Assembly: GCA_947581765.1 (NCBI GenBank)
Contig: CANPVU010000002.1
Coordinates: 123-64,122, forward strand
DNA from: an uncultured Bacilli bacterium
GTDB lineage: Bacteria > Bacillota_I > Bacilli_A > RF39 > UBA660
Direction: 5' to 3'
DNA length: 64,000 bases
Positions 1 through 64,000 of this stretch are shown piece after piece. Position numbers and translations under genes: made by a program. The first letter of the stretch is position 1; every line of letters starts with the position of its first letter. Below the pieces are notes generated by a model, which saw nothing but the letters and a program-made list of their open reading frames with translations, was not told where the DNA came from and ran no database searches.

Positions 1-77
1 ATTTTACTTAGTTTTTGTTAGTATTAGGTTAACAAGTTATAAAACTAGAACCAACTTACTAATTTTTCAATTTTAAA

Positions 78-141
78 TTTTTCCTTATTTTATCTTACTT
101 TCCACAACAGTTTTTGTATTTCTTTCCACTTCCGCAAGAAC
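78..141. repeat. Direct repeat, left copy: degenerate duplicate of the secA 3' end including its stop codon (att-like site)
   Basis: 78-109 is identical to 3327-3358 (32 nt). Similarity with scattered mismatches continues to 141/3390. The minus strand reads SSCGSGKKYKNCCGK-stop, preceded by an in-frame stop at 143-145. Confidence 0.8.
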
Positions 142-161
142 TTTATTTTCCTATATTATCA

Positions 162-263
162 GTATTATTTGTACTTATAGTATTACTTGTATTTATTGTA
201 TTTTGGTATTAGGTATCATCTGTATTATGTGTATTTTCTGTATTATCTGTACTATAAGTATTT
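162..263. repeat. Degenerate tandem array with 9-bp period, about 12 units, core GTAYTW
   Basis: GTATTA/GTACTT/GTATTT/GTATCA cores start at 162, 171, 180, 189, 198, 206, 213, 222, 231, 240, 249 and 258. It lies just inside the left islet boundary. Confidence 0.7.
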
Positions 264-359
264 TCTAACGTGGACTTTTTGTGGACATTGACCACATTCG
301 TTCACTAATATGAGTATAACACATTTTTTATATTTTATAAAATGTGAAACTTTAAATAT

Positions 360-1082
360 TTAATAAAGTTCTTCAATAAATTGATATAGTGTATTGTATA
401 TATCTTCAAATGAAATAAATTTTAAATTAAATATAAATGATAAATCAGTTGTTTCAGTATGAATATTTAAAATTTGAGGATATTTTTTTTGAAGTTCATC
501 AAAACTTGTACCTTTTCCATGCTTATAAACATTTATAATATTTCTATACAAATCTATTTTTTCTTTAATACATTTATCTATATGTTTCCCTTCTTTTTCA
601 AGAATATCTATACATGAAAAAAATGTGCTTAAATTTTTATTTTTATATTTAGAAAATAAAAATACAGACAATTCTTTTTCAATATATAAATATATTTGCA
701 TAATAAAACTCATGATTAAATTGTATTTAATAGTTTTATATATATACAATTTTTCCCAACTTTCATATAAAAGATCTTCAACCTTTTTATCATTATTTTG
801 AATATCTTTCAAATCTATTTCTTCAATAGCACTATCCCATGCTAATAAACCATTATCAATTAACAATGAAATTTGTTTTAATGTTGGATCAAAAAATTGC
901 TTAATTACTGCATTTATATACTTTTTTTCTGATAAACTTATATTTTTTTTAGCCTTTATAGTATATGACTTTTTTAATATTGCCTTTTCATTATAATTTT
1001 TAATTATAAATTCATATTCCTTTTTTATAGTACTTAACATCTTTTTTGATTTCTTTATAAAAATATTATAATTAATTTCCAC
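360..1082 (-). CDS. Hypothetical protein, islet cargo; no family recognised
   Basis: 240-aa ORF predicted to be helical. Near the C-terminus it reads LYRNIINVYKHGKG, only loosely like an R-x(n)-H HEPN motif. Confidence 0.6.
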   Translation of the reverse strand: MEINYNIFIKKSKKMLSTIKKEYEFIIKNYNEKAILKKSYTIKAKKNISLSEKKYINAVIKQFFDPTLKQISLLIDNGLLAWDSAIEEIDLKDIQNNDKKVEDLLYESWEKLYIYKTIKYNLIMSFIMQIYLYIEKELSVFLFSKYKNKNLSTFFSCIDILEKEGKHIDKCIKEKIDLYRNIINVYKHGKGTSFDELQKKYPQILNIHTETTDLSFIFNLKFISFEDIYNTLYQFIEELY

Positions 1083-1123
1083 TACTGCTTACCTCCATTT
1101 TTAGTTATATTATACCATTTATA

Positions 1124-2346
1124 CTATTTTAGTTTAATAGTACTCTCTAATTTTTTAATTACATTTTCCTTATCTTTATTTACACTTGAAATATAATATT
1201 TTTCTGTTGTTTCAATTCTTTTATGTCCTAATATTTCAGCAATGTCTTTTATTTCACAACCACTCCTTAAACTAATAGTAGCAAAACTCCCTCTTAAATC
1301 GTAAAATCTACAATTAATTCCTAATTCGTGATGAATTATTTTAAAAGGATATCTTATAATATCAGTTCCTGAATATGTTCCATCTTTTCGAGTAAATACC
1401 AGTTGAATTTTATTATCTTTTGAATTTTTTTCTATAATTTTATATTCTACTAACTTACCATATTTATTTTTTATTTCTCCCAATACATATTGCTTATATT
1501 TTTTACTATATTCTTTTTTATAAGTATTTTGCAATTTTTTATAATCAAATAATATTGAATATAAAGTATCACATATATAAACATCTCTTTGGCTTCCTTT
1601 TGTTTTAGTTGTTCCTAAATACCATCTGCCATTTTCTTCTTTATCTTTTGCATATACGGTTTTATTTATTTTAATAATTCTATTATCTAAATCTATATCG
1701 TTCCAAGTTAATGCAAATACTTCTCCTGTTCTCATTCCAGTATAACAAGCCGTAAGAAATGCTGTTATAAATACTTTATTATTTTTAAATCTATTTAAAA
1801 TTAGTTCTATTTCTTTATTAGTATAAACATGACTTACATTGTTTTTTTTAATTCAAATGATAATACTCTAGGTATTTGTAAATCTGCTGCTGGATTATAT
1901 TTAATAAATCCAAAATAATATGTGGCATCTCTTAAAGAACTTTTTATAACTTTTTGATAATTTCTTAATGACTCTTTTTTACTTGATGTTTGATATAATT
2001 TTAACAATGCTTGATTAAGAATATATGAAGTTAAAGCCGATAATTTATAATTACCGATTTCCTTTTTTATATTACTAAAAGACTCTTTATATCTCTTTGC
2101 AGTTGAATATTTATAGTTTATTTCAAAATATTCTTTCATCCAATAATCTAAATAATCGCTATATAACATATTACATTCACTACTTGTTACTCCATTAATA
2201 AATTCATCATATGCTTTTTGTCCTGCTATATATGCTTCATTTTTAGTTCTAAAACCACTTTTTGTTATTTGTTTCCTTTTTCCATTTACCTTCCCTGCTT
2301 CAAAGCAATATTGATAAACACTACCTCTTTTTCTAATATTGATCAT
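1124..2346 (-). pseudogene. int: Tyrosine recombinase (phage/ICE-type integrase) split by a frameshift in a homopolymer
   Basis: ORF 1834-2346 has an arm-binding-type N-terminus (RKRGSVYQYCFEAGKVNGKRKQITKSGFRTKNEA). ORF 1124-1735 has the catalytic region (MRTGEV, YDLRGSFAT, LGHKRIETTEKYY). The downstream frame stays open up to 1850, and one extra A in the A8 run (T8 on plus, 1842-1849) fuses both frames. Confidence 0.85.
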
Positions 2347-2403
2347 ATTTCATTCTCCTCATTTCTTTTCTATTATATAAAAATAACTAGTATCATAAAA
2401 TAA

Positions 2404-3117
2404 CTAGTTATTTTTATCTTGTATATCTATAAATTCCAATTTTTCTAGTGTTGAAAAATTAACTTTTACTTCTTTATTATATTTATTTATGATTAAAAAA
2501 TAATCCTTTAACAAACTAAATATACTTTTAAAATATATATTATAAAAAGTTTCATCGCTTTTTGTTTGAAAAGGTAATAATTTATTTATTTGTGACAATA
2601 CGTGTATATCACCTGAAAAAAAATTATACATATAACCATATTTATATTTTCTTGCTAGTTTTCCATATGTTTTTTTATCTTTAAATATTTTTAATAATCC
2701 CTGATTACTATAATTAATGTCTTTTATATTTAAATTTGTCGCTCCTAGTTGCTTGTTATATGCCTCAATAGATGCTTCAACAATTATTTTTTCATCAATA
2801 TTTTCTTCTTCTATTTCTTTTATTAAAGAAATTTGTTCAATTATTTGCCTGCATAGCATCGATATATATGATGGATAAATTATATTGCTATTAAATTGTC
2901 TGCAAAATTCACTTGTTATATTCATTGCTAAATGAAATACAATTAAATTATTTTTTCTAATCTTTATACTTTGTTTTTCATAATTCACATCTTTATTTAT
3001 ACTTTTTAAGTAATTTACCATTGAGATTCTATATATAAGTAAACTAATCCAATATATTTTATTTTTAATATCTTTATAATTATCTAAATTAACTTTTGTA
3101 TATATCTTTTCAAACAA
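2404..3117 (-). CDS. Hypothetical protein, islet cargo; no family recognised
   Basis: 237-aa ORF starting at TTG. The frame stays open upstream to about 3195 with no ATG, so the start is uncertain. AAAGGAG lies at about 3201-3207 on the minus strand. Confidence 0.6.
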   Translation of the reverse strand: MFEKIYTKVNLDNYKDIKNKIYWISLLIYRISMVNYLKSINKDVNYEKQSIKIRKNNLIVFHLAMNITSEFCRQFNSNIIYPSYISMLCRQIIEQISLIKEIEEENIDEKIIVEASIEAYNKQLGATNLNIKDINYSNQGLLKIFKDKKTYGKLARKYKYGYMYNFFSGDIHVLSQINKLLPFQTKSDETFYNIYFKSIFSLLKDYFLIINKYNKEVKVNFSTLEKLEFIDIQDKNN

Positions 3118-3326
3118 ATTATTTTCAAAAATCTCTTTATGATATTTTTTGTCAATATCAATACCACTTATAATATTATCTAACTCTTTTATTGATGTTC
3201 ACTCCTTTAACAAAAAGGATGTCAACAAATTTATTTTTGTTAACACCCTTTATTTTAAATGGATTTTGTCCACATTTTATTTAATTGGTTGACAAACAAC
3301 AAATTTGTCACTTTTTTAATATTGAT

Positions 3327-3390
3327 TTTTTCCTTATTTTATCTTACTTTCCACAACAATTTTTGTATTTTTTTCCCGAACCACAAGGAC
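3327..3390. repeat. Direct repeat, right copy: the functional secA 3' end and stop codon (att-like site)
   Basis: Pairs with 78-141. Covers the secA stop (3344-3346) and the CPCGSGKKYKNCCGK codons. Confidence 0.8.
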
Positions 3391-5833
3391 ATGGATCATT
3401 TCTACCTATTTTATTAACTCTCTTTGGAGATGCTTTCTTCACTTTAGACTCATCTTGATTTGTTGATATATTTTTAGCTACTTCTTTACGTTCAGTATTT
3501 TGTCTTACTTCTGCTTTTAATAAGTATACAGATGTTTGTTGATCAATTTTAGCTAATAATTCATCAAATAACTCATATCCTTCACTTTTATAAGCCCTAA
3601 GTGGATTTTCTTGAGCATAACCTCTTAAATGTATTCCCTCACGTAAGTGAGACATAGTATTAATATGTTCCATCCAATATGTATCAATAACTCTTAATGA
3701 AATAGCTTTTTCAAAATCACTAACTATTTCATCAGGTAATTGTGATAATTTTTGATTGTATTTATCAAGTACACATTCATATATAACATCAGAAGTATTA
3801 TCTATAGAATTAAAATCAAAATCTTCATCATGAAGTTCAATGTTTAATTCATTTTTAAAGAATGCTTTTATTTCTTCTGCATCTTCATCATTAAACTTTC
3901 CATCTAATGTATGTTCAAATACAACATCATCTATGTAATTTTTAATACTTTCAAGTACTGTATCATGAACTGACTCACTATCAAGTATACTATTACGTCT
4001 TTCATATATAATTTCACGTTGTTCATTTATAACATTATCATATTCAAGTAATGTTTTACGTACATCATAGTTATTACCTTCAACTCTTTTTTGAGCAGTT
4101 TCAATTGATTTAGCTAATGCAGAATTACGAATTGCTGCATCACCAGCAAATCCAGCACGAGCTAACAATCCTTTAGCGCGATCTGCACCAAATCTAACCA
4201 TAAGATCATCTTCAAATGATACACAAAATTGTGAAAATCCTGGATCTCCCTGACGACCAGAACGACCTCTTAATTGGTTATCTATACGTCTTGATTCATG
4301 CCTTTCTGTACCAATTACACATAAACCACCTAATTCTTTTACACCTTCACCTAATTTAATGTCTGTTCCACGACCAGCCATATTAGTAGCAATTGTAACT
4401 GCACCTTTTTCACCGGCATGTGCTATTATTTCTGCTTCTCTTGCATGATTTTTAGCATTTAATACTTCATGTGGTATTTTAGCTTTTTTAAGCATATCAC
4501 TTATTAATTCACTTGTTTCAACAGCTATTGTACCTACAAGTACTGGTTGTCCTTCTTTATGTCTGTCTTTAATTTCATTAACTATAGCCTTATATTTTCC
4601 TTCTTTAGTTGCGAATATTAAATCTTTATAATCATTTCTTATAACAGGTTTATTTGTTGGAATACATATAACATACATATTATATATATCCCTTAATTCT
4701 TCTTCCTCAGTTTTTGCAGTACCTGTCATACCAGATAATTTCTTATACATACGAAACAAATTTTGAAATGTAATAGTAGCTAAAGTTTTAGTTTCTTCAT
4801 TAATAGTTACTCCCTCTTTAGCTTCTATTGCTTGGTGTAATCCATCAGAATATGAACGTCCTTCCATTAAACGTCCTGTAAATGAGTCTACTATTACTAT
4901 TTTATCATCTTTAACAACATAATCTACATCATTATGCATAGCATAATTAGCTTTTAATGCTTGATTAATAAAATGTACTAAATCTGTATTTTCTATATCA
5001 TATAAGTTCTTAACATTAAATGTTTTTTCTGCTTGTTCTATTCCTTTTTGATCTAAAACTGTAGCTTTAGTTTGTTCGTCATATATATATCCATCATCAA
5101 GTTTCAATGATTTTACAAATTTATCTGTTTGAATATATAAATCAGCAGATTTCATATGTCCTCCAGATATAATAAGTGGAGTTCTTGCTTCATCTATTAA
5201 TATTGAATCAACTTCATCAATTATAGCAAAATTTAATTTTCTAGCTACTCTATTTGCTGAATTTACAACCATATTATCTCTAAGGTAATCAAAACCAATT
5301 TCATTGTTTGTAGAATAAGTAATATCACAATTATATGCTGCCTGTTTTTCAGAAGTTGAAAGTTCACGTAAATTAACTCCTACTGTTACGCCTAATAATT
5401 CATAAACAGGTCCCATCCATTCTGCATTACGTGTTGACAAATATTCATTTGTAGTAATTACATGAACACCTTCTCCAGATAAAGAATTCAAATATGCTGG
5501 TAAAACTGTAGTTAATGTTTTTCCTTCACCTGTTTTCATTTCTGCTATATTACCATAATGTATTGCAAATCCACCTACTACTTGTACAAAATATGGCTTT
5601 TCTCCTAAAACTCTATATGCTGCTTCTCTAGCAGTAGCAAAAGCTTCTATTTTTATATCTTCTAATGTTTCTCCATCTTCCAATCTTTGTTTAAATTCAT
5701 CAGTTTTAGCTCTTAATTCTGCATCAGATAACTTAGAGTATTCATCTTCAAGTGCTAAAACTTGATTTGCTAATGATTCAAATTTTTTTAATTCTTTTGC
5801 TTCATGACTAAATAATCTCTTAAATATATTCAT
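3344..5833 (-). CDS. secA: Preprotein translocase ATPase SecA
   Basis: Contains MKTGEGKT, DEVDSILIDEARTPLIISG and the C-terminal zinc motif CPCGSGKKYKNCCGK. ATG at 5833 was chosen because AAAGGAGAG lies upstream; the ORF-track start is 5899. Confidence 0.97.
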   Translation of the reverse strand: MNIFKRLFSHEAKELKKFESLANQVLALEDEYSKLSDAELRAKTDEFKQRLEDGETLEDIKIEAFATAREAAYRVLGEKPYFVQVVGGFAIHYGNIAEMKTGEGKTLTTVLPAYLNSLSGEGVHVITTNEYLSTRNAEWMGPVYELLGVTVGVNLRELSTSEKQAAYNCDITYSTNNEIGFDYLRDNMVVNSANRVARKLNFAIIDEVDSILIDEARTPLIISGGHMKSADLYIQTDKFVKSLKLDDGYIYDEQTKATVLDQKGIEQAEKTFNVKNLYDIENTDLVHFINQALKANYAMHNDVDYVVKDDKIVIVDSFTGRLMEGRSYSDGLHQAIEAKEGVTINEETKTLATITFQNLFRMYKKLSGMTGTAKTEEEELRDIYNMYVICIPTNKPVIRNDYKDLIFATKEGKYKAIVNEIKDRHKEGQPVLVGTIAVETSELISDMLKKAKIPHEVLNAKNHAREAEIIAHAGEKGAVTIATNMAGRGTDIKLGEGVKELGGLCVIGTERHESRRIDNQLRGRSGRQGDPGFSQFCVSFEDDLMVRFGADRAKGLLARAGFAGDAAIRNSALAKSIETAQKRVEGNNYDVRKTLLEYDNVINEQREIIYERRNSILDSESVHDTVLESIKNYIDDVVFEHTLDGKFNDEDAEEIKAFFKNELNIELHDEDFDFNSIDNTSDVIYECVLDKYNQKLSQLPDEIVSDFEKAISLRVIDTYWMEHINTMSHLREGIHLRGYAQENPLRAYKSEGYELFDELLAKIDQQTSVYLLKAEVRQNTERKEVAKNISTNQDESKVKKASPKRVNKIGRNDPCPCGSGKKYKNCCGK

Positions 5834-5907
5834 TTGATACTCTCCTTTTGCATATAAATATATTATATCAATTATTCGTTTAAAATCATAGTAATTCAAA
5901 GAAATTT

Positions 5908-5941
5908 ACAAAAAAACAAAAAATAGGCTTTTTGCCTATTT
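5908..5941 (-). terminator. Rho-independent terminator after hpf
   Basis: Stem AATAGGC/GCCTATT (5922-5928 with 5934-5940), followed by a long T-run on the minus strand. Confidence 0.75.
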
Positions 5942-6466
5942 TGTTTCTATAATACCATAATTTCCATCTTTTCTTTGATATAATACATCAACATCTCCTG
6001 TATCTACATTTTTAAATACAAAGAATTCATGTCCTATCAAATTCATTTGAAGAATTGCCTCTTCTTCACTCATTGGTTTCATTTCTATTTCTTTTCTCTT
6101 CACAATTGTTTGCTCCGTTTCATCTTTTAAGTCCTCAAAGCTTAAATCAAAACCAATAGTTTCACTCTTATTTACACGCTTTTGCATTCTTGTCTTATTT
6201 TTTCTAATTTGTCTTTCTAACTTATCTGACACTATATCTATTGCTGCGTATAAATCTTCATGACGTTCCTCACATCTTAGAACAATTTTTTGGATTGGAA
6301 TAGTTACTTCTACAATTTGATCTCTACCAACAATTCTAATTACTACTTTAGCAGTTATATCTTCAGGATTTGATAAATATTTATCTAATTTACCAATTTT
6401 TTCCTCAATATACTTCTTTATTGGTTCAGTAACCTCAACTTTCTTCCCATGAATATTAAACTTCAT
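5936..6466 (-). CDS. hpf: Ribosome hibernation promoting factor, long form
   Basis: N-terminal S30AE-like region (MKFNIHGKKVEVTEPIKKYIEEK) and a C-terminal dimerisation region (PMSEEEAILQMNLIGHEFFVFKN). Confidence 0.9.
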   Translation of the reverse strand: MKFNIHGKKVEVTEPIKKYIEEKIGKLDKYLSNPEDITAKVVIRIVGRDQIVEVTIPIQKIVLRCEERHEDLYAAIDIVSDKLERQIRKNKTRMQKRVNKSETIGFDLSFEDLKDETEQTIVKRKEIEMKPMSEEEAILQMNLIGHEFFVFKNVDTGDVDVLYQRKDGNYGIIETK

Positions 6467-6530
6467 AATTATCATTCCCTTCCAATTACATTATATCACA
6501 TAATATGAAATTTCTTTATATAATTTTAAC

Positions 6531-6556
6531 AAAAAAATGTAGACATCATCTACATT
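6531..6556 (-). terminator. Rho-independent terminator after the cold-shock gene
   Basis: Stem AATGTAGA/TCTACATT with a 5-nt loop, followed by T7 on the minus strand. Confidence 0.7.
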
Positions 6557-6559
6557 AAT

Positions 6560-6775
6560 CTAAACTAATGTTGTTTTTATTTCTTCAACATTCTTTGCTT
6601 GTAATCCTTTAGCGGTATTAATAAGTTCAAAGTTTACATATTGACCTTCAAGTAAAGATCTATATCCTTTTGATTTAATAGCAGAATAATGAACAAATAT
6701 ATCATCTTTTCCTTCTACCTCTAAAAATCCATAACCTTTGTCATTATTAAACCATTTAACTTTTCCACTAATCAT
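6560..6775 (-). CDS. cspA: Cold-shock protein, CspA family
   Basis: Carries the RNP motifs KWFNNDKGYGFLE and DIFVHYSAI. Confidence 0.93.
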   Translation of the reverse strand: MISGKVKWFNNDKGYGFLEVEGKDDIFVHYSAIKSKGYRSLLEGQYVNFELINTAKGLQAKNVEEIKTTLV

Positions 6776-6835
6776 TTAATCATCCCTCCTAGAATAATTA
6801 TAACATGTATTAAGTCCATTGATAGAGTAAAGAAG

Positions 6836-6864
6836 TTGACAAAAATCGACATTTTTTGTATAAA
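6836..6864 (+). promoter_or_regulatory. Sigma-A-type promoter facing agrB
   Basis: TTGACA (6836-6841), 17-nt spacer, TATAAA (6859-6864). A perfect 14-bp palindrome TTTTGTGCACAAAA lies downstream at 6892-6905. Confidence 0.55.
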
Positions 6865-6978
6865 ATTATTCTTTTTAATTTAATTATTATGTTTTGTGCA
6901 CAAAATTGATGATTACAAACATATAATATTTGTTTTAAGTTAATTTAAATATATAATGGACTCATGGAGGTAAATTGT

Positions 6979-7596
6979 ATGAGAAAAAGAGTAGTAACAC
7001 TAATAACAAACTATATAAAAAAATATAAGGATTTAGATAAAGATAGCGAAGAAGTAATTATATATGGTTTAGAATCATTATATATTTTGATAACAAAGGT
7101 AGGTATGATTTTCATTTTAGCAGCAATACTAGGAATATTTAAAGAAACTTTTATATTTCTCTTATGCTTTAATGGAATTCGAGCATTTGCTTTTGGTTTA
7201 CACGCTACAAAAAGTTACATTTGCTTTATAGTTTCAACGATTGTATGTTTAGCGTTACCCTATTTAGCATCCTCTATCACAATTTTACAAATGTATAAAA
7301 TCATTATTGGAGTTATATGTACTTGTTTAATCTTTAAAAATAGTCCAGCTGATACTCATAAAAGACCAATTGTAAATCCTGTTAAAAGAAAAAAATTTAA
7401 AATAATTTCAACTTTAATTTCTATTTTTTATGTTATTTTATCACTATTTATAAATTCTTTTATAAGTAACTGCTTACTATTTAGTTTAATAGTAGAATCA
7501 ATTATAACTGCTCCTTTTACATATAAATTATTTAAGCTTCCATATAATAATTATATAAAATATTTAGAAGAGGAGGATGAAAATGTTTTTTGCTAA
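6979..7596 (+). CDS. agrB: AgrB-family membrane peptidase that processes the autoinducing peptide
   Basis: Polytopic membrane protein with FAFGLHATKSYICF, matching the conserved His/Cys pair of AgrB. GGAGGT lies 7 nt upstream of the ATG at 6979. Confidence 0.85.
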   Translation: MRKRVVTLITNYIKKYKDLDKDSEEVIIYGLESLYILITKVGMIFILAAILGIFKETFIFLLCFNGIRAFAFGLHATKSYICFIVSTIVCLALPYLASSITILQMYKIIIGVICTCLIFKNSPADTHKRPIVNPVKRKKFKIISTLISIFYVILSLFINSFISNCLLFSLIVESIITAPFTYKLFKLPYNNYIKYLEEEDENVFC

Positions 7597-7699
7597 TTTA
7601 TTAAGTGGATTTGCTACTTTATTTGCCAGTGAATGTTCTAATAAATGTTTAGTTCTTATCATTGACGAACCAAAATGTCCAAAAAGTTTAATTAAATAA
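7583..7699 (+). CDS. agrD: AgrD-like autoinducing peptide precursor; not in the ORF track
   Basis: Translates to MFFANLLSGFATLFASECSNKCLVLIIDEPKCPKSLIK. It has a hydrophobic N-terminus, Cys plus 4 residues, then an acidic/Pro tail (DEP..PKSL). AGGAGG at 7571-7576 lies 6 nt upstream, overlapping the end of agrB. An alternative ATG is at 7577. Confidence 0.75.
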   Translation: MFFANLLSGFATLFASECSNKCLVLIIDEPKCPKSLIK

Positions 7700-7703
7700 A
7701 TAT

Positions 7704-7726
7704 AACACCCTTGCTGGGTGTTTTTT
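7704..7726. terminator. Bidirectional terminator between the convergent agrBD and kinase genes
   Basis: Stem AACACCC/GGGTGTT with loop TTGCT. T-run on the plus strand and a T-rich tract on the minus strand. Confidence 0.7.
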
Positions 7727-7728
7727 GT

Positions 7729-9018
7729 TTATCTATTTATTTGAAGTACTTGAGTAAATTCATCAGAATTAATTTCATGATGGGTACGTAATTTAGAATT
7801 ATTTTTAACTAATTTTTTTACAAGTGATAATCCATATCCATGATTTCCACCCTTAGTACTAACTCCTGCTTTATATATGTCATCCTTTTTTATTGACGTA
7901 TCAAAAATATTTGTTATTAATATATTAAAAATATTATCTTCGTTATACATTTCAATTATAATATATTTCTCATTTAACTTATCAACTTCTTCTATTGCAT
8001 TATCCAAAAATATACCAATTATTTTACAAATATCCAACATAGTTTTCTCACCATAATCCAATAAATCTACTAATCTTACTGAACTAGATAATTCTAAATC
8101 ATAATCAATATTTTTATTTTTCATAAGTAACAATTTTGAATATATTAAACCTCTTAATCCACCACTTGGAATCATACTAGTTTCATGCATAATATTTTTA
8201 TCATCCTTTAGTTTATTATCCAATATAGTATCAATAAATTTAATTATTTTCTTACTAGTTGTCATATTTCTAATAGTCATAAGTTGATTTTTATTTTCAT
8301 GATTATCTATTCTATGATTAGTAAGTACATTTTCTAATTCTCTTAAGCTTACTAAACTACTATTATATTTATCAGATACTTTATAATAATCATTTTTAGT
8401 CTTAAAGAATAAACAAATAAATACAAATGAAATTATAGATATAATTAATGAAAAAATTGTTAAAAGTGATGGATTTAACAATGAAAAAGTATTTAAAGTT
8501 AAAATTCCATATATAAATAAAACAATTACAGATAAAAAAATTATAAATGTTTGATTCAATCTTTCTGTAGCATTGTCAAAGAAGTAATATAATTTTTTTA
8601 CTATTGGAATTTTAGATATTACTAATGAACAAAATGAAATTGATGTATTAGCAATAAAACTACCAAAATAATTATTGATAAATTTATCAGTATTATTTTT
8701 TAATAATATCATTAATATTAGCGCAAAAACAGATTCACTAACCATATATATTATTTGAGTAATAATTGGTCCAGTTAACGAGTTCTTTAAATTAACATCA
8801 AATAAAATTTTATATATTAAAATCAATATAATAGTTGTATTTATCGCTTTCAATGTAGCATGAATATTAAAATAGTTAATTAAAATTACTATACTAGCTC
8901 CCAAAATTATGAAAAGAGTTCTTAATTTAAACCATTTTATCTTTTCTGTTGACCAACTATTCCAAATTGTAAAAATTATTATTACCATAATAAAAGATGA
9001 AATTATTGTTCCAATCAT
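7729..9018 (-). CDS. agrC: AgrC-like sensor histidine kinase (multi-TM sensor plus GHKL ATPase)
   Basis: The N-terminal ~200 aa are hydrophobic with multiple TM segments. The C-terminus reads FLDNAIEE and STKGGNHGYGLSLVKKLV. It overlaps the upstream LytTR regulator gene by 4 nt. Confidence 0.8.
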   Translation of the reverse strand: MIGTIISSFIMVIIIFTIWNSWSTEKIKWFKLRTLFIILGASIVILINYFNIHATLKAINTTIILILIYKILFDVNLKNSLTGPIITQIIYMVSESVFALILMILLKNNTDKFINNYFGSFIANTSISFCSLVISKIPIVKKLYYFFDNATERLNQTFIIFLSVIVLFIYGILTLNTFSLLNPSLLTIFSLIISIISFVFICLFFKTKNDYYKVSDKYNSSLVSLRELENVLTNHRIDNHENKNQLMTIRNMTTSKKIIKFIDTILDNKLKDDKNIMHETSMIPSGGLRGLIYSKLLLMKNKNIDYDLELSSSVRLVDLLDYGEKTMLDICKIIGIFLDNAIEEVDKLNEKYIIIEMYNEDNIFNILITNIFDTSIKKDDIYKAGVSTKGGNHGYGLSLVKKLVKNNSKLRTHHEINSDEFTQVLQINR

Positions 9019-9722
9019 TTAACCACCATTCTCTCTATGTACTTCTTTGAAACTAATTTAGTGCTTGTCCCATTATCAAACGTTACACTCATTTCTTTAT
9101 GACTTATAACCTTTATTCTATTTTTATTAACAAAACAAGCTCGATGTATTTGAATAAATTCTTCACCTAATTCTTTAATAACTGAATTAAGATTAATACG
9201 TAATTTGTATATATCATTATCACATACAATTACAGATTGTCTACCAATTGTATCCCTAGTAACATAAAGAATATTATCAATATCAATATTATAAATGTTT
9301 CTTCCAGATTTTAAAGTAATTCTTTTTTTCTTTCCAACTAAAGATATAGCAATCGATAAACTACTAGTTAAATGTCTTTCTAAATTATCAAATTTATTTA
9401 TGAAATTTAGAATCATTAAATTTTTTTTAGCAACTATCCTAGATAAATCATCATGTGCACTCAAAAAAATAATTACACTTGTATAATCATTTTTTCTTAT
9501 TATACGTGCAACATCTATACCAGACATTGTAGGCATTTCAATATCTAAAAGATATATTTTGTTTGATATATCCGAATTCAATATTTTCATAAAATCTTTA
9601 TCATAATCATTAAATATATAAATTTTATGTTCAAAATTCTTTAAACTTTTTTTTACTATTTTTTCTACTTTATTAGCATCCCTTAAATTATCATCACAAA
9701 TTATTATGTTAATCATACACAA
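9015..9722 (-). CDS. agrA: LytTR-family response regulator, AgrA-like
   Basis: Receiver domain (IIICDDN, LLDIEMP) and a C-terminal LytTR-like region (ILYVTRD, IQIHRACFVNKNRI). The start is TTG at 9722 or ATG at 9716. Confidence 0.85.
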   Translation of the reverse strand: MCMINIIICDDNLRDANKVEKIVKKSLKNFEHKIYIFNDYDKDFMKILNSDISNKIYLLDIEMPTMSGIDVARIIRKNDYTSVIIFLSAHDDLSRIVAKKNLMILNFINKFDNLERHLTSSLSIAISLVGKKKRITLKSGRNIYNIDIDNILYVTRDTIGRQSVIVCDNDIYKLRINLNSVIKELGEEFIQIHRACFVNKNRIKVISHKEMSVTFDNGTSTKLVSKKYIERMVVK

Positions 9723-9732
9723 AAAAAGAAAA

Positions 9733-10344
9733 CTAATGATAATTTTCTTTTACCGTTTGTTTTATACGAGCGACTGCAAGAGAATTATCTGGGACATCTT
9801 CTGTTATTGTAGAACCAGCAGCTATAACAGAATTTTTTCCCAATTTTAAAGGTGCTAATAAATTTGCATTACAGCCTATAAAAGCATTGTCCAAAATTAT
9901 TGTTTTCTCACGTTCTCCTACTTTTGAATCAACTTTTTTATTTACTGTAATAACACCACAACCTATGTGGACATTATCATTTACACATGCATTACCAATA
10001 TATGACAGATGAGGGATTTTATTACCATTACCTATTTCATTTTCTTTAAATTCAACGAAACTACCTAAGCGATTATCATTACCAATTATATTTCCTTCTC
10101 TTATATATGCATATGGTCCAATTTTGTTGTTATCACCAATAGTACTACTAATTATATATGAAGTATATATTTCATTGTTTTTACCTATAATAGAATCTTT
10201 TATATAACTTCCCATATATATAGTAGTGTTATCGCCTATTATTGTATTTCCCTCTATAAAGACATTAGGATATATAGTACAATTATTTCCAATTTTAACT
10301 GTATCTTCAATGTATGTATTATTCTCATCAATAAATTTTATCAT
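9733..10344 (-). CDS. Left-handed beta-helix acetyltransferase matching only the C-terminal half of GlmU
   Basis: Hexapeptide repeats throughout. The C-terminus (IGCNANLLAPLKLGKNSVIAAGSTITEDVPDNSLAVARIKQTVKENY) resembles the GlmU tail. There is no uridyltransferase domain, and the rplQ terminator lies upstream. Confidence 0.7.
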   Translation of the reverse strand: MIKFIDENNTYIEDTVKIGNNCTIYPNVFIEGNTIIGDNTTIYMGSYIKDSIIGKNNEIYTSYIISSTIGDNNKIGPYAYIREGNIIGNDNRLGSFVEFKENEIGNGNKIPHLSYIGNACVNDNVHIGCGVITVNKKVDSKVGEREKTIILDNAFIGCNANLLAPLKLGKNSVIAAGSTITEDVPDNSLAVARIKQTVKENYH

Positions 10345-10418
10345 ACAATCACATCCCTACCATAATAAATTATACCATATAATATAACAAAATTAATAAA
10401 TAAATTTAATTAAATAAC

Positions 10419-10445
10419 AAAAAAAAGATGCTCTACTTAGCATCT
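10419..10445 (-). terminator. Rho-independent terminator of the alpha operon, overlapping the rplQ stop
   Basis: Stem AGATGCT/AGCATCT with a 6-nt loop, followed by T8 on the minus strand. Confidence 0.8.
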
Positions 10446-10789
10446 CCTTCTACTAATTCTAAAATTACCATTAATGCATCATCACCACGACGTTCAGATA
10501 ATTTTAAAATTCTTGTATATCCACCATCACGTTTTTCATAACGTTTTGCTAAATCATCAAAGATTTTACTAACTGTTTTAGCATCATTATGTAAGAAAGC
10601 TAATGCCTTTCTTCTTGAAACTAAAGATCCATCTTTACCATAAGAAATTAGCTTTTCAACAAATTTACGTACTTCTTTAGCACGAGTTTCTGTTGTTTCA
10701 ATTCTTTCGTTATTAATAACATCTTTAGCTAAATTAGCTAGCATACTTCTTCTATGTTTATTAGTACGTCCTAATTTTCTATAAGCCAT
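10433..10789 (-). CDS. rplQ: 50S ribosomal protein L17
   Basis: Begins [20 protein letters not shown]. Last gene of the alpha operon. Confidence 0.97.
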
Positions 10790-10806
10790 AATATTCCTCC
10801 TAACTA

Positions 10807-11757
10807 CTAATCGTTTTCTCGGAATTTAAGTCCCATTTCTTTAATCTTATCAATTACTTCTTTTAAAGACTTCTTACCTAAATTACGAATTCTCATCATT
10901 TCTAATTCTGATTTAGATGTTAAATCTCCTAAAGTACTAATACCAGCTCTTTTTAAGCAGTTGTAAGCTCTTACAGAGAAATCTAAATCATCAATAGATG
11001 TTTCTAACTTTTTAAGTTTACTATCTTCTTGTTTTGCATTCATAATACCAGTAATATCTGATATTTCACTTAAATTAGTAACAATATTTAAATGCTCTAT
11101 CATTATTTTTGCAGCTAAAGCCATTGCTTCCTCAGGTCTAATTGAACCATTTGTAAATACATCCATAATTAATTTATCATAATTTGCATCATGACCTACA
11201 CGAGCATTTTCTACCTCATAACTAACTCTTTCAATTGGTGAGTAAAGTGCATCAATTGGAATGAACCCTTTTTTCTCATTTTCAACAAATGATTTATTCT
11301 CTGTTGAAGGTACATAACCTCTACCATTAGCTACAATTAATTCCATATCAAGTTTTCCACCTTTTGCTATAGTAGCAATTTCTTGATCTTTAGAAATAAT
11401 TTCTACTTCACTATTACTTTCTATATCTGCAGCTGTAACTACACCTTCTTTATCAGAGTATAATTTTAATGTTTGAACTTCTTGTGAATTATTTTTTACA
11501 ACAACATTTTTTAAATTTAATATTATTGTAGTAACATCTTCAACAATACCGTCAATTGTCTGAAATTCATGCATTACACCATCAATTCTAACAGCAACAA
11601 TAGCACTACCTGGCATACTTGATAGCATAATTCTTCTTAATGAATTTCCAAGTGTTGTACCAAAACCTCTCTCTAAAGGTTCTAATTCAAATTTTCCATA
11701 GTTTTTGTTTTCAACATACTCAGTTATTTTGTATATTGGTTTCTCAAAATTTAACAT
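10807..11757 (-). CDS. rpoA: DNA-directed RNA polymerase alpha subunit
   Basis: 316 aa with [15 protein letters not shown] and the C-terminal domain [16 protein letters not shown]. Confidence 0.97.
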
Positions 11758-11777
11758 TTCCTCACTCCTTTTCTAAA

Positions 11778-12161
11778 TTATCCACGAGGACGTTTTGGTG
11801 GACGACATCCATTATGTGGGATTGGTGTAACATCAGTTATAGATGTAATCTCTAAACCTGCTGTTTGAAGTGAACGAATAGCTGTTTCTCTTCCTGATCC
11901 TAAACCTTTAACATATACTTCAACTTTTCTCATTCCCATATCATATGCTGCTTTTCCTGCTGCTTCTGCAGACATTCCTGCTGCATATGGAGTAGATTTC
12001 TTTGAACCTTTAAATCCTAATGTTCCAGCTGAAGCCCAACTAATTGCATTACCATCATTATCAGTAACTGTTACAATTGTATTGTTGAATGTTGAATGGA
12101 TATAAGCTTTACCTTCTGGTATATTCTTTTTAATTTTTCTTTTTCTTGCTTTATACGCCAT
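11778..12161 (-). CDS. rpsK: 30S ribosomal protein S11
   Basis: C-terminus [18 protein letters not shown]. Confidence 0.97.
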
Positions 12162-12186
12162 TTTATTGACCTCCTTTTAGTAACGA

Positions 12187-12552
12187 CTATTTCTTCTTAT
12201 TAGCAACTACTTTTCCTCTACCTTTACGAGTACGAGCATTTCTATTAGTTCTTTGTCCTCTTACAGGTAGACCTTTTTTATGGCGAGTTCCTTGATAAGA
12301 ATTAATTTCCATTTTTGTTTTGATATTCATACTAACTTCACGACGTAAGTCACCTTCTGTAATATATTTATTAACTTCGTCACGAATAGCATTCAATTCA
12401 TCATTTGTTAAATCTCCTGCTTTTTTATTTATATCAACTTTAGCATCTGCTAATATTTTATTTGATAAGCTTCTACCTATACCATAAATATAAGTTAAAG
12501 CTATTTCAATTCTCTTATTATTTGGTATATCTACACCTTTAATACGAGCCAT
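12187..12552 (-). CDS. rpsM: 30S ribosomal protein S13
   Basis: Begins [26 protein letters not shown]. Confidence 0.97.
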
Positions 12553-12567
12553 AAAACACCTCCTATA

Positions 12568-12681
12568 TTAACCTTGTCTTTGTTTATGTTTAGGGTTTTT
12601 ACAAGTAATAACTACTCTCCCTTTTCTTTTTGTGACTTTACAATCGCCACACATTGGTTTTACTGATGGTCTAACTTTCAT
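12568..12681 (-). CDS. rpmJ: 50S ribosomal protein L36; not in the ORF track
   Basis: Hand translation gives [37 protein letters not shown]. It sits in the canonical slot between infA and rpsM. Confidence 0.95.
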
Positions 12682-12692
12682 TAAAATCCCTC

Positions 12693-12908
12693 CTACTTTC
12701 TATAGGTTATACGACCAAGTGTTAAGTCATATGTTGATAACTCAACCATTACTGTATCACCAGCTAAAATTCGAATCATGTTCATTCGCATTTTACCTGA
12801 AACTTGAGCCGTAATTACATGCTTATTTGCCAATTCGACCTTAAATTTATAGCCTGGTAATACTTCTAGTACTTTACCTTCCATTTCGATAACATTGTTC
12901 TTCGCCAT
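12693..12908 (-). CDS. infA: Translation initiation factor IF-1
   Basis: 71 aa with an S1-like fold sequence: [32 protein letters not shown]. Confidence 0.96.
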
Positions 12909-13084
12909 ATCATCACCTCTTCATAAATTAATATTTATCATAATACTGTAGTTGCATGTATTTACAAATGATATTTAGCAAGCAATTTATTATATCATTT
13001 TAATACTAATAGTATAATCTCGAGCTAGAGTATATACTGTCTAAAATTGTAATACCTAGCTCTTATTATTATGCTACAAAATAT

Positions 13085-13744
13085 TTACTGATTATTATCA
13101 ATAATATCTGTTATTTCTTTAAATATTTCATCTTTAGATTTATTACCATCAACAACATATAATTTATGTATTGTTTGATAATAATCCAATAATGGTACTG
13201 TATCCTTCATGTATGTCTGATACCTTATACCATAAGTTGTAATATCATCATCATTTCGATGAATTAAAGTAGTACCACAATTATCACAAATATTTTCTTT
13301 TATTGGCATTGAGCCTTCAATTGAAGAGTTGTATACTGCCCCACATTTTGGGCAAGATAAACGACCACTTATCCTCTCTTGGGCTACTTCACGAGCTAAG
13401 TCAATGAAAATAACAATACCAAGCTCCATATTAATATTGGATAATATTTCTTCGTATTTTTTTGCCTGTGTAAGATTACGAGGAAATCCATCTAATATAT
13501 AACCATTTTCACAATCAAATTGTTCTAATCGTTCTTTTAATAGTTCTAAAACTAAATCATCAGATACTAATTTACCTTCACTTAGTAATTTTGAAATAGT
13601 AATAGAAAGTTCATCATCACCATTTGATGCAGCTCTAAGCAAATCTCCAGTAGAAATATGTGGAATACCATATTTTTCTGTTACCAATTTTGCTTGAGTT
13701 CCTTTTCCTGCAGCGGGAGGTGCGATAAATATTATACTTTTCAT
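13085..13744 (-). CDS. adk: Adenylate kinase with a Zn-lid
   Basis: P-loop APPAAGKGTQ and a lid with CPKCG...CDNCG. Confidence 0.96.
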   Translation of the reverse strand: MKSIIFIAPPAAGKGTQAKLVTEKYGIPHISTGDLLRAASNGDDELSITISKLLSEGKLVSDDLVLELLKERLEQFDCENGYILDGFPRNLTQAKKYEEILSNINMELGIVIFIDLAREVAQERISGRLSCPKCGAVYNSSIEGSMPIKENICDNCGTTLIHRNDDDITTYGIRYQTYMKDTVPLLDYYQTIHKLYVVDGNKSKDEIFKEITDIIDNNQ

Positions 13745-15027
13745 TATCTTCTTCTTCCTTTTCTTCCTTTAGTGTAAGTTCTACTAACCAATTGACTTTC
13801 AAGTTGCTTATATGTCTCTAAAGCAACACCGACAACGATTAATAAACCTGTACCACTAATAGAAATACTTGTATTCAACGTAGAAAATTTACTAAATAAT
13901 ATTGGTATTCCTGCTAACACAGCTAAGAATACAGCACCTACAATAGTGATTCTTTTTAAAATTATTTTTACATATTTTTCAGTGTCTTTACCAGGTCTAA
14001 TACCAGGTATATATCCACCATTTTTATTTAAATTATCTGCTAGTTCAGATGGTTTTAATTGCATAAAAGTATATAAATATGCAAAACCAATTATAAGTAA
14101 TACATATATTATGAATCCTATATTTGATGTATAAACAAGATATTTAGATACAAATATCGATACATTAGCCTTATTTATAAACTGAGCAACAATTTGAGGA
14201 ATTGACATTAATGCAGATGCAAATATTACTGGCATAACACCTGCTCCATTTAATTTAAATGGTATGTAACTTTGTTTTCCTAATACTGAAGTAGACTTAT
14301 TAGCATATTGGATAGGTATACGTCTTTCAGCACATTCCTCAAAAACAACACCAATTATAATAGCTAAGAAAACTAATACAAACAATACAAATGTTAATAT
14401 TCCCATAAAATTACTACCATTACCTATTAATTCTTTCCATAAATTAGCAAACATTCCTGGAAGTGTAGTAATGATACCAGCCATAATAATCATTGATGTA
14501 CCATTTCCAATACCTTTTTTAGTAATTTGATCACCAATCCACATAACAAGTGCAGTTCCAGCAGTTAATACTAAAGAGTATAACATATAATCTACTGCTG
14601 TTCCATTTTTAATATATGTAAATGAATACATATATCCTTGTATAAATGCCAAAAATATTCCAACTACACGAGTTATCTGATTTAATTTATTTCGTCCAAC
14701 TCCACCTTGTTTTGTTAATTCAGCTAAATAAGGAATAATATCCATACTTAATAACTGGATAATAATCGATGCCGTAATATATGGCATGACTCCTAATGCA
14801 AATATTGATGCATTTTCAAAAGCTCCCCCACTCATAGCATTTACAATTTCAAAAAACTTTAAATTTGACGTATTCAAATCAACACCTGGTACTGTTATAG
14901 TAGTACCAATTTTGAATACGAATAGGGCAGCAAAAGTAAATAATATCCTTTTTCTAATATCTTTATTCTTCGGATTAAATAGTTGCTTAATAGTTGCAAA
15001 CATATTAAACCTCCTCTGCTTTTCCAC
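13744..15027 (-). CDS. secY: Preprotein translocase subunit SecY
   Basis: 10-TM protein in the canonical slot. An alternative ATG at 15003 (MFATIKQLF) is likely the true start. Confidence 0.96.
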
Positions 15028-15448
15028 CCATTTTTTCTATTTTTTCAACTGCAGTAGCTGAAAATTTACTTGCCTTAACTGTTAATTTTTTAGTTAATTC
15101 TCCATTACCTAAAACTTTAATACCAGCTAATTGTTTTTTTACAATTCCCATTTCTTTTAATAATTCTGGAGTTACAACAGCTCCATCTTCAAAATTATCT
15201 AAATCACTTACATTAATAGTAGCATATTCAACTTTAAATTTAGCGTTAGAGAAACCTCTTTTTGGTAATCTTTGGAATAATGGTAATTGACCACCTTCGA
15301 AACCAGGTCTTACTCCTCCACCGCTTCTAGCATTTTGTCCCTTATGTCCTTTTCCTGCTGTTTTACCATTACCAGATGAAGTACCACGTCCAACTCTTTT
15401 AGGAGCACGTACAGCACCTTCTGGTTGTTCAATATTATGTAATTTCAT
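15005..15448 (-). CDS. rplO: 50S ribosomal protein L15
   Basis: Contains [19 protein letters not shown]. Confidence 0.97.
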
Positions 15449-15449
15449 A

Positions 15450-16067
15450 CTATATCAAATCCTCAACTTTCTTACCACGTAATTTAGCTACTTGTTCAGC
15501 TGTTTTTTGTGATTTTAATGCGTTAAGGGTTGCATATGCCATATTTATTTTTGTATTTGATCCTAATGATTTAGATAATATATCTTTAACTCCTGCCATT
15601 TCAAGTACTGAACGAACTGGTCCACCAGCTTTAACTCCTGTACCTTTAGCTGCAGGTTTTAACATAACTTTACTAGCTCCACATACTCCTAATGCTTCAT
15701 GTGGAATAGTTCTCTCATCTACTACAGAAACCTTAACAACATTTTTTGTAGCAGCTTGAGATGCCTTTTTAATTGCATCTGGCACTTCATTAGCTTTTCC
15801 TGTACCAAGACCAACTTTTCCTTTTCTATCTCCAACTACAACAACAGCTGAGAAACGGAAATGACGTCCACCTTTAGTTACCTTTGTAACACGACCGATA
15901 GAAATTACTTCTTCTTCATAAAGTTTCTGTTGTCTTTGTCTTGGTTGGCGTTTTTCTTTTGATTGACGTTTTGATCTATCAAGTTTCTTTGCTCCAGTAG
16001 CTCCTGTTTCAGTACCTTCTGATTCAGAAGTTTCAACAGTTTCAACCTTTTCGATTTCTTGTTCCAT
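15450..16067 (-). CDS. rpsE: 30S ribosomal protein S5 with an N-terminal extension of about 40 aa
   Basis: Core sequence [22 protein letters not shown]. An acidic/basic low-complexity extension precedes the core. It abuts rplO directly, so there is no rpmD. Confidence 0.95.
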
Positions 16068-16080
16068 CGTTATCCTCCTT

Positions 16081-16443
16081 TTAGAATTTTAGTCCGTTTT
16101 CGCGTGCTGCTTCAGCTAATGCTTGTACACGACCATGATATTGGTATCCACCTCTATCAAAAACTACTTTTGTTATTTTAGCATCTTTTGCTCTCTTTGC
16201 TAATAATTCTCCTACTTTTGTTGCTGCTTCAGTGTTACCACCATTTGTAAGTTTCAACTCTTTATCTATAGAAGAAGCACTAACTAATGTAACTTTTGAT
16301 TCATCATCAATAATTTGAGCAAAAATGTTACTATTTGATCTAAATACATTTAATCTTGGTACATCCTTAGTACCTATTACTTTAGTTCTTACACGTGCAT
16401 GTCTAGCTTGACGTGCTTCATTACGAACTACTTTTTTAATCAT
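16081..16443 (-). CDS. rplR: 50S ribosomal protein L18
   Basis: Contains [26 protein letters not shown]. Confidence 0.97.
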
Positions 16444-16465
16444 AGTTACTCTCCTTTACTCTATA

Positions 16466-16996
16466 TTAAGCAGCTTTCTTTCCTTCTTTACGACGAATAT
16501 ACTCGTCACTATAACGAATACCTTTTCCTTTATATGGTTCTGGTCTTCTTATATCTCTAATTTCAGCTGCAAAATCTCCAACTTTTTTCTTATCTATTCC
16601 TCTAACAAATAATTCTGTTGTACTTGGAGCTTCAACTGTAATACCTTCTGGTATTTTTACATTTACTGGATGAGAATATCCAGCAGTTACTACTAATTCT
16701 TGACCTTTAACTTGAAAACGATATCCAACTCCAACAGATTCAAGTTTCTTCTCAAATCCTTTAGTTACTCCGTCTATCAAATTTTTAATATTAGCATTAG
16801 CAGTACCATAATCTTTTTTATATAAATCATTTTCTCTTGTTAATTTAATTTCTGTATCGCTTAATTCAACAGTAATATGTTTATTAACTTCAGTAGAAAG
16901 TTCTCCTTTAGGACCTTTTACTGTAACTTTATTACCATCAACTGATACAGTTACACCTGTTGGTATACTTAATATTCTATTTCCAACACGACTCAT
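16466..16996 (-). CDS. rplF: 50S ribosomal protein L6
   Basis: Begins MSRVGNRILSIPTGVTV; also contains EPYKGKGIRY. Confidence 0.97.
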   Translation of the reverse strand: MSRVGNRILSIPTGVTVSVDGNKVTVKGPKGELSTEVNKHITVELSDTEIKLTRENDLYKKDYGTANANIKNLIDGVTKGFEKKLESVGVGYRFQVKGQELVVTAGYSHPVNVKIPEGITVEAPSTTELFVRGIDKKKVGDFAAEIRDIRRPEPYKGKGIRYSDEYIRRKEGKKAA

Positions 16997-17009
16997 AAAA
17001 TCATCCTTT

Positions 17010-17405
17010 CTACCAAATATAAGCTAATACCTCTCCACCTAGTGATTGTTCTCTAGCATCTTTATCTTTCATAAGACCTTTTGAGGTAGATATAATAGCA
17101 ATACCTAACCCATTCAATACACGTGGAACATCTTCAGCTTTTACATAAACACGTAATCCTGGTTTTGAAATTCTTTTAAGTCCAGTAATTACACGTTCTC
17201 TATTTTCTCCATATTTTAATGATAATACTAGAATATTTTGTACTTTATCTTCAACGATTTTATAATCTAATATAAAACCTTCTTCTTTTAAAATTCTAGC
17301 TATTTCAATCTTTATCTTTGATGCAGGCATTTCTACTTCTTTATAACGCATTTGATTTGCATTACGAATTCTTGTAAGCATGTCTGCTATTGGATCTGTT
17401 ACCAT
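17010..17405 (-). CDS. rpsH: 30S ribosomal protein S8
   Basis: Begins [22 protein letters not shown] lies 6 nt upstream of the ATG at 17405. Confidence 0.96.
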
Positions 17406-17419
17406 ATACTTCCCTCCTT

Positions 17420-17605
17420 TTACCAACTAGATTTTTTCATTCCTGGGATTTGTCCTTTGTATGCTAGTTCTCTGAAACAAATTCTACAAATTCCGTATTT
17501 TTTTAATACTGCATGTGGTCTACCACAACGACTGCAGCGAGTATATCTACGTACTTCAAATTTAGGTTCACGACTAGCTTTTATTTTCATACTTTTCTTA
17601 GCCAT
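17420..17605 (-). CDS. rpsN: 30S ribosomal protein S14, zinc-binding type Z
   Basis: 61 aa with [20 protein letters not shown]. Confidence 0.96.
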
Positions 17606-17624
17606 AATTTCCTCCTAATTTTTA

Positions 17625-18164
17625 TTATTTTTTAAATGGCATACCGAAACCTTTTAATAGGTCATAGGCTTCTTCATTTGTCTTTGCTGTAGTTACAAAT
17701 ACTATATCCATACCTCTAACCTTAACTACATTATCGTATTCAATTTCTGAAAATATTAATTGTTCAGTAAGACCTAATGTATAATTTCCTCTACCATCAA
17801 ATGCTTTATTAGATATACCTCTAAAGTCTCTAACACGTGGTAATGTAATACTAATTAATTTATCCAAGAAGTTATACATATTATTACCACGTAAAGTAAC
17901 CTTACATCCAATTGCTTGTCCTTCTCTTAATTTGAAACCAGCAATTGATTTTTTTGCTTTAGTTGCTACTGGTTTTTGACCTGTAATAATTGCCAAATCA
18001 TTCATAGCTGCTTCTAATAATTTTGAATTACTAGTTGCATCACCACAACCAATATTTACAACAATTTTTTCAAGCTTTGGTACTTCCATAACATTTTTAT
18101 AATTATATTTTTCTTTTAAACTTGGTACGATTTCTGTATCATATTTTTTCTTTAGGCGGTTCAT
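17625..18164 (-). CDS. rplE: 50S ribosomal protein L5
   Basis: Begins MNRLKKKY; also contains [17 protein letters not shown]. Confidence 0.97.
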
Positions 18165-18184
18165 ATAATATACCCTCCTTCCAA

Positions 18185-18493
18185 TTAATTAAGGCTCTCA
18201 TTAGATTTTTTACTTACTCTAATCTTATTGCCTTTTTTATCTATAGAATGTCCTATTCTAGTACGTTTTCCAGTTTTAGGATCAATCATCATAACATTAG
18301 ATGCATGAATTGGAGCTTCTACTTCAACTATGCTTCCAGAGTTTTGACCATTTGGTTTAACATGCTTTTTAACAATGTTAACACCTTCAACTACTACTTT
18401 ATTTTCTTTTCTTAAAACAGTAGTGATTTTTCCTTCTTTACCTTTATTTTTACCAGAAATGACAACTACTTTATCTCCAGTTTTAAAGTTCAT
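18185..18493 (-). CDS. rplX: 50S ribosomal protein L24
   Basis: KOW motif [19 protein letters not shown] at 18493 was chosen because GGAGGA lies 6 nt upstream. Confidence 0.95.
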
Positions 18494-18511
18494 TTTCATT
18501 CCTCCAAAATT

Positions 18512-18880
18512 CTATAACACTTCTTTAGCAAGTGATACAATTTTCATAAAATCTTTATCACGTAATTCACGTGCTACTGGCCCAAATATACGAGTTCCTA
18601 CAGGACTCTTATCATCTTTAATAATAACTGCTGCATTATCATCAAATTTAATATAAGATCCATCTTCTCTTCTTAGACCAAACTTAGTTCTAACGATTAC
18701 AGCTTTAACAACTTTACCTTTTTCAACTGAACCATTAGGTGTTGCACTTTTAACACTAGCAACCACTATATCACCAATATTACCAGTTTTTACTTTGCTT
18801 CCACCAAGAACATTAATTACTAATAATTCTTTTGCTCCTGAGTTGTCAGCAACTTTTAAACGGCTTTCATGTTGAATCAT
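18512..18880 (-). CDS. rplN: 50S ribosomal protein L14
   Basis: Begins [18 protein letters not shown]. Confidence 0.97.
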
Positions 18881-18909
18881 ATATTAATCCTCCTTCGTCA
18901 TTCTACAAG

Positions 18910-19170
18910 TTATAAAATAACTGCTTCTTCTACTACTTCTACTAAACGGAAATGTTTAGTTTTAGATAATGGTCTCGTTTGTACAATACGTACTATATCA
19001 CCTTTTTTAGCAATATTTTTCTCATCATGTGCAGTATATTTTTTAGAATATTTAACTCTTTTTCCATATAAGTTAGCATTCTTGTAAGTTTCAACTAAAA
19101 CTGTAATTGTTTTATCATTTGCATCACTTACTACTTTACCAACTAATTCACGTACTCTTTTTTCTGCCAT
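18910..19170 (-). CDS. rpsQ: 30S ribosomal protein S17
   Basis: Contains [19 protein letters not shown] and YTAHDEKN. Confidence 0.96.
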
Positions 19171-19182
19171 AAAATCCTCCTA

Positions 19183-19380
19183 TTATTTCTCAGCTAGTTC
19201 TCTTTCACGTAGAATAGTTTTCATACGTGCAACTTGCTTTCTTAATTCATTAATTCTTGAAGGTTTCTCTAGATTACCTGTAGCTTGTGAAAATTTTAAG
19301 TTAAATAATTCTTGTTTACATTCATCAATTTTTGCGATTATTTCTTCGTCTGTTAACTTTCTAATTTCTTGATTAGTCAT
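19183..19380 (-). CDS. rpmC: 50S ribosomal protein L29
   Basis: Begins [14 protein letters not shown]; also contains [14 protein letters not shown]. The start at 19380 follows the rplP stop. Confidence 0.94.
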
Positions 19381-19801
19381 TAGATTCACCGCTTTCTTTC
19401 TTTACAAATTTACATTTGACTGGAAGTTTATGCATAGCAAGTCTTAGTGCTTCACGAGCAACCTCTTCACTAACTTCTGAAACTTCAAACATAATTTTGC
19501 CTTCTTTTACTACTGCAACCCATGCATCATGAGAACCTTTACCTTTTCCTTGACGAGTTTCTAGTGGTTTTTTAGTTAAAGATAAATGTGGGAAAATATT
19601 AATAAATACTTTTCCTCCACGTTTCATATAACGTGTCATAGCAACTCTGGCTGCTTCAATTTGACGTTCAGTTATCCAAGCACCCTCCATTGCCATTAAA
19701 CCGTATTCACCAAAATGTAATTCTGTATTACCTCTTGCTTTTCCTTCATAAGGAAGACGGTGTGGATTACGGAATTTAGTTCTTTTTGGAATTACTGCCA
19801 T
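19373..19801 (-). CDS. rplP: 50S ribosomal protein L16
   Basis: Contains [19 protein letters not shown]. Confidence 0.97.
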
Positions 19802-20453
19802 CTACATTACCTCCCTTATTCTTAGAGGCAAGTATTTCACCTTTACAAATCCATACTTTAACACCAATTTTACCATAAGCAGTATTAGCTTCCTTATGAG
19901 CATAATCAATGTCAGCTCTTAAAGTATGTAGTGGAATAACTCCCTCAATATAACCTTCAGTACGAGCCATATCAGCTCCACCTAAACGTCCTGAAACTGC
20001 AGTTTTGATACCTTTAGCTCCAGCCTTCATTGTATTTCTAACAGCTCTTTTTTGAGCAATTCTGAAAGATACACGTCCTTCAATTTGTTTAGCAATATTT
20101 TCTGCTACTAATGCAGCATCTAAATCAGGATTCTTAATTTCTTTAATAGAAACTTCTACATTTTCATTAACTAATTTAGATAATTCTGCTTTTAATTTTA
20201 CTATTTCATCTCCACCGTGACCAATTACAACGCCTGGTTTAGCAGTATTAATTGTTACTTCAGTTTTCTTTTCGTTTCTTTCAATTAAAACGCTAGAAAC
20301 TGATGCATCTTTTAGTTTTTTTGCTAAAAACTTACGAATCATATCGTCATTTTTTAAATATTTTGCAAAGTTTTGTTTATCAGCATACCAATTAGATTCC
20401 CAAGTTTTATTTACACCAATTCTAAGTCCTATTGGACTAACCTTTTGACCCAC
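19776..20453 (-). CDS. rpsC: 30S ribosomal protein S3
   Basis: Begins [20 protein letters not shown]. Confidence 0.97.
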
Positions 20454-20470
20454 AAGTGTTCCTCCTTTAC

Positions 20471-20806
20471 TTAGTTTTTCTCACTTACTACTATAGTAAT
20501 GTGACTTGTTCTTTTTTTAATTGGATCTACGTGTCCACGTGAACCAAATTTCATTCTCTTTAAAGTTTGACCTTCATTAACATATGCTTCTTTAACATAT
20601 AATTTAGATTTATCTAAACTATTATTATTCTCTGCATTTGCTACAGCTGAAGTTAAGACTTTACGTATTAATCTTGCAGCTTCTTTATTTATGTTATTTA
20701 ATATTTTATCTGCCTCTACTACGTCTTTACCACGTATTAAATCTATAACTAAACGGGCTTTACGAGGGGGAATTCTAACTCCCTTTGCAATTGCTCTTGC
20801 TTCCAT
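20471..20806 (-). CDS. rplV: 50S ribosomal protein L22
   Basis: Begins [20 protein letters not shown]. Confidence 0.97.
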
Positions 20807-20831
20807 TTTAGTCCTCCTTCCTTAACTCCAA

Positions 20832-21104
20832 TTATTTACTAACTTTGTCATCGCCATGACCACCAAATTTACGAGTTGGTACAAATTCACCTAATTTGTG
20901 TCCTACCATATCTTCTGTAACATAAACTGGTATAAATTCTTTACCATTATGAACAGCGAATGTATTACCGATAAATTCAGGGAATATTGTTGAACGGCGT
21001 GACCAAGTTTTAATTACTTCTTTTTTATCAGCACTATTAATTTTTTCGACCTTTTTCATTAGACTTTCTTCTACATAAGGTCCTTTCTTAAGACTTCTTG
21101 CCAT
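20832..21104 (-). CDS. rpsS: 30S ribosomal protein S19
   Basis: Begins [11 protein letters not shown]; also contains [23 protein letters not shown]. Confidence 0.97.
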
Positions 21105-21120
21105 AATTAACATCCTTTCC

Positions 21121-21954
21121 CTATTTTACTTTACGACGACGAACTATTAAGCTGTCTGATTGTTTCTTACCCTTACGAGTTTTATATCCAAGTGCAGGTT
21201 TACCCCAAGGAGTAACAGGCCCTTTACGTCCGATTGGAGCACGACCTTCTCCACCACCATGAGGGTGATCATTAGGGTTCATAACAGATCCACGAACTGT
21301 AGGTCTAATTCCCATATGTCTTTTACGACCAGCTTTTCCTAAATTTACTAATTCGAAATCTTCATTTCCTACTTCTCCAACAGTAGCACGACAAGTACTT
21401 AAAACCTTACGCACCTCTCCACTAGTTAAACGAAGTAATGTATATCTTCCCTCACGACCTAAAATTTGAACACCAGAACCTGCTGAACGAGCCATTTGAC
21501 CACCTTTTCCAGCTTTTAATTCTACATTGTGAACAACTGTTCCTTCAGGAATATTTGCAAGTGGTAAACAATTTCCAACCTTTATATCAGCATTATCTCC
21601 ACTTTCAACTTTATCTCCTACTTTTAAACCTTTTGGAGCAATAATATATCTTTTTTCTCCATCAGCATAATTAATAAGAGCTATATTTGCACTTCTATTT
21701 GGATCGTATTCGATAGAAGCAACTGTACCTACAACACCATCTTTATCTCTTTTAAAATCGATAATACGGTATTTTCTTTTTTCTCCACCACCTTGGTGTC
21801 TTACAGTAATTCTACCTTGATTATTACGACCACCATTTTTCTTTAAAGTCACTAATAATGATTTTTCTGGTTTTACTTTAGTTAATTCGCTATTATCTAA
21901 AGTAGTCATACCACGTCTACCATTAGTTGTTGACTTATAACTTTTGATTGCCAT
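21121..21954 (-). CDS. rplB: 50S ribosomal protein L2
   Basis: Contains [18 protein letters not shown]. Confidence 0.98.
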
Positions 21955-21974
21955 ATGTATAATCCTCCTTTAGA

Positions 21975-22253
21975 TTAGTTAAGTTCTATTGAACTTCCTT
22001 CTGCTAACTTAACGATAGCTTTTTTTACTTTATTAGTACGTCCCATATAACGTCCAACTCTTTTTTTCTTTGTAGGAGCATTTAATGTATTTACGCTTTC
22101 AACCTTAACATTGAAAACTGCTTCTACTGCTTGTTTAATTTGTGTTTTATTGGCTTTTGGATCAACGCTAAATACTATAACATTCTTATCAGCTAATGCT
22201 GAGCTTTTTTCAGTAACGATTGGTCCTTTAATAATATCTCTATAACTATTCAT
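21975..22253 (-). CDS. rplW: 50S ribosomal protein L23
   Basis: Contains IKGPIVTEKS. Canonical slot. Confidence 0.96.
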   Translation of the reverse strand: MNSYRDIIKGPIVTEKSSALADKNVIVFSVDPKANKTQIKQAVEAVFNVKVESVNTLNAPTKKKRVGRYMGRTNKVKKAIVKLAEGSSIELN

Positions 22254-22879
22254 TATTTTAAAGCCTCCTCTACTGATTTAATAGCACTTTCAGTAGCAAT
22301 TAAGGCATGAGCTGATACAACATCCATTGTATTAATTTCATCAGCACTTAATAATAATACATTATTTAAATTACGTGTTGCTAAAACGATATTATCATCT
22401 AATTCATCAACAACGATTAATATATTTCTATCTACTTTTAAGTTTGCTAAAATTTCTTTCATTTCTTTTGTTTTATTTGACTCTAATTTTAATGAATCTA
22501 ATACGATTAACTCACTATCTAATACTTTATAAGATAAAGCTGATTTTAAAGCTAATCTTCTTTCTTTACGATTCATCTTCTTAGTATAATTCTTTTCAGT
22601 TTGTGGTCCGAATGCTACTCCACCATGATACCAATGTGGTGCACGAGTAGATCCTTGACGAGCACGTCCTGTACCTTTTTGTCTCCATGGTTTTCTACCA
22701 CCACCAGAAACTTCAGAACGACTTTTTACACTATGTGTTCCTTGACGAGCATTACTTTGAGCTAAACGAATAGCATCATATAACACTACATCATTTGGTT
22801 CAATATTCCAAACATCTTTATTTAATGTAATATCTTTTACTTTTTCACCTTTAACGTTTAACACATCAATTTTACTCAT
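22253..22879 (-). CDS. rplD: 50S ribosomal protein L4
   Basis: Contains SGGGRKPWRQKGTGRARQGS. Confidence 0.97.
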   Translation of the reverse strand: MSKIDVLNVKGEKVKDITLNKDVWNIEPNDVVLYDAIRLAQSNARQGTHSVKSRSEVSGGGRKPWRQKGTGRARQGSTRAPHWYHGGVAFGPQTEKNYTKKMNRKERRLALKSALSYKVLDSELIVLDSLKLESNKTKEMKEILANLKVDRNILIVVDELDDNIVLATRNLNNVLLLSADEINTMDVVSAHALIATESAIKSVEEALK

Positions 22880-22891
22880 ATGTTATACCTC

Positions 22892-23665
22892 CTAGTTTTC
22901 TTCTGTTGCAGTTTCTTCAACTTCAGTTTCCTTAGTTTCTTCTACTGCTTCAGTACTTTCTTCTATTTCAGTTGCCTCAGGTGTTTCTTTTACCTCTTCA
23001 GTAACATAGCTAACTAAATTTTCCATTTCATTAACTTTTCCATTAGCTTTTACTGCAGATTTGATAATTACTAAACCTTTCTTTGGTCCTGGCACATTAC
23101 CTTTAATTAATATTACATTATTCTCAACATCTACAGCTACAACTTCAAGATTTTGAATTGTTACTGTAAGCATACCCATATGTCCTGGTAATTTTTTACC
23201 TTTGAAAACACGCATTGGTCTCATTGTTCCCATTGAACCTGGTCTTCTATGATAATGTGAACCATGTCCCATAGGTCCTCTTGATTGACCATGTCTTTTA
23301 ATAACACCTTGGAACCCTTTACCTTTAGTAGTTCCTGTTACATCAATAACTTCTCCTGCTGTAAAAATGTCAACTTTAATCTCTTGACCAACAGTATAAT
23401 CATTGATATCTACACCTTTAATTTCTCTAAAGAAGCGCTTAGGTGTAGTGTTTGCTTTTGCTGTATGTCCAGCAGAAGCTTTAGTCGCTAACTTTTCTCT
23501 CTTTGTATCGAATCCTAATTGAATTGCTTCGTAACCATCGTTTTCTTTTGTCTTAATTTGTGTAACAACATTTGGTTCAACTTCAACAACAGTTACAGGA
23601 ATTAATTTTCCAGATTCAGTAAATACTTGAGTCATTCCAATTTTACGACCTAAGATTCCTTTCAT
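22892..23665 (-). CDS. rplC: 50S ribosomal protein L3 with an acidic C-terminal extension of about 45 aa
   Basis: Begins [15 protein letters not shown]. The tail reads [36 protein letters not shown]. Confidence 0.96.
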
Positions 23666-23683
23666 ATACATTTCCTCCTATTA

Positions 23684-23992
23684 TTATTTAACAATTTTGA
23701 TGTCTACTCCACTTGGTACTTCTAAATGAGCTAATGCCTCAATAGTTTCCTTTGTTGGATCAATAACATCAATAAGTCTTTTGTGTGTTCTTTTTTCAAA
23801 TTGCTCACGTGAATCTTTATATTTGTGAACAGCTCTTAATATAGTGATTTTTTCAACTTCAGTTGGTAGTGGAATTGGTCCACTTACTTTACCACCATTT
23901 CTTTTAACTGTTTCAACAATCTTTGCACATGCAGTATCTAAACTTTTATGTTCAAATGCTTTTAATTTGATACGAACTGTTACTTTTGACAT
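23684..23992 (-). CDS. rpsJ: 30S ribosomal protein S10
   Basis: Contains [12 protein letters not shown] and GPIPLPT. Confidence 0.97.
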
Positions 23993-24125
23993 CTAATGTC
24001 CTCCCTTCGCCTATATCTCGTATAGACTTGCTCCGTGTAAAAACCCGATTCAGATTAATTGTTATTTGACAACTTAACCTGGTGTATCGGCAACCTCACA
24101 CATCAATGCATGCCACACAAAGACA
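23993..24125 (-). ncRNA. Structured, G+C-enriched 5' leader of the S10 operon; candidate r-protein autoregulatory leader
   Basis: About 130 nt between the promoter and the rpsJ ATG. It is visibly G+C-richer than its surroundings. Hand-folded hairpins include GUCUAUA-CGAGA-UAUAGGC and UUAAGUUGU-CAAAU-ACAAUUAA. Confidence 0.45.
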
Positions 24126-24154
24126 ATTATACTAAAAAAATGTTGAAAAATCAA
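24126..24154 (-). promoter_or_regulatory. Sigma-A promoter of the S10 operon
   Basis: On the minus strand: TTGATT (24154-24149), 17-nt spacer, TATAAT (24131-24126). The palindrome TGTTGA-AAAA-TCAACA overlaps the -35 and may serve as the terminator of the upstream HNH gene. Confidence 0.7.
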
Positions 24155-24274
24155 CACTTTTTTTAGTTATTTTGCTTTTTTAGTTATCTATATACATAAT
24201 TTTTTTAATTTGATAAATTCTAATCTAAAAATATTCTAACAAATTTTTGGTAATTAACAATAAAACTGACATAA

Positions 24275-24769
24275 TTATTGATACTTTCTACATTTTTTTA
24301 TTTTTTTCTTTGGTAGTACTGGATTAATTCCATTTTGAAGTATAATTCTAAAATCACTTGGTGTTATAATCTTATAATCAGGCATAACTCTAGACAACAA
24401 CTTAATATTAATGTTTAATTTATTTATATGTGTTTTTATTTCTTTTGAATATGTACTTTCATATTGTTCTAGATATTTTAATATTTCCTCATAATCTTTT
24501 TCAGTAGCATTTTTTCTAGATTCATTTATTCTTTTTAAAACTCTATTTATTGAATTATATATATCCAAATCAATTAATTCTATTTGATGTAAATATCTAT
24601 GGCTTAGTATTGAAAGTATTGCACCATTTTCTACAGTTTCTGCTCCACCATCATTATATTTTCGTATATGATGGTATGTAATTGGATTATCCTCTGTAAT
24701 TTTAAAACCCATCCAATCATATTCGGGAGTTCCAAAAATTATTAACATATAATCTAAAACTATATTCAT
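24275..24769 (-). CDS. HNH-motif nuclease domain protein with a helical C-terminal half
   Basis: Contains ITYHHIRKYNDGGAETVENGAILSILSHRYLH, giving the HH..N..H spacing typical of HNH/His-Me finger proteins. Confidence 0.6.
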   Translation of the reverse strand: MNIVLDYMLIIFGTPEYDWMGFKITEDNPITYHHIRKYNDGGAETVENGAILSILSHRYLHQIELIDLDIYNSINRVLKRINESRKNATEKDYEEILKYLEQYESTYSKEIKTHINKLNINIKLLSRVMPDYKIITPSDFRIILQNGINPVLPKKKIKKCRKYQ

Positions 24770-24841
24770 ACAACACCACCACTTTTCTATATATTAACAC
24801 ATTTATAGAAAATTTATAACTATTAATTCATATTATTTACT

Positions 24842-25120
24842 ATGAATAACCTTCTTTCTAATATAGATACACCAACATTCACATTAAGCGCAATAGCTAT
24901 AGGATATTTGTTAACTAATGATTTATCTCCATCGGAACAAAATTCAATTGGAAATTGGTTTATGTTAATTGGACAAGTACTATGTACTAATGCAGCACAA
25001 CAACAAGTATTAAATAACAACACAAATAACAATTCTTCACCACATATAGTTAATGATATAAATATGAATATACTAAAAAAAACTGTTAACCAAATGAATA
25101 ATGAGTTAAATAAATTTTAA
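24842..25120 (+). CDS. Small hypothetical protein, Q/N-rich
   Basis: 92-aa ORF with no clear RBS. Preferred over the overlapping Cys-rich minus-strand ORF. Confidence 0.4.
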   Translation: MNNLLSNIDTPTFTLSAIAIGYLLTNDLSPSEQNSIGNWFMLIGQVLCTNAAQQQVLNNNTNNNSSPHIVNDINMNILKKTVNQMNNELNKF

Positions 25121-25171
25121 TTTAGTAAATAAAAATATATATTGCATGTTATAATATCAATAGGTGATGAA

Positions 25172-26143
25172 ATGAAAGTATGTATATTAGGTACAGGTGC
25201 ATATGGAATATGCCTTGGATTAACTTTAAACGAAAATAACCATGAAGTAGTTATGTGGACTAAATTTAGTGAAGAAGCAAATTATTTGAAACAACACAGA
25301 ATGAGTCCAACACTACCTAATGTAGTTTTAGATGATGAAATTAATGTTTCAACTGATTTAAAAGAATCTATTGAAAATGCACAACTTATTATATATGCTG
25401 TACCAGCTGGTGCAGTTAGAGAAGTAACAGACAATCTAAAAAATTATATAACAGATGAACAACATATATGTATAGCATCCAAAGGAATTGAACAAGACAC
25501 ATGTAAATTTATTACAGACATAATAAAAGAATATATTAACACTGATAGAATAAGTGTAATATCTGGACCTACATTTGCTATAGATGTTGCAAATAAAGTA
25601 CCAGTTGGTCTATCAATTGCTAGTACAAATAAAGAAACAATAGAAATAACAAAATCAGCACTTCAAAATAATCATGTTAAATTAAGAGAATGTAATGATA
25701 TAATTGGTGTAGAATTATGTGGAAGTATCAAGAATGTAATTGCTATAGCATCCGGTATATTATCTGGTATGAGACTTCCAATATCTACTCAAGCTATGTT
25801 AATTACAGAACTTGCTAATGATATTAAAGATTTAATACAAGCACTTGGTGGAGATAAAAAAACGATTACTTCATTTGCAGGATTTGGTGATATACTTCTT
25901 ACATGTACAAGTCCTAAAAGTAGAAATTTTTCTTTAGGAAACTTAATAGGTGCTAAAGCAAAGAAAAAAGAAATTAACAATTATATTAAAACCAATACTA
26001 TTGAAGGACTTTATACATTAAAATCAATATCAAAATTAATACACGAAAAAAATATAAATATGCCAATAATAGATTTATTAAATGAAATAATATATGAAAA
26101 CAGGCCAGTAGAAGATTTATTAACATTCCTAATAGAAAAATAA
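25172..26143 (+). CDS. gpsA: NAD(P)H-dependent glycerol-3-phosphate dehydrogenase
   Basis: Begins MKVCILGTGAYG (Rossmann fold); also contains GSIKNVIAIASG. AGGTGA lies upstream of the ATG at 25172. Confidence 0.92.
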   Translation: MKVCILGTGAYGICLGLTLNENNHEVVMWTKFSEEANYLKQHRMSPTLPNVVLDDEINVSTDLKESIENAQLIIYAVPAGAVREVTDNLKNYITDEQHICIASKGIEQDTCKFITDIIKEYINTDRISVISGPTFAIDVANKVPVGLSIASTNKETIEITKSALQNNHVKLRECNDIIGVELCGSIKNVIAIASGILSGMRLPISTQAMLITELANDIKDLIQALGGDKKTITSFAGFGDILLTCTSPKSRNFSLGNLIGAKAKKKEINNYIKTNTIEGLYTLKSISKLIHEKNINMPIIDLLNEIIYENRPVEDLLTFLIEK

Positions 26144-26148
26144 AAAAA

Positions 26149-26180
26149 ATTGTAAACTAAGCAATAGTTTACAATTTTTT
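26149..26180. terminator. Bidirectional terminator between gpsA and rpsR
   Basis: Stem ATTGTAAACT/AGTTTACAAT with a 7-nt loop, an A-run upstream and a T-run downstream. Confidence 0.8.
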
Positions 26181-26403
26181 ATTTAACAAATGGAATTAAT
26201 CCCATGAAACGAGCTAATTTAACTTGTCTTGCAACTTCTCTTTGATGTTTAGCACATGTACCTGTAACTCTTCTAGGTAAAACTTTAAATTTATCAGCGC
26301 TTACATATTTTTTGATTACATCTACATTTTTATAATCAACATCTTTTCCAGCGCACATTTGGCAAACTTTTTTCTTTTTACGTCCGCTATAATATTCACC
26401 CAT
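26179..26403 (-). CDS. rpsR: 30S ribosomal protein S18
   Basis: Contains DYKNVDVIKKYV..KVLPRRVTGTCAKHQR. Confidence 0.96.
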   Translation of the reverse strand: MGEYYSGRKKKKVCQMCAGKDVDYKNVDVIKKYVSADKFKVLPRRVTGTCAKHQREVARQVKLARFMGLIPFVK

Positions 26404-26419
26404 AGTTTAAATCCTCCTT

Positions 26420-26872
26420 TTAGTCTAGAAAGTTATCATCTATTGACACCGAATCGCCATATTCTGCAAAAGGATCATTTTCAACACTAACACTATCTTG
26501 GAAATCATATGGACTTGGCTCATTAAAACTTCCATCCGAATCTGATTGTGTCTTATTTTTTCCTTCAACAAATTCAAAATTATCTAATGCAACATCCATT
26601 GTATAACGTTTATTGCCTTCACGATCATCATAACTTCCTGTTTGTAATCTTCCTTCAATTGCGATTAAATTACCTTTATCAAAATACTTAGAAATAGTTT
26701 CAGCTTGTTTACGCCAAGCTACTACATTTATAAAATCAGCTTCCCTTTTTCCATCAGCACTAGTAAAATTTCTATTTACAGCTATAGTAAAGCGTAAGAA
26801 AGCTGTATTTGAACTAGTATATCTTAATTCAGGTTTAGCAGTTAATCGTCCAACTAAAACAACTTTATTCAT
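26420..26872 (-). CDS. ssb: Single-stranded DNA-binding protein
   Basis: Begins MNKVVLVGRLTAKPELRYT (OB fold). Acidic C-terminal tip DDNFLD. Confidence 0.95.
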   Translation of the reverse strand: MNKVVLVGRLTAKPELRYTSSNTAFLRFTIAVNRNFTSADGKREADFINVVAWRKQAETISKYFDKGNLIAIEGRLQTGSYDDREGNKRYTMDVALDNFEFVEGKNKTQSDSDGSFNEPSPYDFQDSVSVENDPFAEYGDSVSIDDNFLD

Positions 26873-26885
26873 ATTTCACCTCTTA

Positions 26886-27188
26886 TTAGTCTTCTTTCTT
26901 TAAAATTAAATGTCTAACGATATCTGATGAAATACCAGCTAAACGATCAAATTCCTTAATTGCTTTATCATCGTTAGCTTCTATTTGATATACAAAATAA
27001 TATCCTGACTTAAATACTTCTGAACCTTTTTTCATTTCATAAGCTAAAGTCTTTTGTCCCCATGCATCGCAACTTGTTACAGTAGCACCATTACTTTCTA
27101 ATGTTGCCTTAAAGTTATCAGCAGTTTTATTAATATCCTCTTCGCTTAATGTTGGTCTAACAATAAACATAATTTCATATTTATTCAT
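26886..27188 (-). CDS. rpsF: 30S ribosomal protein S6
   Basis: Begins MNKYEIMFIVRP. Part of the rpsF-ssb-rpsR order. Confidence 0.95.
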   Translation of the reverse strand: MNKYEIMFIVRPTLSEEDINKTADNFKATLESNGATVTSCDAWGQKTLAYEMKKGSEVFKSGYYFVYQIEANDDKAIKEFDRLAGISSDIVRHLILKKED

Positions 27189-27292
27189 TTTCTACACCTC
27201 CTTATGGTCTTTGGCTTCAATAAGAAGCAAGGAGTAAATTCATTACTCGTTTAAGATTATAACAGATAAAATTTAATTTGTAAATAATAAAT

Positions 27293-27321
27293 TTGATTAT
27301 ATATCATTTATCTGCTATAAT
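27293..27321 (+). promoter_or_regulatory. Sigma-A promoter for the 27342 gene and the acyltransferase
   Basis: TTGATT (27293-27298), 17-nt spacer, TATAAT (27316-27321). Confidence 0.65.
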
Positions 27322-27341
27322 CATCTCTACGGGGGATGGTT

Positions 27342-27887
27342 ATGAGACAAAATCAAATATTTTCTGTTTATGATCCATTAAGAGATTTTAAACAAAATGT
27401 TAGTGAATATAATAATTATTCATTTTATGAACATGATAATGGAATAAATAAAAATCTAAATATCGGTTGTGGATTTTATAATGGCACATTAGTTGAGGAA
27501 AAAATTATAACAGATGGTATTATAAATATTGTTGAAAAAAATTATAATAAACCATTTATAATATACAATAATGCTTTATTAAGTCTAGATAATGGTTTAT
27601 CCGTTTTAATTAATATTACTAATGCTAATTACTTCATAAATGTAATTAGCTATGGTAATCTTAGACAATACGATATTCATTTAGTTGAAGATAATTTACC
27701 ATTATTGCAAACTATTGTCGAAAATATATCAAGGAATAACTTATTACGAGATTCAGTAAATGTAGCATCTATTGAACATCCTGGTATTGTAACAATAGAA
27801 AGATTTAACGAAAGAAAATTAGAAGTTGAAACAACAGCATGTGTTAGTGAAAAAACAAAAGTATTAATAAAAAATAATATTAAATAA
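27342..27887 (+). CDS. Hypothetical protein
   Basis: ORF of about 181 aa with no family recognised. The second ATG was chosen because GGGGGA sits directly against the first. Confidence 0.55.
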   Translation: MRQNQIFSVYDPLRDFKQNVSEYNNYSFYEHDNGINKNLNIGCGFYNGTLVEEKIITDGIINIVEKNYNKPFIIYNNALLSLDNGLSVLINITNANYFINVISYGNLRQYDIHLVEDNLPLLQTIVENISRNNLLRDSVNVASIEHPGIVTIERFNERKLEVETTACVSEKTKVLIKNNIK

Positions 27888-27900
27888 TTAGGAGTGTTTT

Positions 27901-29034
27901 ATGCAAATGAAAATACGAGAATCAAAATTTGAATTGTTGCGTATTTTTAGCATGCTGATGATTATCTTTCAGCATGCGTTGGAAAGAAGCATCCCAGATT
28001 GGGGAATGTTAAAAGGTGCTTTTTCTTTCAATTACTGTGTTGTAGTTCTAATTGGTATATGGGGACAACTTGGGGTCATGATTTTTGTTATGATAAGTTC
28101 TTGGTTTATGGTAGACAAGCAGGGAATCCGAATGAAAAAAGTCATCGATCTTTTGCTTGAGGTCATGACATTTTGCATCGGAATGCTACTTATCTTTAGC
28201 ATCGTGTATCCAAAAAGCATAAATATAAAACTTATAGTTAAAGAATTAGCCACACCAGCATACAAACAGTATTGGTTCATTACAACGTTTCTTGCCTTCT
28301 ATCTTATTATGCCACTACTTCAAAAACTGGTATCAAGTTTAAGCAATATAGCTCTAAGAAATACTTGCATAGTTTTGACTTTGTTGATACCGATTTATAA
28401 TTATTTGTTTGTTAATGTAGGAGACACACTAGCTGATTTTTCCTATATTTTCATAATGACAGCATATTTGAAACGTAATCCCGATAATTGGTTTAAAAGG
28501 AATCATCGTATGCTACTTCTAATACTTCCTCTTATATCCGTAAGCCTTATATTGTTTAAATTGTTTGCAGAACATTATCTTGGTGAAGCTTTGCTCCTAA
28601 GAATGTTCACCATGTTAAGAGGGAGAACATTTTTGCTTTTTCTCGGTTGTGTGGGCATATTTTATACTTTTGAAAACATGAAGTCCATCCATTCATCTGG
28701 AATCAATCTTATAGGCAGTACAATGTTCGGTGTCTATCTGATTCATGAAAATATATTACTCAGAGGTGAAACAAATGGTGCTTCTCTATTGTGGAACAAA
28801 CTAATTCCAATTGGACAATCGTTTAAATCGGGGGGGGTAATGTTTTCAGTACATTACATCATATCCGTATTAGCCATCTTTGGCATATGCATTTTGATAA
28901 AACTCTTGCATAAATTTACCATCGAAAAAATCTATACAACCAATCAAGGGCTAATCCAGTTAGGAAACAAGTTGGACCTTTTCTATGGAAAAAGGCTCTG
29001 GATGACTCACGAAAATGAGAAAAAGAATGATTGA
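27901..29034 (+). CDS. Membrane O-acyltransferase, acyltransferase-3 family
   Basis: About 10 TM segments. The N-terminus reads FELLRIFSMLMIIFQHA. Composition is visibly G+C-richer than the flanks. An in-frame G8 tract lies at 28830-28837. Confidence 0.8.
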   Translation: MQMKIRESKFELLRIFSMLMIIFQHALERSIPDWGMLKGAFSFNYCVVVLIGIWGQLGVMIFVMISSWFMVDKQGIRMKKVIDLLLEVMTFCIGMLLIFSIVYPKSINIKLIVKELATPAYKQYWFITTFLAFYLIMPLLQKLVSSLSNIALRNTCIVLTLLIPIYNYLFVNVGDTLADFSYIFIMTAYLKRNPDNWFKRNHRMLLLILPLISVSLILFKLFAEHYLGEALLLRMFTMLRGRTFLLFLGCVGIFYTFENMKSIHSSGINLIGSTMFGVYLIHENILLRGETNGASLLWNKLIPIGQSFKSGGVMFSVHYIISVLAIFGICILIKLLHKFTIEKIYTTNQGLIQLGNKLDLFYGKRLWMTHENEKKND

Positions 29035-29070
29035 AGTCATCACTAATACACATGTAAATGATAAAATTAA

Positions 29071-29116
29071 ATGTAGGAAATCAATAAAAATAAATGTTGG
29101 TTTTCCTACATTTTTT
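29071..29116 (+). terminator. Terminator after the acyltransferase
   Basis: Stem ATGTAGGAAA/TTTCCTACAT with a large 21-nt loop, followed by T6. Confidence 0.6.
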
Positions 29117-29404
29117 ATAATGATACAAATATTATAAAGGCGATCGTAAAAATTGAAATAGTTGAGTAAAAAAATCTATTATTGATACGCTTAAGATTCA
29201 ACAAGAGAAATATATTTTAATAATATATAAACTATAATTATGAAAGAGAAAATTATAAGAAATTTCATAATGAAATATTTATTTATCCTAATTATAAATC
29301 CAACTGAAGTATTAGCTTATTTCTAAATTATCTATTTTGCATTCATCACAGATTCTTTTTTACATTCAATAGTTTATTGGTTTACCAAGAATTTTCCTAG
29401 TATA

Positions 29405-29439
29405 TAAAAAAGTAATTTTAAAATTAGAAATTACTTTTT
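29405..29439 (-). terminator. Terminator after ychF
   Basis: Stem AGTAATTT/AAATTACT, flanked by an A-run and a T-run. Confidence 0.7.
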
Positions 29440-30540
29440 TTATACATTAAATCTAAAATAGCAAATATCTCCATCCTGCATTAAATAATCTTTTCCTTCA
29501 AGTCTCATCTTTCCAGCTTCTTTTACTGCCTTTTCGCTTCCTAATGATTTTAAATCTTCATAACTCATAACCTCTGCTTTTATAAATCCTCTTTCAAAAT
29601 CTGTATGAATTATTCCAGCACATGCAGGTGCTTTCATTCCATCTTTAAATGTCCATGCTCTTACTTCATCTGCTCCTGCAGTAAAATAAGTTTTTAAACC
29701 AAGTAAAGAATATGATGCTTTAATTAATTTATCTAATCCACTTTCTTCTAAACCTAATTCCTGTAACAATTCTTTTCTATCATTTTCATCTAAATCTGAT
29801 AAATCTGCTTCTACTTTAGCACATACCACTATAACTTTAGAATCCTCACGTGAAGCATATTCTTCTACCTGCTTAACATATTCATTAGATTTATCAACTA
29901 AATCTGTCTCAGATACATTTGCCATATAAATAATAGGTTTCAAAGTTAATAAATTATATGGTTTTATTATTTTAAGTTCATCCTCTGTTAGTTCTATTTT
30001 ACGTATTGATTTATCATTTTCTAATGCATCTTTTAATTTATATAATATCTCTGCTTCTTTTTTTATTTCTTTATCTTTCGACATAGTTGCCTTTTTACCT
30101 ATCTTATTTAATCTATTATCAACTATCTCTAAATCTGATAAAATTAATTCTAACTCAATAGTAGTTATATCTCTTATTGGGTCTATAGAATCTTCAACAT
30201 GAATTATGTTTTTATCATCAAAACATCTAACAACCTCTACTATTGCATCAACTTCCCTAATATGTGATAAAAACTTATTTCCAAGTCCTTCACCTTGTGA
30301 TGCACCTTTAACTAAACCTGCTATATCATTAAATTCAAATGTAGTAGGAACTAAACTTTTTGGAGAATATAATTCATTTAAAAAAATTAATCTTTCATCT
30401 GGAACTTCTACTACTCCTACATTTGGTTCTATTGTAGCAAAAGGATAATTTGCAGCCAAAATATTATTTTTTGTAATAGCATTAAATATTGTACTTTTAC
30501 CTACATTAGGTAATCCTACTATACCTGCTTTTAAACTCAT
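29440..30540 (-). CDS. ychF: Redox-regulated ATPase YchF (Obg-like GTPase family)
   Basis: Contains GIVGLPNVGKSTIFNA and a C-terminal TGS-like DGDICYFRFNV. Confidence 0.95.
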   Translation of the reverse strand: MSLKAGIVGLPNVGKSTIFNAITKNNILAANYPFATIEPNVGVVEVPDERLIFLNELYSPKSLVPTTFEFNDIAGLVKGASQGEGLGNKFLSHIREVDAIVEVVRCFDDKNIIHVEDSIDPIRDITTIELELILSDLEIVDNRLNKIGKKATMSKDKEIKKEAEILYKLKDALENDKSIRKIELTEDELKIIKPYNLLTLKPIIYMANVSETDLVDKSNEYVKQVEEYASREDSKVIVVCAKVEADLSDLDENDRKELLQELGLEESGLDKLIKASYSLLGLKTYFTAGADEVRAWTFKDGMKAPACAGIIHTDFERGFIKAEVMSYEDLKSLGSEKAVKEAGKMRLEGKDYLMQDGDICYFRFNV

Positions 30541-30842
30541 AGTACCACCTCAACATATTAAATTTTACTATAATAATGATTTAAAAGCAAGAAAAATACT
30601 TTACATAAAAATATTTATTTAGTATAGAAATTCTTCGTAATAAAGTAATATTTATAAAAAATAACTCGAATTATGTAAATTGTAAATAATATATAATAAA
30701 AACAAAATAATATTTAATTTACTAATTAAAATTTTAAAATAATTACATTTTTAAAATAACTTATAGCACTATAAAAAGAATTAATAATTTATATATAATA
30801 TCAATAAGTAACATTATGCAAAATTATATGTATTTGTAAATT

Positions 30843-30870
30843 GACAAAAAAACAAGCTAATGCTTGTTTA
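30843..30870 (-). terminator. Terminator overlapping the stop codon of the transporter gene
   Basis: Stem AAACAAGC/GCTTGTTT with loop TAAT, followed by T7 on the minus strand. Confidence 0.7.
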
Positions 30871-32367
30871 CATACTAGTACTACCACCTATACCTAAAGG
30901 TAACCCTACTAATGACCATCCTATTATTACGATAATCCATGTTATAGTCATAACTAATAATACTGGTAACATCTTTCTTAATGTTCCAAAATATTTAATG
31001 TTTTCATCCTCATTATCTGCTTTATATAAGAAACCTAACATAACTATAAAAAATATATAAAATGGGCTGAAACACTTACCAATAGAATCTCCTGCTTGAA
31101 AAATCATTTGAGCATATTCTGGAGAAATATTAGCTCTAACTAAATTAGTAACTAATACTGGAGAAGCTAAAGACCAATTATTTATAGTACTTGGATTTAA
31201 TATAGTAATAAATATACAAACTATAAGTGCAAATGCTACCAAGAAGAAACCTGACATTTGTGATTGTCCAATTAATTCAACTAGGTTCAATGATAAAACT
31301 GTTGAAATATTTGTCCAATTTAATATACTCATCATTATAGATGCAAAAAATAATCCAGCAAATATAAATCCTGTATCTTGGAATGTTTTAGATATTGCTT
31401 TATTAAATTCACTACTATCTTTAATATTTCTAGATACTTTTCCATATATATAACTACATATAAGTGCTATACAAAGAATTATCAACATAAACCCTTCTCT
31501 AAAAGGAGAATTAGTTCCTAGTAACTGTTCTGTATAACCACTAGCATTTTCATCTAACATCCAACCAGATAATGGTAACCCCGGAATTATAGACCAAATA
31601 CTAATTAATAACATTATAACAAACGCTATTATAGAAGAACGAAGTGCTACATTTGATTTTATTAATTCTTCTTCTTTATTACGTTTTGTTTTAGTAACAA
31701 ATTCTTTTTCTATCATGATAGTACCTATTATCGATAACAATATCGTTGAGGTTATCATAATAAATAAAATAGAAAAAGGTCCAAAGGTATAATTTTCTAA
31801 CACATTACGTGCTGCTACTTGAGTCATTTCTCCTAGTACTATATCTTGATGATTATATACAATACCTGCACCATATCCCATAGTTATTCCTATAAATGAT
31901 GTCATTATTCCAACTTTAGGATCTCTATTTATTGATTTATACATTACTGTTACTAATGGTAATAATATACTATAACTATAATCACCAGTTATCGATGATA
32001 TTATACTTACAAATAAAACAATAAACGTAATAAAATGACTTTTTACTCCTTTAAATACTCCAAATATATGACTTAATAAGCCACTAACTTCAAGTATAGA
32101 AATAGTTATTAGTGAAACTATTATTGCTACAAGAGGTTCTATTGCCCTAAAATTTTTTAAAGAAGACCCTATAACACTACTAATTCCTTCCTTAGTAAAA
32201 ATATTATTTACTGTTATTGTTGTAGTTTCTAAAGTTTCTGGGTCTGTCATTTTACCTTTTATACTTAATTTGTTAAATACAAAACTTAAAACCATCAGTA
32301 TAATACAAATAATAACTATAATTGTAAGAGGTCCAATGTTGAGTTTTTTCATTTTCTTTTTACTCAT
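30868..32367 (-). CDS. AbgT/MtrF-family transporter (p-aminobenzoyl-glutamate transporter-like)
   Basis: 499-aa polytopic membrane protein. Size and N-terminal architecture fit AbgT. The assignment is by eye only. Confidence 0.6.
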   Translation of the reverse strand: MSKKKMKKLNIGPLTIIVIICIILMVLSFVFNKLSIKGKMTDPETLETTTITVNNIFTKEGISSVIGSSLKNFRAIEPLVAIIVSLITISILEVSGLLSHIFGVFKGVKSHFITFIVLFVSIISSITGDYSYSILLPLVTVMYKSINRDPKVGIMTSFIGITMGYGAGIVYNHQDIVLGEMTQVAARNVLENYTFGPFSILFIMITSTILLSIIGTIMIEKEFVTKTKRNKEEELIKSNVALRSSIIAFVIMLLISIWSIIPGLPLSGWMLDENASGYTEQLLGTNSPFREGFMLIILCIALICSYIYGKVSRNIKDSSEFNKAISKTFQDTGFIFAGLFFASIMMSILNWTNISTVLSLNLVELIGQSQMSGFFLVAFALIVCIFITILNPSTINNWSLASPVLVTNLVRANISPEYAQMIFQAGDSIGKCFSPFYIFFIVMLGFLYKADNEDENIKYFGTLRKMLPVLLVMTITWIIVIIGWSLVGLPLGIGGSTSM

Positions 32368-32377
32368 ATTACCTCCC

Positions 32378-32566
32378 TTAATAGTTAATTACTTTCTTTA
32401 ATTTTTTGTTAAATTCTATTCTTGGAAACATAATACTTCTACCACATTTTATACACTTAATTTTTATATCAGCACCTATCCTTGTAATTTCCCATTCATT
32501 ACTTTTACATGGATGCTCTTTTTTCATTACAACAATACTTCCAAGTTTATATAAATTATTTTCCAT
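32378..32566 (-). CDS. DUF951-family small protein
   Basis: 62 aa with KKEHPCKSNEWEITRIGADIKIKCIKCGR. This family is typically linked to ychF and parB in Firmicutes. Confidence 0.75.
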   Translation of the reverse strand: MENNLYKLGSIVVMKKEHPCKSNEWEITRIGADIKIKCIKCGRSIMFPRIEFNKKLKKVINY

Positions 32567-33362
32567 GATGTACCACCACCTGCGTAAATGGAATTTCTAT
32601 ATTGTTCTCATCAAACTTATTTTTAATTTGTTCTCTAAATTTCTGCTCATATACTATTTTATTATCGTAAGAACAATTAAATGCTACTCTAATAACTATA
32701 CCATTCTCACCAAATTCTTGAATTCCTCTTACTTCAGGTTTTTCAGATAATTTTAATTGTGTAAATATTTCTTGGCAAGTTTCATCTAATATTTCTTTAA
32801 CAAAAGAAATATTAGAGTCATATGATACTGGTATATCAATATATGAAGTACAATTTTCTAAACTATGATTTATCACTTTATCTATATTTCTATTAGATAT
32901 TATCAAGACTTCTCCAGTAAATGATTTTATACGTGTAGATTTAACTCCCAAATAAGTTACAGTTCCTTTGAAGTCTCCTATAGTAACTACATCACCTACT
33001 GCATACTGATCTTCAAATAATATACTCATTCCAGCTATTATATCTTTCAAAAAATCTTGAAGTGCTAAACCAGCTACTAAACTTACTACACCAAGTGATG
33101 CTATTAAAGACTTAGTATCTATACCATATACATCAAGTATCATAAGTAATGCTATTATAGCTATAAAATATTTAAGTATATTAGTTATAAGTCCTACAGT
33201 TGTATTATGTCTTCTATCGTTTATACGAACACCTTTTAGTTTAAAAGTAAGTATTTTTTTAATTAATGTACTTAAAGAAATATATATTAAAACAGAAAAT
33301 AAAATTATTAATAAAGGAACAATTACTTTTTTATTTAATAATACAATAATAATATCTTGCAT
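32556..33362 (-). CDS. mscS: Small-conductance mechanosensitive channel, MscS family
   Basis: Three N-terminal TM segments and the beta-domain motif GDVVTIGDFKGTVTYLGVKSTRI. Confidence 0.88.
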   Translation of the reverse strand: MQDIIIVLLNKKVIVPLLIILFSVLIYISLSTLIKKILTFKLKGVRINDRRHNTTVGLITNILKYFIAIIALLMILDVYGIDTKSLIASLGVVSLVAGLALQDFLKDIIAGMSILFEDQYAVGDVVTIGDFKGTVTYLGVKSTRIKSFTGEVLIISNRNIDKVINHSLENCTSYIDIPVSYDSNISFVKEILDETCQEIFTQLKLSEKPEVRGIQEFGENGIVIRVAFNCSYDNKIVYEQKFREQIKNKFDENNIEIPFTQVVVHHGK

Positions 33363-33363
33363 A

Positions 33364-34248
33364 CTATTCCTTTATATTCATTATATCAAGTATTCTATTT
33401 AAATCTGCAACATTTGTAAAACGAATTTCTATTTTATTTTCTTTTATTCTTACTTTAGTATCTAGTCGTTCTTTTAATAATTCCTCAACATAAAGATAAT
33501 CTGCCCTTAATGGTTTAGTATGTCTTTCTGTTTTAACTTTTTTAGCTTCATTTACTGCCTGATTTTCAATCTCCCTTACAGGTATCTTATTCTCTATAAT
33601 GTTATGTGCTAACTCTCTAATCCTATTATCATCTTCTAATTTACTTAAAACTCTTGCATGAGCCATACTTAATTTATTAGAAGTTACTAACTGCTGAATA
33701 TCTTGTGGTAATCTTAATAATCCTAATGTATTTGTAATATGACTTCTACTTTTTCCTACTCTTTGACTAAGTTGTTCTTGAGTAAGTCCTAACTTTTCTA
33801 TCATAGTTTTATATGCAATAGCTTCTTCAATAGCACTTAAATTTTCACGTTGTAAATTTTCTAAAAGTGCTATTTCCATCATTTGATTATCATTAAGATT
33901 TCGAATTATTGCAGGAATAGTAGTTTTACCTGCAATAGAACTTGCTCTAACACGTCTTTCTCCAGCTATTATTTCATACCCTTTTATACTCTTTTTTACA
34001 ATTATTGGCTGAAATACACCATGCTCTTTTATGGATGATGCCAATTCTTGTAAAGATTCATCATCAAATACCTTTCTTGGTTGATATGGATTTGCTCTTA
34101 ATTCTGATAATGGTATATCGATTATTTCTTCTCTTTTTACAGTATCATAAACTGATTTTTCAAAATTTTCTAAATCTATACTTTCATTAATAAATAACTG
34201 TTCTAGTCCTTTACCTAGAGCTCTTTTTTTATTCTCCATTTCTCTCAA
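33364..34248 (-). CDS. parB: Chromosome partitioning protein ParB/Spo0J
   Basis: Contains NPYQPRK, IIAGERRVRAS and an HTH (LTQEQLSQRVGKSRSHITN). Confidence 0.95.
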   Translation of the reverse strand: MREMENKKRALGKGLEQLFINESIDLENFEKSVYDTVKREEIIDIPLSELRANPYQPRKVFDDESLQELASSIKEHGVFQPIIVKKSIKGYEIIAGERRVRASSIAGKTTIPAIIRNLNDNQMMEIALLENLQRENLSAIEEAIAYKTMIEKLGLTQEQLSQRVGKSRSHITNTLGLLRLPQDIQQLVTSNKLSMAHARVLSKLEDDNRIRELAHNIIENKIPVREIENQAVNEAKKVKTERHTKPLRADYLYVEELLKERLDTKVRIKENKIEIRFTNVADLNRILDIMNIKE

Positions 34249-35014
34249 TCACCTCTTTGGCTAAATTTAGATATGCTTCTGTACCTCTACTTTTTGGATC
34301 ATAAGCATGTATAGGTTTTCCATGACTTGGAGCTTCAGATAATCTTACAAGTCTAGGTATTATAGTATCGTATACTTTTTCTTTAAAATAACTTTTAATC
34401 TCCTCTACAACTTCCAAACCTAAATTTGTTCTATTATCCAACATAGTAAGTAAAACACCTTCTATATCTAAATTTGGATTTAATTTTTTTTGAGCTATCA
34501 TTATTGAGTTTAATAATTGCATAATTCCTTCAAGAGCAAAAAATTCACACTGCACAGGTATTATTACAGAATCTGATGCAGCAAGTGCATTTGTAGTAAT
34601 TAATCCTAATGAAGGAGGACAATCTAGTATAATATAATCAAATAAATTTGAAACTTGCTTTAAATATTTCTTTAATTGTAATTGTGGAATAAAGTTAGGA
34701 TTTTCTCTAGACATCTCCATTAATTCCATATCAATACCTGCTAAATTTATAGTAGCTGGTATTGTATATAAATTTTTAAACTTTGTCTTAATTATAACAT
34801 CCTTTATGCTTACTTTATCCACTAATAATTCATATATACTACTCTCTAACTCACTTTTACTAATCCCTATACCCGTTGTACTATTTCCTTGAGGGTCTAA
34901 ATCTACTAGTAATGTTTTCTTTCCTAATAAGCCCAAAGAAGCTGATAAATTTATGCTTGACGTAGTTTTTCCTACCCCACCTTTTTGATTAACAAATGCT
35001 ATAATTTTGCCCAT
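34229..35014 (-). CDS. parA: Chromosome partitioning ATPase ParA/Soj
   Basis: Deviant Walker A box NQKGGVGKTT. Confidence 0.95.
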   Translation of the reverse strand: MGKIIAFVNQKGGVGKTTSSINLSASLGLLGKKTLLVDLDPQGNSTTGIGISKSELESSIYELLVDKVSIKDVIIKTKFKNLYTIPATINLAGIDMELMEMSRENPNFIPQLQLKKYLKQVSNLFDYIILDCPPSLGLITTNALAASDSVIIPVQCEFFALEGIMQLLNSIMIAQKKLNPNLDIEGVLLTMLDNRTNLGLEVVEEIKSYFKEKVYDTIIPRLVRLSEAPSHGKPIHAYDPKSRGTEAYLNLAKEVIERNGE

Positions 35015-35111
35015 TATCTCACCTATTTCTAACTTCTTTTCATAATATATTTTATCACACTTTATTTAGTATTCCAAGCTATAATAAATTTAAATAGCTA
35101 CTAAATAATAT

Positions 35112-35141
35112 AAAACAAAAGTAATATATATTGCAATATTA
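35112..35141 (-). terminator. Terminator after the 642-aa membrane protein gene
   Basis: Stem AGTAATAT/ATATTACT, followed by a T-rich run on the minus strand. Confidence 0.6.
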
Positions 35142-37067
35142 CTTTTTACTTTTTTCCATATTTTTTAATAATTTTTGTTTTTCTTTTAAAAGTCTATCAT
35201 AAAATAATTCTTTATAATCACTATACTGCTCATTACATAAGTCCATATATATATCTATTTCTTTTTCATCTAGTGGTTCTATTCTCTTATATATATATGC
35301 AACAACTTCATTTTCTAAATCCACTTTTTTTACTAATTCAAATTTATTAAATATATAATCATTATTATAAAATATATCTATTAAATTAGTTAGTAACTTT
35401 ACTCTTTCAACATCAATCCACTGTTGTATTGGTTCTAATATTACATAGTACTCGCTATTTAATGTAGCAAGTGGAAATCCTTCAGAATATAAATAACTAT
35501 TTGATGATATCTTTTTATTATTTATATTTGGTTTTGGGTAATTAATAAAATATTGGCTATCATAATTGCTACCTGCAGCATATATAATAGCTGTTTTACC
35601 TTTACTTAAATTATCGTTTAAATAATCTACTATTTGGCCTATTTTATCTAAATCATTTCTTCTAATTGGATGTAATCTAGCATTTCCATAAACTAATTCT
35701 AATGGCCTAGTTATTTGCGTTCCATTACATTTCTCTTTTATACAAATAGCTAATATCAAGGTTATTAAAGGAAAAACTATAAATAGTTGTCTTAATACAT
35801 AATTAACAATTTTATTTTTACTTAACGCTAAATATGCAGTATTAAATAAACAAAACATATAAAAGGGCATTAAAATTAATGATTGATGAACTTCAAATGT
35901 TTGAACCGTAGTAAACATTGCCATACTAAGTAAATAAGTACATAGTAATAATATAGAGTTTTTTCTATTATTTTTCTTATATAAACTAAATATTAATCCT
36001 ACAACAATTAAGAACATAATTAACATTCCAATTATAACTAATTGATTTAAGGGTTCATATAGTATACCTCCCCTATTCCAATTAGAATATATTTTTGAAT
36101 AATTTTTAGATAATATATTTTTTATCATTTGATTTGCAAATAATACTATCAAAAATAAAGAACTAAATCCAAATATCATTAAATTAGTAATTCTTTTTAT
36201 AAACAATTTTTTATCTTTTTTCATAATTGTTGATATAAATAAAACTAGTACATAACATGTATAATATGAAACAACAAAATATAAATACCATCTTCGAATC
36301 ATAATAAGTATACAAGTAATTATAAAGATTACTATCCATCTTACTATATCCTTGTTATCAAAATTATATTCCATTGTAAGTAATATTATAGACAGTGCAA
36401 AAATTAATCCAATTATATCAGGTCTACCTAATATTGTACTTTCATGTAAAGATGGAAATATTACAATAATAAACAATAAAAATATTTTAAAAATTAATTT
36501 ATCTTGTATTTTTGATTCATATTTTCTTAATATACATAATCCAAACATATACAATAATATAATAACTGGTATTGTTCCACAAATAAAATAGCACAGATTC
36601 ATCCATTGTATATCTCCTCTAAATAAAGAATAAAATGGATAAACGAATAATAATAAAAATTTTCCATAATCATCAACTAGACCAGTCTTAATTAATTCTT
36701 TATAACTTGAAAACAAATTTTTATTTATAAATCCTAATAACTCTTGCATATTTCTATAATGTAATACGTTATCCCATACATAAATCTTTTTACTATAATA
36801 TATGATAAATGAATATATTAAAAGTGATAAAGCTAAAAATATAGCCAATAATAATATATCATTTCTCTTAAATTTTATATCACATTTTTTTGCTACATAA
36901 ATTATTAATTTATATACAAGTATATTTGCTAATATTCCAGTTAAACCAAATGCTATTTTATTAAGTATTGGAATAGATAATTTCTGAGCAAATATATTGA
37001 AAATCAAGTACATAATTAAAACTAATATATACATTACTCTTCTTATATTCTTATTCACTATTATCAC
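35139..37067 (-). CDS. Large polytopic membrane protein; possibly a GT-C-type glycosyltransferase
   Basis: 642 aa with at least 12 predicted TM segments, a DD motif in an early loop (GLVDDYGKF) and a soluble C-terminal domain of about 200 aa. The family assignment is tentative. Confidence 0.45.
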   Translation of the reverse strand: MIIVNKNIRRVMYILVLIMYLIFNIFAQKLSIPILNKIAFGLTGILANILVYKLIIYVAKKCDIKFKRNDILLLAIFLALSLLIYSFIIYYSKKIYVWDNVLHYRNMQELLGFINKNLFSSYKELIKTGLVDDYGKFLLLFVYPFYSLFRGDIQWMNLCYFICGTIPVIILLYMFGLCILRKYESKIQDKLIFKIFLLFIIVIFPSLHESTILGRPDIIGLIFALSIILLTMEYNFDNKDIVRWIVIFIITCILIMIRRWYLYFVVSYYTCYVLVLFISTIMKKDKKLFIKRITNLMIFGFSSLFLIVLFANQMIKNILSKNYSKIYSNWNRGGILYEPLNQLVIIGMLIMFLIVVGLIFSLYKKNNRKNSILLLCTYLLSMAMFTTVQTFEVHQSLILMPFYMFCLFNTAYLALSKNKIVNYVLRQLFIVFPLITLILAICIKEKCNGTQITRPLELVYGNARLHPIRRNDLDKIGQIVDYLNDNLSKGKTAIIYAAGSNYDSQYFINYPKPNINNKKISSNSYLYSEGFPLATLNSEYYVILEPIQQWIDVERVKLLTNLIDIFYNNDYIFNKFELVKKVDLENEVVAYIYKRIEPLDEKEIDIYMDLCNEQYSDYKELFYDRLLKEKQKLLKNMEKSKK

Positions 37068-37117
37068 CTATATATTATTTTATAATTTATAACAATACAA
37101 TGTCAATAAAACATAAA

Positions 37118-38896
37118 CTATATCTCATTAAACATATTTAATTTTTTCATTACTTTTATTTTATCTTTATCTTTAATTCTTTTTCTAACTATACCTTCTT
37201 CTAAATAACTACTTTCATCACCACAAAAAGTAGTAAACACCATTAATATTGTTTTTAACAATTCATAATTAGATAATAGATACTGCGTTAAATCATCACT
37301 TTGTTCAATAACATCTATTATTTTTTTTGAAGTATTATCTGATAATCCAAATACTATTATTCTTTCATATACATATAAACATATTGTATTTATAAACATA
37401 TTAGTTTCTTGTTGAGAGGTTAGAAAAATTCCTTTACTATCATTTATTTTTTTCACAATATCATTTATATATTCAACACTCTTATATTCTTTTACATATC
37501 CTAATATTATTCCAACATATTTCCATATCATTAAATCATTTAATTCATTTATTTTAGATAAATTTTTATGATTATAATTATAAAGTAATGTTTTTTCCTG
37601 TTGTACTAAAGTCTCACTATTATACTCGTAAAATAAATCTAGTAATTCATAACTATTATCAAAGAATAAATTTATCATATCCTTTAAAGTATTGGACATA
37701 TTTTCTATTTTTATTTTTAACTCTTCATTCATATTTTTTTTATAGCACAAATACTCATATACTTCAGTAATAATAATATTAATCATAACATTTTTATAAA
37801 AAGACTCGAATCTTGGATCTAATCCTAATGAATATAGCAAACCATACAAGCAATTTTTTTCATCCATTAATAGGTTTTGTATTTCATTATTATCTGCATC
37901 ATTTACAAATTTAATATTCCAAAGTGCACTTTTTAATTTTGAATTTAATGTAATATCATTCATCATACTTTGAGGTTCGAATTTATTGTAGTAATATGGA
38001 TCTAAATTTTCAAAAATTTCTTTACTCTTTTTCGATTTAACTAATCTCCTAAGATCATAATCATCCCCATATTCTTCATAATTATCATATATATTCTCAA
38101 TAACAATAGCTGCACTATTCGCATCATTAAAGAAATTTTCATATAAATCTTCACCAGATTCAACCATAAGTATAAAATTTTTCTCTTCATCTATTAATTC
38201 TTCATTTGATTCTTCTTCAACTTTCAAATATGCATAAGTTAAACTATATATATAATCTATATAATTACGTATCTCATATTCGTTTGAAAAACTTTCCTCT
38301 ATATCATTTTTTACTTTTATATATAAATTTCTATAAAATTTTATATATTTTTGTTTATCTTCTAGTTTATCTTCAAAAATTAAATTCGTATTAATATTAT
38401 TTGATTTCATTATTTCTAAATACATATTAATCAATTTTTTTATTTCATACTTATATAAATTACCTGTATGTATATTTATATCATATCTTTCTTCTATAAT
38501 TTTAATATACATATTTATTAATTTGATAGGGCATAAATTATTATATTTAAATATACTCATTAAATTAGGATTACAACGTATATATTCTACAATTTCTGAG
38601 TCTAATACACTTAAATTTATTTCATCATCATCATCATTAATTTTACTTTCATAATATATAGCTTTTATATATTCATTATACCTACTAATAATGCTTCTTA
38701 GCATATTTTCTTTTTGTTTAATTAGTTCTTCTGTTGATATATTTAACTCATAACATACTAAAAAGTCCCAAGGAGATTTACTGCACAAAAAATCTCTTAT
38801 CATTAATTGATCATTTCTAAAAAATTCTATAACATATATGGAAAAATCTAAAATCTCATCTAAACTATCATAATCTACCATTTCGAAATTGTACAT
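37118..38896 (-). CDS. Hypothetical large acidic helical protein
   Basis: About 592 aa with no family recognised. ATG at 38896 has AAAGGTGA upstream. Confidence 0.6.
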   Translation of the reverse strand: MYNFEMVDYDSLDEILDFSIYVIEFFRNDQLMIRDFLCSKSPWDFLVCYELNISTEELIKQKENMLRSIISRYNEYIKAIYYESKINDDDDEINLSVLDSEIVEYIRCNPNLMSIFKYNNLCPIKLINMYIKIIEERYDINIHTGNLYKYEIKKLINMYLEIMKSNNINTNLIFEDKLEDKQKYIKFYRNLYIKVKNDIEESFSNEYEIRNYIDYIYSLTYAYLKVEEESNEELIDEEKNFILMVESGEDLYENFFNDANSAAIVIENIYDNYEEYGDDYDLRRLVKSKKSKEIFENLDPYYYNKFEPQSMMNDITLNSKLKSALWNIKFVNDADNNEIQNLLMDEKNCLYGLLYSLGLDPRFESFYKNVMINIIITEVYEYLCYKKNMNEELKIKIENMSNTLKDMINLFFDNSYELLDLFYEYNSETLVQQEKTLLYNYNHKNLSKINELNDLMIWKYVGIILGYVKEYKSVEYINDIVKKINDSKGIFLTSQQETNMFINTICLYVYERIIVFGLSDNTSKKIIDVIEQSDDLTQYLLSNYELLKTILMVFTTFCGDESSYLEEGIVRKRIKDKDKIKVMKKLNMFNEI

Positions 38897-38959
38897 AATA
38901 ATCACCTTTTTAAAAGCTATTATATACTATGATTATAAAAATTGTCAAAAAAATGATAG

Positions 38960-40768
38960 TTATTTCCTACTATCAAATTTTTTTCTTTCATTAGTATTAA
39001 GTATAGCTTTACGCATACGATAATTTACTGGAGTAACTTCTACTAATTCATCATCATTAATATAATCAAGACATACTTCAAGACTCATTTGTTTTGGACG
39101 TTTTAAGACAACAGTATGATCTTTTCCTGCACTACGTGTATTAGTTAAATTTTTTCCTTTTACAACATTTACAGCTAAATCATTTTCATGATTGTTCTCT
39201 CCAACAATCATTCCCTCATATACTTCTGTACCTGGTTCTATAAACATAACTCCACGATCTTCTAATCCACCTAAAGCATATGCTGTAGCTTGACCATTTT
39301 CCATTGATACTAAAACACCATTTTTTCTTGTTCCAACTAAATTACTAACTTTTGGTCTATAATCTTTAAATGTATGGTTAATAATACCATATCCCTTAGT
39401 CATAGTCATAAAATCAGTCATAAATCCTATTAAACCACGAGTTGGTACAATATATTGTAGTCTTGTTTGTCCTTCAACTGTATTCATATTTTCCATTATA
39501 CCTTCTCTATTACCTAATGCCTCTATTATACTTCCAACATATTCATCTGGTAAATCTATTTGTACTTCTTCAAAAGGTTCACAAACTACACCATCTATTT
39601 CTTTTTCAATAATTTTTGGCTTAGATACTTGTAATTCAAAACCTTCACGACGCATATTTTCTATTAAAATAGATAAATGCAATTCTCCCCTTCCGGATAC
39701 TATAAATGATTCTGAATCATTAGGTTGTACTCTTAATGATACGTCTTTTTCTGTTTCCTTAACTAATCTTTCTTCTATTTTACGTGCAGTAACTATTTTA
39801 CCTTCTCTACCACAAAATGGACTTGTATTGACACCAAATGTCATTTGTAATGTTGGCTCATCAATACGAAGTACAGGTAATGCCTCTTCTTGACCAACTG
39901 TACATACAGTTTCACCTACAGATATATCAGGTAAACCTGCTATAGCAACTATATCTCCAGCTTCTGCACTATTTACTTCTACTCTTTTAAGCCCAATAAA
40001 TCCATATATTTTTGCAACTCTAAATTGTTTTATACTACCATCTAATCTTACACAAGATACCATTTCATTTAACTTAATATTTCCTCTTTTAACAAGACCA
40101 ATTCCAATACGACCTACAAAATCATTATAATCTAATAAAGCAGGTTGAAATTGTAATGGCTTATCTAGTTCTACATTTGGTTCTGGCATATATTCTAATA
40201 TCATATCCAATATTCTTTCCATACCTGGTTGTTGTGTACTTGGATCAGCAGATAAAGAAGATGTACCATTAATAGCACTACAATATACTACTGGAAAATC
40301 CAAATCATCTATATCTGCACCTAATTCTATGAATAAATCCATTACTTCATCTACTACTTCTTTTGGTCTAGCACTTGGTTTATCTATCTTATTAACTACA
40401 ACTATTGGTTTTACTTTAGCTTCCATAGCTTTCTTTAATACAAATCTAGTTTGTGGCATTGTACCTTCATATGCATCAACAACAAGTAATACTCCATCAA
40501 CCATATTCATAATACGTTCCACTTCTCCACCAAAATCAGCATGTCCTGGTGTATCTAAAATATTAATACGAGTATCTTTATAATTAATAGCTGTAGTCTT
40601 AGCTAATATCGTAATTCCTCTTTCTCTTTCAATAGCATTTGAATCCATTGCTCTTTCTTGTACTGTTTCATTATCCCTAAAAGTACCAGATGATTGCAAT
40701 AATTTATCTACTAACGTCGTCTTTCCATGATCGACATGTGCTATAATTGCAATATTTCTCTTTTTCAT
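38960..40768 (-). CDS. typA: Translational GTPase TypA/BipA
   Basis: Contains NIAIIAHVDHGKTTLVD and DTPGHADFGGEVER. AAAGGAG lies upstream of the ATG at 40768. Confidence 0.96.
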   Translation of the reverse strand: MKKRNIAIIAHVDHGKTTLVDKLLQSSGTFRDNETVQERAMDSNAIERERGITILAKTTAINYKDTRINILDTPGHADFGGEVERIMNMVDGVLLVVDAYEGTMPQTRFVLKKAMEAKVKPIVVVNKIDKPSARPKEVVDEVMDLFIELGADIDDLDFPVVYCSAINGTSSLSADPSTQQPGMERILDMILEYMPEPNVELDKPLQFQPALLDYNDFVGRIGIGLVKRGNIKLNEMVSCVRLDGSIKQFRVAKIYGFIGLKRVEVNSAEAGDIVAIAGLPDISVGETVCTVGQEEALPVLRIDEPTLQMTFGVNTSPFCGREGKIVTARKIEERLVKETEKDVSLRVQPNDSESFIVSGRGELHLSILIENMRREGFELQVSKPKIIEKEIDGVVCEPFEEVQIDLPDEYVGSIIEALGNREGIMENMNTVEGQTRLQYIVPTRGLIGFMTDFMTMTKGYGIINHTFKDYRPKVSNLVGTRKNGVLVSMENGQATAYALGGLEDRGVMFIEPGTEVYEGMIVGENNHENDLAVNVVKGKNLTNTRSAGKDHTVVLKRPKQMSLEVCLDYINDDELVEVTPVNYRMRKAILNTNERKKFDSRK

Positions 40769-40882
40769 ATAAAAACTCCTTTTTAACACTTGACAGATTA
40801 TAGCACATTATAAAAAATAAGTAAAGTTTATTTTATTTCAATTTTTATCTAGTATTTTATTACATTTCTATTAAAAATTATT

Positions 40883-40914
40883 GAAAAAGTGTATTTTCCT
40901 TTTAAAATACACTT
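40883..40914 (-). terminator. Terminator after the 215-aa gene
   Basis: 11-bp stem AAGTGTATTTT/AAAATACACTT, followed by T5 on the minus strand. Confidence 0.8.
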
Positions 40915-40934
40915 CTTCACATAATTAAAATTCT

Positions 40935-41582
40935 TTATTTATAATAGTCAAGTAAAATTTTAATTTTTTGAACTTTATACTGTTTCATTAACCTCTTATA
41001 ACTATGACTACTTTTTTGATATGCATAATAGTTATATCCACAGCCATTTTTTATATCTATTGAAAACACAAAATTATAGACATTACCATTTAAATCTTGA
41101 TATATACACATAGTATTTATTACATCTTCTGCTATTTTCTCGTTTATAAATAATGAAGTTTGAACACTTTTTTCTTCTCCTGATGCTATATCAAATGTAG
41201 TATATAGTCTCTGGTTAATTTTATCAGACAATTCTTGATTACCATCGATTTCTGTTCCAGTATTTAAATCATAAAATTTTACATTGGTTGCAACACCATA
41301 ACCAATATTTCTTAATTTAATTTTTACATTTATATTATAATTTTCTTTTTCTATAGTTTTTAAATCATTATTCTTATATTTATTTTTGAATTTACTACCT
41401 AGCATAACTAAAAAATAATAACATTTATTCAATATATTTATAGTTTCTATACTTTGTAAAACTATATATGGTTTATGCTCTGCTTTAATTCTACTTGTTA
41501 CTGTATAAATAGATACTAATATAGTAGCAAACACAGGTATAACTATAGAAGCAATTGTAAGTAAAAAGGTATACGTTTCCAT
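40935..41582 (-). CDS. Hypothetical protein with an N-terminal TM anchor
   Basis: 215 aa with one N-terminal TM helix. No family recognised. Confidence 0.55.
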   Translation of the reverse strand: METYTFLLTIASIVIPVFATILVSIYTVTSRIKAEHKPYIVLQSIETINILNKCYYFLVMLGSKFKNKYKNNDLKTIEKENYNINVKIKLRNIGYGVATNVKFYDLNTGTEIDGNQELSDKINQRLYTTFDIASGEEKSVQTSLFINEKIAEDVINTMCIYQDLNGNVYNFVFSIDIKNGCGYNYYAYQKSSHSYKRLMKQYKVQKIKILLDYYK

Positions 41583-41589
41583 ACTTCAC

Positions 41590-42030
41590 CTACTTAATCA
41601 TATTATTAAGAATATAATCCATAGTTATTTTTATATCTGGAAAACAATCAATATAGTCTAATTCATCACGCGAAAACCATCTAGCCGCACTTTCTTCTTC
41701 ACTATTTTCAACAATAGTATATGTTCCAACAGGTACAGCTGCATATATAATATCAACATGAACATTTCCATCACTATGTCTATTTCTTTGAATACCTAGT
41801 GGTCTAATAAAATCATCTTCTCTTGGAAATCTATCACCAAGTAATTTTACTTTTATACCAGTTTCTTCATAAGCTTCACGTAAAGCACATTCTTCTGGAG
41901 TCTCATTATCTTCAATATGTCCACCTGGTTGAGTCCATTTTTGATTTTTTTTGTGCATAATAAGTAATATTTTTTTATTTTCTGGATTAATAATAAATAC
42001 AGATGCACAAAAATGTCTTGTCATATTCAT
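41590..42030 (-). CDS. NUDIX hydrolase
   Basis: Nudix box GGHIEDNETPEECALREAYEETG. Confidence 0.9.
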   Translation of the reverse strand: MNMTRHFCASVFIINPENKKILLIMHKKNQKWTQPGGHIEDNETPEECALREAYEETGIKVKLLGDRFPREDDFIRPLGIQRNRHSDGNVHVDIIYAAVPVGTYTIVENSEEESAARWFSRDELDYIDCFPDIKITMDYILNNMIK

Positions 42031-42071
42031 TCTATCACCAAAAAAATTATAACAAAAATTATATTTATTGT

Positions 42072-42788
42072 CTATTCTAGTATGTCAAGAGATTTTATAT
42101 TTTCATTCTCTTCATAAATAGTTATTTTATCATTTGTATCCAATGTACATAGTATTATTTTAGAAGTATCTTCATACCCTTTTACTTTTAATTCATGAAG
42201 TAACCATTCTTCTGTTTTATTTAATAGTTTTAAATTTTTTATCATTACTTTTCCATCTAATATAACATTTCCAAGTAACGTTTCTTCTTCACATTGTATA
42301 TTCATATCATTTATAGTAACTTCCTTATACTTAGATTTAGGTAAAAAACTCATCTCTCCATTTACTTCCATTATGCCAAATGCTATTTGAGATATATCAA
42401 AATATCCTTTTATTCTGCATTCTTCCAATAATTCATTCATTTCTAATCTAACCTTTTTCATATTTTTTCTAAGTATTTTTCCATCTTGAATAATAATCGT
42501 CGGTGTACCCATTATCCACCTTCTAAGGCCTATACTTTTCATTGTAATTATTGAAACAAGATAAGATATTAAACCAAATAAAATAACTGCCCAAATACCA
42601 TTTATTTCTGGAGAATCTGTATTTATAGTCATCTCTGCTGCAAAATTACCTATAGATATACCTATTACATAATCAAATAAACTTAGTTCTGATACTTGCT
42701 TTTTTCCAACTATTTTAGTTATTATAAATAAAGTAAATAAGGATATTAATGCTCTATAAGTTACTGCTCCAAAAGTATCTAAATTCAT
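42072..42788 (-). CDS. DUF421/YetF-like membrane protein
   Basis: Three N-terminal TM segments and a C-terminal soluble domain (IIIQDGKILRKNMKK), as in the YetF/YdfS family. Confidence 0.7.
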   Translation of the reverse strand: MNLDTFGAVTYRALISLFTLFIITKIVGKKQVSELSLFDYVIGISIGNFAAEMTINTDSPEINGIWAVILFGLISYLVSIITMKSIGLRRWIMGTPTIIIQDGKILRKNMKKVRLEMNELLEECRIKGYFDISQIAFGIMEVNGEMSFLPKSKYKEVTINDMNIQCEEETLLGNVILDGKVMIKNLKLLNKTEEWLLHELKVKGYEDTSKIILCTLDTNDKITIYEENENIKSLDILE

Positions 42789-42836
42789 TTATATCACCAA
42801 TATTAATATGTACAAAAAAAGATAGTTAATACTATC

Positions 42837-43049
42837 TTAAGCTTTTTTATCGAAACCATATTTACGATTAAATTGTTCTACACGTCCAGTTTTTGATTTT
42901 AATTTGTCTTTATTACCATTATAAAATGGATGACACTTATCACAAGTTTCAACATGTAATTCTTTCTTATTAGATAAAACTGTAAATTTATTTCCACAAG
43001 AACATATTACTTCTGTTTCAACATATTCTGGATGAATTCCTTTTTTCAT
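42837..43049 (-). CDS. rpmE: 50S ribosomal protein L31
   Basis: Begins MKKGIHPEY; also contains CSCG...CDKCHPFY. Confidence 0.95.
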   Translation of the reverse strand: MKKGIHPEYVETEVICSCGNKFTVLSNKKELHVETCDKCHPFYNGNKDKLKSKTGRVEQFNRKYGFDKKA

Positions 43050-43161
43050 GTTTTCTCTCCTTCCGCCATGACTAATTTTAGTCATAGAAATTCAATTCTT
43101 CCATATTGTAACAAAAAATATAGATAATTGCAAGTATAATAAAAAGCCTTTATAACAAGGC

Positions 43162-43821
43162 TTAATCTCTATTCTTACCAAATAATGATAAAAGATCCAA
43201 AAATATATTAATAAAATCTAAGTATAGTTGAAATGCACCTAATATAGCTAAAGACTCATCACTTGATACCATATAAAATTTTCTTTTTATCATTTGAATA
43301 TCAAATGCTATATATGCCATAAATATAACTAAACTTAATATAGTAATACCTAAATTTAAAGCTAACGATTTAACAAAAATACTTATTAAAGATAATATTA
43401 TTATACCAAGTATCCCCATCATTAAGTAAGTACTAATCTTAGTAAGATCTATTTTTGTTTTATATCCTAGGATTCCAAATATTAACAATACTCCTGCTGT
43501 TGCTAAAAACACATAAATTATAGAAGTTAAATCATAAAGTATAAATATCGAAGCAAATGTTAATCCGGTTAGTGCTGTATATAAAATATATAGTACAGAT
43601 GCTACTACTGGACTCATTTTATGAATTCTAGCAGATAAAACAATGGCAAGTACTATCTGTACTATCCATATAATAAAATAACTTCCATTAGAAAATAGCG
43701 TATTTAATAATGGTTCATTTCCTTGAATTGCATATCCCATTCCAAATGTTATAGCTAATCCTAAAAATAACCACATAAACATTTTGGAAAATATTTGTTT
43801 TGTATCCAACAATTTTCTCAC
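43162..43821 (-). CDS. BAX inhibitor-1/YccA-family membrane protein
   Basis: 7-TM protein of 219 aa ending in a basic tail (LFGKNRD). Confidence 0.8.
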   Translation of the reverse strand: MRKLLDTKQIFSKMFMWLFLGLAITFGMGYAIQGNEPLLNTLFSNGSYFIIWIVQIVLAIVLSARIHKMSPVVASVLYILYTALTGLTFASIFILYDLTSIIYVFLATAGVLLIFGILGYKTKIDLTKISTYLMMGILGIIILSLISIFVKSLALNLGITILSLVIFMAYIAFDIQMIKRKFYMVSSDESLAILGAFQLYLDFINIFLDLLSLFGKNRD

Positions 43822-44240
43822 CTCTTTATAATTATATCATATTTATCTTTTAATTGAAAAATCCACGAATTTATATTTTTATCAATAATAGTATTCCCTT
43901 TTCTTAAAATAATTATTATATTTTCTTTAGAATATACTCTTAGTTTATACAAAAGTTCATTTATATATCCTATGCTATACTTATTTAAATATAAATCATT
44001 TAAATCAAAATAAATATTATTTGCTTTAACTAATAAATTTTGAATATGTTTATTTTTTATAACTATATTATCATCTATATCTCGTATAATATCTTCAACC
44101 CTAGTATCTTTATATCTATATACATATTCATTTTCATAATAATCACCCATATATAAATTAATATCTGATTTATAATTAACTTTCATACTAATAATTATTA
44201 TTAATGCTAAAATAATTAAACAAAATATTATTTTTTTCAT
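43818..44240 (-). CDS. Hypothetical membrane-anchored protein
   Basis: Has an N-terminal signal/anchor sequence and overlaps the downstream gene by 4 nt. Confidence 0.55.
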   Translation of the reverse strand: MKKIIFCLIILALIIIISMKVNYKSDINLYMGDYYENEYVYRYKDTRVEDIIRDIDDNIVIKNKHIQNLLVKANNIYFDLNDLYLNKYSIGYINELLYKLRVYSKENIIIILRKGNTIIDKNINSWIFQLKDKYDIIIKR

Positions 44241-44270
44241 ATACACCTCAAAAAAAGTAGCATAAGCTAC

Positions 44271-45527
44271 TTAATTATATTCTTCTAATTCAATTTCTGC
44301 ACCAATATTTGTTAATTTTCCAATAATATTTTCATATCCTCTTAATACATGTTCAACATTATCCACTATTGTTTGACCATTAGCTATAAGCCCAGCTAAT
44401 ACTAAACAAGCACCTGCTCTTAGGTCAGTAGCAGTTACATTCATACCTGTTAAGTTTTTAGGTCCAACTACAGTTAATACCTTTTCATTTATTGTTATAT
44501 CAGCGCCCATATCTACTAAGTATTTTACATTTTGGAATCTATTTTCATATATAGTTTCTTCTAATGTAGATATTCCAGCTAACTGTGTCAATAATACTGT
44601 AAGTGGTTGCTGCAAATCAGTTGGAAAACCTGGATATCCTAATGTCTTTACATTTATTGGATTACCACGATTAATTTTGGATATTGTTACACTATTATCG
44701 TTTATTTCCATATCACATCCAATTTCTTTTAATTTATCTAAAAGAGAATTTACATGTTCTGGAATTATATTATTTACTTTAAGTTTATTTCCAATTAAAG
44801 CTCCTGCTATTATATATGTCCCAGTTTCTATTCTATCTGGTATAACTTCTGTATATCCACTACCAAGATATTCTACACCAAGTATTTTAATGGTACTAGT
44901 TCCAGCACCTGTTATTTTAGCTCCCATATTATTTAAAAACGTAGCAACATTAACTATTTCTGGTTCTCTTGCAGCATTTTCAATTATAGTTTGTCCCTCA
45001 GCTTTAACAGCACTTAATATAATGTTTACTGTAGCACCTACACTAGGCATATCTAAATATATCTTACTACCAACTAATTTTTCTGCACTTATTGTAAATT
45101 TATTACCTTCTTCTTTTACTGTTGCTCCTAGTGCCTTATAACCTTTTAGAGTTTGATCTATTGGTCTTGCACCTATTGAACATCCACCAGGGAAAAACAT
45201 TTCAACATATTTGTACTTTCCTAATAAAGAAGACATAAAATAGTAAGATGCACGTAATTTCTTTGATATTGCTTCAGGAACTTCTTTATTAATGACATTC
45301 GAAGAATCAATAGTTATTTTTCCATTTTCACGTATTACATCTGCATTTAAATATTTTAATATTTCTTCTAAGGCATCTATATCCGATATATTTGGGACAT
45401 TATCAATAGTAACTTTTTCATCTGATAATAATGCTGCTGGAATAAGTGCTACAGCACTATTTTTTGCGCCACTAATATTTATATTTCCAGATAAGCTATG
45501 TCCTCCTACTATTTTTATTCTTTTCAT
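44271..45527 (-). CDS. murA: UDP-N-acetylglucosamine 1-carboxyvinyltransferase
   Basis: Begins MKRIKIVGGHSLSGNINISGAKNSAV; also contains the active-site loop GGCSIGARPID. Confidence 0.96.
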   Translation of the reverse strand: MKRIKIVGGHSLSGNINISGAKNSAVALIPAALLSDEKVTIDNVPNISDIDALEEILKYLNADVIRENGKITIDSSNVINKEVPEAISKKLRASYYFMSSLLGKYKYVEMFFPGGCSIGARPIDQTLKGYKALGATVKEEGNKFTISAEKLVGSKIYLDMPSVGATVNIILSAVKAEGQTIIENAAREPEIVNVATFLNNMGAKITGAGTSTIKILGVEYLGSGYTEVIPDRIETGTYIIAGALIGNKLKVNNIIPEHVNSLLDKLKEIGCDMEINDNSVTISKINRGNPINVKTLGYPGFPTDLQQPLTVLLTQLAGISTLEETIYENRFQNVKYLVDMGADITINEKVLTVVGPKNLTGMNVTATDLRAGACLVLAGLIANGQTIVDNVEHVLRGYENIIGKLTNIGAEIELEEYN

Positions 45528-45570
45528 ACTTACCTCCACTATAATATATGTTTAAATTAAGTACATGCAA

Positions 45571-46419
45571 CTATATAGATTGAGTACCTAATATATTAAT
45601 TTTGTAATCTATAATTTCTTTTATAGAATTCTCTCCAGATTTTATAATTTTTCTTGGGTCATATACATTTTTATCTTCATCTAAAAATTTTCTAACACAA
45701 TTTGCCCATGCTTGTTGTAACTCTGTATTAATATTTAATTTACAAATTCCATAATTTAGCGATTTTTTTATTAATTCATCCGATATACCACTACCACCAT
45801 GTAATACTAAAGGAACATTACATTTTTCACTTATATCTTTCATTAATTCAAAATTTAAATTAGGTTGACCAATGTATGGTCCATGAGCACTACCTAAAGC
45901 TGGGGCTAATGCATCAATATTAGTTTCTTTACAAAATTTTATACATTCATCTAAATTAGCATACATAACTTCTGTATTTGTTGTATCTAAATTATTTTTC
46001 AAATATCCTACTTCTGCTTCTGTTGATACATTGTTTTCTTTTGCATATTTAACTACCGTCTTAGTAATTTTTATATTTTCATCTATTGAATATTTTGATG
46101 CATCAATCATTACAGATGTAAAACCTGAATCTATAGCTTGCTTACATACATCAAAGCTACTACCATGATCTAGATGTAAAACAACTGGTACTGACACACC
46201 TAAATATTCTATCAAATTTTCTACCATATTTGCAACTGTTTTATATCCACCCATATATTTTGCTGCTCCTTCACTTACGCCTAATATTACGGGAACTTTT
46301 AATTTATCTACTTCTTCAAGAATAAATCTAGTCCATTCTAAATTATTTATATTAAACTGTGCTACTGCATATTTTTTTTGCATTGCATCCTTTAATATAT
46401 CAGACATGTTAACTAACAT
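45571..46419 (-). CDS. fba: Class II fructose-bisphosphate aldolase
   Basis: Contains AVAQFNINNLEW, HLDHG and LVLHGGSG. AGGTGA lies upstream of the ATG at 46419. Confidence 0.94.
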   Translation of the reverse strand: MLVNMSDILKDAMQKKYAVAQFNINNLEWTRFILEEVDKLKVPVILGVSEGAAKYMGGYKTVANMVENLIEYLGVSVPVVLHLDHGSSFDVCKQAIDSGFTSVMIDASKYSIDENIKITKTVVKYAKENNVSTEAEVGYLKNNLDTTNTEVMYANLDECIKFCKETNIDALAPALGSAHGPYIGQPNLNFELMKDISEKCNVPLVLHGGSGISDELIKKSLNYGICKLNINTELQQAWANCVRKFLDEDKNVYDPRKIIKSGENSIKEIIDYKINILGTQSI

Positions 46420-46510
46420 TGTATCACCTATTAAAATAATATTATGTAAAAGAATAAAAGTCAATAAAACAAAAGATAAATACCATATTATGGACAAACA
46501 ATATACATAT

Positions 46511-47017
46511 TTAATTCATATATTTATCAATCATATCCATTACATATGATCTATACTCTACATCAGTACTTTCTTCAGCTTCCATCAAACATAGTGGAGG
46601 AAATAATACACACCACCAATTTTTGCCTAATCCATTTCCTAGTGTAATTACTAAAGATTTATATTCTCCCTCTTCATATACTAATCCTTTATATTCCTTT
46701 TCTGGAAAAAAGTTCATACCATAATCAATCTTATAATTTTGTGTATATTTAGATATAAGATTTTTTATATTTGATATAGAATTTTTAATTACAGTATCAG
46801 CTTGTTCTACATTATCTATATTTTTAAGTTGTTCATACATGTAATCTTCTACTTCATCTTTAACTTTCAATTTTAATTCTTGATCTTCTTTGCTATCTGA
46901 ATTTGCTATAACTCTTATTCTAATTGCATCCTCTGGAATAATATTTTCTTTTGTCAAATAATTAGATATTAAAACTAATGTTACGACTGCTCCAAAAACA
47001 AAAAGAATGTTTTTCAT
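46511..47017 (-). CDS. spoIIR: Stage II sporulation protein R
   Basis: Contains IRIRVIANSDSKEDQELKLKVKDEV and NWWCVLFPPLC. Confidence 0.85.
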   Translation of the reverse strand: MKNILFVFGAVVTLVLISNYLTKENIIPEDAIRIRVIANSDSKEDQELKLKVKDEVEDYMYEQLKNIDNVEQADTVIKNSISNIKNLISKYTQNYKIDYGMNFFPEKEYKGLVYEEGEYKSLVITLGNGLGKNWWCVLFPPLCLMEAEESTDVEYRSYVMDMIDKYMN

Positions 47018-47081
47018 ATATGTCATCTCCTAACATATATTGATAAACATTCTAAAAATTTATTCATTATTATAAATTTTT

Positions 47082-47417
47082 TTAAAAGATAATAGATATT
47101 ACATTAAATAAAAATGTAATACCAAATCCTATTAGAGCACCCATACCTGCTACTTTAGAATCTCCTGGTTTACTATCTTTCCAAACTAAGTACAAAATTA
47201 AACCTACTATAGGAACAAAAAATCCCAATATTCCCCAGCCTATATTTCCTTTTTGATTTTGTACTGGTTGATTATAAACAGGTTGCCCTACTGGTTGTTG
47301 ATAAACATTCATCTGTGGTTGTGCATTATTCTGCACAGTTAAATTCGTACTTCCACAATTTGGACAAGTAGTATATTGATCTGCTACTTGACTTCCACAT
47401 ACATTACATACTTTCAT
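47082..47417 (-). CDS. Zinc-ribbon membrane protein, tandem paralog 1
   Basis: Begins MKVCNVCGSQV..CPNCGS, followed by a Q/P-rich linker and two TM segments (GWGILGFFVPIVGLILYLVWKD). Confidence 0.7.
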   Translation of the reverse strand: MKVCNVCGSQVADQYTTCPNCGSTNLTVQNNAQPQMNVYQQPVGQPVYNQPVQNQKGNIGWGILGFFVPIVGLILYLVWKDSKPGDSKVAGMGALIGFGITFLFNVISIIF

Positions 47418-47437
47418 TTTCTTCACCTCTAATAAAA

Positions 47438-47812
47438 TTACATAAAATTAAAAATTAATGGCACAAGTGATATTACAAACATAAGTACAATAAATGCAAT
47501 ATATAATATGCAAAGACCCATACTTACTATTACTGATATTAAAGCACCCTTACCTGCAATTAGTGAATCTGCTGGGTTAGTATCCTTCCAAACTAAATAC
47601 ATAACTAAACCTGCAATTGGTATAAAAAATCCTAGTATTCCCCAGCCTATATTTCCATTTTGATTTTGTATTGGTTGATTATAAACAGGTTGTTGATAAG
47701 CGCTCATCTGTGGTTGTATATTATTCTGCACAGTTAAATTCATACTTCCACAATTTGGACAAGTAGTATATTGATCAGATACTTGACTTCCACATTCACT
47801 GCATACTTTCAT
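47438..47812 (-). CDS. Zinc-ribbon membrane protein, tandem paralog 2
   Basis: Same architecture as 47082-47417. Long stretches are near-identical at the DNA level. Confidence 0.7.
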   Translation of the reverse strand: MKVCSECGSQVSDQYTTCPNCGSMNLTVQNNIQPQMSAYQQPVYNQPIQNQNGNIGWGILGFFIPIAGLVMYLVWKDTNPADSLIAGKGALISVIVSMGLCILYIAFIVLMFVISLVPLIFNFM

Positions 47813-47891
47813 TTTAACACACCCTTGCTGATTTAATGATATCATAAATTAAACAAAATTTGTTGACAAACTTGTTTATTTTACACTATTA

Positions 47892-48347
47892 TTACTTATG
47901 ATAAGATTCATTGTTATTAATTTTAAAACTTCTATAAATTTGTTCAAGCAATAAAACTCTAAATAATTGGTGTGGAAAAGTAAGTTTTGAGAAAGATAAC
48001 TTGTAGTTACTTCTATTTTGTATACTACTATGTAAACCGTATGAACCACCTATCACAAAAACTAAACTTGAATTTGATAAATATAAATTATTTATTTTTT
48101 GTGCTAAATCAACAGATGATATCTCATTTCCATTTATTTCAAGTGTTATTACATAATCTTTAGGAGTTATATTTTTTTCTAACTCAATAGCTTCTTGTTT
48201 CAAAATATCTTCTACTGGAAAATTAGAATAATCCCTACACTCAATTATCTTTACTTTTTCATATTTTTGTAATCTTTTCATATATTCTTCTATAGCATCC
48301 CTATAAAATTTTTCTTTTATTTTTCCTACACATAATATCTTTATCAT
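47892..48347 (-). CDS. rlmH: 23S rRNA (pseudouridine1915-N3)-methyltransferase RlmH
   Basis: SPOUT fold, about 150 aa, with FVIGGSYGL and LTFPHQLFRVLLLEQIYR. Confidence 0.92.
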   Translation of the reverse strand: MIKILCVGKIKEKFYRDAIEEYMKRLQKYEKVKIIECRDYSNFPVEDILKQEAIELEKNITPKDYVITLEINGNEISSVDLAQKINNLYLSNSSLVFVIGGSYGLHSSIQNRSNYKLSFSKLTFPHQLFRVLLLEQIYRSFKINNNESYHK

Positions 48348-49105
48348 ACAGCTACACCTTCAGTTACCTCTTCTTGTAATGCCACTGAAATATTATCAAA
48401 TTTTATTCCTTTTCTTTTTAGTGTATTAACTAAATTATCAAGTGCTATTTCTGGTGTATTATTATGTTCACTTAAATGAGCTAAATATATTTTTTCTGTT
48501 TTATTACCAATATATTTTGCTAAATAGTTTGCAGAATCTTTATTTGATAAGTGTCCTTCATCACCTAATATACGCATTTTTAAGTAATGTGGATAATGCT
48601 CATTATTCATAAGCATTTCTACATCATGATTACTTTCCATAACATACACATTTCTATTTTTCAAAATTTTATCATACTTTTCATTTATATATCCTGTATC
48701 AGTAATATATACCATAGACTTACCATCAGCTTCAATTAAAAATCCTCTTGAGTCTTTAGCATCATGTGATGTAGGTATTACAGTTACTTTAAGTTCATCT
48801 ATCTGTACTTCTTTACTTAATTCTTTATAATTATCTATTTTTAAATTTGCTTCTTCTATAATATTTTTTGTTATATATATTGTTGGATTATACTTTTTAT
48901 AAAATACATTTATTCCTGCAACATGGTCTTTATGGGCATGAGTTACAAATACACTATCAATGTTATTAGGTTCAATACCTATCTCCTTTAATTTTTTTTC
49001 AATTTGTAATGACGATTTTCCAATATCTATTAAAATATTGTGTTTTTTAGTTTGAATAAAAGTACAATTACCTTTACTTCCACTTGCTAAAACAGTTACT
49101 ATCAT
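48344..49105 (-). CDS. MBL-fold metallo-hydrolase, YycJ/WalJ-like
   Basis: Contains the HAHKDH motif. Sits next to rlmH as in Bacilli. Confidence 0.85.
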   Translation of the reverse strand: MIVTVLASGSKGNCTFIQTKKHNILIDIGKSSLQIEKKLKEIGIEPNNIDSVFVTHAHKDHVAGINVFYKKYNPTIYITKNIIEEANLKIDNYKELSKEVQIDELKVTVIPTSHDAKDSRGFLIEADGKSMVYITDTGYINEKYDKILKNRNVYVMESNHDVEMLMNNEHYPHYLKMRILGDEGHLSNKDSANYLAKYIGNKTEKIYLAHLSEHNNTPEIALDNLVNTLKRKGIKFDNISVALQEEVTEGVAV

Positions 49106-51111
49106 TTTTTTAATAAAGGTAATGGATTAATAACATTTGCATATCTGTTTTCATGTTCTCTTATTTCAAAGTGTAAATGTGGTCCTGTTGCTGCACCACT
49201 TGATCCAACATATCCTATCTGTTGCCCACGTGAAACCGTATCACCAACTTTAAGTCCACTTACAAACCTACTCATATGTCCATATACAGTCCAATAACCA
49301 TTATTATGATCTATAATTATATGAGTACCATAATTCCATTTATCATGTTGCATCTTAACTATTGTTCCATTATTTGATGCATATACAGGTGAACCATATC
49401 CTGTTCCTGCTATATCAAGTCCAGCATGAAATTCTCTCGCACTTGGATTAAATGGATAAGATCTCCATCCAAAATATGATGTAAGTGTATATCCACTATT
49501 TGTTGGCCATCCCCAACTAGTTGTGCTACCAACATTAGGTATTTCTTTAGTACCAACTAATACTATCTCATCCTTAGAATTTTTTACAGTTTCATTACCA
49601 AGCAAATTAATATAAGAAATAGAACCATTTACTTTTTGAACTTTTTGGGATACTCTCATTAAACCATTCTCTCCCTTTTGTTCAATTTTCTCATTTCCTT
49701 TTATCATAGTATCATCATATTTTTCTACTCTTTTGTATTCTATATCTTTATCAAGCACTTGATATTCCTCTACAACCAAGTTAATCTTAGGATTTAATTT
49801 AGTTATTGTAATTGGTTGCTTATCATAAAATATATTATTTATACTATTAAAACTAGGATTAGATAAGAAAAACTCTTCTACACTTATTCCATTTTTATAA
49901 GCTAAATCCATTATTGAATCTGAACTAGATGCATATACTACACTTGTTTGTTTTTTATCACCATATAATAAGTATCCAGCTAATTCTGATGAATCATTAT
50001 ATATTTTTTCTTTAATTGATATATTTGTTTTCTTTATTGTTATATCATCTCTTAAGTATACATTATCCACCCTATTACCTGTATCTTTTATTTCCTTTTG
50101 CGTATTATTTTTATATTCTTCATATGTATCACTTCCAACAAATACAGAACTAATTTCTTCTATTGCATCATCAAATATTTCTTTTTTAGTAACATATATT
50201 ACTATATCTTCATTTGCATTTTCCTTTAATAATTTATAATCAGTAGATGCTACTGCACCTATTAATGTATTAGAAGGAGAAATACTACCACTAGATTTTT
50301 TTATTTTAAATTGATATCCCTCTATTGTACATGGTTTTTTATCAAGTATATCACTATATACTTCTTCTACTGATCTATAATTTTTATCATATGTAGATAC
50401 CTTTTTAATATTTATTCCTAATGGTTCATATATATTATCCGTATATAAATATATATTATTATCATTAACGTATTTTTTCATATATACATATTCTGTATAT
50501 CCAATATCTTCTAATTTATTAGAAACATAATCTTCTAAATTACTTTTTTCACTACTAGTTAAATTTATATTATTTCTATTACTATATAAATAATTTACTA
50601 TATTTTGTTTCCTTACCTTAATATCTTTATCTATTGATTGTTTTAATGTTTCAAAATTTTTTATTTCAGTTTCTGTTAATACTGTATTTGATTTATATTT
50701 ATCATCTAAATTTGAATAAACTGTTGCTACTGTAGATATATCAGATATTAATTTTCCATTTTCATCTACTAAAGCATTAATACTATCATATTTATTTTGT
50801 ATAAGTAGCATTTCATTGTACAATGTTGAATATTGAGTATTTTTTGAAATATATTTCTCCATTATTTCATAAACCGTATCAATACGCTCAACATCTATTT
50901 TATATCCATCTACTTGTTGTTTTACTATTTTACCTTGAGATGATATATATTTTTCTAATGTATCTTTAGACTTTATCATACCTATTTTTTCATTATCCAA
51001 ATATACTTGATATAAAGTAATAGGTTTAGTATTTTTTCTATAGTTAAATTCTAGAAAAAATACACATATTCCAATTACAATAATTGCTATATAAATTCCA
51101 TATTTTTTCAT
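49102..51111 (-). CDS. Membrane-anchored M23 peptidase with a G5-like domain
   Basis: N-terminal TM segment, a G5-like segment (IEQKGENGLMRVSQKV) and M23 motifs HAGLDIAG and GPHLHFEI. Confidence 0.85.
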   Translation of the reverse strand: MKKYGIYIAIIVIGICVFFLEFNYRKNTKPITLYQVYLDNEKIGMIKSKDTLEKYISSQGKIVKQQVDGYKIDVERIDTVYEIMEKYISKNTQYSTLYNEMLLIQNKYDSINALVDENGKLISDISTVATVYSNLDDKYKSNTVLTETEIKNFETLKQSIDKDIKVRKQNIVNYLYSNRNNINLTSSEKSNLEDYVSNKLEDIGYTEYVYMKKYVNDNNIYLYTDNIYEPLGINIKKVSTYDKNYRSVEEVYSDILDKKPCTIEGYQFKIKKSSGSISPSNTLIGAVASTDYKLLKENANEDIVIYVTKKEIFDDAIEEISSVFVGSDTYEEYKNNTQKEIKDTGNRVDNVYLRDDITIKKTNISIKEKIYNDSSELAGYLLYGDKKQTSVVYASSSDSIMDLAYKNGISVEEFFLSNPSFNSINNIFYDKQPITITKLNPKINLVVEEYQVLDKDIEYKRVEKYDDTMIKGNEKIEQKGENGLMRVSQKVQKVNGSISYINLLGNETVKNSKDEIVLVGTKEIPNVGSTTSWGWPTNSGYTLTSYFGWRSYPFNPSAREFHAGLDIAGTGYGSPVYASNNGTIVKMQHDKWNYGTHIIIDHNNGYWTVYGHMSRFVSGLKVGDTVSRGQQIGYVGSSGAATGPHLHFEIREHENRYANVINPLPLLKK

Positions 51112-51114
51112 ACA

Positions 51115-52458
51115 TCACCCATAATCTTCTATTTCATTATTTGCAACATTAACAAATGTACTAGTCGCAGTTTGAAATATTAAAGGAATATCCTTTAAAG
51201 GTCCATTACGATGTTTTCTAATAACTAATTCTGTTAATCTATCATCCTTTGTTTTCTCCTCTTCAGAACAATGAATAAATGCTACCATATCTGCATCTTG
51301 TTCTATTGCTCCTGACTCTCTTAAATCACTTAGTACTGGTTTATCTTTTCTTTGTTCAATTCCACGTGATAATTGTGAAAGTGCTATAACAGGTATTTCA
51401 AGTTCCATAGCCATTGTTTTAAGTGCTCTTGATATATCCGATACTTCTTGTTGTCTATTTTGTCCTGATACATTACTTTTTCCTGCACTTGTTATTAATG
51501 TTAAATAATCTATTATTACTACATCAAGACCTGTTGGTGAATTTTTTAATCTTCTACATTTTGCTCTTATATCTGCAACTGTTTGTCCTGCATTATCATC
51601 TATATTTATTCTTGTATTAGAAAGTCTACTTATCGCTTCATTAATTTTTTTCCAATCATTATGTTCTAAATTACCTTTTTTTAATTTATCACCAGGTATC
51701 TGTCCTACACTAGATAACATACGTGTTGCTAATTGTTCTGCACCCATTTCCATATTAAATATTGCAACACTTTTTTTAGACTGTATAGCCATATTAGTTG
51801 CCATATTAAGTGCAAAAGCAGTTTTTCCCATACCTGGACGTGCTGCAATAACTATCATTTGATGTGGTTGAAAACCACTCGTTATCTTATCTAAATCATA
51901 AAAACCACTCGGTATACCAGTTATTTCACTTTTATTTGTAGCTAATTTTTCTAAATCAGACTGCGTTTTAACCAACACATCTTGAATAGATTTAAATTCT
52001 GTTGTTTTAAGTCCTTGTGATACATCAGCTATTTTTTTCTGAGATTGATATAAAAAATCTCCTAAATCATTACTTACAGTATAACTTTGTTTAACTATAT
52101 CTGTTGCTTCATCTATTAATTTTCTAAGTAAAGATTTTTCACTTACTATTTTTATATAATCATCTATATTAGCAGTTGTTGGTACTTTATTTATCATATC
52201 AACAAGATAATCTACATTACCTACTTGTTGTAACCAATTTCTATGATTTAATTCTTCAGTAACTATAGTAATATCTACAGCCTTATTTGAGTCATTAATA
52301 AATTTTATACATTCAAATATTTTTTGATGTGAATCTAAATAAAAATCATTACTTACTAATCCTTCTAATGCTTTTTGAAGTGCAGTCTTCGTTAAAAACA
52401 TAGACCCAAGTACAGATTGTTCTGCTTCTATACTATGTGGTATTGTTTTTTCTTGCAT
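51115..52458 (-). CDS. dnaB: Replicative DNA helicase
   Basis: Contains PHSIEAEQSVLGSM and the Walker A box ARPGMGKTAFALN. Confidence 0.96.
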   Translation of the reverse strand: MQEKTIPHSIEAEQSVLGSMFLTKTALQKALEGLVSNDFYLDSHQKIFECIKFINDSNKAVDITIVTEELNHRNWLQQVGNVDYLVDMINKVPTTANIDDYIKIVSEKSLLRKLIDEATDIVKQSYTVSNDLGDFLYQSQKKIADVSQGLKTTEFKSIQDVLVKTQSDLEKLATNKSEITGIPSGFYDLDKITSGFQPHQMIVIAARPGMGKTAFALNMATNMAIQSKKSVAIFNMEMGAEQLATRMLSSVGQIPGDKLKKGNLEHNDWKKINEAISRLSNTRINIDDNAGQTVADIRAKCRRLKNSPTGLDVVIIDYLTLITSAGKSNVSGQNRQQEVSDISRALKTMAMELEIPVIALSQLSRGIEQRKDKPVLSDLRESGAIEQDADMVAFIHCSEEEKTKDDRLTELVIRKHRNGPLKDIPLIFQTATSTFVNVANNEIEDYG

Positions 52459-52468
52459 GCTTTCACCT

Positions 52469-52906
52469 CTATTTTACTAATTCAACTTTTATTGTAGCAA
52501 TAACTTTTTTATGTAATTCTATATCTACATTATGAAATCCTAAAGAAGATAATGAATCTGTTATCTTAATTTGTTTTTTATCAATATCATATTTTTTATT
52601 TTTTAATTCTGTTTCAATTTGTTTAGCACTTATACTTCCAAATACTTTATCTTGTGCTCCTGTTTTAACTTTAAATTGAATTTTTTCTTTTTCCAATTTA
52701 TCTTTTATTTTATTGCAGTCTTTAATTAATTTTTCCTCATTCTTCTTTTTCTCTTCATTTTCCTTATTTAATCTATCTACTCCTGTAGAAGTAGCTAATA
52801 CTGCATCCTTATTTTTAATTAAGAAATTTCCATATCCATCTGCTACTGTTAATATATCTCCCTTTTTACCATGCTTTTTAACGTCCTTTAATAATATTAT
52901 TTTCAT
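52469..52906 (-). CDS. rplI: 50S ribosomal protein L9
   Basis: Begins MKIILLKDVKKHGKKGDI. Confidence 0.95.
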   Translation of the reverse strand: MKIILLKDVKKHGKKGDILTVADGYGNFLIKNKDAVLATSTGVDRLNKENEEKKKNEEKLIKDCNKIKDKLEKEKIQFKVKTGAQDKVFGSISAKQIETELKNKKYDIDKKQIKITDSLSSLGFHNVDIELHKKVIATIKVELVK

Positions 52907-53001
52907 ATTTAATACACGTCCTCTCTCACATAAATATATTATACTATAAATTTTAAATATTTTCTTATAAAAAAATAAAAGATGCTAAATTGCATCTTAC
53001 A

Positions 53002-53964
53002 TTAATCTAAATATATTTTTAATTTCTTTTCAAGTGCTTTCATAGTAGTATTATCAACTTGACATGCAGCATTTGTTAAATGCCCTCCACCACCAAATTC
53101 TTCCATAATACTACACACATCTACATTTCCTAAGCTTCTAGCACTTATACCTACTGTTTTCTTTTCTAATTGTCCTATTGTAAAACTTGCTTCTACACCT
53201 TCTAGTCCTAATAATGAATCAGATATTTCTGCTAATTCTGATTGCATACATACACTAAGAGGTAATAAGCATATAGCGTATCTTTTCTTATATACATAGC
53301 TACTTTTTATAAAATCTGCTTTTCTTAAAAATTCTCTTTTTGTTTCTTTTAAAAGATTTAATTTAAGTATACTATCAGCACCCTCACTAACTAAATAAGC
53401 TGCTGCTTCAAATGCTTTTTCTGTTATCTTAATATTAAATCCATTAGTATCAATTTCTATTCCTGTAAGCATAATAGTAGATACTATTGGACTCAAATCA
53501 ACTTTTAAATATTTACTATAAAATGATACCAATTCTGTTATTGAAGATAAAGATGAATCTATATAAAATAATTCAGTATTTTTTATATAGTTTGGTCTTT
53601 TTATATGATGATCTAATACAATTATATTCTTTATATCATTTAATATTTCAGGATATTCTAATCTCTCTTGTAAATGTGTATCTAAAATAATAAGTAAGGT
53701 ATTATCACTTATTATATTTTTATAATTAGATTTATCTATGTAATTAAAATTAGGAACTAACGTTATTGATTGCTTAAGAGTAGTATCAAGTTCTTCATTT
53801 TTTATATCAATAAATATATAATTTTCTTTATGCATTGAGTTTAATATAGAACTAAAACCTAAACATGATCCAAACGAATCTAAATCAGGTTGAGTATGAC
53901 CCATTAGTATTATTTTTTCATATTTTTTTATCAGTATTGTTAATTTTTCAAATAAACTTTCCAT
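53002..53964 (-). CDS. DHH/DHHA1 phosphoesterase (NrnA/GdpP catalytic-domain type)
   Basis: Contains GHTQPDLDSFGS, LDHH and GGGGH. At 320 aa it has no TM, PAS or GGDEF region. Confidence 0.85.
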   Translation of the reverse strand: MESLFEKLTILIKKYEKIILMGHTQPDLDSFGSCLGFSSILNSMHKENYIFIDIKNEELDTTLKQSITLVPNFNYIDKSNYKNIISDNTLLIILDTHLQERLEYPEILNDIKNIIVLDHHIKRPNYIKNTELFYIDSSLSSITELVSFYSKYLKVDLSPIVSTIMLTGIEIDTNGFNIKITEKAFEAAAYLVSEGADSILKLNLLKETKREFLRKADFIKSSYVYKKRYAICLLPLSVCMQSELAEISDSLLGLEGVEASFTIGQLEKKTVGISARSLGNVDVCSIMEEFGGGGHLTNAACQVDNTTMKALEKKLKIYLD

Positions 53965-54050
53965 ATTACCTCCATTTCATAAACATTATACTATAAATAT
54001 TTTTAAAAAAGTACAAATATAAAATTTAATTTATAAATTAGACATACTAA

Positions 54051-54088
54051 TTGTAAAAAAAAAAATTAAGTCATTAATTAACTTAATT
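54051..54088 (-). terminator. Terminator after the alarmone synthetase gene
   Basis: Stem AATTAAGT/ACTTAATT, followed by a T-run of at least 11 on the minus strand. Confidence 0.7.
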
Positions 54089-54716
54089 ATTTTTTACCTT
54101 TAGAAAGAGCAAGTGATACCACATTATCTGTTGAATTACATACAGTAGCAAATGTTTCTAATTGTCCTTTTAACATTTCAGCAATCATAAGATCCTCTGG
54201 TTTATATCCAATTTTATGTTCCAATGATGCCCATGCATCCATAGCTGAAGTTCTAATTTGTATTTCTGTAGGTATTTGATATGAACCAGTTGTAAAATTA
54301 ACATCTATAAGATTTCTAATGTGCAAACTTTGATATCCACTTTTTTTGGGTTCTGCTATATAGTCTTTTACCTTAACAACTTTAAAGTTTTTATTATTAA
54401 GTATTAAATTTTTTATACACTCAACATCTCTTAAAGTTAAACAAACTATTCTTGCACCTACTATATCATGTACGTGTTCTTCTATATTTTCCATAGTAAA
54501 TTCAACATTACATTTTTCAAGTTTTCCTGCAATACTATCTATAGTCTTTATTCTATACTTTTCATTTTGTATCTCATTATATCCTTCTTGCCTTATTAAT
54601 TGTCCGTACTCAATATTAACTATACTTATTTGTGCTTTCAATATATTCAATGCTGCTTCATATATATATAAATTATTTAAAAAAGAATCTCTTTCACTTT
54701 TTGTTAATTTTGCCAT
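54087..54716 (-). CDS. Small alarmone synthetase (RelA/SpoT-homolog synthetase-only, RelP/RelQ-like)
   Basis: Contains DIVGARIVCL, DYIAEPKKSGYQSLH and EIQIRTSAMDAWASLEHKIGYK. AAAGGGGAG lies upstream of the ATG at 54716. Confidence 0.9.
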   Translation of the reverse strand: MAKLTKSERDSFLNNLYIYEAALNILKAQISIVNIEYGQLIRQEGYNEIQNEKYRIKTIDSIAGKLEKCNVEFTMENIEEHVHDIVGARIVCLTLRDVECIKNLILNNKNFKVVKVKDYIAEPKKSGYQSLHIRNLIDVNFTTGSYQIPTEIQIRTSAMDAWASLEHKIGYKPEDLMIAEMLKGQLETFATVCNSTDNVVSLALSKGKK

Positions 54717-54788
54717 TATTATCTCCCCTTTTCGAGCTAATAGTATATCAAAAAAGAATAATAAAATCAAATTAAAAAAACAGAAAAA

Positions 54789-54935
54789 TTATTCGTTATT
54801 TTCTGTTTCTTCATCCTCTTCTTTTGTATTTTTTTCTTTATTAAATTCTTCGTCTATAGCACTAAAATCTATAAATATTGAACCATCTTTAGATGTATAT
54901 GTATTTTCTAACTCTTTATCTATTTTTATTGCCAT
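54789..54935 (-). CDS. 48-aa acidic micro-protein; not in the ORF track
   Basis: Hand translation gives MAIKIDKELENTYTSKDGSIFIDFSAIDEEFNKEKNTKEEDEETENNE. GGAGGAAG lies immediately upstream of the ATG. It starts 10 nt after the upstream gene's stop. Confidence 0.5.
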   Translation of the reverse strand: MAIKIDKELENTYTSKDGSIFIDFSAIDEEFNKEKNTKEEDEETENNE

Positions 54936-54945
54936 ACTTCCTCCA

Positions 54946-56133
54946 CTATTTATTTCTTGAATATTTTTTTATTAATTCTTGTTTTGATAATCTATATGTT
55001 TCTTCAAATTGATGATTACTTTGAAAAAGTGATTTATAATAATTTTCATCTACTGTTAATCCTCTTTCTTCAGTAAAGAACATATATCTTGCATATATTA
55101 AATCTAAACTCATCATTAATTTTTTTGTATCAAATAGTACAATAAAATCAAGACCCTTACTTCTTAAATAATCTATTTTTTCTTTTAATCCACTAAATTC
55201 ATATCCATATATTGTTGGAAAGTTTAATGTCATTTGAATTATTTCATCATCTGTATACCCTAAACTCTTTAATCCATTAATATGATTTAATAATCGTTGT
55301 TTTGAATAACTATATATTGTTGGACAACCTAATGTTAATTTAATAGACTCCTCATTAGTATATCCTAACGATAATAAATCATTAAATTTATTTTTCATAG
55401 CAGATTTTTTCTTACAAAAAACTGCTGGATATGCCAAAGAAAATTTTTTTGACTGTTGTAATGTGTATCCTAGATTAACTAAATTTTGTAACTTACTATT
55501 TATTAAATTAATTGAATATGTAAACAATGATGGATTTCTTTTTTCCATTTTTATTACATTATCATAAGTAAATCCTAATTTTATTAAATCTTCTATTTTA
55601 GTATTTATATAATCTATATCATAATGTAATAACGATGGTTCAGAAGAATATATCTTTCTTACATCATTTTCTTCATAACCTAAATTTAGAAAATCTATCA
55701 TATTACTTTCAATCGTTTCTGTTGAATAACCAAATAAATTAGGACATCTTACTAACATATGTAATATTTCCTTATGCTTAAAACCAAGTATTATATAATC
55801 CTTAACTTTATTGTTAATATTGTCAATGCCATAAGTAAGTACTCTAGGAAATTTACTAATTATTTTTTTTACATCTTCAATGGATAAACCTAAAGAAATT
55901 AAATTATTTATTTTATAACTTGTAGTATCATCTTTACTAGTTATAATTTGAGGACAATTTTTAAACATTTTTATTATTTCTTGATGCGGATAACCAAGTT
56001 CTTGGAAATAATTATATGAATCTATAAATTTCATTTTTAAAGTATTATTTTTTGATTTATCAAATCTATGCGTGCTCATAAATTCATTAATTTCTTGATC
56101 ATTAAATTGAAAATTCTTTAAAAGTTCTCTCAC
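54946..56133 (-). CDS. Helical-repeat protein with about 9 tandem ~35-aa mTERF-like motifs
   Basis: Repeats follow the pattern x-I-x-x-L-x-x-LG[YFL]-x(4)-[IV]-x-K-x(3)-x-x-P-x-[ILV]-[FLY]. Examples: INNLISLGLSIEDVKKIISKFPRVLTYG and IEDLIKLGFTYDNVIKMEKRNPSLFTYS. Confidence 0.7.
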   Translation of the reverse strand: MRELLKNFQFNDQEINEFMSTHRFDKSKNNTLKMKFIDSYNYFQELGYPHQEIIKMFKNCPQIITSKDDTTSYKINNLISLGLSIEDVKKIISKFPRVLTYGIDNINNKVKDYIILGFKHKEILHMLVRCPNLFGYSTETIESNMIDFLNLGYEENDVRKIYSSEPSLLHYDIDYINTKIEDLIKLGFTYDNVIKMEKRNPSLFTYSINLINSKLQNLVNLGYTLQQSKKFSLAYPAVFCKKKSAMKNKFNDLLSLGYTNEESIKLTLGCPTIYSYSKQRLLNHINGLKSLGYTDDEIIQMTLNFPTIYGYEFSGLKEKIDYLRSKGLDFIVLFDTKKLMMSLDLIYARYMFFTEERGLTVDENYYKSLFQSNHQFEETYRLSKQELIKKYSRNK

Positions 56134-56177
56134 AGTTAATCACCAAGTACCTATTATATGATATGTATTATTATAAA

Positions 56178-57092
56178 TCAAATTTGCTTTTCTTTTATTT
56201 TACTAGCTAAAGCTTTTATTCTATTAAATCTATGATAAAGTCCTGATTTAGTAAGTGTTTCATTCGTTTCCATGCTTATAATTTCACTTAATTCTAGAAG
56301 AGAACTTTCAGGATATTTTAATCTATACATTGCTGCAACCTTATCTTTATCACTTAATAAATCGAGTCCTCCTGCTTCTTTTATAATATTGATATCATTT
56401 ACTTGATTAGTTGCGGTCGCTATTACTTTATCAACATTTGCTTGTTCACAGTTATTAAGTCTATTTGTCATATTTTTATGATCTCTATATATTCTAATAT
56501 CTTCAAAATAAAATAGTGCGTTAATAGCATTCATCATTCTAAGAAAATCTCCTATTTTTTCTGCTTCTTTAACATATATCATATATTTGTTATCTCTTTT
56601 TAACACTTTACTATTTAAATAATATTCATTTAACAAATCCTTAATAAAATTTGCATAATCAAAATTATCAACAAAAAACTCTAAATGATACCTAGATTTT
56701 TTAGGATCATTTACACTACCACATGATATAAAAAGTCCTCTAAGATATGCTCTTTTTGTTATATCATCATCTATTATAAAATTTTTAGGAATATTTGTAT
56801 CTAAACTTAAATCTTTTTTTATATCATCAATTTTTTTTGTCAATTCTATTACATATATATAATTTTTTGTATAATTATATCCATTACGTACACTAATTTT
56901 TGAAGATATATTATATAAATCTTTAATAGAACTAAATACATATCTAGCCACTGATGCATTTTCTGTAGTAATACTTATTGTTTTATCAATATTAGCACTA
57001 TTTTTTAATATCGCAGATAATTCAGCAATCATCTCTAATCTTTCATGGTTAAGTTTACTTACTTCATTTTTTACTTCACTTGTAAAAGACAT
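56178..57092 (-). CDS. whiA: DNA-binding protein WhiA
   Basis: Begins MSFTSEVKNEV; contains a degenerate LAGLIDADG-type domain (AYLRGLFISCGSV) and a C-terminal HTH. Follows yvcK. Confidence 0.92.
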   Translation of the reverse strand: MSFTSEVKNEVSKLNHERLEMIAELSAILKNSANIDKTISITTENASVARYVFSSIKDLYNISSKISVRNGYNYTKNYIYVIELTKKIDDIKKDLSLDTNIPKNFIIDDDITKRAYLRGLFISCGSVNDPKKSRYHLEFFVDNFDYANFIKDLLNEYYLNSKVLKRDNKYMIYVKEAEKIGDFLRMMNAINALFYFEDIRIYRDHKNMTNRLNNCEQANVDKVIATATNQVNDINIIKEAGGLDLLSDKDKVAAMYRLKYPESSLLELSEIISMETNETLTKSGLYHRFNRIKALASKIKEKQI

Positions 57093-57093
57093 A

Positions 57094-58044
57094 TTAACTC
57101 TCTAATAAATATGAAAAAATACGTAAACTTAACTTTATAACATCATGTCTTATTAAATTATTTGTTATAGTGAAAAAATTGTCATCTATAATTTTACAAT
57201 TTAATTTAGATAATTCATCTTTATCAAAGATGACTGGGTCTTTTTGTTCTAAAGATTCATATTTAAGTGCTATTGAATCTGTTATATTTCCTGAATTTGC
57301 TATTACAATATCTATTTTATGTTTACCTAAATATTCGTTAAGTAATTTAACATGATCAGATACTTTAAAATTATCTGTTTCTCCTGGTTGTGTCATCATA
57401 TTACATGCATACATTATTTTAGCTTTACTATTATCTAGTGCATCTATTATATCTTTACATATTAAATTAGGTATAATACTAGTAAATAAACTTCCCATAC
57501 TTAATATTACTAAATCTGCATCTTTAATAGCTTCTATTGCTTCTTTTGTAGGTGTTGCTTCTTCCTTATAGAATACTTTTTTTATTTTCTTCTTACTTTT
57601 AGTTATATTATGTTCACCTTCTACAATAGTACCATCTTCCATTTTTCCCATTAAGACAACATTATCTTCAGTAAGAGGTACTACTTTTCCCTTTAAATTT
57701 AAAACTTTACTAAGAGCTTCTATACCATCTGATAAGTTACCAGTTATCTCTGCCATAGCTGTTAGAAGTATATTTCCAACTGTATGCCCATCTAAATCAC
57801 TAGTAGTATTAAATCTATAGTTGAAAAGTTCCATTACAAGTGGTTCTGTTTCTGATAGAGAAACTAATACTCTTCTTATATCTCCCACTGCAGGAATATT
57901 AAATTCTTCTCTTAAAATTCCAGTGCTACTACCATCATCGCAAACTGATATTATAGCTGTTAAATCTATAGGAAATTGTTTTAATCCTCTAAGTAGAGTA
58001 GATGCACCTGTTCCACCACCAAGAACTACAACTTTTTTATTCAT
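57094..58044 (-). CDS. yvcK: YvcK/CofD-like gluconeogenesis factor (UPF0052)
   Basis: Contains VVVLGGGTGAST and PAVGDIRRVL. Confidence 0.9.
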   Translation of the reverse strand: MNKKVVVLGGGTGASTLLRGLKQFPIDLTAIISVCDDGSSTGILREEFNIPAVGDIRRVLVSLSETEPLVMELFNYRFNTTSDLDGHTVGNILLTAMAEITGNLSDGIEALSKVLNLKGKVVPLTEDNVVLMGKMEDGTIVEGEHNITKSKKKIKKVFYKEEATPTKEAIEAIKDADLVILSMGSLFTSIIPNLICKDIIDALDNSKAKIMYACNMMTQPGETDNFKVSDHVKLLNEYLGKHKIDIVIANSGNITDSIALKYESLEQKDPVIFDKDELSKLNCKIIDDNFFTITNNLIRHDVIKLSLRIFSYLLES

Positions 58045-58045
58045 G

Positions 58046-58867
58046 TTATTTCCTTCTTTCTTTTTTATTCTTTGATTTAATAGGTTCAAAATAAGGAACT
58101 TTCTTTATCATTGATAAAACGATAAATAATATTCCAATCAAAAACATAATAACTGATACTAATTGCGCAATTCTAATTGGTCCTAACATTAAACTATCCT
58201 GCCTTAATCCTTCAACAATAAATCTTTCTATTCCATATATTATGAAATATATTCCAACTAAAGTACCAACTTTTAATCTTTTATATAATTTTTGAAGTAA
58301 AAAAATAATTATAAAACATATAAAACAAGTAATTGATTCATATAAAAAAGTAGGATGATGATATACTCCATTTATTTTCATACCATCTATTATAAAACTA
58401 GGTAAATGGATACTTTTTAGAAAATCTAGACTTACTATTGGTCCATAAGCTTCCTGATTAAAAAAATTTCCCCATCTACCTATTGCCTGACCTAATACTA
58501 GTGATGGAACAACTATATCCATAAATCTAAATATATTAACCTTATGCTTTTTAGTATAAAAATAAGTAAATATTATTCCTGCAATTACTCCGCCATGAAT
58601 AGCTAAACCACCATTCCAAACCTGAAATATTTCTAATAAATTTTCTTGATAATAACTCCATTCAAATATAACATAATATATTCTAGCACCTACAATAACT
58701 ATAGGAATAAGATAAAAGAAATAATCATAAAAAAAACTAGGTAATATCTCTGGATGTCTTTTTAATTCTATTTTTGCAAGAAAAAATCCTACTATGAATG
58801 CTAAAAGAATACATAACGAATACCAATAAACTGAAAATGAGCCTATTGAAAAAGCAATTGGGTTCAT
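58046..58867 (-). CDS. lgt: Prolipoprotein diacylglyceryl transferase
   Basis: Contains YWYSLCILLAF, GGLAIHGGVIAG and GRWGNFFNQEAYG. Confidence 0.94.
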   Translation of the reverse strand: MNPIAFSIGSFSVYWYSLCILLAFIVGFFLAKIELKRHPEILPSFFYDYFFYLIPIVIVGARIYYVIFEWSYYQENLLEIFQVWNGGLAIHGGVIAGIIFTYFYTKKHKVNIFRFMDIVVPSLVLGQAIGRWGNFFNQEAYGPIVSLDFLKSIHLPSFIIDGMKINGVYHHPTFLYESITCFICFIIIFLLQKLYKRLKVGTLVGIYFIIYGIERFIVEGLRQDSLMLGPIRIAQLVSVIMFLIGILFIVLSMIKKVPYFEPIKSKNKKERRK

Positions 58868-59298
58868 TTTTTCTTACCTCCTTTTATTAGTCCATCAATA
58901 ATACAATTATCCATTATAGCATTCATAATAGAAATAACGATTGATACTACAATTAACCATAACAATCCATTTATCTCAAGGTGTGAGCCTAATATCCAAT
59001 CAGATAATTTTAATATAAAAGCATTAATTAATGGATAGAATAATCCGAGAGTCATTGCTGTTATTGGAATAGTTAACCAAGTTAATACTGGTTTAATAGT
59101 TCTATTTAAAATAAATATTATACATACAGCAATAAAGCCATATATAAAACTAGATATGTATACTATATCTTTAAACAATATTGATACAGTAATAAGTACT
59201 AATGTATATCCTACTAAATGAATAAATATGTCTAATCCCTTACTAATACTTTGTCTTTTATTCCATTTTTTTAAGTCCACATTCTCTTTATTTTTCAT
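58864..59298 (-). CDS. DUF360/YvlD-type (holin-4-like) small membrane protein
   Basis: Four TM segments, with LNRTIKPVLTWLTIPITAMTLGLF. The context is housekeeping. Confidence 0.7.
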   Translation of the reverse strand: MKNKENVDLKKWNKRQSISKGLDIFIHLVGYTLVLITVSILFKDIVYISSFIYGFIAVCIIFILNRTIKPVLTWLTIPITAMTLGLFYPLINAFILKLSDWILGSHLEINGLLWLIVVSIVISIMNAIMDNCIIDGLIKGGKKK

Positions 59299-59363
59299 AT
59301 TTTTCTCCTTCGTTAATTATAGCACTATTATATGTTTTATTCAAATAAAATAGTTAGCATTAG

Positions 59364-59921
59364 CTAACTATTCTTCTTTTTTCTTATTAATAAAGTTAGT
59401 AGTAATAGTACTATAATGACTATTCCAATCAATAATAGAACATTAAAATTATTTGAGTTAGATGTTTTAATATCATTACTATTTTTATCTTGTACCTCAG
59501 ATTTTAAATTTGATGTATCCATATTAGAGTTAGTTTCTAAATTATTTAAACAATTTTTTTCTTCAATAAAACTCTTAGTTTCTTCAGTAAGTTGTGGATT
59601 AAAAGTAATTGAAGTAATATCATATCCCTTTTGTTCAAATGTAGTTTTATATTGTTCTTTAAATTCCTTATAGTTTAAATCTTTATTCAAAGTTGAAAAA
59701 TCCTTTGTCTTTGTAATTACTGATTGTATATATTGTCTAGCCATCAAGTGTACATCATCAAATATTTGTGATTCCAAATCATCATTCCAAGTTAATTTAG
59801 GATTAGTTATTTTAATAGTTACCTTTCCATTACAAATTAAAGCTAATGTAAAAGATCCACAACTTTTATCAAAAAAATACATAGGACTTTGAAGTCCCCA
59901 ATTTATAGTATATTCATTCAT
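59364..59921 (-). CDS. Hypothetical tail-anchored membrane protein
   Basis: 185 aa with a single C-terminal TM segment (VLLLIGIVIIVLLLLTLLI) followed by RKKKNS. GGAGGT lies upstream. Confidence 0.6.
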   Translation of the reverse strand: MNEYTINWGLQSPMYFFDKSCGSFTLALICNGKVTIKITNPKLTWNDDLESQIFDDVHLMARQYIQSVITKTKDFSTLNKDLNYKEFKEQYKTTFEQKGYDITSITFNPQLTEETKSFIEEKNCLNNLETNSNMDTSNLKSEVQDKNSNDIKTSNSNNFNVLLLIGIVIIVLLLLTLLIRKKKNS

Positions 59922-59941
59922 ATAAATACCTCCCACTTTGT

Positions 59942-60268
59942 TTAATATTCATCACATTGCTTACTATATTGAATAGCTAAATCAATTATTTTATTAAGTA
60001 AAGACATGTTATTTCCTATATAATTAACATAATCTAGGCCTACTACTGATTCAAAATCTACTATTGCTTTATTAATACATTCCACTTTTATTTCAAATAA
60101 TTCTAAATAATTTAAAACAATATCATCTATAAAGTAGAAATTTTTATCTTTTAATAATCTATATATTTTGTCAAAGTTTTCTTGATTTAGTGAGTTTAAA
60201 TATTTTTCTTCATAATTGCTATAAAGTAAATCTAAATACGTAGAATTCAAATAGTTTTCTAAAAACAT
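59942..60268 (-). CDS. Hypothetical small helical protein
   Basis: 108 aa, spaced 6 nt from both neighbouring genes. Confidence 0.55.
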   Translation of the reverse strand: MFLENYLNSTYLDLLYSNYEEKYLNSLNQENFDKIYRLLKDKNFYFIDDIVLNYLELFEIKVECINKAIVDFESVVGLDYVNYIGNNMSLLNKIIDLAIQYSKQCDEY

Positions 60269-60274
60269 ATTAAT

Positions 60275-62041
60275 TCACATCCTCTTCTCATTATTAATAT
60301 AATATTGTTCAATTAATTCTTCTAAAGTATTACCATATTTACTTTTCATATCTAAACTACTCATATTAAATATTTCATGTAATATTCCTTGTTCATTTAT
60401 TATTGGTAAATTATTATCTAATAAAAATCTAATCTTTAATTCTAATTCTTGTATAGATATATGACTTAATATTGATATATTTTTATTATTATCTATTCCA
60501 TATTGACTACAAATTTCATCTATCATTTTTTTATTTTTTCTAATACGCCAAATCATTCCTATCTTTGAAAGAGTTTCATACCTTTCATCTTCTGGTTTTA
60601 ATCTTCTTCGTTGATTTGAAATCCATTGTCCTAAATTTACGCTACCTTCTTCATCATATGTATATCCATTATTTGTTTTAAAATTTATTGATATTTCTAA
60701 ATTTCCATGATGTTCATAATAAGTTTTAGCATACTCATACATTTCTTCCCATGTTAATGTACTTCTTATTTTTTTATAAAAATTCATTCCTATTTTTAGT
60801 AATTTTTTATATCTTTCATCTTCTGAATTTAAAGATTTTCGCTGAGTATGGATCCATCTTCCTAAATTTATATTTCCTTCTTCATCATATGTATATCCAT
60901 CATTTGTTTTAAATTTTTGAGGTATTTGTAAATTTCCATAATGTTCATAATATATTTTGGCATACTCATACATTTCTTCCCATGTTAATGTACTTCTTAT
61001 TTTTTTATAAAAATTCATTCCTATTTTTAGTAATTTTTTATATCTTTCATCTTCTGAACTTAAAGATTTTCGCTGAGTATGGATCCATCTTCCTAAATTT
61101 ATGTTTCCTTCTTCATCATATGTATATCCATCATTTGTTTTAAATTTTTGGAGTACTTCTAAATTTCCATGATGCTCATAATATATTTTGGCATACTCAT
61201 ACATTCTATCCCATTTTAATTCATCTATATTTTTAAAACACATTCCTATTTCTAACAATTTTTTATATTTTTCATCTTCTGGTGTTAATTTTCTTCGCTG
61301 ATTTAAAATCCATTGTCCTAAATTTACTCTTCCTTCTTCATCATATGTATATCCATCATTTGTTTTAAATTTTTGGAGTACTTCTAAATTTCCATGATGT
61401 TCATAATATATTTTGGCATACTCATACATTCTATTCCAGTTTAATTCATCTAATTTCTCAAAACGCATTCCTATTTCTAGTAATTTTTTATATCTTTCAT
61501 CATCTGGTTTTAATATATTTCTCTGCCTATTAATCCATTGTCCTAAATTTACGCTTCCTTCTTCATCATATGTATATCCATCATTTGTTTTAAATTTTTG
61601 AAGTACTTCTAAATTTCCATAGTGTTCATAATATATTTTGGCATACTTATACATCTTATTCCAAGATTGAATATTTAAATCTTTTTCTTTTTGATAATAG
61701 TATACATTTAAAGACTCTAATATTTTTTCTAATGATTTTGGTAATTTATTTTTTAAAATCATTAACATTGTAAATAAATGTTGTTTTCTTATTTTTAAAA
61801 CAAATGATTTTTCACAAAGTTGTATTGTGTTATATGTTCTTAAATTAATATCTTTAATAGTTTTAAACTCTTGTTCTAGAATTTTAAGTAATTCATCTTG
61901 TCCTACTATAACTTCCTTTATTTGACCATCTATTAGTACTTTAAAGCCTATATTAGTTCTATCATTTATATCTAACAATACATCATTTTTATATTGTTCT
62001 GGAATAAAAATATCAATTACTTTACCTATTAAAATTACCAT
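60275..62041 (-). CDS. Protein with five tandem helicase-associated (HA, PF03457-like) domains and no helicase core
   Basis: Five repeats of W-x-x-MYEYAKIYYEH[HY]GNLEV..KFKTNDGYTYDEEG..NLG.WI..QR..L..EDERYKKLL.IGM. Starts 23 nt after the uvrB stop. Confidence 0.75.
   Translation of the reverse strand: MVILIGKVIDIFIPEQYKNDVLLDINDRTNIGFKVLIDGQIKEVIVGQDELLKILEQEFKTIKDINLRTYNTIQLCEKSFVLKIRKQHLFTMLMILKNKLPKSLEKILESLNVYYYQKEKDLNIQSWNKMYKYAKIYYEHYGNLEVLQKFKTNDGYTYDEEGSVNLGQWINRQRNILKPDDERYKKLLEIGMRFEKLDELNWNRMYEYAKIYYEHHGNLEVLQKFKTNDGYTYDEEGRVNLGQWILNQRRKLTPEDEKYKKLLEIGMCFKNIDELKWDRMYEYAKIYYEHHGNLEVLQKFKTNDGYTYDEEGNINLGRWIHTQRKSLSSEDERYKKLLKIGMNFYKKIRSTLTWEEMYEYAKIYYEHYGNLQIPQKFKTNDGYTYDEEGNINLGRWIHTQRKSLNSEDERYKKLLKIGMNFYKKIRSTLTWEEMYEYAKTYYEHHGNLEISINFKTNNGYTYDEEGSVNLGQWISNQRRRLKPEDERYETLSKIGMIWRIRKNKKMIDEICSQYGIDNNKNISILSHISIQELELKIRFLLDNNLPIINEQGILHEIFNMSSLDMKSKYGNTLEELIEQYYINNEKRM
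60547..61689. repeat. Intragenic tandem DNA repeat: 5 units of 231, 231, 231, 225 and 225 bp
   Basis: The anchor TCATCATATG recurs at 60651, 60882, 61113, 61338 and 61563. Units starting near 60750 and 60981 differ at only a few positions over about 150 nt. Confidence 0.9.
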
Positions 62042-62064
62042 TATATCTACCTACTTTATATTCT

Positions 62065-64000
62065 TTATTCACTCTTTAACTCAAATAATGCATCTCTTAA
62101 TTCCATAGCTCTTTCAAAATCAAGATTACGTGCTGCTTCATGCATTTCATTTTCTATCTCACTAATTAATGACATCTTATCATGTTTAGACATCTTTGTC
62201 TTAGATTTACTTTCTATCCTTTTATTATTAGTTATTACTTCTCTAATAGCTTTATTAATTGTTTTAGGAATTATATTATGTTCTTTATTGTATTCTTCTT
62301 GTATAGCTCGTCTTCTATTAGTCTCTTTAATTGCCTTATCCATAGACTCACTAATTTCATCAGCATACATAATTACTCTACCATTAGCATTCCTTGCAGC
62401 TCTACCTATAGTTTGAATTAAACTTCTTTCACTACGTAAGAATCCTTGTTTATCAGCATCCATTATAGCAACCAATTCTACTTCTGGAATATCTAATCCT
62501 TCTCTAAGTAAATTTATACCTACTAATACATCATATTTTCCTGTTCTTAAATCCCTAATAATTTCTAATCTTTCTAAAGTTTTTACTTCTGAATGAAGAT
62601 AAGCAACTTTTATATCTAATTTTTTTAGATAATTAGTCAATTCTTCTGACATCCTTATAGTTAAAGTTGTTACTAATACACGTACATTTCTATTTATACA
62701 ATCATTAATATTTTCAATTAAATTATCTATCTGATTCTTTGTTGGATGTATAGTTATTAATGGATCTAATAATCCAGTAGGTCTAATTATTTGTTCTACT
62801 ACTTCATGATTTGTCTTTCCTAATTCATAATCACCTGGTGTTGCTGATATATATATTGTTTGTCCTTTTTTACTTTCAAATTCATCAAAATGTAATGGTC
62901 TATTATCAAGCGCACTTGGTAATCTAAATCCATAATTTACAAGTATTTCTTTTCTAGCTCTATCTCCATTATACATACCTCTTACTTGAGGAATAGTTAC
63001 ATGTGATTCATCTATTACTAAAAGAAAATCATCTCCAAAGAAATCAATTAATGTATAAGGTGTTTCTCCTGGACCTTTAAGTGCTAAATGCCTAGAATAA
63101 TTCTCTACGCCTCTACAAAATCCAGTTTCTTTTAACATTTCAAGATCATATTTAGTTCTTTCTTCTAATCTCTGATATTCAAGTAATTTATTTTCACTCT
63201 TAAACTTAGCTAATTGTTCTTCCAATTCCTTTTCTATATTAACTAAAGCTTTATTAAGTTTCTCTTCCGTTGTTACAAAGTGACTAGCTGGAAATATACT
63301 TATTGTCTCTTTACTACTTATAATAGCACCCGTTACTACATCAAATTCACATATCTTATCTATTTCATCGCCAAAAAATTCTATCCTAATACCTTTACTA
63401 TGTTGATTGACAGGAATTATTTCTAAAACATCTCCCTTAGCTCTAAAAGTACCTCTTTTAAAATCAATATCATTTCGTTCATATAACATATTTATTAGTT
63501 TCTCAATAATGCTATCTCTTTCAATAGTTTCACCACAACTTAAAACTAACATCATTTTCTCATAGTCTTCTTTATCACCAATACCATATATACATGAAAC
63601 ACTAGCTACTACTATAACATCTTTTCTTTTAAGTAGTGCTCCAGTAGCAGCATGTCTTAATTCATCTATTTCATCATTTATAGCAGCGTCTTTTTCTATA
63701 TATGTATCTGTTTTAGCAACATAAGCTTCTGGTTGATAATAGTCATAATAACTAACAAAATATTCTACTGCATTATTAGGAAATAACTCTTTAAATTCAG
63801 AATAAAGTTGACCTGCAAGTGTTTTATTATGTGCTAATACAAGTGTTGGTTTATTTATTTTTTCAATTACATTTGCTATTGTAAATGTTTTTCCTGTACC
63901 AGTAGCACCCAAAAGCACCTGATCTTTTTTTCCTTCTTTAATTCCTTGTACAAGTTTTTCTATAGCTTGTGGTTGATCACCACTAGGTTTATACTTCGAT
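62065..64000 (-). CDS. uvrB: Excinuclease ABC subunit B; partial, with the N-terminus beyond the window edge
   Basis: Contains [16 protein letters not shown] and the C-terminal UVR motif. The frame is open to position 64000. Confidence 0.96.

Follow-up and report, generated by a model that had tools for sequence, protein, structure and literature searches.

The uvrB locus and its insertion

The window, meaning the whole 64-kb stretch of DNA that was analyzed, ends inside uvrB (62065..64000), of which it holds the 3' 617 codons while the gene runs past the window end. This gene, like all features described here, lies on the minus strand; its product shows the Pfam domains UvrB_inter, UvrB, Helicase_C and UVR, and it is 73-86% identical to uvrB of related loci. 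The uvrB stop codon (62065-62067) is separated by 23 nt from the ATG (62039-62041) of a 588-codon ORF (60275..62041), in agreement with the distance given in an earlier reading of this DNA made from its letters alone (hereafter, the sequence-only reading). The ORF is fully open despite the 23% GC content of the DNA. No promoter of its own was found between uvrB and the ATG, and this 23-nt promoterless spacer suggests co-transcription with uvrB. Two genes follow: p108 (59942..60268), which begins 6 nt after the stop codon of the 588-codon ORF, and p190 (59364..59936), whose product shows a C-terminal transmembrane tail. A terminator-like hairpin, TAGTTAGC-TAAT-GCTAACTA followed by a T-run (59349..59372), closes these genes. 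Next to it, a promoter-like site composed of TTGAAT, a 17-nt spacer and TG-n-TATAAT (59316..59344) would serve the holin-4-family and lgt genes, and its -10 element and the RBS are kept in relatives. The first of these genes encodes a holin-4-family membrane protein (PF04020; 58864..59298) and is the usual gene after uvrB in the lineage.

The slot between uvrB and holin-4/lgt is either empty or filled with varied single cargo genes in relatives. In a comparison of 42 uncultured gut Bacilli genomes related to this one, holin-4/lgt comes after uvrB in 29 loci, with a spacer of 200 nt or less, and one unrelated cargo gene does so in 12 loci; none of the 42 shows uvrA or a gene with helicase-associated (HA) domains directly after uvrB. 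The approximately 2.73 kb between uvrB and holin-4/lgt (59330..62064), which contain the 588-codon ORF, p108, p190 and the terminator, are therefore a lineage-specific insertion. In L006 and L007, the uvrB stop is directly followed by AATAGTGCTATAAT, the conserved promoter/RBS in front of the holin-4 gene, and neither the HA gene nor p108 nor p190 is present in any of 80 related loci. The only target-site duplication at the ends of the insertion is AATA, which is uninformative in DNA of this GC content.

In operons of the Bacillus subtilis uvrBA type, uvrA lies directly after uvrB, and the sequence-only reading had taken the 588-codon ORF to occupy the position of uvrA. The comparison does not bear this out in the lineage. 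Besides its absence after uvrB in the 42 genomes, no UvrA-like ORF (≥700 aa) was found within ~10 kb of whiA in 80 loci or, for L007 and L010, in the ~5.7 kb that lie upstream of uvrB. The window itself contains no uvrA and, in all six frames, no UvrA-type Walker A motif; its largest ORF is SecA, with 851 aa. These searches led us to reject both a replacement of uvrA and a uvrA gene just beyond the ORF. Furthermore, the 588-aa protein has no ABC match in Pfam, and a search for the Walker A motif GxSGSGKS and the LSGGE/Q motif in the six frames of the window was negative. Lacking ABC ATPase domains and UvrA motifs, the protein resembles UvrA only in the slot of its gene directly downstream of uvrB, a slot without uvrA in the relatives, and the gene is unrelated to the role of UvrA.

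Architecture of the 588-residue protein

According to Pfam, the protein matches the HA domain PF03457 in five stretches with 204.2 bits (E=2.7e-61), well above the gathering threshold of 28.4 bits, and it has no match to any helicase family. The HA units are contiguous: unit 1 (residues 127-201; 61439..61663), unit 2 (residues 202-276; 61214..61438), unit 3 (residues 277-353; 60983..61213), unit 4 (residues 354-430; 60752..60982) and unit 5 (residues 431-505; 60527..60751). Five HA repeats had also been recognized in the sequence-only reading; its unit lengths of 231/231/231/225/225 were slightly off, as the order along the gene is 225, 225, 231, 231 and 225 nt. Tandem Repeats Finder described the array as a period of 231 with 4.7 copies and 88% matches (60574-61654). 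All five units score on par with the units of full-length family proteins. Residues 99-126 found no support as a degenerate sixth unit, with a DNA alignment score of 13 that is lower than the shuffle mean of 15.6.

Core nucleotide identity over all unit pairs ranges between 79 and 94%. The description of the units as near-identical holds only for units 3 and 4, which share 220 of 231 nt, 148 of 150 nt in the best stretch and exact runs of up to 76 nt, whereas the other adjacent pairs share 123-135 of 150 nt. Unit identity inside the protein (0.76) is higher than identity to the units of homologues (0.5-0.73), and positional orthology is absent. The repeats are homogenized within the protein, and homogenization is family-wide. 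In this respect the sequence-only reading is supported; the recent expansion that it proposed is unnecessary, since the family shows five units in 27 proteins and six in 67 (unit length 74-78 aa) and five to six units are the ancestral state. The same counts bear out the expectation that copy number varies.

AlphaFold2 predicted three helices per HA unit (pLDDT 80-90), and the five units look in the model like beads on a string. The HA-unit profile gave a weak match to 2KTA (E=0.049), the NMR structure of Bacteroides vulgatus BVU_0683(627-691) (Mills et al. 2013, as cited in PMC12191111). Each unit matches PF03457; sequence similarity of the units to 2KTA is marginal and their DNA binding only putative. 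The whole model has a pTM of 0.33, so inter-domain geometry was not predicted and Foldseek matches of the whole model are meaningless.

Both regions that flank the array, described as unique in the sequence-only reading, have counterparts elsewhere. The C-terminal tail domain (residues 506-588; 60278..60526; pLDDT 80-91) corresponds to the tail that is conserved in the helicase-HA family and aligns to residues 926-1008 of the full-length homologue P0002; the protein as a whole aligns to P0002 residues 395-1008. The N-terminal part (residues 1 to ~70; 61832..62041) is homologous to a separate ORF of 75-85 aa which precedes helicase-HA genes at other loci: residues 5-78 are 42% identical to the 81-aa ORF of L001 (BLASTP, E=1e-14), and local alignments were also obtained with the small ORFs of L004 and L003. 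At this locus the separate upstream ORF is absent, its homologous sequence being the N-terminus of the 588-aa protein. Between this part and the array lies a pre-HA linker (residues 80-126; 61664..61804), which in full-length homologues stands before the first HA domain and here has ~23 extra residues (104-126), with a DNA similarity to an HA unit no better than chance.

The alignments of the small ORF and of the linker overlap in a junction zone at residues ~63-79 ('...NTIQLCEKSF...'; 61805..61855). The small-ORF alignment stops at residues 68-78, and the linker alignment begins at residues 63-67 and covers residues 444-478 of P0082 and 441-478 of P0002. As stated in the sequence-only reading, the helicase core is absent: tblastn with the P0002 and P0082 cores found no remnant anywhere in the window. 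The alignments point to a small ORF fused in frame to the linker, HA array and tail of a helicase-HA protein, with a deletion of the ~440-residue motor. AlphaFold2 modeled the N-terminal part with a pLDDT below 50, too low to be relied on, and MAFFT scattered this part across the helicase columns of the alignment.

The small-ORF family comprises 33 representatives according to phmmer, all short stand-alone proteins of 30-160 aa except P0145 and P0162, two unrelated oddities without HA matches in Pfam. No fusion of small ORF and HA domains was found among the 33, and the exact-protein look-up found the fusion in no other record. A word-indexed search with residues 1-126 retrieved a single match, an ORF of 85 aa, and a scan of JGI metagenomes for the same fusion retrieved intact modules only.

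The helicase-HA module and its partner gene

The best 120 homologues of the protein are overwhelmingly ResIII/DEAD plus HA proteins of 940-1027 aa, with an N-terminal SF2 helicase core (ResIII/DEAD, Walker A GTGKS) followed by HA units and the tail; one of the NCBI records is named 'Helicase associated domain protein'. Their linker, HA array and tail are 45-58% identical to those of the window protein. Some homologues, P0054, P0070, P0080 and P0084 among them, appeared to be helicase-less and were considered as a stand-alone family, but they are contig-end fragments because their sequences begin mid-repeat or mid-helicase.

The helicase-HA gene belongs to a triad whose order is an ORF of 75-85 aa, the helicase-HA gene and an ORF of 105-109 aa. 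The triad was found in L001-L005, L086-L089 and L101-L104, with different neighborhoods; in L086-L089 it adjoins a large serine recombinase, TnpV and a relaxase, and a Tn4451-like mobilizable element is among its contexts. A by-product of the analysis is the definition of a widespread three-gene module of gut Firmicutes which travels on mobilizable elements. The Firmicute/Bacilli proteins P0082, P0002 and P0006 share with the window protein the linker, the five to six HA units, the tail and the ~105-aa partner gene. In contrast to them, the window protein is devoid of the ~440-residue SF2 motor and has the small ORF as its N-terminus, and its gene lies behind uvrB without a promoter of its own. 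It represents a known domain family in degenerate form.

The partner gene in the window is p108. Over 12 module loci its product is 47-68% identical to its counterparts: 47-51% to the 105-106-aa ORFs behind the helicase-HA genes of L001-L005, and 59-68% to the partners in L086-L089 and L102-L104. It has 103 homologues, nearly all of 98-123 aa with one partial match of 93 aa, and none of the 103 shows a Pfam domain. AlphaFold2 predicted an all-alpha protein with nine helices (pLDDT 93.6). Membership of the mTERF family was rejected: the best Foldseek match was MTERF1 (TMq 0.56-0.63) with E-values of 3-7, and hhalign with the mTERF protein encoded in the window itself gave a probability of 1.9%, a weak resemblance only. 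p190 lies inside the insertion and outside the conserved module; it is lineage-specific and has no Pfam, PADLOC or PHROG match.

PADLOC, PHROGs and NCBIfam were uninformative for the module proteins. In PADLOC-DB v2, P0002 gave a 51-residue match to mREase_IV (E=7e-8) with the rest at noise level, and the small ORF, p105, p108 and p190 gave no match to defense systems; a PDB sequence search with full-length P0002 found no match either. As no curated defense or NCBIfam family matched, the module is a reasonable candidate for functional study.

HA domains have been suggested to bind nucleic acids (Mills 2013, as cited in PMC12191111; 10.1101/2024.11.13.623437). Arrays without a helicase exist as nuclease-HA fusions (PMC12191111), and tandem HA domains are found in the Streptomyces sub-telomeric conjugation helicase TtrA and in the TniQ proteins of clade-2 telomeric Tn7-like elements, where helicase-less arrays can act as DNA-recognition modules (10.1101/2024.11.13.623437). 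TtrA carries the array on a helicase, whereas in TniQ it is detached from one. By analogy, the window protein may resemble both in having a tandem HA array tied to mobile DNA; however, they belong to another phylum and have other partner domains, and the window shows no telomere or Tn7 context.

Recurrence, constraint and probable origin of the fusion

Contigs of the same species from at least 10 independent samples also carry the insertion's 3' part; ERR10663675, DRR849008 and ERZ27249309 are examples of samples with this species. The independent sample L091 reproduces the 3' end, p108 and both flanks with 100% identity. The sister lineage L090 (ERR14656755), with core genes 86-95% identical, shows an HA tail and p107 at the same site, followed by the same hairpin as in the window; p190 is absent there. 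All other assemblies of the species break inside the repeats (60474-60915), and the exact 588-aa protein, with its fusion junction and its five units, is found on one contig only. Short-read assemblies of the species all break at these arrays, whose repeats measure 225-231 nt, so repeat counts from MAGs are unreliable. Constraint on the HA gene is relaxed, with a pN/pS of 0.34-0.57 compared to 0-0.19 in the flanking genes; p108 shows 0-0.29 and p190 0.55-0.95.

We consider it likely that the gene derives, by loss of the motor, from a module of three genes that was acquired horizontally, and that it is most probably a slowly decaying relic. The module would have landed in the short spacer that separates uvrB from the holin-4-family/lgt genes. 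An internal deletion of ~1.3 kb would then have removed all of the helicase core (~440 residues) together with the last part of the small ORF, so that the remaining small ORF continued in frame into the pre-HA linker. Because an intact module was found at the uvrB site in no close relative, we infer, and do not observe, this insertion and deletion. Having lost its own promoter, the fusion gene may be read through from uvrB, and the protein, if made, could bind DNA multivalently through its HA array, as the HA literature suggests. Without a motor it would not be able to translocate or unwind, and it probably still pairs with p108. Nothing replaces uvrA at this locus, which is an ordinary variable cargo slot with a mobile gene that has most probably decayed.

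The open ORF, the conserved p108, the survival of the tail and p108 across the split from L090 and a pN/pS below 1 would be compatible with some retained function rather than pure decay. An alternative that we regard as unlikely is domestication, with the fusion and p108 kept by selection for a new, motor-free role as a DNA-binding factor: possibly a regulator, a decoy or dominant-negative factor against the same module when incoming, or an adaptor that targets the nucleoid or mobile elements. The intact ORF, HA units that score like those of full-length proteins, the clear constraint on p108 and the L090 counterparts, known there from the tail and p107, would all fit, and the TniQ-HA (10.1101/2024.11.13.623437) and nuclease-HA (PMC12191111) proteins show that helicase-less arrays work as modules elsewhere. 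However, pN/pS is 3-5 times as high in the HA gene as in its neighbors, the architecture is unique among the 33 small-ORF representatives and ~1,000 HA matches, and a promoter is missing. Mis-assembly of the fusion, or of the five-copy array, across the repeats of a metagenomic contig is very unlikely. The breaks in all other assemblies of the species, the single contig with the exact protein and the exact runs shared by units 3 and 4 make an error in repeat number plausible; an error at the junction is not, because the junction lies ~150 nt before the first repeat, in unique sequence that is not expected to collapse, the reading frame is kept, and L091 matches the 3' end, p108 and the flanks completely.

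Two readings tie the gene to uvrB. In one, the array would be co-transcribed with uvrB and act as an accessory of nucleotide excision repair, binding DNA or locating damage as a partner of UvrB from the slot that uvrA usually takes in Firmicutes, as the sequence-only reading implies. The promoterless spacer, the lack of uvrA in the window and the DNA binding proposed for HA domains (Mills 2013, as cited in PMC12191111) are compatible with it. Yet the 42 relatives have the same uvrB and no such gene, uvrA never adjoins uvrB in them, homologues are found in contexts that are mobile or variable and have no relation to uvrB, ABC ATPase features are absent, LexA-box-like sites (Cheo-type) do not exceed chance and the HA gene is under relaxed constraint; judged from this comparative context, the reading appears largely refuted, and we find it hardly credible. 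In the other, extremely unlikely in our view, the deletion itself would be adaptive: in a gut Bacilli lineage with a reduced genome and uvrA unlinked to uvrB, the HA array and p108, co-transcribed with uvrB, would have been domesticated as a multivalent DNA tether for which UvrB, or a different host helicase, serves as a borrowed motor. If true, host DNA repair or surveillance would have taken over a helicase accessory of a mobile element.

Taken as a motor-deleted derivative of the module, the window gene is a naturally occurring allele without a motor, with HA array, tail and partner all retained, and it could help to separate DNA-binding from translocation functions. The module copy in L102 is also broken, into three ORFs, which suggests that module decay is recurrent.

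The HA-repeat protein and its homologues

The fusion gene (588 codons, 60275-62041, minus strand) starts 23 nt past the stop of the upstream ORF, uvrB (Pfam UvrB_inter, UvrB and UVR). Pfam recognises five HA domains in its product (PF03457; E=2.7e-61, with 204 bits where the cut-off is 28.4) and nothing of a helicase family, and Tandem Repeats Finder reports a period of 231 nt with 4.7 copies and 88% matches. Units 1, 2 and 5 (residues 127-201, 202-276 and 431-505) have 75 aa, and units 3 and 4 (residues 277-353 and 354-430) have 77 aa. Therefore, the sequence-only reading, which described a five-unit HA protein without helicase core located 23 nt after uvrB, was essentially correct. The near-identity that it ascribed to the repeats holds for units 3 and 4, the only nearly identical pair (220/231 nt; 148/150 in the best stretch), but not for the other adjacent pairs (123-135/150); the 198-nt cores share 79-94% nucleotide identity.

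The database search with the 588-aa protein gave about 1,088 matches. Among the best 120, nearly all are 940-1027 aa long and carry HA repeats behind an N-terminal ResIII/DEAD helicase. Shorter homologues that seem helicase-less start mid-repeat or mid-helicase and were discarded as contig-end fragments. The 588-aa protein lines up with the last 60% of the full-length proteins: residues 395-1008 of one of them, P0002, match it with 45% identity, and the C-terminal tail of ~85 residues ('ILSHISIQEL...') is strongly conserved between both. Residues 5-78 are homologous to the whole small ORF found upstream of full-length helicase-HA genes (42% identity, E=1e-14), and residues ~67-103 correspond to the pre-HA linker of the full-length proteins (residues 444-478 of P0082); thus, neither terminal region is unique, contrary to what had been proposed. 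Because the N-terminus matches the small ORF and the next stretch the linker, the protein is a fusion in which small ORF, linker, HA array and tail share one reading frame. A helicase core of ~440 residues appears to have been excised from it, and no trace of this core was found elsewhere in the 64-kb window. When the small-ORF part was searched exhaustively with phmmer, 33 family representatives were obtained, all short stand-alone proteins (30-160 aa) except two unrelated oddities, P0145 (weak integrase-core match) and P0162 (an EF-hand repeat protein). None of the four longest, the only ones scanned with Pfam, shows an HA match, and the fusion is therefore exceptional.

Identity among HA units is 0.76 within this protein and 0.64-0.80 within most family members, above the identity of its units to those of homologues (0.5-0.73). 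There is no positional orthology among units; 27 full-length members contain five units and 67 contain six. Thus, the whole family shows concerted evolution and copy-number change. The predicted copy-number variability is therefore found among family members; a recent expansion of the repeats in this genome is not borne out.

AlphaFold2 models each unit as three helices and a short hairpin (pLDDT 80-90) and the tail with confidence (pLDDT 80-91); the low-confidence inter-unit linkers and a pTM of 0.33 indicate that the array may be arranged as beads on a string. HA domains have been proposed as DNA binders, with an NMR structure, 2KTA, according to PMC12191111, which cites Mills 2013; the HA-unit profile matches 2KTA weakly (E=0.049). 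Tandem HA arrays are described in Streptomyces TtrA and in TniQ fusions which, as the 588-aa protein, are helicase-less (10.1101/2024.11.13.623437).

The site downstream of uvrB

The organism belongs to the uncultured, very low-GC gut Bacilli, and its nearest WhiA is 77% identical. We surveyed WhiA-anchored loci of 80 species representatives, 42 of which contain uvrB. In 29 of the 42, a holin-4-family membrane gene or lgt lies within 200 nt, followed by yvcK and whiA; 12 show one unrelated gene in the spacer (radical-SAM, RdgB-like, AAA ATPase, others), and in the last, L078, the spacer measures 226 nt and contains no ORF of at least 120 aa. An HA gene, p108, p190 or uvrA was found after uvrB in none of the 42, no ORF of at least 700 aa with UvrA motifs in the 80 loci, and no UvrA-like ORF within ~5.7 kb upstream of uvrB in the related loci L007 and L010. 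The proposal that the fusion gene takes the place of uvrA, or that uvrA lies nearby, is thus refuted; the site is a variable cargo slot, and this lineage has no position where uvrA would be expected.

In the related locus L006, the uvrB stop is immediately followed by the conserved element 'AATAGTGCTATAAT...GGAG', the promoter/RBS for the holin-4 gene; the window has the same sequence at 59316-59329. Since the cargo is also absent in relatives, ~59330-62064 (~2.73 kb) is a lineage-specific insertion, which holds the fusion gene, p108 (59942-60268, minus strand), the non-conserved, tail-anchored p190 (59364-59936, minus strand) and a terminator hairpin (59349-59372). The orphan p190, with no family match, shows a C-terminal hydrophobic tail with a basic end and matches weakly an LPXTG-anchor model, without LPXTG motif. 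The PF04020 'phage holin 4' gene (58864-59298, minus strand) is conserved and chromosomal, lies directly after uvrB in most of the clade and shares its last 4 nt with the start of lgt, here and in relatives; therefore, it is a core gene of the clade and not a prophage holin.

The parent three-gene module

In every locus examined (L001-L005, L086-L089 and L101-L104), the full-length helicase-HA gene is preceded by a 75-85-aa ORF, which abuts or overlaps its start codon, and followed by a 105-109-aa ORF. The 108-aa p108, directly downstream of the fusion gene, is a homologue of this third gene; it is modeled by AlphaFold2 as all-alpha (pLDDT 93.6), with weak likeness to MTERF1. No PADLOC system or NCBIfam family matches the module. 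In L086-L089, its neighbours are a Schlafen/AlbA_2-HTH gene with a divergent AAA_13 ATPase on one flank and, on the opposite flank, a relaxase, TnpV and a large serine recombinase. This layout is similar to that of a Tn4451-like mobilisable element whose cargo is defence-island-like. The ATPase of these loci (e.g. L087:5985-16916) has 729 aa, the third triad gene encodes p109, and the SLFN_AlbA_2-HATPase_c_4-HTH gene overlaps the small ORF by 4 nt. L104:2463-9073 contains two consecutive HA-array genes: the first encodes an HA protein of 1151 aa, and the second, a helicase-HA gene of 951 aa, comes after a small ORF. The module can therefore be duplicated or stacked. When intact, it is plausibly an SF2 translocase that is tethered to DNA, has two small accessory subunits and travels on mobile elements. 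The copy of L102, from an unrelated metagenome, is split into three ORFs, consistent with recurrent decay of the module.

Origin of the fusion gene and other insertions

At least ten independent same-species assemblies (L091-L100) show exact or near-exact sequences of the 3' end of the fusion gene, p108, p190 and holin-4/lgt/yvcK (for L091, 4,293 nt at 100% identity), and therefore the insertion is real. All these contigs end inside the HA array (60474-60915), as expected because the 225-231-nt repeats share exact runs of up to 76 nt, and the window's contig is the only one that shows the 5' half of the gene, the junction of the fusion and all five units. Both points would favour an assembly artefact; however, the junction is in unique sequence and the first repeat starts only ~150 nt further on, so mis-assembly at the junction is unlikely; together with the shared 3' part, this leaves an artefact very improbable, although a repeat-number error is quite possible.

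In the sister lineage L090, whose core proteins are 86-95% identical, this site is also occupied by the HA tail and p107, with the same terminator and promoter and without p190, so the insertion is older than the split of the two lineages. Between L090 and the window, pS is ~0.18 for the HA tail and p108 and 0.11 for mTERF, and 0.31-0.43 for holin-4, lgt, yvcK and whiA; the low values hint at a more recent exchange of accessory genes between both lineages. In comparisons with same-species strains and L090, based on small counts, pN/pS is 0.34-0.57 for the 3' part of the fusion gene, 0.55-0.95 for p190, 0-0.29 for p108 and 0-0.19 for holin-4, lgt, yvcK, whiA and mTERF. The fusion gene evolves under weaker constraint than its neighbours, yet not neutrally, and p190 almost neutrally. 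The 23-nt spacer after uvrB shows no promoter-like site, whereas cassettes elsewhere have AT-rich promoter-like sequences upstream; any expression would probably be read-through from uvrB.

We consider it rather likely that the window copy is what is left, without the motor, of a module acquired horizontally; it keeps the putative DNA-binding array, the tail and the partner and lacks the ATPase. Its main rival, a neo-function retained by the fusion gene, is unlikely, and a role in DNA repair, with no LexA-box-like site beyond chance, is hardly credible. HA domains are known, as are helicase-HA proteins and HA arrays without helicase, and the small-ORF::HA fusion is a unique, probably degenerate variant; the analysis is worth most for its refutation of the uvrA framing and for outlining an uncharacterised mobile triad.

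Two same-species contigs (L096:1570-1903 and L097) diverge from the window at 59347: the sequence after the terminator hairpin is replaced by the start of a transposase-like ORF ('MITINKNIQSEILMTTMEELVPEDSLFRKIDKYIDF...') and then the contig end. This start is reminiscent of IS1182/IS5-type N-termini. The replacement suggests that the spacer is polymorphic for an IS insertion. Between whiA and nrnA, which are directly adjacent in many relatives (e.g. L006), the window shows a 395-aa mTERF-family gene (54946-56133, minus strand; Pfam mTERF, E=6.9e-43) and a small gene similar to RelA/SpoT-type alarmone synthetases (54087-54770, minus strand). With tblastn, the mTERF gene matches nothing in the 80 related loci, but it is 95% identical in L090; this region is a second lineage-specific insertion. 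Finally, a 642-aa ORF (35139-37067, minus strand) with no NCBIfam match at E<=0.001 is flanked by similarly large ORFs at 37118-38905 and 38960-40789, the latter being TypA/BipA.
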